Shown here: one piece after another, positions 1 through 37,052 of the stretch
Layout: each line of letters starts with the position of its first letter
Position numbering within the stretch: the first letter of the stretch is position 1
IMG/VR virus record: IMGVR_UViG_3300022179_001077
Coordinates: 1-37,052 of that record
Length of the DNA stretch: 37,052 nucleotides
Reading direction: 5' to 3' (one strand)
From: a virus
Lineage: Duplodnaviria; Caudoviricetes
Program-made: the position numbers and the translations under genes
Notes under the pieces: generated by a model
The model's input: only the letters and a program-made list of their open reading frames with translations
Databases searched by the model: none
Told to the model about the DNA's origin: nothing

Positions 1-435
1 GACCGTGGTAACGACGTGCTTCCGAACGGCAACCTCCTCACCAACACCGCACAGTTCTTTGTGCTGCTGCTCGGTGAAGATGGAATGCCGCAGCGTTGTC
101 TGGTGACCATGACGAGCACGCAGTTGAAGAAGGCTCGCAAGTGGGTCACGCAGATGCAGTCGCGTACCGCAATGGGTAAGAACGGAATGTTCGTCATGCC
201 CATGATGTCGCAAGTATATCGTCTTCGCACTGTCGAAGAGCGTAACGACAAGGGCTCGTGGTTCGGCTGGGAAATCAGTCATGACCGCAGCCTCGACATG
301 GCAACTGAGAAAGCGATCTTTGAGCTTGGTGTTGCGTTCTCGAAGTCCGTTCGCGCCGGTGAGGTGAAGGTTAAGGAAGACCAAGGTGCAGATCACCATG
401 GTTCTTCGACCAGTGACGCGGACGTTCCGTTCTAA
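1..435 (+). CDS. Single-stranded DNA-binding protein-like (5'-truncated)
   Basis: Frame is open from base 1. Acidic C-terminal tail ending DADVPF, and it lies directly upstream of primase/helicase/polymerase. Confidence 0.6.
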   Translation, partial: DRGNDVLPNGNLLTNTAQFFVLLLGEDGMPQRCLVTMTSTQLKKARKWVTQMQSRTAMGKNGMFVMPMMSQVYRLRTVEERNDKGSWFGWEISHDRSLDMATEKAIFELGVAFSKSVRAGEVKVKEDQGADHHGSSTSDADVPF

Positions 436-445
436 TGCAAGGTCC

Positions 446-474
446 GGGGGGCTGCTTCGGCGGTCCCCCTTTTT
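446..474 (+). terminator. Rho-independent terminator
   Basis: GGGGGGCTGC-TTCG-GCGGTCCCCC stem with cUUCGg loop followed by TTTTT. Confidence 0.85.
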
Positions 475-489
475 GAAAGGCGGAAGGGC

Positions 490-2013
490 ATGGACCTTGC
501 GGCAAGGTTTTTTGCGCTGCTTGCTGGCAGCAACATTGCGCATGGCACATTCAATGTGCAGAGCGACAGACAACGGGACGGGAAGAAGCAGGGCCAAGCC
601 CGCATTCTTCGCGAACCTCCGACCGTGGAACATTGGGAAAAGCATCTGAAGGGAGAGACTGGTCTCGGCATCATCCCCATCAAGGCAAACAATCACTGCC
701 ATTGGGGTGCTGTGGACATCGACGTCTACAACCTCGACCACTCCGCGCTGATCAAACAAGTCGAGAAGCACAAGCTTCCGGCTATCGTGTGCCGTTCCAA
801 ATCTGGCGGTGCGCACATGTACTTCTTCTTTACGAAGGAGATCGCTGCGTCAGACCTGCAACCAAAGCTTGTCTCCATCGCCGCGTTACTTGGATACGCG
901 GGATCAGAAGTGTTCCCGAAACAACAAGAGATCCTTGTTGATCGTGGTGACACAGGCAACTTCCTCAACATGCCGTACTTCGGTGGCACACGAACCACGC
1001 GCTACGGATACAACGACAAGGGAGAAAGCCTTGGACCAGAAGAGTTCCTCACCTTTGCAGAACATCGTCAAGTTGATCCTGACACCTTCCTCGATCATGA
1101 GACTGAGCACAAGAAAGCAGAAGAGATACTCCCGAAAGGACCGCCCTGTTTGCAACAGCTCGCTGCCCAAGGTTTCGGTGAAGGCGGTCGTAACAACTCA
1201 CTCTTCAACCTCGGTGTCTACGCACGCATGGCAGCGCCTGACAAATGGGAAGACCGTGTACGTCATTACAATAAAACCCTGATGATACCGCCGCTGTCTG
1301 ACAAGGAGGTCGATCTGATCCTCAGTCAGCTCCAGAAGAAAGAATACTTCTACAAGTGCGACGACCAGCCGATTGCAAGCTACTGCAACAAGGACGTGTG
1401 CCTCGGCCGCAAGTTCGGGATCGGTCCCGGACAGAAAGCCAATGACCTCGGCTCACTGACCAAGATCAACGGCGACCCGCCCATCTGGATCATGGACGTG
1501 GACGGCAAGCGCGTGGAGCTTGGCACCGACAGTCTCGTTTCGCAGAAGCAGTTCCAGAAGGACTGCCTCAACCAGATCAACATCTACCCCAAGACGATGA
1601 GCGAGAAGGCATGGGCTGCTCGTATGCAGACGCTGCTCTCTGCGCTGACCATCATCGAAGTGCCACCGGAAGCCACAACCAAGGGTGAGTTCGAGGAACT
1701 CTTTATCTCGTTCTGTTGCGACCGTGCGCGTGGCGTCGAGCGTGAAGAGATCCTGCAAGGCATTGCCGTGTGGGTGGAGGATCACGTCTTCTTTCAGCTC
1801 CGTGATTTGCAGAAGCATCTCAAGGCCAACAACTTCACCCGCTACAGCAACGTGCAACTCGGCTTGCGGCTCAAGGAGATGAAGGCCGAGAAGGTAGACT
1901 GGCGGGTCAAAGGAAAGACCATCCACATGTGGGCGATGCCTCAGACATTCTTTGCTGGGTCTGAGGATATCCGTATCGAGCTGCCGCCAATGGATGTACC
2001 GGACGTTCTATGA
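490..2013 (+). CDS. Archaeo-eukaryotic-type primase with PriCT-like domain
   Basis: WGAVDID (DxD), RSKSGGAH, GNFLNMPY and PPCL...GGRNNSLFNLG motifs. Confidence 0.8.
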   Translation: MDLAARFFALLAGSNIAHGTFNVQSDRQRDGKKQGQARILREPPTVEHWEKHLKGETGLGIIPIKANNHCHWGAVDIDVYNLDHSALIKQVEKHKLPAIVCRSKSGGAHMYFFFTKEIAASDLQPKLVSIAALLGYAGSEVFPKQQEILVDRGDTGNFLNMPYFGGTRTTRYGYNDKGESLGPEEFLTFAEHRQVDPDTFLDHETEHKKAEEILPKGPPCLQQLAAQGFGEGGRNNSLFNLGVYARMAAPDKWEDRVRHYNKTLMIPPLSDKEVDLILSQLQKKEYFYKCDDQPIASYCNKDVCLGRKFGIGPGQKANDLGSLTKINGDPPIWIMDVDGKRVELGTDSLVSQKQFQKDCLNQINIYPKTMSEKAWAARMQTLLSALTIIEVPPEATTKGEFEELFISFCCDRARGVEREEILQGIAVWVEDHVFFQLRDLQKHLKANNFTRYSNVQLGLRLKEMKAEKVDWRVKGKTIHMWAMPQTFFAGSEDIRIELPPMDVPDVL

Positions 2014-3524
2014 TGCACATCATCCTTGGACCACCCGGCACTGGCAAAACCACCAAGCTCCTGACGATGGTCGAGGAGGCGCTGAACCGTGGGATTTCTC
2101 CAGAAAGAATTGGATACTTTTCTTTCACGAGAAGAGCCGCAGAAGAAGCCATCCAACGCGCGACCCGGCGGTTCGGCCTGACCTACAAGGATCTGCCGTA
2201 CTTCCGGACTCTGCACAGCCTCGCGATGCATCGAGCCGGGATCGACAAGAAGCGCGTGATGGGCTGGGCGCATTACGAAGACTGCGCGAAGTGGCTGAAG
2301 GTGACTCCGTTCAAGGAGGTTCGCCCGGCGGATGAGGGTCCGTATCAAGAGTACGGGATGGGCGACCGCTTCCTCGAAGTGATCAACATGTCCCGCATCT
2401 GCCTGCTTCCGCTGCGCCAAGTCTACAACCATTCGACCGTCCCCCAGACGACCGACTTCTCCAAGGTCGAGTATGTGGACCGTGGGCTGCGCGCGTACAA
2501 GAAAGCGCATGACCTGTACGACTTCACCGACATGCTGGAAATCTTCCTGCAACAGAAGCTGTCCCCGCAGTTCGACATCGTCTTCATCGACGAGGTGCAA
2601 GACCTGTCGCCTATCCAGTGGCAGATGGTCCACCAGATCGCCGAGCGCAGCAAGCAGGTCGTGATCGCAGGTGATGACGACCAAGCTATCTACCGTTGGG
2701 CAGGGGCTGATGTCGAATACTTCATCCGCCTGCAAGGCACGACGGAGGTTCTGGGGCAGAGCTATCGCATCCCAGCATCGCACCACGCCATGAGCCAGCG
2801 CCTGATCTCCAGCGTCCACCACCGCAGGCGCAAGGAGTTTCTTCCGCGGCCTGAGGATGGCAGCATCATCTGGCACAGGCACAGCGAGGAAGTCGATCTC
2901 GAACGGGACGACTGGCTGTTGCTGGCCCGCACACGCAAGCTTGCTATGCAGTTGGAAGACGAGGTGCGTCAGCGTGGGATGCTCTACACCTTCAGTCTGT
3001 CGAAGGACATCGACCACCGCACACTCGAAGCCATCCAGATGTGGGAGGCGCTGCGCCGAGGCGAAGGCCTGACGGCAAAGGATGTGCGCGCAGTCTACCG
3101 GCAGATGCTGCTGAACAAGCAAGTGCAGCGGGGCCACAAGACGCTGCCTGATGTGCCAGAAGATTGTGTGCTGACCATCGGTGATCTGACCACCAACCAT
3201 GGACTGCTGACAACTGCGCCGTGGGATGATGCTTTGGGTGCCATTCCAGACAACGAAGTGGTATACTTCAAAGCGTGCCTTAGAAGGGGCGAGGACTTCA
3301 CAAAGAAGCCGAGGATCAGGATCTCAACCATCCACTCGGCCAAGGGTGCGGAGGCAACAAACGTCTTGCTTGTCACCGACTACCCGCAGAAGGTAACGGG
3401 AAGCGTGAGGGATGTTCACGAGGCTGACGACGAGAAGCGCGTCTTCTATGTCGGTCTCACAAGGGCAAAGAAAGAGTTGCACTTGATCCATCCAATGGTG
3501 TCGAAGGGGTTCCCGCTGACATGA
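2010..3524 (+). CDS. UvrD/Rep-like superfamily 1 DNA helicase
   Basis: GPPGTGKT, FIDEVQD, AGDDDQAIY, QSYR, STIHSAKGAE, YVGLTRAK. Confidence 0.93.
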   Translation: MMHIILGPPGTGKTTKLLTMVEEALNRGISPERIGYFSFTRRAAEEAIQRATRRFGLTYKDLPYFRTLHSLAMHRAGIDKKRVMGWAHYEDCAKWLKVTPFKEVRPADEGPYQEYGMGDRFLEVINMSRICLLPLRQVYNHSTVPQTTDFSKVEYVDRGLRAYKKAHDLYDFTDMLEIFLQQKLSPQFDIVFIDEVQDLSPIQWQMVHQIAERSKQVVIAGDDDQAIYRWAGADVEYFIRLQGTTEVLGQSYRIPASHHAMSQRLISSVHHRRRKEFLPRPEDGSIIWHRHSEEVDLERDDWLLLARTRKLAMQLEDEVRQRGMLYTFSLSKDIDHRTLEAIQMWEALRRGEGLTAKDVRAVYRQMLLNKQVQRGHKTLPDVPEDCVLTIGDLTTNHGLLTTAPWDDALGAIPDNEVVYFKACLRRGEDFTKKPRIRISTIHSAKGAEATNVLLVTDYPQKVTGSVRDVHEADDEKRVFYVGLTRAKKELHLIHPMVSKGFPLT

Positions 3525-3745
3525 ACATAGACGCTGAAGTCTACGCCGTCTGTGCCTGTGGCAAGGACGAGATGATTACAACCTTACGGAAGGTCAAGAA
3601 CTCTTGGCCGTTCTGTTCCTGCAAGCAGTCGATGAAGGTGACCAATGACATTCCAGTATCAGCACGAGACCGAGTGGGTGATGCCGGAGGTCTACCCGGA
3701 TTTGTCCGGCGCAAGGTTAGTCGCAATCGACTTGGAAACCTATGA
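3521..3745 (+). CDS. Small CxC...CxC putative Zn-binding protein
   Basis: ATGA coupling to helicase stop and CACG/CSCK motifs. The 3' end overlaps polA by about 100 nt. Confidence 0.45.
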   Translation: MNIDAEVYAVCACGKDEMITTLRKVKNSWPFCSCKQSMKVTNDIPVSARDRVGDAGGLPGFVRRKVSRNRLGNL

Positions 3746-5540
3746 CCCCGATCTGAAAGAGACGGGCGCTGGATGGGCAACCAAGAAAGGGCACGTCATT
3801 GGCATTGCGGTGGCCGTGGAGGGCTCTTCTTGGTACTTCCCTATCCGACATGCCAACGGCGGAAACCTCGACCCACGGATGACGCTAGGCTGGCTGCGCG
3901 AGGTCTGCGCAATGGAGGACTGCACCTTCGTCTTCCACAACGCTATGTACGACATCGGCTGGCTGAAGCACGAGGGCGTCGAGATCAAGGGCAGGATCGC
4001 CGATACGATGGTGGCTGCCCCGCTGCTGGACGAGAACCGCTTCAGCTATTCTCTGAACAACCTCGGCTTCGACTATCTCAAAGAGCGCAAGGACGAACGC
4101 TCGCTGCGCGAAGCGGCCAAGGAGATGGGCCTCGACCCCAAGAGCGAGATGTGGAAACTGCCTGCCCATTTCGTCGGGCGCTACGCGGAACAAGATGCCG
4201 CCCTGACCCTGCGCTTGTGGCAACAGTTGAGCAGCCTGATCGTGGCCGAGGAGATGTCCTCGATCTTCGATCTGGAGATGCGCGTCCTGAAGGTCTGCCT
4301 CGCCATGCGCGAGCGCGGGGTGCGGGTCGATCTGGAAAAGGCCGACCGGGTGAAGGGCCGACTCCAGAAGGAGGAGGAAGAGATCCTCCGCAAGGTCCAG
4401 AAGGAGACAGGCATCGAGGTGAATGTCTGGGCGGCTGCCTCCGTTGCAAAGGTCTTCGACGCTCTCAGCCTGACCTACCCACGCACGGCAAAATCTGACG
4501 CCCCCTCCTTCACCAAGAACTTCCTTGCCACGCACGAGCACCCAGTGGCCAAGGCCATCGTCCGCGCCCGCGAACTGAACAAGGCCCGCACGACATTCAT
4601 CGACAGCATCACTAAGCACACGGTGAATGGCAGGATCCACGCCGAAATCCACCAGCTCCGATCCGACGACGGGGGCACGGTGACCGGGCGCTTCTCGTAT
4701 TCCTCGCCCAACCTTCAGCAAATCCCGGCGCGCGACAACGAGATCAGCCCTCTGATTCGCGGCCTCTTCCTGCCGGAGGAAGGGGAACTGTGGGGGAGCT
4801 TCGACTACTCCTCCCAAGAACCTCGGATCGTGGTCCACTATTCTTCAATCCTGAAGATGCGAGGGGCCGATCAATTCGTCGAGGCATATAACGCTGACCC
4901 TCGGTCGGACTTCCACCAGCTCGCTGCCGACATCGTGGGTGTCCCACGCAAGCAAGCAAAGACCATCAACCTTGGCCTGTTCTACGGCATGGGCGTAAAC
5001 AAGCTGGGCGAGCAGCTCGGCCTCGACTTCGAGAGCGCGAAGGAATTGTTCGCCGTCTATCATGACAAGGTTCCTTTCGTGAAGGAGCTGACGTCCCGCG
5101 TCTCCTCGACAGCCGACAGCCGGGGCGTGATCCGTACTCTGCTTGGCCGCCGCTGCCGCTTCGACAAGTGGGAGCCACGATCCTTCGGGGCACACAAGGC
5201 CTACTCCTTTGAGGAGGCCCGGCAAGTCTATGGCGAGACCACCTTGCTGAAGCGGGCGTTCACCTACAAGGCCCTCAACCGTTTGATTCAAGGCTCGGCT
5301 GCGGACCAGACCAAGAAGGCTATGGTGGACCTCTACGACGCTGGCATCCTGCCCATGATCCAGATCCACGACGAACTGGCGCTGTCTGTGTCGAGCCGCG
5401 AACAGGCCGACAAGATCATGGACGTGATGCAGAACTGCGTCACCCTCGAAGTCCCCTCGGTTGTCGATGCCGAACTCGGCCCGTCATGGGGCGAGGCTAC
5501 GAAGGGTCTGGACGAGGCATTCCCAAGCGATCCCGAATGA
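3645..5540 (+). CDS. polA: Family A DNA polymerase with 3'-5' exonuclease
   Basis: IDLET, FHNAMYD, TGRFS, PNLQQIP, motif A DYSSQEPR, motif B KTINLGLFYGMG, IQGSAAD, motif C QIHDEL. Confidence 0.96.
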   Translation: MTFQYQHETEWVMPEVYPDLSGARLVAIDLETYDPDLKETGAGWATKKGHVIGIAVAVEGSSWYFPIRHANGGNLDPRMTLGWLREVCAMEDCTFVFHNAMYDIGWLKHEGVEIKGRIADTMVAAPLLDENRFSYSLNNLGFDYLKERKDERSLREAAKEMGLDPKSEMWKLPAHFVGRYAEQDAALTLRLWQQLSSLIVAEEMSSIFDLEMRVLKVCLAMRERGVRVDLEKADRVKGRLQKEEEEILRKVQKETGIEVNVWAAASVAKVFDALSLTYPRTAKSDAPSFTKNFLATHEHPVAKAIVRARELNKARTTFIDSITKHTVNGRIHAEIHQLRSDDGGTVTGRFSYSSPNLQQIPARDNEISPLIRGLFLPEEGELWGSFDYSSQEPRIVVHYSSILKMRGADQFVEAYNADPRSDFHQLAADIVGVPRKQAKTINLGLFYGMGVNKLGEQLGLDFESAKELFAVYHDKVPFVKELTSRVSSTADSRGVIRTLLGRRCRFDKWEPRSFGAHKAYSFEEARQVYGETTLLKRAFTYKALNRLIQGSAADQTKKAMVDLYDAGILPMIQIHDELALSVSSREQADKIMDVMQNCVTLEVPSVVDAELGPSWGEATKGLDEAFPSDPE

Positions 5541-5808
5541 GGGACTTGTCCACGGCCTTCAGGTAATAGCCCTCACCGTACTGTGAGAAGATCACGACCC
5601 CGTGCTTCTCCATCTGAGCGCGCAAACGATAGGCGATCATCCGATCAGCATTGTGATACGGACGGTCGCCGTGGAAGGTCGAGATCAGTTTGGACAGGTC
5701 GTCCTTCCGCACCCGCTCCCTGTGCAAAAGGAGCTGGAGGAAAGCAGCCAGTTGGGTCGGCAAACCGAAAACCCTTTTGATCTCAAGGAGTTGTTCGCTC
5801 TCAGTCAT
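5497..5808 (-). CDS. OmpR/PhoB-type (Trans_reg_C) winged-helix DNA-binding protein, no receiver domain
   Basis: LAAFLQLLL...RMIAYRLRAQM...IFSQYGEGYYL matches the recognition helix and wing (I.TV.G.GY.L) pattern. Confidence 0.7.
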   Translation of the reverse strand: MTESEQLLEIKRVFGLPTQLAAFLQLLLHRERVRKDDLSKLISTFHGDRPYHNADRMIAYRLRAQMEKHGVVIFSQYGEGYYLKAVDKSLIRDRLGMPRPDPS

Positions 5809-5814
5809 GGTGAC

Positions 5815-5844
5815 ATTATTGACAATTCAAACTCAATTGTCAAT
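5815..5844 (-). promoter_or_regulatory. Sigma70-like promoter overlapped by a 10-bp palindromic operator
   Basis: TTGACA-17nt-AATAAT on the minus strand, and inverted repeat ATTGACAATT-7nt-AATTGTCAAT (5818-5844). Confidence 0.6.
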
Positions 5845-6094
5845 TATTATTGACCAGATCTCGGATCTCATCTTCAAGATCGTCCACCACCTTTTCCAGA
5901 TCCTTGAACTTATCTTCGAGTTCGACCAGCTCGTTCCGACTCTCGTGGATCTCGGACATCAAATCCTCGATGACCTGAAGGGAACGGTACAGAAGGGCGT
6001 CCGGGTGGAGGCGGTACCGCTTCTCCATGTAGGGTGGCTTCTTGTCTTGTAGCGCCTGTTGGATGTCGGCGACGAGGCTATCGACTTCATGCAT
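5840..6094 (-). CDS. Hypothetical coiled-coil protein
   Basis: Start MHEVDS with GAGGAG SD and acidic heptad C-terminus. Confidence 0.6.
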   Translation of the reverse strand: MHEVDSLVADIQQALQDKKPPYMEKRYRLHPDALLYRSLQVIEDLMSEIHESRNELVELEDKFKDLEKVVDDLEDEIRDLVNNN

Positions 6095-6362
6095 AGTGAA
6101 CTCTCCTCTTGACGCATTCGGTGGCGGTCTCGACCAAGCGTGGATCATCCATAAGCAGTTTGGACAGGGCCTCGAAGTCGGGGCCTTCGGTCCACCGACC
6201 ACGGTACTTGAAGCCATCCTGTGTAAGGATCCCATGGAACTCCTTGGGGAACCATTCCAGAGTGGCTGAGAAGTAGAAGACGTAGACCACCCCAAAGAAC
6301 TCAAGGTTCTCCCCCTTCAGTTCCAGCTCTCCCAGATCCAATGACGGTGCCTGCGTGGTCAC
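6087..6362 (-). CDS. Hypothetical protein
   Basis: GTG start (GTGA overlap with upstream stop) and GGAG SD. Confidence 0.55.
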   Translation of the reverse strand: MTTQAPSLDLGELELKGENLEFFGVVYVFYFSATLEWFPKEFHGILTQDGFKYRGRWTEGPDFEALSKLLMDDPRLVETATECVKRRVHYA

Positions 6363-6574
6363 TTCTTCTTCTCCATCTTCACATAGATCAGGGCGTAATG
6401 CTCCGCGCAGTACGGCCTTGATGGTTTCACGACGGGTTCGCCACAAAAGATAGCAAACCCCTTCTTCGTCCTACGGTCCGTGACCCATCGACAGTCCATC
6501 AGACCAGCGGTAAGGACGGTGCAATTTCCAACTCGCTTTGGTACGGACGCCTCACGCTGCTCTAGGTGGGACAT
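6359..6574 (-). CDS. GcrA-like protein (C-terminal Zn/DNA-binding domain only)
   Basis: CRW...FCG...PYCAEH...Y signature of the GcrA C-terminal domain. Confidence 0.8.
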   Translation of the reverse strand: MSHLEQREASVPKRVGNCTVLTAGLMDCRWVTDRRTKKGFAIFCGEPVVKPSRPYCAEHYALIYVKMEKKK

Positions 6575-6633
6575 GTCTTGCTCCGCGTTAATAGTGGGGT
6601 CGCCTTATTAACGGAAACCCCACTATCCTTTAA

Positions 6634-7239
6634 TTAGCCGCCAACATAGCGGCGCTGTGACGGGATCGCCATGGCCATGCGGATATACTTCTGCTTGTAC
6701 TCCTCATGGCGCTTGGCAAGCCTCTGGTTCCAGCCCACCCAACCTGCAACGTGGCAGGCCGCGAGAGCCTTGAAGGTCGTTGCTCCGACCGAGATGCACT
6801 TCTCAACGTGGCGCAAGCCTGCTTCGATCTGTGCTTCGCATGAGCGATGCAGATCTTTGGCCGACACGCCGAGTGCTTCTGCGCTCGACGGCATCACCTG
6901 AAGCGGGCCGACGGCTCGACCAACGCGCGTCTGCGGACCCTTGATGTGGCAGGTGAAGTTTGACTCCAACTTTGCCAAACGAAGCACGTCATCGACATAC
7001 TTCTCACCAAGCTTCTTGCGCGTTGCAGATGCGAGTGCATCGACGACCGCTTGCTTGTTATTCGGAATGCTCCCAACTTTCTTTGCAGTGTCATTCCAAA
7101 TGCTATTGCGTTCAGCCATAGCGACGTAGGTCTTGTCAGTCATGAAGAAGTGGCCTGTCCACTCTTCATTGTGAGCCATCGCTGGACTTGACAGAAACAG
7201 TAGTGCTGTTGCCGTCAAAGCTGACCTGATATTTGTCAT
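6634..7239 (-). CDS. Exported soluble lytic transglycosylase (SLT domain)
   Basis: Signal peptide ending AMA, catalytic LESNF, AVGPLQVMP, AGGAG SD. Confidence 0.8.
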   Translation of the reverse strand: MTNIRSALTATALLFLSSPAMAHNEEWTGHFFMTDKTYVAMAERNSIWNDTAKKVGSIPNNKQAVVDALASATRKKLGEKYVDDVLRLAKLESNFTCHIKGPQTRVGRAVGPLQVMPSSAEALGVSAKDLHRSCEAQIEAGLRHVEKCISVGATTFKALAACHVAGWVGWNQRLAKRHEEYKQKYIRMAMAIPSQRRYVGG

Positions 7240-7591
7240 TCGTATTCTCCTGCTTTATGGGAGCAAACCGCTTTGCCATAGCGGCAATGTCGTCCTCTAC
7301 AGTGGGTTGAGCGCCTGCTGGCGCGATGAACGCTTCCTTGGCGAACTGGCCAGAGAAGGTCGCGTAGTTTATGCCATCAACATAGTTGTCGTCCAGCAGC
7401 GGGTTCACACGGCGACGTGCCATCTTTACGGATTCAAGAATGCTCGTAACCTCATATTTTGTAATGGGTTTTCCGATTAGCAAGGTCGCAATCTGTGCCG
7501 CTGTTTCAAACATGAAATCAACGTCACCATATGCTTGACCGCGTGTATTGACTGTTTCAGCGGCAGCCATCAGAATTTGATCGTGTCTCAT
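7166..7591 (-). CDS. DUF6378-like phage protein
   Basis: RGQAYGD...F...A...VKMAR...DDNYVDGINY pattern. Confidence 0.7.
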   Translation of the reverse strand: MRHDQILMAAAETVNTRGQAYGDVDFMFETAAQIATLLIGKPITKYEVTSILESVKMARRRVNPLLDDNYVDGINYATFSGQFAKEAFIAPAGAQPTVEDDIAAMAKRFAPIKQENTNDKYQVSFDGNSTTVSVKSSDGSQ

Positions 7592-8160
7592 TTGCTTTGC
7601 TCCTTCTCTTTCTTCAGAAGTTCTTCATACTTTGCTACACCATACATGATGGTGGAATGATCTTTACCAAGGCGCTTACCCACCGCTGAGTAGGACATGT
7701 TACGTTCCACCTTCAGCCTGTAGTAAACTTCCTGCCTTGCTTTGACTATTTTGTTTGTCCTCCCTTCTCCGAGAACATCCTTGTAGGATACCTTGTGCTT
7801 CTTGCACACGTCAAGGATGACCTGTTTCCAAGGTGGAACGTAGCTTTCCAACTTAGCTGTCAAGAAATCCTTGATCAGAGGTTTCGAGCGCACGACGCTA
7901 TAATCGTCGATGTGATCGTTGAACACCGCGCGCTTGTTTGTCTTGGCCACGAAGATCGCTTCAAACTTTGGGAAGTCCTCGTCCTCTTCGAGATATGCGC
8001 CCTCCTCGTCAGCGTAGCTAAACTCCGAGAACATATCGGGGTTGATCGACAGCTCGTGAAACACCGTCCACGGCACACGGACCCATGCATGTGCAGGGTC
8101 TGAGTAGAAGTCGAAGATATGCGGAACGCGGTTAGCGTTTGCTGCTTGCGCCATGTCCAT
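7588..8160 (-). CDS. Two-domain protein with C-terminal DnaA domain IV-like HTH
   Basis: N-terminal SDPAHAW...YLEEDED phage domain, then R...IVKARQ...MSYSAVGKRLGKDHSTIMYG. Start at MDMAQ is inferred. Confidence 0.75.
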   Translation of the reverse strand: MDMAQAANANRVPHIFDFYSDPAHAWVRVPWTVFHELSINPDMFSEFSYADEEGAYLEEDEDFPKFEAIFVAKTNKRAVFNDHIDDYSVVRSKPLIKDFLTAKLESYVPPWKQVILDVCKKHKVSYKDVLGEGRTNKIVKARQEVYYRLKVERNMSYSAVGKRLGKDHSTIMYGVAKYEELLKKEKEQSK

Positions 8161-8161
8161 C

Positions 8162-8413
8162 TTATTCCCCCGAAAGCCAAAGACGGATTTCATCGCTGCC
8201 CTCATCGGTGTGCTGAATGCACTTCCAGTTCGCTGGGATCTTGCCCATGCGCTTGTAGCGGTCGAAGCTCCCGCGCGCAGCGGCTGCGGCGGTCCGACCT
8301 TGGACCGTGAAGCTATCGCCCGGCTTCATTGTCAGCCACGGATACAGTGGCAGATGTCGAGGCCGAACCTTCGGCATCGGCACATTGCTTTGTACGCTTG
8401 GTGTATCACTCAT
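8162..8413 (-). CDS. Small phage protein (YPW.M.PGDSF motif), possibly DNA-binding
   Basis: VPMP...YPWLTMKPGDSF...IRLW motif common in small phage proteins. Confidence 0.6.
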   Translation of the reverse strand: MSDTPSVQSNVPMPKVRPRHLPLYPWLTMKPGDSFTVQGRTAAAAARGSFDRYKRMGKIPANWKCIQHTDEGSDEIRLWLSGE

Positions 8414-9126
8414 TGCAGTGTCTCCTTATTCGTCTCAAACTTACGCCAATTCTCAACGGGCTGTAGGCCAAGTGGCTTTGCTTGTTTTTCTTTGTAGGTC
8501 AGCAAGATGTCCCCTGCTATACACACACGTCGTTCGTTAAACGCCGCTATTGTCTTAACACCTGTGTCCGGGCCGGGTTGGGATGGAATGGTTCCGTGAT
8601 ACATGTTCGATGAGAACACCATCAACTGCCCTTCGCGCACGTCGAATATCCAAGTGTACGAATTGATGTGGTCCCACTCTGTTGGGTTGTTCCACCTAGC
8701 CATTCCGGCATATGGCTCGTGCTTGTTTTCATGGTTCTGAAACAAGATTGGTGTGTTGGCTTCCTCCGGGACATTGATGTAGTACGAAAACGAGATGTGC
8801 GCATCCTTGTGTCCGTGCACCTGCGTCTCACGGTTTTTCGTGACGTTCATCCATGACTTTACGACGTGGTAATCAAACAGGTTGGGGTCGATGTTGTAAT
8901 TCGACACAAACTTTTTTGCCTCTTTGACTGCAAATTCATACAAGGGTCGAAGCACCGTTTCATGGTGCATTGTTACATGCCCCGTCATCTCGTCTGAAAA
9001 CCCATCCCCATTGAAGTAAGACAAGGCCACTTTCTTAAAAGCCTTCTTAAGGTTTGCTTGCCCTTCAAAGTGACTTTCCATTATGTAACTTGGAAAGATC
9101 AGGTGGTGTTTTGTTTCGTCCGTCAT
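8410..9126 (-). CDS. 2OG-Fe(II) oxygenase (TIGR02466-like)
   Basis: SWMN, HGH, SFSYY, EGQLMVFSSNMYH, RVCIAGD. Start MTDETK after GAAGGTG SD. Confidence 0.8.
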   Translation of the reverse strand: MTDETKHHLIFPSYIMESHFEGQANLKKAFKKVALSYFNGDGFSDEMTGHVTMHHETVLRPLYEFAVKEAKKFVSNYNIDPNLFDYHVVKSWMNVTKNRETQVHGHKDAHISFSYYINVPEEANTPILFQNHENKHEPYAGMARWNNPTEWDHINSYTWIFDVREGQLMVFSSNMYHGTIPSQPGPDTGVKTIAAFNERRVCIAGDILLTYKEKQAKPLGLQPVENWRKFETNKETLQ

Positions 9127-9506
9127 CTGCTCATCACCTTCTTTGCTAGTGCGGGATAGTTTGCAGGGTGTACGCGGTCGTTTGATTTGAAGTCGGACAG
9201 CTCGACGACACCATCGCCATAGAGCCATGCAACACGGCGCACGGCCTCGGCTGCTTGTCTGTGGTAGGGCACGATCCACACCACACGATCTGCTTTGACC
9301 TTCGTGCGGATGTAGCGCATGTCCACATACAGATTCGGATCGGTCGGCATGTTGCTGCCGAGCGAGATGATAGCAAGGCCTGTCTTGGTGTCTTTGACAA
9401 TGGCCGCTTGCTGGAATGCGGTGCGCCCAACGGCCGCGAGATCACGGCACTTGGTTGCTTGCGCGAGACCAACAGCGATGCTGTCGCCAATGCTTACGCA
9501 GTCCAT
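9123..9506 (-). CDS. SGNH/GDSL-like hydrolase
   Basis: IGDSIA, ISLGSN and DRVHP catalytic blocks. Confidence 0.75.
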   Translation of the reverse strand: MDCVSIGDSIAVGLAQATKCRDLAAVGRTAFQQAAIVKDTKTGLAIISLGSNMPTDPNLYVDMRYIRTKVKADRVVWIVPYHRQAAEAVRRVAWLYGDGVVELSDFKSNDRVHPANYPALAKKVMSR

Positions 9507-9718
9507 CTTGCTTTCTCCTTCGCCTGCCGAACTTGGCCCATGATCCACTTTGCGTTGTTCTTCATCGAGCGGTGATCGGATGCAGAAACGGGGACCGTGA
9601 ACCAGATTGTTTGTCCTTCGAACTCTGCGGTGACCACCCAGTGTGTGCTTCGACGGATCGTTAAGACTGCGCCACCCAATGAGGTGACGTAGTCGCGCAC
9701 TTCCTTCTCATTGCGCAT
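9494..9718 (-). CDS. Small protein, possibly HicA-like fold
   Basis: THW...TVPVSASDHRSMKN pattern. Confidence 0.5.
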   Translation of the reverse strand: MRNEKEVRDYVTSLGGAVLTIRRSTHWVVTAEFEGQTIWFTVPVSASDHRSMKNNAKWIMGQVRQAKEKARWTA

Positions 9719-9722
9719 GGCG

Positions 9723-9908
9723 TTAGTCCCAATCTTGCTCGGTTGGCGGTTGCGGGTTGATGTGTTCGACAGGCACCTCGGTCCACTGACCATGGCGCTT
9801 GATCAAGATGCGATAGCTGGTCATCGCCCATGTTTTTTCAGCACTGCCGTCGGGGTTGAACGTCGTTACCCATCCGTATTTCTGTTCGACTTTTATGTCT
9901 TCAATCAT
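9723..9908 (-). CDS. Hypothetical protein
   Basis: GGAG SD and tight packing with neighbours. Confidence 0.55.
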   Translation of the reverse strand: MIEDIKVEQKYGWVTTFNPDGSAEKTWAMTSYRILIKRHGQWTEVPVEHINPQPPTEQDWD

Positions 9909-10143
9909 CTTTTTTCTCCCCTAGTGCCGCGCGATCAAATGCTGTCTCTGCCTGTTTAGATGCAATCAAGTTTTCTTTTGATCGATCTTTGAAATAAGTT
10001 TTTTGCTTTTCGCGCATATCAACGCCAAGCCGCAGCGCCTTCTCCAGCGCCTCAATGCGGTCGGCGGCTTGTTCCGCTGTGCGTCCCGGTTCACGCCACC
10101 AGTCTTTGACTTCACGCAGCCGCTTCACAAGATCATCAGTCAC
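9901..10143 (-). CDS. Hypothetical phage protein (DDLVKRLR...AADRIEALE type)
   Basis: GTG start coupled to upstream stop. Confidence 0.6.
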   Translation of the reverse strand: MTDDLVKRLREVKDWWREPGRTAEQAADRIEALEKALRLGVDMREKQKTYFKDRSKENLIASKQAETAFDRAALGEKKDD

Positions 10144-10511
10144 AGCCCTTCTCCCTCTTCGCAATCAATCTCAACCTTCACGCAGGCAATGCGACGAGTT
10201 TCAACCCCCATTACGTTACGAAGGGTTTCACAAGCATCAGCAACGTATTTGTCCTCATATGGGCGAATGTCATTTTCTGGATATACATTCATCCAAAAGG
10301 TGCGGCGGATGCGTGGCTTCACTTCAATGAGGTCAGCACAATGCTCTTCTTTTGCGATAACAAGACCATCCGCTTGCCACGTTGTGCAACGCCATCCATC
10401 ATTCATTTTTATTGAGCCATGAACCGCATGGTTGCCAGCACCATCAGTCGCATAGATACGCACTTCACGGCCATCGCGGGTGCGGTATTGTTTGTCTTTG
10501 CTGATCATCAC
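10140..10511 (-). CDS. Conserved phage protein (YRTRDGREVRIYATDG)
   Basis: Recognisable phage motif with translational coupling. Confidence 0.65.
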   Translation of the reverse strand: MMISKDKQYRTRDGREVRIYATDGAGNHAVHGSIKMNDGWRCTTWQADGLVIAKEEHCADLIEVKPRIRRTFWMNVYPENDIRPYEDKYVADACETLRNVMGVETRRIACVKVEIDCEEGEGL

Positions 10512-10774
10512 TTCTTCTCCTTCGGAGCATACGGGCGCATGACCGGGATCTTTGGGTCGTAGTCCTTGGCCTCAGGGCCACACCACGCATCAACCGCGCG
10601 CATGTCGCGACAGAGGGGGAAGGTCCGTTCTCCAGTGACCAAGTCCCAACCAGTCAGCTCTGAGTGTGTGCAGCGATGGCCCGCAGGGATCGAGGGCGAC
10701 GCTCCAGAGTTGTGATAGTGGTGACGACAGTTCACGCAGAACTTTCTCTCTTCAATCTTTCCACCTTCAGTCAT
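10508..10774 (-). CDS. Cys-rich small phage protein
   Basis: CVNCRH...C...DLVTG...C..MR....CG motif. Confidence 0.6.
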   Translation of the reverse strand: MTEGGKIEERKFCVNCRHHYHNSGASPSIPAGHRCTHSELTGWDLVTGERTFPLCRDMRAVDAWCGPEAKDYDPKIPVMRPYAPKEKK

Positions 10775-11130
10775 GGTTCCATCTCCAATACCTGTTTGAT
10801 CATGCAAGCCATCTGCATGTGGAAGTTCGGTTCGTCCTCTTCCGGTCCCATGATGAGATCGGCGTTGTCCTCGAAATATTCGAGCACTTCGAGAAGCGCC
10901 CATTCCATCTCCCGAAGGTGGCGGACCAGACGCTCGTCTGCCGGGCCGAACATGACGCTCGTTCCATCGACCTTGGACAGTCGCAATTCGCCACGCGCGA
11001 GCTTGCGCAGGGCTGTCTCAGCGACCTTGACGCGGCGCTCCAAAGCTTCGATGTAGTCGGCGGCTTCATCGACGATAGGGTCGTCGCCACAGGCCACCCC
11101 TTCGCGCAGGCGCTTCACGATGTTGGTCAT
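10771..11130 (-). CDS. Hypothetical phage protein (NIVKRLR...EAADYIEALE type)
   Basis: GGAG SD, coupled. Confidence 0.6.
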   Translation of the reverse strand: MTNIVKRLREGVACGDDPIVDEAADYIEALERRVKVAETALRKLARGELRLSKVDGTSVMFGPADERLVRHLREMEWALLEVLEYFEDNADLIMGPEEDEPNFHMQMACMIKQVLEMEP

Positions 11131-11423
11131 CGAATGCTCTCCACGATGGCCATGTACACGGCGTCTTCAGGGATCTTCCGGGCGAGCTGTTTCAAAAGCT
11201 CATGGAGTTCGGCGTCGTCGCCGACATACAGCTCCTCGCCCTCGTTTGAGGTGAGGGTGACTTCGAGGTCGGAGTAATCGACAATCTCAGGGCCTCCGGG
11301 ATCGCCCACAGATGGGTCAGGATCGAGTTCGTCGAACTCGACGCAGAAAGACCCGTCAGCCATCAGAGTTTGGCCCTTGTAGGTCACGGGAACCTCTTCG
11401 AAGTGGAAGGTGCAGTAGCTCAT
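11127..11423 (-). CDS. Acidic hypothetical protein
   Basis: Start MSYCTF after GAGGA SD. Confidence 0.6.
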   Translation of the reverse strand: MSYCTFHFEEVPVTYKGQTLMADGSFCVEFDELDPDPSVGDPGGPEIVDYSDLEVTLTSNEGEELYVGDDAELHELLKQLARKIPEDAVYMAIVESIR

Positions 11424-11433
11424 CTGGGTGTCC

Positions 11434-11685
11434 TCAGTAGTGGTGGCGCGAGGCCGGGTCGCAGGGGTCTTCCAACCAGTCGTAGTCGTCCTCCGGGTCT
11501 TCCTCGACCTCGGTGACGTCGGCCACGACATAGTCCTCCGTGGAACAGTGGTCCCACTGGGCCGTGTCGATATCCAAGCCCTCCGTGACGGCCATGTCGA
11601 TGGCGGCATCTTTTGTCAGGGCGTAAATTTCGACCTCAGTTTGCAGTCTGACAAACTTTTCAAGGGTGATGCGGTAGGCGTTCAT
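11434..11685 (-). CDS. Very acidic small protein
   Basis: Coupled ORF with D/E-rich tail. Confidence 0.6.
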   Translation of the reverse strand: MNAYRITLEKFVRLQTEVEIYALTKDAAIDMAVTEGLDIDTAQWDHCSTEDYVVADVTEVEEDPEDDYDWLEDPCDPASRHHY

Positions 11686-11897
11686 TGGTCGGGCCCTTTC
11701 TCGGCACGGATGATTTGGTCAAGGCGGAGGAGCATGTTGCGAGCCTCGGTGGCGCTCTGCGGCCACCAAGGGGCGTCGTGGTTCTTGGGGTCGTACAGGC
11801 CGTAGCGTTCCACGTCGGCCGTCACGGCGTCCAAGGCGTCGATCAGGGTGGTGATCATCCTGTCGAGATCGTCCCACATGTTGGCGTCCTCAGCCAT
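11682..11897 (-). CDS. Hypothetical protein
   Basis: Start MAEDAN after GGAGG SD. Confidence 0.55.
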   Translation of the reverse strand: MAEDANMWDDLDRMITTLIDALDAVTADVERYGLYDPKNHDAPWWPQSATEARNMLLRLDQIIRAEKGPDQ

Positions 11898-12186
11898 TAT
11901 CATCCTCCATCTCGGAAAGGTCCGCGGCCACCCCCTCCACGGTCCCCTGCATGTTTCGGCACTGGTCCCCGAGCAAAAGGCACAAGGCGCGTGTGGATAT
12001 CTCGCGGTCTTGCAGAAGGCCCAGAAGCTCTTCCTGCTCCATGGCCTCCACCTTTTCAGAGAAGGGTTCACAATGATCGGGGTGGTCATGCAGCAAGACG
12101 GAGATGTGGAACAGCATCTCGCCTATCTCCCTCAAGTTGTTTGAGGCGATTCGGAGGGGGGAGTTCAAAGAAGGCTGCTTGGTCAT
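11890..12186 (-). CDS. Hypothetical protein
   Basis: Start MTKQPS coupled (ATGA) to upstream stop. Confidence 0.55.
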   Translation of the reverse strand: MTKQPSLNSPLRIASNNLREIGEMLFHISVLLHDHPDHCEPFSEKVEAMEQEELLGLLQDREISTRALCLLLGDQCRNMQGTVEGVAADLSEMEDDNG

Positions 12187-12419
12187 GGCGTCCATCCGTT
12201 CTCGTTGGCCACCGGGCCGATGTAGTTGCCGCGGGCGTCGAACTTGATCAGGTTCGGATACGACCGCAGGACGATGGTCAAAACGTCGTCGTCCTCGATC
12301 TCGTTGAACAGGCGACACGCGCCCAAGAAGTCGTCCTTCTCGAACAGGTCGTCGAGCTGGCAGAGGATCGCATAGGCGGACTGAGACTGAGGGGTCGGGT
12401 GCAAAGCTTTGATCGGCAT
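12183..12419 (-). CDS. Hypothetical protein, first gene of the leftward operon
   Basis: Start MPIKAL after AGAAAGGA SD, downstream of a promoter. Confidence 0.6.
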   Translation of the reverse strand: MPIKALHPTPQSQSAYAILCQLDDLFEKDDFLGACRLFNEIEDDDVLTIVLRSYPNLIKFDARGNYIGPVANENGWTP

Positions 12420-12449
12420 GGTCAACGTCCTTTCTGTGACGAGGGGAGC

Positions 12450-12478
12450 AACATGGCATGGGGTGCAAATGATGTCAA
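12450..12478 (-). promoter_or_regulatory. Sigma70-like promoter
   Basis: TTGACA-17nt-CATGTT. Confidence 0.55.
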
Positions 12479-12525
12479 TACGAGAAACGCGGACCATGGA
12501 CCTTTGCTATAGAGCAGAGAGAAAA

Positions 12526-12785
12526 TCACAGGGTTGATCACAAGGTTAAATGCCCATTTACCAGTGGTGTCACAGGGTTCACAGGGTTGTTCTAAAATTG
12601 ATCTTTTCCGGCCGCGCGCGCGGTAGGTTGGTAAGTATGTTAGTATATAATATGTTGATATAATGCATAGTTTTAACAACTATCGGCGGACCTGAAACAG
12701 GGTCTGTCACAGGGTTTCAAACAACCCTGTGATCCTTGTGACACCACTGGTACACAAGGGTTTAACCCTGTGATCAACCCTGTGA
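12526..12785. repeat. 66-bp imperfect inverted repeat with TCACAGGGTT iterons flanking an AT-rich core (putative origin)
   Basis: Arms 12526-12591 and 12720-12785, four iterons per arm plus one at 12707-12716, AT-rich core at about 12630-12680. Confidence 0.85.
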
Positions 12786-12836
12786 CATTTTGCTTCCCTT
12801 ATAGTAAAACCATGTGACGGACAGGAGGACTGCCGC

Positions 12837-13433
12837 ATGGCGCGAGCCAAACAAACGCACAAGCCCAAGCTTGATATCTTGGTGAACCCCAAAACGAAGG
12901 GCCTCACGGAGAAGCAGGAAAAGTTCTGCCGGATCTATGCCACCGAGGACGTCACCCGAACGGAGGCGGCCAAGCTTGCTGGGTTCGGAGAGAAGACCGC
13001 TTCGTGGGCCGCATCCCGTTTCTTGAACGGCCGAGACTACCCACACATCGTTGCCCGCATAGCCGAGATCAAGGAAGAGCTGGCCAAGAAGTACGAGGTG
13101 ACCTTTGATGGTCACATCAGGCAGCTTGCCCGCATCCGTGACATGGCTCTGGAGAAGGGCAACTACACCGCAGCGCACGCGGCCGAGAAGAGCCGAGGTC
13201 AGGCGGCCGGGTTGTACATCAGCCGCAGCGAGATCTTGGTCGGCAAGATCGACCAGATGGACCGAGAAGAAGTATTGGCCGAGATCGCCAAGCTTCAGGC
13301 CCAGTTCCCGATCTTGATCGAACAGACCGCCCCGACGCTCGACATGATCGCAAGTAGCCGAGACCCGGATGACCTGCCAGATTTTGTCACCCCTGAAGAG
13401 CGGGCGCGTCTCGAAGCGGAGATCGACGAGTGA
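12837..13433 (+). CDS. terS: Terminase small subunit
   Basis: LTEKQEKFC...TRTEAAKLAGF HTH and AEKSRGQAAGLY, with AGGAGG SD. Confidence 0.8.
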   Translation: MARAKQTHKPKLDILVNPKTKGLTEKQEKFCRIYATEDVTRTEAAKLAGFGEKTASWAASRFLNGRDYPHIVARIAEIKEELAKKYEVTFDGHIRQLARIRDMALEKGNYTAAHAAEKSRGQAAGLYISRSEILVGKIDQMDREEVLAEIAKLQAQFPILIEQTAPTLDMIASSRDPDDLPDFVTPEERARLEAEIDE

Positions 13434-13894
13434 ATACAGAAACTGCGCTTTGGAAACACCTCAAGAAGGAAACGGGCAGAGACGTCCACTGGACCCGCAT
13501 CGAGGCGCGGGTGGGGGCAGGTATCCCCGACATCAACGGAGCCTATCTGTGGCCCGTTTCTGGCCGTCCTAGGGGCATTGAAATCTGGTGCGAGCTGAAG
13601 GTGTGCAAGACCAAGGCCTACAAAACGGCCGGGCTATGGCGGCCAGCTCAAATTGCTTGGCAAACCGCGCGTTCTCAGAAAATGGGAAATGTGTGGAACT
13701 TGGTCAGCCACCCTCAGGCAGAGGTCGTTAAAATATATGGGGGCGACAAGATTCTCAATCTTTGGGAAGATGGAACGGGGGCCACGGAGCCTGATATGGT
13801 AATCAGATACCGCAATCCCTACGATTCGTGGTCCATGTTCCTTGAACTGGCGGCCTCGCGGGCCTTAGATGCAATAGAACCTCGCGGGCCTTAG
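13430..13894 (+). CDS. PD-(D/E)xK nuclease (Holliday-junction resolvase/VRR-NUC-like)
   Basis: E..LW, RIE...GIPD, WCELK, RPAQIAW. Confidence 0.75.
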   Translation: MNTETALWKHLKKETGRDVHWTRIEARVGAGIPDINGAYLWPVSGRPRGIEIWCELKVCKTKAYKTAGLWRPAQIAWQTARSQKMGNVWNLVSHPQAEVVKIYGGDKILNLWEDGTGATEPDMVIRYRNPYDSWSMFLELAASRALDAIEPRGP

Positions 13895-13991
13895 ATCGCG
13901 CGGGCCTTAGATGCAAAGGATCGCGGCTGGTCCGCACAAGAAAAACCCCCGGTCTTTCGACCAGGGGTTGTCGCGCGGGCCTTAGATGCAA
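13857..13991 (+). repeat. Cluster of CGCGGGCCTTAGATGCAA direct repeats (4 copies)
   Basis: 13857-13874, 13883-13896 (truncated), 13899-13916, 13974-13991. Confidence 0.9.
13938..13969 (-). terminator. Rho-independent terminator of the leftward cassette
   Basis: AACCCCTGGTC-GAAA-GACCGGGGGTT followed by TTTCTT. Confidence 0.8.
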
Positions 13992-14008
13992 CTATACGTT
14001 GTCCCCTT

Positions 14009-14278
14009 TCACCTCACCCAGCCTGATTGATAGGCGCGTTTCATTTCATAGACGGCCATCGGGTTAACCCGGTGGCCAAGCTTTAGCGGGCCTTGGAATA
14101 TGAGCCCCAGCAATCGGCCGCGCTCATAATCCCACCGCGTGTTGGTCTGGCCGTGCCCCTGATAGCAGTCGTAATCCATCGGGATCCCGGCGCGGGCCTC
14201 GCGGAAACCGCGCACGAAAGCTGCGGAGCGCATAACGCCCCGCAAGCCCGTGTTTTTGGTGCTGACTTGCTTTGTCAT
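14009..14278 (-). CDS. Hypothetical phage protein
   Basis: GGAGG SD, and F..GF.....G...WDYERGR motif. Confidence 0.65.
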   Translation of the reverse strand: MTKQVSTKNTGLRGVMRSAAFVRGFREARAGIPMDYDCYQGHGQTNTRWDYERGRLLGLIFQGPLKLGHRVNPMAVYEMKRAYQSGWVR

Positions 14279-14279
14279 G

Positions 14280-14444
14280 TCACGCCTCCTCGATGGTCAC
14301 GCGCCATGCGTTCCTGTATTCGGATCGGTCCCGTATTTGCGACGCGCCATCGAGGACGTTGGCTGCCCTTGTCGACTCAAGGTAGGTGATCGGCCAAGAG
14401 TCGCGAAACGTCCACACGGTGACCCGGAAGAGAAATGTTTTCAT
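14280..14444 (-). CDS. 54-aa hypothetical protein (not in ORF track)
   Basis: MKTFLFRVTVW...TIEEA exactly fills the gap. Both junctions read GGCGTGACATG. Confidence 0.55.
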   Translation of the reverse strand: MKTFLFRVTVWTFRDSWPITYLESTRAANVLDGASQIRDRSEYRNAWRVTIEEA

Positions 14445-14445
14445 G

Positions 14446-15222
14446 TCACGCCCCCACGAAACGCTTGGCCGTCGGGCCGTGTGAATTGATCACGATCCCG
14501 GCGCGGGCCTTGGCCGACGTCCCGCCGCACGCGCGACAATCCTCGCACGTCGTGCGCTGCCCAGCTTCCTTTGACGCCGGGCAAGTAACTTCGCCGGTCA
14601 GCTTTGCGGCCGCGGCCGTCTTGACTCGGAACGTGCGCCATCCGAGCGCGCGGGCCGCGTCGGCTTCCGCCGGGCTGTCGACGCTGGCCATGCAGAGCAA
14701 ACGAAACGCGGCGAAGCGGGCCTGCTTCCATTGGTGCGAATAGCCGTTAACCGCGGCCGTCTTGAGAGTCGCCGCGCGCCAGATCTGGAACGGCGCGGCC
14801 GTCGGATCCCCATATGTGCCAGCGCGGAATGCGAGCCCGGCAAACAGGTCCGGGATTAGTTTCAAATCATAGTCGACGCCGGGCCTTGCATAGCGGCCGC
14901 GTTGGAACGCGCCGAACACGGAAACAACGGACCGGCCGACTTGCACATAACAGGATCCGTCATTGGCCGGACGGTGAATGCAGTCGCCGCAAACGGCCGA
15001 GTCTGCCCCACTGCGAAGCGCGGTCATGGGGTCCACGTCGGCGCGGATGATAAAGGTCTGAACCATTGCGCCGGTCTTGGCATTGCTGCTGGCAGTCGTG
15101 ATCCTGTTTGCGATCACGACAATTGGGGATCCGTCTAGGATAGACGGGCCCTCGTACAGGATAACGCCGGAAAACTTGTTTCGGCGGAGCGCGTTTCGCA
15201 TCTCGCGAGCGGTTTTGATCAT
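14446..15222 (-). CDS. Cys-rich conserved phage protein, putative Fe-S/metal enzyme
   Basis: NAKTG.MVQT, CGDC...CY, RAGTYGDP, GYSHQW, MASVD, CPA...CEDCRAC. Confidence 0.7.
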   Translation of the reverse strand: MIKTAREMRNALRRNKFSGVILYEGPSILDGSPIVVIANRITTASSNAKTGAMVQTFIIRADVDPMTALRSGADSAVCGDCIHRPANDGSCYVQVGRSVVSVFGAFQRGRYARPGVDYDLKLIPDLFAGLAFRAGTYGDPTAAPFQIWRAATLKTAAVNGYSHQWKQARFAAFRLLCMASVDSPAEADAARALGWRTFRVKTAAAAKLTGEVTCPASKEAGQRTTCEDCRACGGTSAKARAGIVINSHGPTAKRFVGA

Positions 15223-15255
15223 AGTCCTGCCCTTTCTTGGCAATTGAACGGATCG

Positions 15256-15284
15256 AAACTAACATGAATCGTCAAGCCTGGCAA
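15256..15284 (-). promoter_or_regulatory. Sigma70-like promoter
   Basis: TTGCCA-17nt-TAGTTT with extended TG. Confidence 0.55.
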
Positions 15285-15315
15285 GATGAAAGTATAGCGT
15301 CGACGCGGTTTTTTG

Positions 15316-15426
15316 CGCGGGCCTTTGATGCAATTTAACCGCGGGCCTGCGGCCGCGCGGTCCTTTGATGCAATATAATCCCGGCCGGCCGGCGCGGGCC
15401 TGCGGGGGCGCGGGCCTTAGATGCAA
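15316..15426 (+). repeat. Second cluster of CGCGG(G/T)CCTT(A/T)GATGCAA repeats (3 full, 2 partial)
   Basis: 15316-15333, 15356-15373, 15409-15426, with partial CGCGGGCCTGC at 15340 and 15393. Confidence 0.9.
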
Positions 15427-15441
15427 TAGAACACGACCGGC

Positions 15442-15474
15442 AAAGGAAAAGCCCCCGGACCGAGATCCGGGGGC
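15442..15474 (-). terminator. Rho-independent terminator
   Basis: GCCCCCGGA-TCTCGG-TCCGGGGGC followed by TTTTCCTTT. Confidence 0.85.
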
Positions 15475-15512
15475 TGCGTCGTAAGGGGCCGCGTCGCTGT
15501 AGGCCCGTCATG

Positions 15513-15749
15513 TTATGAGGCCTTGCAGAGGGCCTTTAGTTCGGCCTTCACTCGGCGCGCCGTTTCGCCGCGCCACGTCGTGGCATTGGACAGGAAATAA
15601 AGCACAATGCTTTTCCCGCTGTCGTGAATGTAGTTATCGTCCACGCTGTCGAGCGTGGACATGGCTTGTAAGTAGGGCACGGCACCGAAATAGGGTTTTT
15701 TCCAGTCCCGCGAGATCTCGGCCGCGATAGTGTACAAGGGGCGATTCAT
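15513..15749 (-). CDS. Conserved small phage protein
   Basis: IA.EI..DW...YFGAVPYL.AM...YFLSNA..WRGE.A, with AGAAAGGA SD. Confidence 0.7.
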   Translation of the reverse strand: MNRPLYTIAAEISRDWKKPYFGAVPYLQAMSTLDSVDDNYIHDSGKSIVLYFLSNATTWRGETARRVKAELKALCKAS

Positions 15750-15777
15750 GCTCGGTTCCTTTCTAGTTAACATAGTC

Positions 15778-15816
15778 AATATAGGATAGAACCGTGGCCC
15801 AGTCAAGGGCCACGGT
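15778..15816 (-). promoter_or_regulatory. Sigma70-like promoter with the -35 box in the loop of a perfect 10-bp inverted repeat
   Basis: TTGACT-17nt-TATATT, and ACCGTGGCCC-TTGACT-GGGCCACGGT. Confidence 0.7.
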
Positions 15817-15825
15817 CCAAGTTTC

Positions 15826-16104
15826 TTAGGCTGCGGCGCGCTTTCTCGCGACCACCCGCACCGTCATGATCTCGGTTGTCCGAGTGCACGCGCGAGCTTG
15901 TTCGGCCGTCAAGATTGCGCGGACCGCCTCGGTGTCGAGCGTCGCGCGCTCGGTCCAAGTCACGGTGGCCCTGAATAAGTCGCCGTCAATCTCGGAATAG
16001 CCCGACTCGGTCAAAGCTTTCTTCAGGGCCTTTTCTTGATCCGTCAGGGCCGCAATCTGCGCCTTAAGCGCGCCTAATTGGTCCACAATCGCTGCATAAT
16101 CCAT
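15826..16104 (-). CDS. Small coiled-coil phage protein
   Basis: Start MDYAAI after AGAAAGGA SD, with D.LG.LKAQIA.L...EK.LK. Confidence 0.7.
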   Translation of the reverse strand: MDYAAIVDQLGALKAQIAALTDQEKALKKALTESGYSEIDGDLFRATVTWTERATLDTEAVRAILTAEQARACTRTTEIMTVRVVARKRAAA

Positions 16105-16120
16105 TGGTCTAGTCCTTTCT

Positions 16121-16174
16121 GGTCTCGTCAGCACCCGCCTCACGGGTGGACCGGGCCGGAGCCCGGTTTCGACC
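16121..16174 (-). ncRNA. Type II hammerhead ribozyme
   Basis: GGUC-GAAA-CCGGGC(UCCG)GCCCGG-UC^-CACCCG(UGAGG)CGGGUG-CUGACGA-GACC. Complete core (CUGAnGA, GAAA, GUC) with three perfect stems. Confidence 0.93.
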
Positions 16175-16176
16175 TG

Positions 16177-16401
16177 TTACCACGCCCCGTCGCGCACTTT
16201 GCGCTGCAAGGGCCGCAGGACATAGGAATGTTTCGCCACGTCCGGGTTATTGAACCGTAAGTCTCGCATATACTTGTCGGCCAACACGCGGGTTTCGAAT
16301 CGCACTAGGGCGCGCGTGTTGTGGGGCGGATCAATAACCACGGTCCATTGCGTGTTGTGGAACAAGGGTTCATTTATTTGTTGCTGATGCCACGTTGCCA
16401 T
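16177..16401 (-). CDS. Hypothetical protein
   Basis: AGAAAGGA SD, with a leader identical to that of 15826-16104. Confidence 0.65.
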   Translation of the reverse strand: MATWHQQQINEPLFHNTQWTVVIDPPHNTRALVRFETRVLADKYMRDLRFNNPDVAKHSYVLRPLQRKVRDGAW

Positions 16402-16422
16402 TGGTCTAGTCCTTTCTGGTGG

Positions 16423-16446
16423 GCGCCCGGCCTTTCGACCGGGCGC
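16423..16446 (-). other. GC-rich GAAA-tetraloop hairpin in intergenic leader
   Basis: GCGCCCGGUC-GAAA-GGCCGGGCGC, no U-tract on the sense strand. Confidence 0.7.
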
Positions 16447-16452
16447 GTTTGA

Positions 16453-16821
16453 TTACAGGGTTGCGGTGCCGGTCATGTTGATTTCGATCTCACGGCCGGA
16501 CAGGGCGCTGTCGATTGCGTCCTCTAGGGCGCCGTCGATCAGGTCCCGCACCTTGTCCTCTAGGTCGCTGTCGAGCACGCTGCGCTCCTCTAGTTCGCGC
16601 ACCCGCTCCTCGACCCGGTCAAAGCGCGCGTCAGGCAGACCCGTTGCTGTCAGGTCTTCTAAGACTGACTTGTGATGGACCTGCGTGTTTTCTAAGTAGC
16701 GGATCCGCGCGTCCATGGATTCGATCAGAACCTTTGTCGCCTTCAATTCGTTTTCCAGAGTCGAGATTACATCGACCAGTCCCGCGAACCCGACGACTGC
16801 TTTGCTGAATGCTTCACTCAT
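16453..16821 (-). CDS. Acidic coiled-coil hypothetical protein
   Basis: Start MSEAFS after AGAAAGGA SD. Confidence 0.65.
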   Translation of the reverse strand: MSEAFSKAVVGFAGLVDVISTLENELKATKVLIESMDARIRYLENTQVHHKSVLEDLTATGLPDARFDRVEERVRELEERSVLDSDLEDKVRDLIDGALEDAIDSALSGREIEINMTGTATL

Positions 16822-16868
16822 TTTATGTTCCTTTCTTGAACCCGGTCTCATTGTGAAACCGTGTTTGC

Positions 16869-16897
16869 ACAATAGCATTGACCGACAATATAGTCAA
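16869..16897 (-). promoter_or_regulatory. Sigma70-like promoter heading the early-type cassette
   Basis: TTGACT-17nt-TATTGT with extended TG. Confidence 0.7.
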
Positions 16898-17151
16898 GAA
16901 GAAAAGATATCACGAAAGCGTGATGCTGCACTGCAACATGACGGCCGCGGGTCCCTTGGGGCCGAACGGATCTGAGGCGCGCGGGCCGCGAAACCCCGAC
17001 CCCCCTGCGCGGGGCGCGGTCTACGCGGACCCCCGTAAAACCCGATTTTCCCCGGACAGTGAGCAACATAAAATTGTCCTGACCCCCCAATTTGACAATT
17101 GACGTCAAGGTACCGGGCACCCCATACATAGTAAAAATGCCCTTAGGATCC

Positions 17152-17284
17152 ACGGACCACGGACCATGTTACAAAATCTCTGCTACACTCCCCTCCCGCC
17201 CTTGGTCCGTGGCGGCCTATAAGTCGCCTCCCCTCGGCGGGTAATGCTCACCTCCCTTGCGTTGCTAACGGACCACGGACCATG
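17152..17284 (+). repeat. 17-bp direct repeat ACGGACCACGGACCATG bracketing a structured leader
   Basis: Copies at 17152-17168 and 17268-17284, with an inverted partial copy at 17203-17212. Confidence 0.8.
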
Positions 17285-18748
17285 AACCTCACTCCGAAGA
17301 TGGATGAAGAAAGCCTGAAAAAGCTTGCAAAGCTGTATCAGCGTCTTGGTCAGTTGGAGCAGTCACAGCAGGCCCGCGAGCACTTCCTTCCCTTTGTTAA
17401 CGCCGTGTGGCCGGGGTTTATTGCAGGAAGGCATCACCGGATCGTGGCTGAGAAGCTGGAAGCCGTGGCCAATGGGACATTGAAGAGACTGATCATCAAC
17501 ATGCCGCCGAGGCATACGAAGTCAGAGTTTGCTTCTTATTTGTTCCCGGCGTGGTTCATTGGCCGCCGTCCGGATCTCAAGATCATGCAGGCGACGCATA
17601 CGGCGGATTTGTCTATCCGTTTTGGTCGCAAGGTGCGAAACTTGATGGACGGGGAGGACTATAAAAAGGTCTTTCCTGATGTGAAGCTTAGGGCCGACTC
17701 GAAGGCGGCCTATCGGTGGGAGACTGACGATGGTGGCGAATATTATGCAGCGGGTGTCGGCGGCTCTATCGCGGGTCGCGGCGCGGATCTCTTCATTGTG
17801 GACGACCCACATTCGGAACAGGATGCGCTGAGTCCGACTGCTTTGGAGAATGCGTGGGAGTGGTACATGGCCGGTCCCCGCCAACGTCTGCAACCGGGTG
17901 GGGCTATTGTTGTGGTCATGACCCGGTGGGGCGAGGCCGATTTGACGGCGCGTTTGATCAAGCAGCAGGCGAGGGATCCGAAGGCGGACAAGTGGGAGGT
18001 GGTCGAGTTTCCGGCCATTCTGGACAGTGGGGAGCCGCTGTGGCCGGAATACTGGAAGCTCGACGAGTTGGAGAAGATCAAGGCGTCGATTAGCAATTCG
18101 AAGTGGCAGGCGCAGTATATGCAGCGGCCGACTTCTGATGCGGCGTCGATTATTAAGAGGGACTGGTGGCAGGTCTGGGACAAGGACGACGTGCCGCGGT
18201 TGCAGTATGTCATCCAGAGTTACGATACGGCGTTTCTGAAATCACGGACCGCGGACTATTCGGCCATCCAAACGTGGGGGGTTTTCTTCCCAACGGAGGA
18301 CTCGCCCCCGAACTGTATCTTGCTCGACGCCAAGAAGGGGCGGTGGGAGTTTCCGGATCTGAAGCGGATCGCTTTGGAGGAGTATAAGTACTGGGAGCCG
18401 GAGACGGTGCTGATCGAAGCGAAGGCGTCAGGTATGCCACTGACGCAGGAACTGCGGCACATGGGTATCCCTGTTGTAAACTTTACGCCATCCCGTGGGA
18501 ATGATAAGCATTCTAGGGTCAATTCAGTGTCCCCTCTGTTCGAGTCGGGACTGGTGTGGCGGCCGGATACGTCGTGGGCGGAGGAAGTCGTGGAGGAATT
18601 GGCGGCTTTCCCCTTCGGTGAACATGACGATATGGTCGACTGCGCTACTCAGGCCTTGATGCGGTTCCGTCAAGGTGGCTTCATTGGGCATCCGGACGAC
18701 TATCAGATGGAAACACTGAGGCGTCCATCAACTAGGGTCTACTACTAA
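17282..18748 (+). CDS. terL: Terminase large subunit
   Basis: INMPPRHTKS Walker A, IVDDPH Walker B, VMTRW, QSYDTA, HDDMVD nuclease motif. Confidence 0.95.
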   Translation: MNLTPKMDEESLKKLAKLYQRLGQLEQSQQAREHFLPFVNAVWPGFIAGRHHRIVAEKLEAVANGTLKRLIINMPPRHTKSEFASYLFPAWFIGRRPDLKIMQATHTADLSIRFGRKVRNLMDGEDYKKVFPDVKLRADSKAAYRWETDDGGEYYAAGVGGSIAGRGADLFIVDDPHSEQDALSPTALENAWEWYMAGPRQRLQPGGAIVVVMTRWGEADLTARLIKQQARDPKADKWEVVEFPAILDSGEPLWPEYWKLDELEKIKASISNSKWQAQYMQRPTSDAASIIKRDWWQVWDKDDVPRLQYVIQSYDTAFLKSRTADYSAIQTWGVFFPTEDSPPNCILLDAKKGRWEFPDLKRIALEEYKYWEPETVLIEAKASGMPLTQELRHMGIPVVNFTPSRGNDKHSRVNSVSPLFESGLVWRPDTSWAEEVVEELAAFPFGEHDDMVDCATQALMRFRQGGFIGHPDDYQMETLRRPSTRVYY

Positions 18749-21180
18749 TGGCCATCTCCCCTCGTTCCAATATCGACAAAGGCCTCTTGGAAGCGCCGGA
18801 AATGCCCGAATTGGAGGGCGAAGAGATCGAAATGGAGGAGGACGAGGGTCCAGAGGCCCCGTATTCCATCGAGGAAGACGAGGAAGGTGGCGCAATCATC
18901 ACTTATGGTGGTGAAAACGCCCGCGATATCGCGTCATTGGGCTTCGGCGACAACTTGGCGGAGGTCTTGGACGAAGGTTACCTGTCCGCGATCTCGAAAG
19001 AGCTGGGTCAGGCGGTCGAAGATGACGACGAAGGCCGTGAAGAGTGGAAGAAGGTCTACGAAGAAGGCCTGACTCTGCTTGGAATTAACTATGAGGACCG
19101 CACTGAGCCCTTTGAAGGGTCAACGGGCGTCACTCATCCCGTCCTGAACGAGGCTGTAACGCAGTTTCAGGCGCAAGCTTACAAGGAAATGCTGCCTCCG
19201 AACGGTCCAGTGCGTGCGCAGATCGTCGGTCAGGTCACTCCTGAGAAGGAACAGCAGGCGGATCGCGTCAAAAACTTCCTGAACTACTACATTACGAACG
19301 AAATGGAGGAGTACGACCCCGAATATGACCAGATGCTGTACTATCTGGGCTATGGCGGGTCGACTTTTAAGAAGGTCTACTACGATGGCGACGTGCAGCG
19401 CGCTGTTTCGCCTGTTATCTACCCGAACGACCTGATCGTTCCCTACCATGCGCGGGATATTCGCACCGCAGAGCGCGTCACGCACGTCCTGCGGATGACG
19501 CCCAACGAATTGCGCAAGCAACAGGTGTCAGGTTTCTACCGCGACATCCCATTGCAGGAGCCGACTGAGGCCGAGCGCGATCAGGTTGAGGAAAAGGTCG
19601 ACAAAATCACGGGCGTGGAGCCGTCATCCAAGCCAGACGTCTACCGCCTGTACGAGATCCACACCAATCTCGATCTCGAAGGCTTCGAGGACGTCGATTC
19701 GAACGGCAGCCCCACCGGTATCAAGCTCCCCTACATCATCACGATGAATGCGGACACCGGCGACATCCTTGCTATCCGTCGCAACTACGATCCGCGTGAT
19801 CGCAAGAAGCGTGCGCAGCAATACTTCGTGCACTACAAGTTCTTGCCGGGTCTCGGCTTCTACGGCTTCGGCCTCGTGCACTTGCTCGGCAACCTGTCGC
19901 GTAGCTCGACGTCTATCCTGCGTCAGTTGATTGATGCTGGTACGCTGTCGAACCTGCCTGCTGGTTTCAAGGCCAAGGGCCTGCGCATCCAAGACGAAGG
20001 CTCGCTGTTGCAGCCGGGCGAATGGCGCGATGTCGACGCACCGGGTGGATCACTGCGTGAAAGCTTGCTGCCGCTTCCCTACAAGGAACCAAGCGCAACG
20101 CTGATGCAGCTCCTCGGTTTTTGTATCTCTGCGGCTGAGAAGTTCGTGGGGACCAAGGACCTTGGTATGACCGACTCCAATCAGGAGATGCCGGTCGGAA
20201 CCACGATAGCTTTGTTGGAACGCGGCAGCCGCGTGCTGAGTGCAGTGCACAAGCGCCTGCACTATGCGCAGAAGCAGGAACTGAAACTGCTGACCCGCAT
20301 CATCAAGGACACGGTCGGCGCCTATCCGTATGACGTTGCCGGTGGCCGTGAGATTGCGGCGAAGGATTTCGATGATCGCATCGACATTCTGCCCGTCACC
20401 GATCCCAACATCTTCTCGATGACGCAACGCATCTCGCTTGCACAAGAGCAGCTCCGTCTTGCTCAGGCTGCCCCGCAGATGCACAACCAGTACGAAGCCT
20501 ATCGTCGTATGTATTCTGCACTCGGCGTGCAGGACATCGACCTAATCCTGCCACCCCCTCCGCAGCCGCAGCCTGAAGGCCCGGCGATGGAGAACGCGCG
20601 TTCGATGGTTATTCCGAACGGTGCTCCACAATTGAAAGCTTTTCCTGAGCAGGATCATCAGGCCCATATCGCGTCTCACATTGCATTTATCAAAACGCCA
20701 CTCATCCAGACATCGCCGCAGGTCTACGGCGTATTGCTGGGGCATGTGTTCGAACACATTGCGTTGATGGCGTTGCAGCAGGTAACACAGCAGGCGCAGC
20801 AACTGCAACAGCAAGCTCCGCCAATGGTGAACCCAATGACGGGCCAGATGATGCCGCCGCCTCCGCCTCCGCCGGAACTCATGCAGCGTGCAGCGGCCGC
20901 ACTTGAAGCGCAGATGATTGCTGATGTGATGCAGCAACTGTCACCGCAACAGGCGGAAGATCCGTTGATCAAGTTGCAACAGCGGGACCTCGATATCCGC
21001 GAGCAGGCTGTGAAGCTGAAGGCAGAAGAAGCTGCGCTGCGCATCGACTTGGATGAGCGCAAGCTTCAGGCGAAGCAGGCGGAAGAACAGAACCGTCGCG
21101 CGTCGAATGAAGACGTGCAGCAGCTTCGCGCCAACGTCTCCCTCGCTCGTGCCCGTGAGGCTAAGAGGCCCGCACAATGA
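18748..21180 (+). CDS. Portal protein
   Basis: Directly after terL, 810 aa, with HPVL.EAV.QFQA, GSTFKKVY, GFYGFG and a Q/P-rich coiled-coil tail. Confidence 0.88.
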   Translation: MAISPRSNIDKGLLEAPEMPELEGEEIEMEEDEGPEAPYSIEEDEEGGAIITYGGENARDIASLGFGDNLAEVLDEGYLSAISKELGQAVEDDDEGREEWKKVYEEGLTLLGINYEDRTEPFEGSTGVTHPVLNEAVTQFQAQAYKEMLPPNGPVRAQIVGQVTPEKEQQADRVKNFLNYYITNEMEEYDPEYDQMLYYLGYGGSTFKKVYYDGDVQRAVSPVIYPNDLIVPYHARDIRTAERVTHVLRMTPNELRKQQVSGFYRDIPLQEPTEAERDQVEEKVDKITGVEPSSKPDVYRLYEIHTNLDLEGFEDVDSNGSPTGIKLPYIITMNADTGDILAIRRNYDPRDRKKRAQQYFVHYKFLPGLGFYGFGLVHLLGNLSRSSTSILRQLIDAGTLSNLPAGFKAKGLRIQDEGSLLQPGEWRDVDAPGGSLRESLLPLPYKEPSATLMQLLGFCISAAEKFVGTKDLGMTDSNQEMPVGTTIALLERGSRVLSAVHKRLHYAQKQELKLLTRIIKDTVGAYPYDVAGGREIAAKDFDDRIDILPVTDPNIFSMTQRISLAQEQLRLAQAAPQMHNQYEAYRRMYSALGVQDIDLILPPPPQPQPEGPAMENARSMVIPNGAPQLKAFPEQDHQAHIASHIAFIKTPLIQTSPQVYGVLLGHVFEHIALMALQQVTQQAQQLQQQAPPMVNPMTGQMMPPPPPPPELMQRAAAALEAQMIADVMQQLSPQQAEDPLIKLQQRDLDIREQAVKLKAEEAALRIDLDERKLQAKQAEEQNRRASNEDVQQLRANVSLARAREAKRPAQ

Positions 21181-23708
21181 CGCCACAAGAACTCTTTGCC
21201 ACTCTTGAAGCAAAGTATCGGTTGCCGGAAGGCTATCTGAACCGCGTCTATATGCTTGAGAGTGGCGGTGGCAAGAACAATTACAATCAACAAAGTGGGG
21301 CCGCAGGTCCGTTCCAGTTCATGCCCGGTACTGCAAAGGGCATGGGCTTGGCAGATCCGTATGATCTTGCGCAGTCGGCAGAAGCCACAGCACGTCTCGC
21401 TGTTCAGAACCGCGATTACTTGATGAAGCGCGGTGTCGAGAACGTGGACGGTGGTACGTTGTATCTTGCTCATGCGCAGGGTCCAGCGGGCGCATATGCC
21501 TTGATGACGAACCCTGACAAGAAGGCGGTCGATGCGCTGTCTCCTTTGTACAAGGATCAAGGCGTTGCTGAAAAAGCGGTGACGCAGAATGCTGGCAAGA
21601 TTGATCAGGACGCTGGGAGTTTTGCGCGGCAGTTCGTCAACAAGTACGAAGGCAAGGCAGCGCAGGCGCGTCCTTATTCCGCACTTGGTGAAACGGCAAA
21701 GTCAGAAGAGCCGTCAACGGATGAAGGCATCACTACTCTTGTCAAAGCCTCGGAAGAAGAAGCCGCGAAAGAGCGTGGTTCATCGCGTCGCGAGATGTAT
21801 GCGCTGAATACGTTGATGGGTTTGACCAAGGAACTTGAGCAAAAGCCTGCTCCAATGCTTCCGATTCCACGTCTGTCCTTTCAGGATGGTGGCATCGTCA
21901 GCCTCGTCAGTGGTGAAGAGGAAATGGCGCAGGCTCCCGAAGAGCGCATGGCCGGTACGCGCTTTGGTGCGCTCCCCGCAGCGATGCTTCAGTCGAGGCC
22001 TGATCTTACACCGGTCATGTTCGGTGGCGAGAAAGCCGAAGGCATTGATCCGGAGCAACTTGCCAAAGCGCGCAAGATGATTGCGGAAGGTGCTGATCCT
22101 AAAGATGTCTATGCACAGACGCGCACCGATAAAACAACCGGGTGGTTTGTCGGCGCGGACGGCAGGCTGCGTTTCGAGTTCAGCGACAAAGACGCTGCTG
22201 TCGATAGCAAGGCGTTTGACAACCTTAAGAAGGGCGGCACAACAACACTTGGAAATGTCCTTAAGCACGACGACTTGTTCAAATACTATCCTGCGGCGAA
22301 GGACGTTAAGGTCCGTATCCTGACAAAAGAAGAAGAGTCTACGGGTCTTAAAGGCTCTTATGATCCGGTAGGTAACGTGCTTGCTCTTTCAACGGATCCT
22401 GTGCAGGCCCGTGCGACCGTTTTGCACGAAGCTCAACACTACATTCAGGATCAAGAGAAGTTTTCGCCCGGCGGCTCAGACCTTGGGGTTGTTGAACTTG
22501 CTCAAGCGAGGATGCTTTTTGAAGATCACCGCTTGTCAAGCGACTATTTTAAGATCCGGCGAGAAGAGATGGCCGAGGCGAAGGCACGGGCGGATAAGCT
22601 TGTAGAGCAGGGTAAGTTCACCGAAGCGGTAAAGATTTGGGACAACCTTTCGTTTCCTCGCGCCGAAAAGTTTCGCGAAGAGCAGATTGAGCCTTTGAAG
22701 AAGAAAGCTGCCCAATACAGAGAGTCGATGACAAAACTCGGTCCGTTTGAAAGCTACCGACGCCTGTCGGGAGAAACGGAAGCTAGGAACGTAGAGACTC
22801 GTGCCCCTATGTCTCTCGAAGAACGCGCGTCCTCTTTCCCTTTTAGCACTCAGCAATACCCCGTTGATCAACAATTTGTTGTTCCGCGAGGGTTTGCCGA
22901 GGGCGGCATTGTTGACCTTGTCACGGGTCCAGAACAACCACAGCAACAAGGCATCAACGTCCCGCAGACGACCGCAGAGGTCGTGAAGGAGATTCAAGGC
23001 ATTGCCGAAAAAGGAAACCTTGATGAGTATAAGATCGCTTTCCTTTTACGCATGGCTGCCACCAACACCATCCCACCGGACCGTGCGCTTGCTTTTGCGA
23101 AGGAAGTACTCAGCGGCGACGTGCAGGCTCTTCTCGTTCGTTTCCGTCGTTATCCGCGCGCTCTTCGTATGCTTGCTCGCCTTGATCTCGCTCTTGGGGG
23201 TCTTGCTGGGCAGGGCTATGGGGTCGTAGCCAACCAGCATAGCCGCAGTCGTCCACAACCTACGAAGCGAATGGGCCATGACACGAAGACCGCGCAAGCT
23301 TTTGCAAAGGGTGGCGAAGTCGGTGGCCACAATGAGAAGGCACAGTTTGACCTGAGCAAGTTTGCTGTTGCTGCCTACGGCCCGGAGATTGGTAACAACA
23401 TGATCCGGCGGTCCGAGGGCGACCCCAACAAGCTCTTCTATGCGCTGAACCAATACGCAAAGAATGTCGCTGGCCCGCAGTCACCGCGCTACAAGCGCAA
23501 TCTTGCTGCACTGCAAGTGATTGCAAAGCGCCATCGGTTGAACCCGACACAGTCATTCAATCGAACGGAGGATGCTCTCTCCACAGAGCAGGAGCTTGAT
23601 AAGCTGATCCGTGATGTGCCAAAGAAGGATCGTGTCTTCCGCGACGCATTGCTTCGCATGAAGGCAATGGTCGGTTGGAAGCCGAAACCAAAAACGGTGA
23701 GGTCATAG
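21177..23708 (+). CDS. Polyvalent virion/injected-type protein: lytic transglycosylase-like + LPD23-like + HExxH zincin-like domains
   Basis: LESGG...AAGPFQFMP..A...YLAH; TGWFVGADGRLRFEFSD; VLHEAQHYIQ..E.F..GG; Y.RL.GE.EARNV. Confidence 0.75.
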   Translation: MTPQELFATLEAKYRLPEGYLNRVYMLESGGGKNNYNQQSGAAGPFQFMPGTAKGMGLADPYDLAQSAEATARLAVQNRDYLMKRGVENVDGGTLYLAHAQGPAGAYALMTNPDKKAVDALSPLYKDQGVAEKAVTQNAGKIDQDAGSFARQFVNKYEGKAAQARPYSALGETAKSEEPSTDEGITTLVKASEEEAAKERGSSRREMYALNTLMGLTKELEQKPAPMLPIPRLSFQDGGIVSLVSGEEEMAQAPEERMAGTRFGALPAAMLQSRPDLTPVMFGGEKAEGIDPEQLAKARKMIAEGADPKDVYAQTRTDKTTGWFVGADGRLRFEFSDKDAAVDSKAFDNLKKGGTTTLGNVLKHDDLFKYYPAAKDVKVRILTKEEESTGLKGSYDPVGNVLALSTDPVQARATVLHEAQHYIQDQEKFSPGGSDLGVVELAQARMLFEDHRLSSDYFKIRREEMAEAKARADKLVEQGKFTEAVKIWDNLSFPRAEKFREEQIEPLKKKAAQYRESMTKLGPFESYRRLSGETEARNVETRAPMSLEERASSFPFSTQQYPVDQQFVVPRGFAEGGIVDLVTGPEQPQQQGINVPQTTAEVVKEIQGIAEKGNLDEYKIAFLLRMAATNTIPPDRALAFAKEVLSGDVQALLVRFRRYPRALRMLARLDLALGGLAGQGYGVVANQHSRSRPQPTKRMGHDTKTAQAFAKGGEVGGHNEKAQFDLSKFAVAAYGPEIGNNMIRRSEGDPNKLFYALNQYAKNVAGPQSPRYKRNLAALQVIAKRHRLNPTQSFNRTEDALSTEQELDKLIRDVPKKDRVFRDALLRMKAMVGWKPKPKTVRS

Positions 23709-23709
23709 A

Positions 23710-24354
23710 ATGGACGACACCCTCAAGTATAATGACGCTGTCGAAGCCCTTGTTGCAGCGATGAAGCGCGACGCTTCTTTGATTGAAGCAAGTAAGAAAA
23801 TTGCAGAGCACGAGACGATCCGTTGCTTTGACGATTGCATCCCAGATGAACTGTTGACCGAATGCATCACGGAAGTTGAGCGCCGTGGTTGGCAGTACGG
23901 CTGGCGCAGCAACAAGATGCTTGGCTTTGGTCACTGGAACATTGTGCTGTCTGACAGCAAAGTGGAACGTGAAGAGGTCTACCACGAGGTGCCGCAATGC
24001 ATCCGAGATTTGTGGGACTATATCCAGCCACGCTTTTTGCCTACGACCCCGACACTCGTGCGAGCCTATGCAAACGCGCATACGTATGGCGTCGAAGGGT
24101 ATATTCACAAAGACAGCAAGTTCGCCGAGGACCAGACAGTCGTGATCTATTACGAGAAGGACTGGAAGCCGGAGTGGGCGGGCGAGACAATCTTCCTCAA
24201 CGAGAAGGAAGACGATATTTTGAAGGCGATTCTTCCGAAGTATGGGCGTATGTCGGTCTTCCCCGGCAACATCAAACATGCTGGACGTGGGGTGAGCCGT
24301 ATCTGTCCTGTCGCTCGCAAGGTTTTGGTTCTGAAGGGACGCCCGCGTGAGTAA
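23710..24354 (+). CDS. 2OG-Fe(II) oxygenase (prolyl-hydroxylase-like)
   Basis: RAYAN, HKD, W..EWAGETIF, FPG.I.H, distal R. Confidence 0.85.
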   Translation: MDDTLKYNDAVEALVAAMKRDASLIEASKKIAEHETIRCFDDCIPDELLTECITEVERRGWQYGWRSNKMLGFGHWNIVLSDSKVEREEVYHEVPQCIRDLWDYIQPRFLPTTPTLVRAYANAHTYGVEGYIHKDSKFAEDQTVVIYYEKDWKPEWAGETIFLNEKEDDILKAILPKYGRMSVFPGNIKHAGRGVSRICPVARKVLVLKGRPRE

Positions 24355-24820
24355 ACGGCATCTCTTGATCATCGCCTTGAAGCGTGTTGGCGCATTCAAG
24401 AAGCAACACAACAGGCGCATGGGTCTGACGTTAGGCGAACACCTAACTAATACTTACGATGACCTGAAGCGCATGGGGGTAGACGAAGATGTGGCGCTGG
24501 CTGGTGGACTTCATTCAATCTATGGGACGAACGCCTTCCGAAACCAAACCCTCGACGCCGAAAAGCGCCCCGTCATCAAAGGGCTCTTCGGCGAAAGGAC
24601 GGAAAGGCTCGCGTGGACCTTCTCGCAAATCAACCGTCCGCAGTGCTTCGAAGGCCAAGCCCTTAAAAACTGGAAAACGGGCGAAGCCGTCGAAGTCTCG
24701 GAAGAAGACCTTAAAGACTTGATGTTGATTGAGGTGGCCAATCTGAGCGATAATGGCTCGGATCTTAGTAAGTTCCCGAACCTCAAGCGGTTCTATGAGG
24801 ACCACAAGGCCGCAGCATGA
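24347..24820 (+). CDS. DUF6817-like (HD-related) protein
   Basis: H...TL.EHL..T...L...G....V.LAGGLHSIYGT..F...GE.TERL...F. Confidence 0.75.
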   Translation: MSKRHLLIIALKRVGAFKKQHNRRMGLTLGEHLTNTYDDLKRMGVDEDVALAGGLHSIYGTNAFRNQTLDAEKRPVIKGLFGERTERLAWTFSQINRPQCFEGQALKNWKTGEAVEVSEEDLKDLMLIEVANLSDNGSDLSKFPNLKRFYEDHKAAA

Positions 24821-26649
24821 CCGACGACGAACTCCGCGCTCTTGCCATCAAGATGATGAAGCACCTTGCCACTGGCGAGGCGGCGAAGATTGTCGAGACG
24901 GCTCCTGTCGAGCGCGGGGAACCGAAGGCCGAACCGGTCATTACCGCTGAAGAACGCTCTCTCCTGAACATGCTTGGCGGCCTCTACGCTTGCCAGATGG
25001 AAGCAAAGGTCGTGTCCCTAGCCTCGCAAGGATGCGGGTGTGGCTGCGGGTGTGGCTGCGGTTGTGGGGATGGTGACGGCGGGGATGGAGGCGACGGTGC
25101 CGGAGATGGCGACGGTGCCGGTGGTGGCGAAGGCGGTGGCGAAGGCGGTGGCGAAGCTGGCGGTGAGGCTGGTGGAGAAGCTGGCGGTGAGGCTGGTGGC
25201 GAAGCTGGCGGTGAGGCTGGTGGCGAAGCTGGCGGTGAGGCTGGTGGAGAAGCCGGTGGCGAGGCTTCTGGCGAAGCTGCGGACGCTGGCGACCCAAGTG
25301 CCGCTGATAGTTATTCGTCTTCAGACCAAGATGCTGCGGCCCCTGACGCCCAAGAAGCCAGCCAGCAATCCGATCTGTCCGACCTGAGCCCGGAAGCCGC
25401 GGCATGGGCCGCGAACAATACGGCGGATCCAAACGCACAGGATCAAGAGACCGTTTCTGACTATGTCGGCATTGATGCAGCTATCTCTACGGCCCCCGCT
25501 GGGTTTGGCCTTTCTGCGGCAGGATCCCCCTCTGGCATGGCGGGCGCGGGTTCTGAAGGCATGGGCGAAGGTCCGGGCGCAGGCCCCGGCGATGGCGAAG
25601 GCATGGGAGGCAGTGGCGGCAACGAGGGGTCGGGTCTGGCCTCAAGCATAGCTTCGTTCTTTGGTAACATTTCGGCCCCGGACTTCAGCAAGTTCACCGT
25701 CAACCCCGTCGTCCAGCAACCCCAGATTGCTCCGATGGAAACGCGCGGTTCGACCCAGACGGGTAATGCTCCGGCCAGCAATGTTGCTACCGGTCCGTTT
25801 GGTGTGACCTACGGCCAGACTACCTCGCAACCGTTTCAGGGTAGCCCGATCTCCGTTGCCCCACCGCAAACAGCACAGGCTCCCATGACGATGCCGGAGC
25901 TTTCTCCTGTGTCGCCCTATGTGAGCACGCCGCAGATTGCGACCCCTGCTCCGGCCCCAGCCGCACCGTCGTTTGCACAGGCGACAACTTCTGTCACCGC
26001 CCCCACCGTCGTGACAGACAACCTTGCGGCGCAGATTGCGGCGATTAACAATCAACTCTCTTATGGCCCCGGTGTTCAGATCGGAACCAGCCCCGGACAA
26101 TTTGGAGTTCCGACATCTCTTGGTCCGGAGATCGAAGTCGCGTCCCTTCCCGTCGCGCCGCCGCAGTCTCCTCAATATGGCGTCCCAGAAGATCTCGGCC
26201 AGCTCATCGATGTTCCCACTCTAAACGTCGCAGACACCTTCACCGATGTCGGGCAGGCAATGGCTCAAGCCGGAACCCCGTCGTCTACGAGTGCAACCGC
26301 CGGGTCGGCGACCGGCACAACGGGCGATACGTCTGCGGACATGACCGACACGGGCGGGGACGGCACGCTTCCCCCTCCTCCCGTGCAAGTTGCCGGTACG
26401 GACGCAGCAGCGCAGGCTGCGGCTTCGGCCACGCAGAACCTTGCTCTCAACACCTCTGCCTTGTCTAATTTGGCCAATTTCGTATCAACTCAGAACGTCG
26501 CTGTTACGCCGGGCGTCACCCCATATGTGGGTCTCCCTGCTGCAGCCGCGACTGGCGCGCCCGCATCCACCCCGGTTCCAGACTTCGGGGCTGTCAGCTA
26601 TCCAACAGGGTCAACGTCGTCCGGATCGTCTGGTTCCGGAACAGCCTAA
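24817..26649 (+). CDS. Low-complexity acidic protein with (GC)6 tract and GGEA repeats
   Basis: 610-aa ORF coupled by ATGA, rich in G/A/S/T/P/D/E. Confidence 0.7.
   Translation: MTDDELRALAIKMMKHLATGEAAKIVETAPVERGEPKAEPVITAEERSLLNMLGGLYACQMEAKVVSLASQGCGCGCGCGCGCGDGDGGDGGDGAGDGDGAGGGEGGGEGGGEAGGEAGGEAGGEAGGEAGGEAGGEAGGEAGGEAGGEASGEAADAGDPSAADSYSSSDQDAAAPDAQEASQQSDLSDLSPEAAAWAANNTADPNAQDQETVSDYVGIDAAISTAPAGFGLSAAGSPSGMAGAGSEGMGEGPGAGPGDGEGMGGSGGNEGSGLASSIASFFGNISAPDFSKFTVNPVVQQPQIAPMETRGSTQTGNAPASNVATGPFGVTYGQTTSQPFQGSPISVAPPQTAQAPMTMPELSPVSPYVSTPQIATPAPAPAAPSFAQATTSVTAPTVVTDNLAAQIAAINNQLSYGPGVQIGTSPGQFGVPTSLGPEIEVASLPVAPPQSPQYGVPEDLGQLIDVPTLNVADTFTDVGQAMAQAGTPSSTSATAGSATGTTGDTSADMTDTGGDGTLPPPPVQVAGTDAAAQAAASATQNLALNTSALSNLANFVSTQNVAVTPGVTPYVGLPAAAATGAPASTPVPDFGAVSYPTGSTSSGSSGSGTA
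25123..25278 (+). repeat. 13 x 12-bp coding tandem repeat (GGEA/GGEG)
   Basis: GGYGGHGARGSY-type units with mostly synonymous variation. Confidence 0.9.
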
Positions 26650-26660
26650 GGAGAAAACAA

Positions 26661-26861
26661 ATGTCCAAGTTTATTCGTGGCGGCGCTCCCCGCATGAAGG
26701 TACCTACTCCCACCGTTCAGACAAGCCTCGATATTCAGGGCCAAGGCATGGTCCCCTATGCCAAGACCCAAGACGTCCGCATCGAGGCAGCCCCCAAGGG
26801 CGAGCAGACTGCGCGCGGCTTTGGCCTCCAGCTCCGTGCGACCAAGTTCGTTCTTCGGTAA
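26661..26861 (+). CDS. Small basic phage protein
   Basis: AAGGAG SD, with a terminator downstream. Confidence 0.7.
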   Translation: MSKFIRGGAPRMKVPTPTVQTSLDIQGQGMVPYAKTQDVRIEAAPKGEQTARGFGLQLRATKFVLR

Positions 26862-26866
26862 CTAGA

Positions 26867-26893
26867 GCCCTCCCGCAAGGGAGGGTTTTCTTT
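26867..26893 (+). terminator. Rho-independent terminator
   Basis: GCCCTCCC-GCAA-GGGAGGGT followed by TTTCTTT. Confidence 0.85.
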
Positions 26894-26906
26894 ATAGGAC
26901 AACTCC

Positions 26907-27119
26907 GTGTCTGATCTTTACTTTGTTGACAAACTACTTAAGGTTGTCCGCGAGCGGCGGGCCGTGGTCGTTGAAGCGATGACAGAAGGCTCGGTTAACG
27001 ACTTCGCCGCTTACCGTCATCTCCGGGGCAGACTTGAAGTCTGGTCCGAAGTTGAACAGGAAATCCGCCTTCTGCTAAAACGGGAACATCGCGAAGATGA
27101 CGAACCTGATATTGCCTGA
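26907..27119 (+). CDS. Conserved small head-region protein
   Basis: GTG start, G...DF..Y....G motif, upstream of groES. Confidence 0.65.
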   Translation: MSDLYFVDKLLKVVRERRAVVVEAMTEGSVNDFAAYRHLRGRLEVWSEVEQEIRLLLKREHREDDEPDIA

Positions 27120-27570
27120 GCATCTGGCCAAGAAGCTGGAAGCGCAAAAGGAAGAAGCCCCCGCCAACGACCTGTCGCAGGCTTATGTGAAGGCCGAGGA
27201 CCGCGTTCTCGACCCAGAGAAACTCCCTCAATCAGTCCTTGAACGTCTGCCCCAGCCTACCGGCTGGCGTATTCTTGTTCTGCCCTACAAGGGCAAGGCC
27301 AAGACCAAGGGCGACGTTTACCTGCCGGATGAGTATGTCGAGCGCATGAGCTTGGCCACTGTGGTGGCTTACGTTCTGGCGGTCGGCCCTGACTGTTATG
27401 CGGACAAGAACAAGTTCCAGAACGGACCGTGGTGCAAGAAGGGTGATTGGATCATCCTCGGTCGCTACGCCGGAGCCCGCTTCCGTATCGAAGGTGGGGA
27501 AGTCCGCATCATCAACGATGACGAGGTCATCGCAACCATCGCTGATCCTGACGATATCATGAACGTCTGA
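27097..27570 (+). CDS. groES: Phage co-chaperonin GroES-like
   Basis: PTGWRILV, KTKG.VYL, VLAVGPD, GD.I...RYAG, RIINDDEVIA. Confidence 0.9.
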   Translation: MTNLILPEHLAKKLEAQKEEAPANDLSQAYVKAEDRVLDPEKLPQSVLERLPQPTGWRILVLPYKGKAKTKGDVYLPDEYVERMSLATVVAYVLAVGPDCYADKNKFQNGPWCKKGDWIILGRYAGARFRIEGGEVRIINDDEVIATIADPDDIMNV

Positions 27571-27593
27571 GGCAGCGCACTTAGGAGCAAGTC

Positions 27594-28484
27594 ATGGCAG
27601 CAGAACAGGAAAAAGAAGAGGCCCTTGAGGTGATCGTCGATGACGCCGCCCCGGAGGCAGAGGTCAAGGAAGAACCGAAAGTCGAGGCAAAAGCGGAAGA
27701 AAAGCCCGCTGAAGCCAAGTCCGATCCTGAGAAGGACGACCTTGACCAGCAGTCTGAGTCGGTCCGCAAGCGCATCGACAAACTGACCTACCGTCTGCGG
27801 GAAGCCGAGCGTCGCGAGCAGGCCGCCCTCGATTTTGCAAAGAGCCTCAAGCAAGAGGTCGATACCTACAAGACGAAGGCCGACACTCTGGACAAGAACC
27901 TTGTTCAGGAGTTCGACAACCGCCTGAAGGTGCAGGAGACTCTGGCCAAGGACAAACTCAAGTCCGCCATCGACATGAACGACGTTGAGGCTCAGATCGA
28001 AGCCCAGCGGATGATTGCCAGCTTGGCGATTGAGAACGAGCGTCTGCGCGTCCAGAAGCTTCGTCAGGAGCAGGAAGCCGCAGCGCCTCCTCGCCCAGAA
28101 CCCGCCTACACCCCGCCCCAGCCAGAAACCCGTCCGGATCCAAAGGCTCAGGCATGGGCAGACCGCAATCAGTGGTTTGGTGCTGATGAGGTGATGACGC
28201 TGGCAGCGTTTAACTTCCACAAGAAGCTTGTTGAGGTCGAAGGCTTCGATCCCACCAGCGACGATTACTACGGTGAGTTGGACCGTCGGATTCGCTCTGA
28301 GTTTCCGCACAAGTTCCAGCAAGCCAAGCCACAGGCTCAATCTCCTGTTGCATCTGCCCGTCCCGCTGCGCGCTCAGACGGCAAGAAGCAGGTACGCCTG
28401 ACCCCCTCACAAGTTGCTATTGCCAACCGCCTTGGAGTTAGCCTAGAATCCTACGCTAGGCAGATCCAGAAACTTCAGGGTTAA
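27594..28484 (+). CDS. Putative scaffolding protein
   Basis: Acidic N-terminus, long coiled coil, upstream of capsid genes. Confidence 0.65.
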   Translation: MAAEQEKEEALEVIVDDAAPEAEVKEEPKVEAKAEEKPAEAKSDPEKDDLDQQSESVRKRIDKLTYRLREAERREQAALDFAKSLKQEVDTYKTKADTLDKNLVQEFDNRLKVQETLAKDKLKSAIDMNDVEAQIEAQRMIASLAIENERLRVQKLRQEQEAAAPPRPEPAYTPPQPETRPDPKAQAWADRNQWFGADEVMTLAAFNFHKKLVEVEGFDPTSDDYYGELDRRIRSEFPHKFQQAKPQAQSPVASARPAARSDGKKQVRLTPSQVAIANRLGVSLESYARQIQKLQG

Positions 28485-28494
28485 GGAGCCGATC

Positions 28495-28950
28495 ATGGAC
28501 CGCACACCCCGTTCTGAAACTGCTAAAACCAAGACTGCCCGCGTACAGGCTTGGAAACCACCGTCCACTTTGGACGCCCCTCCCCCGCCTGCGGGGTACG
28601 CGCATCGTTGGATCCGTATGGAGACCAACGGTTTCGATGACCGGAAGAATCTTTCCGCAAGACTTCGCGAAGGCTTTGAGCTGGTTCGCGCTGAGGAATA
28701 CCCGGACTGGGATCTCCCCTCCATTCAAGACGGCAAACATGCCGGAGTGATTGCAGTCGGTGGCCTAGTGTTGGCGCGTGTTCCGACCGAGATTGTTCAG
28801 CAGCGCAAGGCGTACTACCGTGGGCAGACAAGAGATCAGCTCACAGCCGTAGACAACGACCTGTTGCGGGAACAACACCCTTCCATGCCGATCATTAAAC
28901 CTGACCGGCAAAGCAGAGTCACCTTCGGTGGTCCACGAGACGCCGAATAA
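28495..28950 (+). CDS. Conserved head-module protein
   Basis: WKPPS.L..P...G..HRWIR...REG.E.V motif, with AAGGAG SD. Confidence 0.7.
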   Translation: MDRTPRSETAKTKTARVQAWKPPSTLDAPPPPAGYAHRWIRMETNGFDDRKNLSARLREGFELVRAEEYPDWDLPSIQDGKHAGVIAVGGLVLARVPTEIVQQRKAYYRGQTRDQLTAVDNDLLREQHPSMPIIKPDRQSRVTFGGPRDAE

Positions 28951-28970
28951 CTGAAACAAGGATCTGAGCA

Positions 28971-29597
28971 ATGGCAAACATTGATGCCGCGTTCGGGCTT
29001 CGCCCGTACAACATGCTCGGCGCTGGTGCCAACACCAACGGCAACTCGACGTATTTGATCCAGACTGTTGATCAGGCGGGTACATCTTCGGTGATCTATC
29101 AAGGTTCACCGGTTATCCCCACCAACACAGGTCTGGTTAACATCGTCGGCTCTGCTGCTGGTGGTACGGTTCCGCTGCTGGGCGTTTTCCTCGGTTGCAA
29201 CTACACGGACCTGACCGGCAAGCCGATCTGGTCTCCGAAGTGGCCGGGAACTGCTGCCGTCATGGCAAATACCGTCGCCACTTGCGAAATCGCTTCGCAT
29301 CCTGATCAGCTCTTCCTGATCAACTGCGATGCTGCGATCACGCAAGACGCCGTCCACGAAAACGCAAACTTCGCAACCGCTACCAGCGGCAATGCTACGT
29401 CGGGTCTCTCGACGGCAGAGCTGGCTGTTTCGACGGTTGACGAGGGTTCGGGTTCTGACGTCCTCAACCTCCGTATCGTTGGTTTCTCGGATCAGCCGAG
29501 CAGCGATGATCCGTTGGTTGCCGGTCGTCTGGCCATCGTGATGCTCAACAACCACTTCTACCGTTATTCGACTAACGGTACGAATCAGGGCATCTGA
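28971..29597 (+). CDS. Putative capsid cement/decoration protein
   Basis: MAN.DA.FGLRP, G/A/T-rich beta protein directly before MCP. Confidence 0.65.
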   Translation: MANIDAAFGLRPYNMLGAGANTNGNSTYLIQTVDQAGTSSVIYQGSPVIPTNTGLVNIVGSAAGGTVPLLGVFLGCNYTDLTGKPIWSPKWPGTAAVMANTVATCEIASHPDQLFLINCDAAITQDAVHENANFATATSGNATSGLSTAELAVSTVDEGSGSDVLNLRIVGFSDQPSSDDPLVAGRLAIVMLNNHFYRYSTNGTNQGI

Positions 29598-29609
29598 GGA
29601 GACTGACAC

Positions 29610-30521
29610 ATGGCAATTACTCGTTCACAGCTCCTCAAGGAACTTGAGCCCGGTCTCAATGCCCTCTTCGGCATGGAGTATGACCGTTACGACAACGAGC
29701 ACGCTGAAATCTTCGACACCGAATCCTCGGATCGTGCGTTCGAAGAAGAAGTCATGCTCTATGGCTTCGGTCAGGCACCGGTCAAGGGCGAAGGCTCTGC
29801 CATCGCTTACGACAACGCTGGTGAAGCCTTCACGGCTCGCTACACCCATGAGACCATCGCTCTGGCTTTCGCGATCACCGAAGAAGCCGTGGAGGACAAC
29901 CTCTACGACCGTCTCTCGGCTCGCTACACCCGTGCGCTGGCTCGCTCGATGGCCAACACCAAGCAGGTGAAGGCGGCGGCTGTTCTGAACAATGCGTTCG
30001 ACAGCGCCTACAAGGGCGGCGACGGCGTGGAACTCTGCGCCACCAACCACCCCACCACGGGCGGCGGCAACTTCGCCAACGAACTCGCGACTCCTGCGGA
30101 CCTCAACGAAACCTCGTTGGAACAGGCCCTCATCGACATCGCAGCGTTCATTGACGAACGTGGCCTCAAGATCGCTACTCGCGGCCTGAAGATGATTGTG
30201 CCTTCGGCACTTCAGTTCACCGCAGAGCGTATCCTTGTGTCTGATCTCCGCGTTGGCACTGCCGACAACGACATCAACGCCATCAAGTCCATGGGCCTCC
30301 TGCCTCAGGGCTATCGTGTCAACCACTTCCTCACCGATCCGGACGCTTGGTTCATCAAGACCGACGCCCCGAACGGCCTGAAGCACTTCAATCGCTCTGC
30401 GATGAAGACTTCGCTGGAAGGCGACTTTGAAACGGGCAACGTCCGTTACAAGGCTCGCGAGCGTTACAGCTTCGGTTGGTCTGATCCGCGCGGCATCTTC
30501 GGCTGCCCCGGCGCTGCCTAA
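29610..30521 (+). CDS. Major capsid protein (Mu gpT-like family)
   Basis: MAITRSQLLKELEPGLNALFG...YKARERYSFGWSDPRG, strong codon bias, followed by a terminator. Confidence 0.9.
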   Translation: MAITRSQLLKELEPGLNALFGMEYDRYDNEHAEIFDTESSDRAFEEEVMLYGFGQAPVKGEGSAIAYDNAGEAFTARYTHETIALAFAITEEAVEDNLYDRLSARYTRALARSMANTKQVKAAAVLNNAFDSAYKGGDGVELCATNHPTTGGGNFANELATPADLNETSLEQALIDIAAFIDERGLKIATRGLKMIVPSALQFTAERILVSDLRVGTADNDINAIKSMGLLPQGYRVNHFLTDPDAWFIKTDAPNGLKHFNRSAMKTSLEGDFETGNVRYKARERYSFGWSDPRGIFGCPGAA

Positions 30522-30528
30522 TCCAAAG

Positions 30529-30556
30529 AAGGGAGGGTTTACGCCCTCCCTTTTCT
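30529..30556 (+). terminator. Rho-independent terminator
   Basis: GGGAGGGT-TTAC-GCCCTCCC followed by TTTTCT. Confidence 0.85.
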
Positions 30557-30574
30557 CTTCTACACTACATCATT

Positions 30575-30645
30575 CCGGGTGAACCGGTTCTACTGACAGC
30601 CCCGGCTGACGCTGCACAGACAGTAGGACCTAATCGTGCAGGAGA
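30575..30645 (+). ncRNA. Pseudoknotted RNA element downstream of MCP (candidate Mu-gpT-DE-like motif)
   Basis: Interleaved pairings 30575-79/30601-05, 30586-95/30621-30 and 30612-17/30636-41, abutting the SD of the next gene. Confidence 0.55.
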
Positions 30646-30651
30646 AATCCT

Positions 30652-31113
30652 ATGGCTTCCACGACTTTTTCCGGCCCCGTTAAGGCTGGCACTATCTCCA
30701 ACACCACTGGCACCACGATTGGCACGAACGTCGCCAACGTCGGCTTTGTCACGATGGTTCAGTCGAAGGCGATTGACATCATCGGCGCGGACGCAACAAC
30801 CACTGTTGGCGTGATCCCGGCCGGTTCGCAGATCATCGACGTCATTCTCGACGTGACGGTTGCCAACGACGATACCGGAACGGCCACTGTCGCTATCGGC
30901 AAGACCGGCAGCACCGCCCTGTTCCTCGCTGCCACCAGCGTCAAGTCCACGGGTCGCACTCGCATCAGCGTTGCCGCTCCGCTTGAGGCTGCTTGGGACA
31001 TTGGCACGTCGGACATCGACATCATTGCGACGTTTGATGCCCAGAATGGCAACGGCACCGCAGGCACGGCCTTCGTCACGGTCCTGTATGCTCAGGGCAA
31101 AGACAACCTCTAA
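30652..31113 (+). CDS. Virion structural protein (decoration/spike-like)
   Basis: MA.TTFSGPVKAG start, T/A/G-rich, after MCP. Confidence 0.7.
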   Translation: MASTTFSGPVKAGTISNTTGTTIGTNVANVGFVTMVQSKAIDIIGADATTTVGVIPAGSQIIDVILDVTVANDDTGTATVAIGKTGSTALFLAATSVKSTGRTRISVAAPLEAAWDIGTSDIDIIATFDAQNGNGTAGTAFVTVLYAQGKDNL

Positions 31114-31128
31114 TAGGAGGCCGCCTCC

Positions 31129-31530
31129 ATGGCCGACGCAGTCGCCACACAGATCCTTGTTGACGACACGCGACGTGCTGTCTTCAAGTTCACGAACATC
31201 TCTGACGGCACTGGGGAAACCGGTGTCGTCAAGATCGACGTGTCTGCCCTCTCCTCGTATCAGGGCAACGCTTGTACCAGTGTTGCTATTCAAGCCCTTG
31301 ACGCCGTTACCGTCGGCTTGGGTTTGACTTTGCTCTGGGACGCCACGACTGACGTTGTCTGTTTGACCCTCGGCGAGAACGACTTCGTGTCCTTTAACTT
31401 TGCTCGCTTTGGTGGTCTCACCAACAATGCTGGCACGGGAAAAACGGGCGATCTCCTCTTTACCACTGTCGGTGCTGGCTCTGGCGACAAGTATACTGTC
31501 GTCATAGAAGTGCTGAAGTACTATGGCTGA
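31129..31530 (+). CDS. Putative virion protein
   Basis: MADAV..Q...D, FTNISDGTGE, TGD..FTT, with AGGAGG SD. Confidence 0.7.
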   Translation: MADAVATQILVDDTRRAVFKFTNISDGTGETGVVKIDVSALSSYQGNACTSVAIQALDAVTVGLGLTLLWDATTDVVCLTLGENDFVSFNFARFGGLTNNAGTGKTGDLLFTTVGAGSGDKYTVVIEVLKYYG

Positions 31531-31538
31531 GGCCTACC

Positions 31539-32324
31539 ATGACGGCTCCTTCATCAGTAACGAGGACCGGTAAAAATGAACCGTGGGAGCTTCAAGTCTC
31601 CCGCGGTCAAATTACTTGGCATGAGTCGGTTACCATCTTTGGGTACAATTCCGACGTTGATCAGGTGATGGAGACTGTCTGGCCGCATGGGGGGCTTCTT
31701 GCTTTCCCGTCTGCTGCGCTACAGATGAGCGTAAGTTCCAGCAGCGCCAACGACACCGCAAACGGAACCGGCGCACGGACCGTCTTCCTTTCCGGTCTGG
31801 ACGCTGGCCATAACACCATCTCCGAGACAATATCGTTGACTGGCCAGACCGCTGTTACGACGGTCAAGTCCTACATTCACGTCAACCAATGCTACGTGGC
31901 GACTGCGGGTTCTCTCGATTCCGCAGCAGGCACGATTTATTTTGGAACTGGCACTGTCACTGCGGGCGTTCCCGCTACGGTCTACGACGTGATCCAGTAC
32001 GACTACAATACCCGCATCACCGGAAGCTACACCATCCCGGCGGGCTACACGGGATATGTATCTCAGGGTCTTTTCTCAACGGGTCAGGCGTCTGGAAGCG
32101 GTCCCGTAACTGGTCGCTTGGTGACACGCGGAACTGACGAGATTCGCCGTACCGCTGCTATCGTCACTCTCAACAACGGCGCTGCGGATTACGTCTTTGA
32201 GTACCCTATCGTTGTTCCTGAGAAGACCACGCTTGAGGCCCAAGCTATCGGGACAGGAAATAACAACGCCTGCTCCTCCATGTTCATCCTTGTGCTCATC
32301 AAAAACAATGCGAGTACGGCCTGA
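31539..32324 (+). CDS. Putative virion protein
   Basis: FGYN.DV, SSS.NDT..GTGARTV...GLD, YTIPAG.TGY. Confidence 0.7.
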   Translation: MTAPSSVTRTGKNEPWELQVSRGQITWHESVTIFGYNSDVDQVMETVWPHGGLLAFPSAALQMSVSSSSANDTANGTGARTVFLSGLDAGHNTISETISLTGQTAVTTVKSYIHVNQCYVATAGSLDSAAGTIYFGTGTVTAGVPATVYDVIQYDYNTRITGSYTIPAGYTGYVSQGLFSTGQASGSGPVTGRLVTRGTDEIRRTAAIVTLNNGAADYVFEYPIVVPEKTTLEAQAIGTGNNNACSSMFILVLIKNNASTA

Positions 32325-32656
32325 TGAAAGCCTCTAGCATCAAGCGCACTGGCGGCACATTGAACTACCGGGGAGTTTCTTTCCCCGGATTCAACAAACC
32401 CCGTGCGTCCACCAACCCCAAGAAAAAGAAAATGGTCCTCGCCAAAAAGGGCGATGAGGTGAAGGTTGTCCATTTCGGTGACGCCTCCATGGGCCACAAC
32501 TATTCTGCGGAAGCCCGCAAGAACTACCTTGCTCGCAGTGCGGGTATCAAAGGCAAGGACGACAAGTTTTCCGCCAACTACTGGGCTCGAAAGGTTCTCT
32601 GGGCTGGACCCGGTGGTTCCAAGAAATCTCCACCCGGAGGGAGCCGCTTCAAATGA
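32324..32656 (+). CDS. Basic conserved phage protein
   Basis: GFNKP...KK.MVLA...VHFGD...ARK...AR...SANYWARK.LW. Confidence 0.7.
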   Translation: MKASSIKRTGGTLNYRGVSFPGFNKPRASTNPKKKKMVLAKKGDEVKVVHFGDASMGHNYSAEARKNYLARSAGIKGKDDKFSANYWARKVLWAGPGGSKKSPPGGSRFK

Positions 32657-32928
32657 GCGTTGGTCTGGACATCATTTGGAACGTCATTCTGACGCTTCTC
32701 GTTGCGCCGATTGCGTGGGCTTTGTCCTATATCAACAAACGCGTAGACGGCGTGGACTCGACAACCAACAACATCTGGAAGACTATCGCAGAGACCCGTG
32801 AAAACATGGCCTCGTCCTACGTGACAAAGACGGATCTGCATAACGACCTCAACCGAATCTTGCAGCGGTTCGACCGACTGGAAGAAAAACTGGATCGCAT
32901 GACAGGAGTCAAACATGATCGGTCGTAA
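32653..32928 (+). CDS. Small membrane-anchored coiled-coil protein
   Basis: N-terminal hydrophobic helix, then YVTK.DL...RFDRLEEKLD. Confidence 0.65.
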   Translation: MSVGLDIIWNVILTLLVAPIAWALSYINKRVDGVDSTTNNIWKTIAETRENMASSYVTKTDLHNDLNRILQRFDRLEEKLDRMTGVKHDRS

Positions 32929-33295
32929 GGACATGAAGCAGGAAACGATGGCCAAGCGCACTCGTGATCGTGCAACGAGCAAGAAAATGATGTCGCCGCG
33001 CAAGAAGATGGACATGGGCATGTCTCCCGGTCCTGATATGGGCGCAGCCTCTGCTCCTCCGATGATGCCCATGGGCATGAAGAAGGGCGGCATGGCCAAG
33101 AAGTCTTTCTCCGGTGTCCCCGCTGAGGCTGCCAAGAAGATGGCTGGCATGAAAAAAAGTGGCAAGGCAAAAACCTATGAGGGTGTCCCCGCTGAAGCCG
33201 CCAAGTTTGCTGGCATGAAGAAGGGTGGCATGGCCAAGAAGGCCAAGGGCGGGATGATGCTGGTCATTGGTATCGGCAAGAAGAAGGGCAAATAA
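32915..33295 (+). CDS. Basic K/M/G-rich protein with internal repeats
   Basis: MKKGGMAKK and GVPAEAAK each duplicated. Confidence 0.65.
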   Translation: MIGRKDMKQETMAKRTRDRATSKKMMSPRKKMDMGMSPGPDMGAASAPPMMPMGMKKGGMAKKSFSGVPAEAAKKMAGMKKSGKAKTYEGVPAEAAKFAGMKKGGMAKKAKGGMMLVIGIGKKKGK

Positions 33296-33296
33296 G

Positions 33297-33563
33297 ATGG
33301 CCAAGCCCAGCGAGAAATACTCCATCGTTCCTCAGGGTCTTCGTGACAAATTCCGCGAGTACAAGCAGCGTGAGCGCATGGAAGACAAGATGGAAGGCGA
33401 AGGCATGGAGGAAGGTTCCTCCGAACAGGATCGTGAGGCCCTGAAGAAGCTGATCGAAGACAGCACTAAAGGCTACGCCAAGGGCGGCATGGTCAAGAAG
33501 AGCAAGGGCCATCGTGGCGATGGCTGCTGCATCAAGGGCCACACCAAAGGAAGGATGTACTGA
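33297..33563 (+). CDS. Small protein with YAKGG and RGDGCC motifs
   Basis: Start MAKPSE immediately after the upstream stop. Confidence 0.6.
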   Translation: MAKPSEKYSIVPQGLRDKFREYKQRERMEDKMEGEGMEEGSSEQDREALKKLIEDSTKGYAKGGMVKKSKGHRGDGCCIKGHTKGRMY

Positions 33564-33564
33564 C

Positions 33565-33717
33565 ATGAAGTGCGGATCTAAGAAATACGCCAAGGGCGGT
33601 ATGGCCAAGTGCGGTGGTTCCGTGACGAAGGCCAAGGGCGGCATGGTCTCCAAGGTCAAGCCCCGTGGTGACGGCTGCTGCGAAGGCAAAGGCAACAAGT
33701 CCTGCAAGGTGTGCTGA
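33565..33717 (+). CDS. Small basic Cys-containing protein
   Basis: Start MKCGSK, with YAKGGM, AKGGMV, RGDGCC. Confidence 0.6.
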   Translation: MKCGSKKYAKGGMAKCGGSVTKAKGGMVSKVKPRGDGCCEGKGNKSCKVC

Positions 33718-33878
33718 TGGCCAAGAAGCCGGTGTGGTCTAAACCCCGCCCCAAGGGTCTTGGCAAGTCCAAGGCCCTAACCCCTTCTCAAAAAGCTGCG
33801 GCGAAAGCGGCAGCGAAGAAGGCAGGACGAGTCTATCCTAATCTCGTTGATAATATGCGAGCCGCGGGGTCAAAATGA
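33717..33878 (+). CDS. 53-aa basic protein (not in ORF track)
   Basis: MAKKPVWSKP...AGRVYPNLVDNM, coupled at both ends. Confidence 0.65.
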   Translation: MAKKPVWSKPRPKGLGKSKALTPSQKAAAKAAAKKAGRVYPNLVDNMRAAGSK

Positions 33879-34039
33879 AAAAGCCAACCAAAGCCCAAAA
33901 GAAGGTCCGTAAGGTAATGAAGGAGTTCAAGTCAGGAACTCTCCATTCCGGCAAGAAGGGACCTGTGGTAAAGAACAGGAAGCAGGCTATTGCCATCGCT
34001 TTGTCCGAAGCGGGGGTCGCCAAGAAGCGAGGTAAATAA
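33875..34039 (+). CDS. DUF6496-like 54-aa basic protein (not in ORF track)
   Basis: KVRKVMKEFKSGTLHSG...V.NRKQAIAIALSEA. Confidence 0.75.
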   Translation: MKKPTKAQKKVRKVMKEFKSGTLHSGKKGPVVKNRKQAIAIALSEAGVAKKRGK

Positions 34040-34743
34040 TGGCTCTCTCCGGCACGAAGACATTTGAACTCGATGTTGCAGACTATATCGAAGAGGCCTT
34101 CGAGCGTTGCGGCATTGAGATTCGCACAGGTTACGATCAGCGCACGGCGCGTCGCAGCCTCAACCTTCTTCTTGCCGAGTGGGCCAACCGCGGCCTGAAC
34201 CAGTGGACCATTGAGAAAGAGACCATTACGGTCAGCCCGACGGGCGGGGTGGGTAACGGCGGCGTCAGCTACACGCTGTCTAACTCCACCATCGACATCA
34301 TCTCAGCCATCGTCCGCAACCAAGACGGCGTCGGCACCTCTTCGCAGGCAGACCTCACCATCGACCGAGTCAGCCGCGAATACTATCTGAACATCCCGAA
34401 CAAGCTGACACAGGGACGCCCCGTTCAGTATTTTGTGGACCGCCAGATCACTCCCGTCTTGTATGTTTGGCCAAAACCCAACGAGATCTACTACGTCATC
34501 GTGGACAAGCTCGTTCGCATGGACGATGCTGGCGCTGGTGTGAATACCCTTCAGGTCCCCTTCCGCTTCTACCCCTGCCTCGCTGCGGGCTTGGCCTACT
34601 ACATCGCCATGAAGAAGGCCCCGGAGCGTGTTCAGCTTTTGAAGGCCGTCTATGAGGAAGAGTTCGAACGAGCTGCCGGTGAAGACCGCGACCGCGCTTC
34701 TTTGACGCTGGCACCAGTCCAGAACTTCTATCGGGTGGTCTAA
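34039..34743 (+). CDS. Head-tail adaptor / tail tubular protein
   Basis: IEEAFERCG, ARRSLNLL..EWANRG, GRP.Q, VWP.P, F.P.LAAGLAYY. Confidence 0.7.
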   Translation: MALSGTKTFELDVADYIEEAFERCGIEIRTGYDQRTARRSLNLLLAEWANRGLNQWTIEKETITVSPTGGVGNGGVSYTLSNSTIDIISAIVRNQDGVGTSSQADLTIDRVSREYYLNIPNKLTQGRPVQYFVDRQITPVLYVWPKPNEIYYVIVDKLVRMDDAGAGVNTLQVPFRFYPCLAAGLAYYIAMKKAPERVQLLKAVYEEEFERAAGEDRDRASLTLAPVQNFYRVV

Positions 34744-34744
34744 T

Positions 34745-35056
34745 ATGGCGCGTCATGCCACAGGCTTTCAGTCAGAAGCCATCTGCGACCGCTGTGGGCA
34801 GATGTATTACTACACGCAACTGAAGCGTGAGTGGCAGGGCTTGAGGACGTGTCCGGAGTGCTGGGAAGCCAAGCACCCGCAGCTTGATCCGATCTACCCT
34901 CCGACAGAACCACAGGCCTTGGCGAACCCACGGCCTGACCGCATTGAACCTATGGATGTCCCGGTTGGTCAGCAGATCTTCCCCTTCATCCAGAATATCT
35001 CTACCCAAGGGGTCACAAGCGTTGGTATTGTGACCATTGTAATTGGGGGACCGTGA
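34745..35056 (+). CDS. CxxC...CxxC Zn-ribbon structural-region protein
   Basis: ICDRCG...EW.G...CPECWE.KHPQL. Confidence 0.7.
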   Translation: MARHATGFQSEAICDRCGQMYYYTQLKREWQGLRTCPECWEAKHPQLDPIYPPTEPQALANPRPDRIEPMDVPVGQQIFPFIQNISTQGVTSVGIVTIVIGGP

Positions 35057-35691
35057 TGGCTTGGACATACGCAACACTGGTGCAGGCGATCAAAGACTGG
35101 ACCGAGTACGACGAGACGACGTTCAATCAGAACATCAACACCTTCATTCGCAACTGCGAAGAGCGCATCCTTTACGCTGCGCAGATGGAGGTGTTCCGTA
35201 AGAACGTCAGCGGGTCTTGCTCGGCCAGCAATCAATATCTTGCCGCCCCCAGCGACTTCCTGTCCCCGTACAGTCTGTCGGTTACCGTCAGCGGCTCGAA
35301 GGTCTTTCTGCTGAACAAGGATGTGGAATACGTTCAGGAGTACAATCCTTCCGGCGCGACGGGTGTTCCAAAGTATTACGCCCTGTTTGACGTGGACAAC
35401 TTCTTGTTGGCCCCCATCCCAGCTTCAAGTTATGCGGCGGAGCTACACTACTACTATCGCCCGGCGTCAATTGTTGACGCGGGCACATCATGGCTTGGCA
35501 CTTATGCCGAAGAAGCCATGCTCTATGGCAGCTTGTCTGAGGCCAACACCTACATGAAGGGTGAGGCTGACTTGCAGCAGAAGTACGAAAACCGTTTCCT
35601 CGAATCCGTCAGCCGTCTGAAGAACCTCGGTGAAGGCCGTGAGAACATCGACGCCTACCGTGACGGGCTCACAAGAGTGAAGGCGAACTGA
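35053..35691 (+). CDS. Putative adaptor/tail protein
   Basis: TY..L..AI.D, E.RI, G.PKYYA, LAP.P, LYGSL.EA..YMKG. Confidence 0.65.
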   Translation: MMAWTYATLVQAIKDWTEYDETTFNQNINTFIRNCEERILYAAQMEVFRKNVSGSCSASNQYLAAPSDFLSPYSLSVTVSGSKVFLLNKDVEYVQEYNPSGATGVPKYYALFDVDNFLLAPIPASSYAAELHYYYRPASIVDAGTSWLGTYAEEAMLYGSLSEANTYMKGEADLQQKYENRFLESVSRLKNLGEGRENIDAYRDGLTRVKAN

Positions 35692-35984
35692 TGTCTTGGG
35701 TCGATCCGGGTCAGGCAACTGTCATGAAGGTGGATGTGGCGGCCACCTCAAACGGCGGCCACCCTCCTGAGTTCTGGGCTAAACGCTGTGTAGAGCGTTT
35801 GATTCAGGTCTCTGACACAGCCCCTCCCGCGATCCGGGAACAGGCTCTGGCCTTTCGGGACCAGATGGAGCACGTCGTATTGTTTCACATGAAACGTGCT
35901 ATACAAAGCGACAGGACAACCGTTGGTCACGCCGTGACCGAGGCAGGACAACCTAAACTGGCCGAACTCCTAAGGAGGCTGTGA
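35691..35984 (+). CDS. Conserved hypothetical protein
   Basis: T.NGGH.PE.WA...AP.AIREQA.AF...AI.SDRTT. Confidence 0.65.
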   Translation: MSWVDPGQATVMKVDVAATSNGGHPPEFWAKRCVERLIQVSDTAPPAIREQALAFRDQMEHVVLFHMKRAIQSDRTTVGHAVTEAGQPKLAELLRRL

Positions 35985-36436
35985 TGGCATTTACCGGTAA
36001 CTTTATGTGCACCTCCTTTAAGCAGCAACTGCTTGAGGGCGCTCACGATTTCCGTGCGTCTGGTGGCGACATCTTCTATATCGCTCTGTACACCAACAGC
36101 GCGTCCTTCACGGCCGCAACGACGGCCTATACGGCGACGGACGAGATCACCAACACCTCTGGCTCCGCCTACACGGCAGGTGGTGCGGCACTGTCCAACG
36201 TCAACCCGACGACCGGTGGCACGACGGCGTATACGGATTTTGCTGACGAGACGTGGTCGTCCGCGTCTTTCACGGCCCGTGGTGCGATGATCTATAACAG
36301 CACCCCGGCCCACACCTATACTAATCCGTCCGTTGTCATTCTTGACTTCGGTTCGGACAAGACGGCTTCGGCTGGCGACTTCACCGTCGTCTTCCCGACC
36401 GCCAACGCTACTGACGCCATTATCCGTATTGCGTGA
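35981..36436 (+). CDS. Putative tail structural protein
   Basis: CTSFK..LL.G.H.F...IALYT...YTAGG..L...TARGAMIYN...LDFG.DKT, with AGGAGG SD. Confidence 0.7.
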   Translation: MMAFTGNFMCTSFKQQLLEGAHDFRASGGDIFYIALYTNSASFTAATTAYTATDEITNTSGSAYTAGGAALSNVNPTTGGTTAYTDFADETWSSASFTARGAMIYNSTPAHTYTNPSVVILDFGSDKTASAGDFTVVFPTANATDAIIRIA

Positions 36437-36442
36437 TGAGCC

Positions 36443-37052
36443 GTGACAGATGCTGTCGTAGCCTTTGAAGGTTGGTCGCGTTCTGCTGGATGGGGTGAAC
36501 TCCCCTTCGGTCAGGGCGCGGTCACCATTGGGCTTGCGACAGGATCGGTAGGTTCCGTTGTCGTTTCTCTGAATGTTCAGGCAGACGTCACAGGAATTGC
36601 CGCAACGGGGGCTGTCGGTACGGTCACCGTTGAAGCAGACGCCAACTGCCTCGTTAGTGGACTCCTAGCCACGGGGGCAGTTGGCACTGCTTCGGTCTCA
36701 GCCTCTATTCTTGTGCCTGTCACAGGCGTGTCTGCTACGGGCGAAGTTGGAACGGCGGCAGCCTTTGGCGGCGCTGCGGCACTCGTTACGGGTCTATCTG
36801 CCACGGGCGAAGTTGGATCTCTTTCCGTCGTCGGCACCGCCAATGTCTCAGTCACCGGGCAGGCTGCCACAGGACAAGTTGGAACGGTCACAACGCTGAC
36901 CGTGAACTATGTCGATGTGACGGGCGTTTCGGGCACAGGACAAGTTGGAACTGCAACAGCAAGTGCGGGAGCGAACGTCCTTGTTGCAGGCGTTTCCGCA
37001 ACAGGATATGTTGGACAGGTCCTTGTATGGGGTCAAATCACCCCCAACCAGT
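36443..37052 (+). CDS. Tail-associated protein with about 21-aa V(T/S)GxxATGxVG repeats (3'-truncated, not in ORF track)
   Basis: Open frame from GTG 36443 to the window end, reading GW...GWG then VTGIAATGAVG, VSGLLATGAVG, VTGVSATGEVG and further copies. Confidence 0.7.
   Translation, partial: MTDAVVAFEGWSRSAGWGELPFGQGAVTIGLATGSVGSVVVSLNVQADVTGIAATGAVGTVTVEADANCLVSGLLATGAVGTASVSASILVPVTGVSATGEVGTAAAFGGAAALVTGLSATGEVGSLSVVGTANVSVTGQAATGQVGTVTTLTVNYVDVTGVSGTGQVGTATASAGANVLVAGVSATGYVGQVLVWGQITPNQ

Follow-up and report, generated by a model that had tools for sequence, protein, structure and literature searches.

What a predicted self-cleaving RNA might do when it stands after the stop codon of one small phage gene and ahead of the next ribosome-binding site is the question raised by the locus described here. 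It lies on the minus strand of a 37,052-nt stretch of DNA (hereafter the window; IMG/VR record IMGVR_UViG_3300022179_001077) that carries genes for primase, helicase, family A polymerase, terminase, portal, GroES and capsid. Why phages carry self-cleaving ribozymes is described as a question still open (PMC6765202). Natural type II hammerheads, with clusters flanking single prophage genes among them, were reported by Perreault et al. (2011; PMC3088659), who observed that three tandem arrangements cleaved in vitro and one in E. coli, and proposed the processing of long transcripts into single-gene mRNAs.

Identity and surroundings of the motif

A complete type II hammerhead motif was read from the letters of the window at 16174–16121 on the minus strand, with stems I and III closed and stem II open (Table 1). 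The earlier note had placed a hammerhead of this type here, and descriptor, folding and covariation confirmed it. CUGAnGA, GAAA and UH all occurred in the correct register, and three stems surrounded the core, with the pairs G10.1–C11.1 and A15.1–U16.1 present. A three-permutation descriptor run over both strands of the window returned this site as its single match; 500 dinucleotide shuffles gave 11 loose matches in total, none with equally long stems. A second pattern had one match in the window and none in 100 shuffles. The Rfam model RF02276 (Hammerhead_II), suggested previously as a check, did match the window copy (E 1.3e-4), yet at 35.7 bits the match fell under the cut-off of 37 bits, so a default Rfam scan of the window at cut-off had no matches. 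This sub-cut-off score is a limit of the model, not a feature of the hammerhead class, and the window copy is a further member of that already described class.

A model of the hammerhead family found no second hammerhead in the window (next best E 0.11), and a weak Twister-P5 match at 16427–16493 (E 0.55) was rejected as another ribozyme. A chance or assembly artefact was also rejected: one further record (L001) is identical over 15700–16900 and another (L002) differs by one base, the records possibly coming from the same population. A blastn search with the same interval found no close cultured relative, and one sequencing run examined for expression contained short pieces of relatives only.

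The hammerhead sits in a minus-strand run of small genes, presumably early to judge from their layout, in the order promoter, gene A, plain hairpin, gene B, hammerhead, gene C, second promoter, gene D and terminator-like hairpin. The stop codon of gene B ends at 16177, leaving a 2-nt gap to the hammerhead, and AGAAAGGA at 16120–16113 (minus strand) lies directly 3' of it, followed by the ATG of gene C at 16104. These coordinates agree with the gap and the adjoining ribosome-binding site recorded before. The promoter search found four sigma-70-like sites against 1.3 expected, and no promoter-like or minus-strand terminator-like site was found within 16121–16175. Genes B and C had no Pfam match and gene B had no PHROG match; in an atlas search with gene B, all matches were below 0.9.

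Table 1. Coordinates of the hammerhead, its parts and the surrounding features in the window
Feature	Position	Strand	Remarks
Sigma-70-like promoter	16869..16897	-	TTGACT-17-TATTGT with extended TG; faces away from terminase large subunit gene (17282)
Gene A	16453..16821	-	122 aa, first operon gene, function not assigned
Plain hairpin 3' of gene A	16423..16446	-	10 bp, GAAA loop; directly before gene C in sister phages
297-nt unit	16124..16420	-	ribosome-binding site, gene B, hammerhead; missing at equivalent place in sister phages
23-nt direct repeat, copy 1	16398..16420	-	ribosome-binding site and ATG of gene B
Gene B	16177..16401	-	74 aa, function not assigned; moves with hammerhead in this clade
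A directly 5' of stem II	16175	-	likely partner, by inference, of loop I U in stem I–stem II contact
Type II hammerhead motif, predicted	16121..16174	-	core and topology
Stem II 5' arm, GGUC	16174-16171	-	
GAAA core	16170-16167	-	
Stem III hairpin	16166-16151	-	6 bp plus A15.1–U16.1; pair probability 0.94–1.0 (folding)
U16150, C16149	16150-16149	-	between stem III and predicted cut
Predicted cut	16149/16148	-	
Stem I hairpin	16148-16132	-	6 bp, 5-nt loop UGAGG at 16142-16138
Loop I U	16142	-	position 7 after predicted cut
CUGACGA core	16131-16125	-	
Stem II 3' arm, GACC	16124-16121	-	
23-nt direct repeat, copy 2	16101..16123	-	last three stem II bases, ribosome-binding site and ATG of gene C
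Gene C	15826..16104	-	92 aa, function not assigned; phrog_6244 E 6e-5, phrog_1956 E 3e-4
Second sigma-70-like promoter, candidate	15778..15806	-	between gene C and gene D
Gene D	15513-15749	-	
Terminator-like hairpin 3' of gene D	15450..15475	-	

Relatives of the motif and its predicted fold

With nothing but the core and stem II fixed, the pattern was estimated to occur in ~640 IMG/VR stretches, with at least 124 matches listed, and a narrower form gave at least 123 listed matches. Stems I and III, which the pattern leaves unspecified, formed in 192 of the 200 distinct matches that these two sets listed together, against 0.5 expected from shuffling the inner bases. In 60 aligned copies, chosen from 86 of equal length and pre-filtered for pairing, 13 of 16 pairs changed on both sides, i.e., compensatory stem changes were present among homologues with an invariant core, and the covariation proposed earlier as a check was found. 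Core, topology and covariation support the type II identity of the window copy, and the motif is very probably a genuine hammerhead able to cleave. Bacterial and archaeal genomes contained 111 distinct pattern matches, of which 65 fold; the pattern folds correctly in two archaeal assemblies, a Haloarcula vallismortis contig (L525) and a Methanobacteriaceae assembly (L541).

The window copy resembles the type II hammerheads of Perreault et al. (PMC3088659) in its core, its open stem II permutation, its intergenic place in a phage and the arrays found in related loci, e.g., nine copies, judged by structure, in the contig of L036. Unlike those described there, it has a fixed 6-bp stem I with a 5-nt loop and a 4-bp stem II, falls short of the Rfam cut-off, and is a single copy that is gained, lost or moved among sister phages. 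One copy was present in the 37 kb of this record, which is estimated to be 46% complete, hence no array was seen here. At the Rfam cut-off, no hammerhead match was found in 20 loci including L036, L034, L005, L367 and L510; the family is common yet falls under this cut-off, so standard annotation undercounts it. The last of these loci belongs to the cultured Streptomyces phage Yara (MH019215.1, 52147–57982), which has seven type II hammerhead matches. The five inside this interval each occupy a gap between annotated small genes, a short way ahead of a ribosome-binding site, and have no annotation of their own. Because a cultured phage has seven unannotated matches, function can be tested at the bench.

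Folded in isolation, the 54 nt had the hammerhead as minimum-energy structure, with a stem II probability of about 0.8. With flanking sequence, the predicted probability of stem II fell to 0.06–0.12, because a second GACC, which comes from the repeat and precedes the ATG of gene C, competes for pairing. Low values in context are usual in the family (median 0.22, 40% below 0.1, n = 303), and folding models ignore the hammerhead core. Pairing between loop I and the 3' tail reached 1 bp at most in the window copy, which has no pseudoknot and so differs from the pseudoknotted consensus of Perreault et al. (PMC3088659), where the feature is common, not universal. Across the family, such pairing of at least 4 bp occurred in 18 of 277 copies, against about 12 expected from shuffled tails. 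As stem II is predicted to be mostly open and the pseudoknot is absent, the window copy may be slow.

Flanks were analysed in 306 distinct copies across 429 loci, 277 of them with a 17-nt stem-loop I. A U stood seven bases after the cut in 275 of these 277, and an A just 5' of stem II in 300 of 306, base counts that are biased because 73 of the 306 copies were drawn from a pattern fixing the stem I of the window copy. The conserved U and A fit the U–A contact of minimal fast hammerheads, a trans-Hoogsteen interaction ascribed to O'Rourke, Estell and Scott (2015) in PMC9217987. There, as here, the U is at position seven after the cut and the A is beside a 4-bp stem II; that A, however, is supplied by a GUGA loop, whereas here it comes from the open 5' flank, often from the upstream stop codon, and we infer its equivalence to the tetraloop A. 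Since both positions are nearly invariant, the contact is not demonstrable by covariation. The earlier note had recorded an A flanking stem II; the conserved one lies 5' of the stem and not after it.

Predicted processing of the early transcript

With moderate confidence, and reasoning from sequence, we consider that the hammerhead probably cuts the early transcript after C16149 and splits it into separately protected messages, i.e., acts as an insulator. Transcription would start at the promoter near 16870 and pass through genes A, B and C, and the hammerhead would fold during synthesis, aided by the U(16142)–A(16175) contact. The cut would leave an A–B product whose 3' end is formed by the stem III hairpin and carries a 2',3'-cyclic phosphate, and a C product that opens at once with the stem I hairpin and bears a 5'-OH. 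Such ends withstand 5'-monophosphate-dependent and 3' exonucleolytic decay. Each part would then decay and be translated independently. That the site is unique and non-random favours this explanation by processing, as do the folding and covariation of the family, the place of most copies between a stop codon and a ribosome-binding site, the cleavage observed by Perreault et al. for other copies and the gene orders described below. The score under the Rfam cut-off counts against it. RiboJ-type synthetic insulators and the RNase III sites of T7 are cut upstream of a ribosome-binding site, which gives a defined, hairpin-led 5' end; by analogy, the element here would be a natural counterpart with a predicted 5'-OH end and no need of a protein.

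A related case is HHphage of the haloviruses HF1 and HF2: in an early region, a few bases separate this hammerhead from the start codon that comes after it, and a 5' end was mapped at most 3 nt from the predicted cut (PMC3088659). It differs in being a core variant, in belonging to archaeal viruses and in preceding the first gene of its transcript. Self-cleavage has also been described as promoting translation in eukaryotic RNA viruses, which is a different setting (PMC13725137).

Another reading is a translation-gated switch, in which the terminating ribosome would cover the stem II 5' arm and GAAA, so that cutting would depend on whether and when the upstream gene is translated; the cut would free the next ribosome-binding site, and a core-pairing tail would latch the off or post-cut state in about one-sixth of copies. 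In keeping with this, the stop codon of an ORF of at least 50 aa lay within -1 to +6 nt of stem II in 177 of the 232 copies with enough flank, whereas the antisense strand gave 14 and control sites 3%; these control sites, however, matched the A–G bases and not the intergenic position. Compact phage genomes also place any intergenic element near a stop, and tight packing could explain the distance. A TAG stop overlapped the first G of stem II in 69 of 232, but the required A and G make TAG easy to form. A start codon with a ribosome-binding motif followed within 80 nt in 232 of 289 copies (median 21 nt). The switch would further account for a tail, NUCAG, complementary to the copy's own CUGAN core, present in 48 of 306 copies against 0.5 expected and with its variable base paired in 48 of 48, across 16 sequence clusters; it is possible that this tail forms an alternative hairpin. 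One cluster nevertheless holds 30 of the 48, and the window copy has lost the tail that its closest relatives, L005 and L367, carry. The switch is the main rival to processing, and we regard it as doubtful. Tail-bearing loci include L005 (862–930), L367 (464–530), L020 and L049.

The main text of Perreault et al. is silent on stop codons, on ribosomes and on recombination (PMC3088659). Our literature search found no paper on stop-codon coupling or an insulator role of hammerheads, and none on Streptomyces phage hammerheads or IMG/VR arrays; the packing against stop codons and the core-pairing tail were likewise not found in print, although any of these may have been published. Both features are concrete enough for reporter testing. 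The family's layout, with a stop codon on one side, a ribosome-binding site on the other and frequent arrays, is of a type described in 2011 (PMC3088659), to which accessory movement with gene B is added below.

The 297-nt unit in sister phages

Two identical 23-nt direct repeats, 297 nt apart, and the 297-nt unit associated with them (Table 1) are absent from the earlier note. Relatives of gene C were found at 14 loci, of which two hardly differ from the window. In the other 12, a plain hairpin and never a hammerhead stood directly before gene C. In L003, whose gene C is 90% identical, gene A, hairpin, ribosome-binding site and gene C follow each other with no insert. In L367, which holds the closest relative of gene B (70%), gene B and the hammerhead head the operon 5' of gene A, so that the hammerhead precedes a gene different from gene C; L005 has an unrelated gene X at the operon head, with the same last few codons, and then the hammerhead. 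The gene orders in the clade are thus B–hammerhead–A–C (L367), X–hammerhead–A–C (L005), A–C (L003, L006–L010, L014) and A–B–hammerhead–C (window, L001, L002).

Polycistron processing, put forward in the earlier note as well as in 2011, is still the most likely role, but a service to the following gene in particular has become less likely; for gene C, the 12 relatives and the different downstream gene in L367 speak against it. The plain hairpin of sister phages likely does passively what the hammerhead would do by cutting. This hairpin (window and L003–L014) varies in sequence and retains pairing, with no U-tract on the sense strand, and in the hairpin slot of relatives no other ribozyme class was found at the Rfam cut-off (20 loci).

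No hammerhead was found in 18 other loci reaching early genes D or E among 80 terminase relatives, or with the family model over 79 terminase-relative loci (many of them fragments; L436 was left out, being on the same contig as L001). Patchy as it is across sister phages, either absent or at the operon head, the hammerhead is optional or accessory, and as most sister phages do without it, its benefit would be small or conditional. Gene B as a fixed hammerhead-bearing cassette was rejected, since the 83 gene B loci were mostly without an adjacent hammerhead; among the matches listed for these loci, one came right after gene B in three near-identical records and L367 only, and a further tally agreed. 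In L351 and L374, a hammerhead lies 391 nt downstream of gene B. Relatives of gene B outside this clade had no adjacent hammerhead.

Within the clade, the hammerhead likely travels with the upstream gene B, riding on its 3' end, and its route to the present place was likely ordinary DNA recombination together with gene B, as read from four gene orders and not from a rooted tree. One crossover would fall between the similar ribosome-binding sites and ATGs of genes B and C, and the other at a 4-nt match at the hammerhead 3' end. A parallel is offered by the PeSL cassettes of T4-type phages, consisting of a promoter and a terminator stem-loop (Arbiol et al., 2010; PMC2839356). These are repeated elements among non-essential early genes, and like them the hammerhead is a small regulatory element, situated among early genes and linked to their insertion, loss and shuffling; unlike them, it has no promoter or terminator and is a catalytic RNA motif.

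An alternative is that hammerheads count above all at the DNA level: recombination at their conserved blocks and at the repeated ribosome-binding sites would shuffle small early genes, as with PeSL cassettes, and cutting would be secondary. The precise 297-nt unit between 23-nt repeats would agree with this, as would pairs of copies sharing one flanking gene, in which the hammerhead goes with the upstream gene, goes with the downstream gene or is divided, stem III from stem I, a pattern to be expected where conserved blocks alone tolerate crossovers. Across the family, however, pairing and catalytic core persist while stem sequences diverge, which points to selection on RNA structure and not on DNA identity. 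The repeats here are, moreover, ribosome-binding sites and not hammerheads, and gene B outside the clade, as noted, lacks the neighbour. A second alternative is a selfish or near-neutral hitch-hiker, active or half-active, carried with gene B and useless to the phage; it would fit a single copy that is missing from most relatives and a recent move that created a competing pairing. Core and all stems are, however, intact in the window, L005 and L367, despite divergence of the stem III sequence and of gene B (70% identity). This argues against a useless passenger, as does the fixed sense orientation and spacing held by the family. The hitch-hiker is accordingly judged unlikely, and a role mainly as DNA quite unlikely.

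Mobility through RNA, in which released single-gene RNAs would circularise and be copied back into DNA as for retrozymes, would explain a trio (L215, L226 and L234) that shares stem I and the downstream gene and differs in stem III and the upstream gene, as well as the mirror case of L114 and L135. On average, both stems tracked either flanking gene alike: pairs sharing the upstream gene had values of 0.69 for stem III and 0.70 for stem I, those sharing the downstream gene 0.61 and 0.65, and unrelated pairs 0.48 and 0.50. RNA-level shuffling at the cut site thus had no average support (based on 205 of the 306 copies, with ORF calling having mis-sorted some pairs). Retrozymes and viroid-like RNAs differ from the window unit, which has one hammerhead and is bounded by ribosome-binding-site repeats rather than by cut sites, and Perreault et al. 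detected no spliced or circular products (PMC3088659). Mobility of this kind seems highly improbable.

A wider reading, which is doubtful, would make the family's hammerheads portable, translation-gated punctuation on a stop codon and the next ribosome-binding site, with blocks that double as crossover points. It would include cutting only after the terminating ribosome leaves, tails that in some copies latch the core shut, and the swapping of early genes; these parts are just as doubtful. For transcript processing, the preferred reading, a natural contrast exists between sister phages that share these genes and differ in having a hammerhead or a plain hairpin before gene C.

Several further elements were observed. 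In L064, an unrelated contig, a distant gene C relative (N-terminus, judged by eye) lies 3' of a hammerhead. A CyVA-1 RNA scored above the Rfam cut-off near the terminase gene in two loci (L447:4366–4443 and L450:4406–4484), in a slot different from that of the hammerhead. In the window, the terminase small subunit region (13430–13894 and 12837–13433, plus strand) is ~4 kb from the large subunit, and between the two lies the inverted block of small genes, hammerhead included. Clusters of an ~18-nt repeat starting with TTGCATC on the minus strand occupy 13841–14011 and 15315–15440, downstream of two terminator-like hairpins; they are present too in L005, L008 and L010 and are possibly protein-binding sites. 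At 12503–12808, a non-coding gap between divergent genes holds a large inverted repeat, imperfect (78%, arms of 94 nt) and with short repeats inside it, which could serve as an origin of replication or in packaging.
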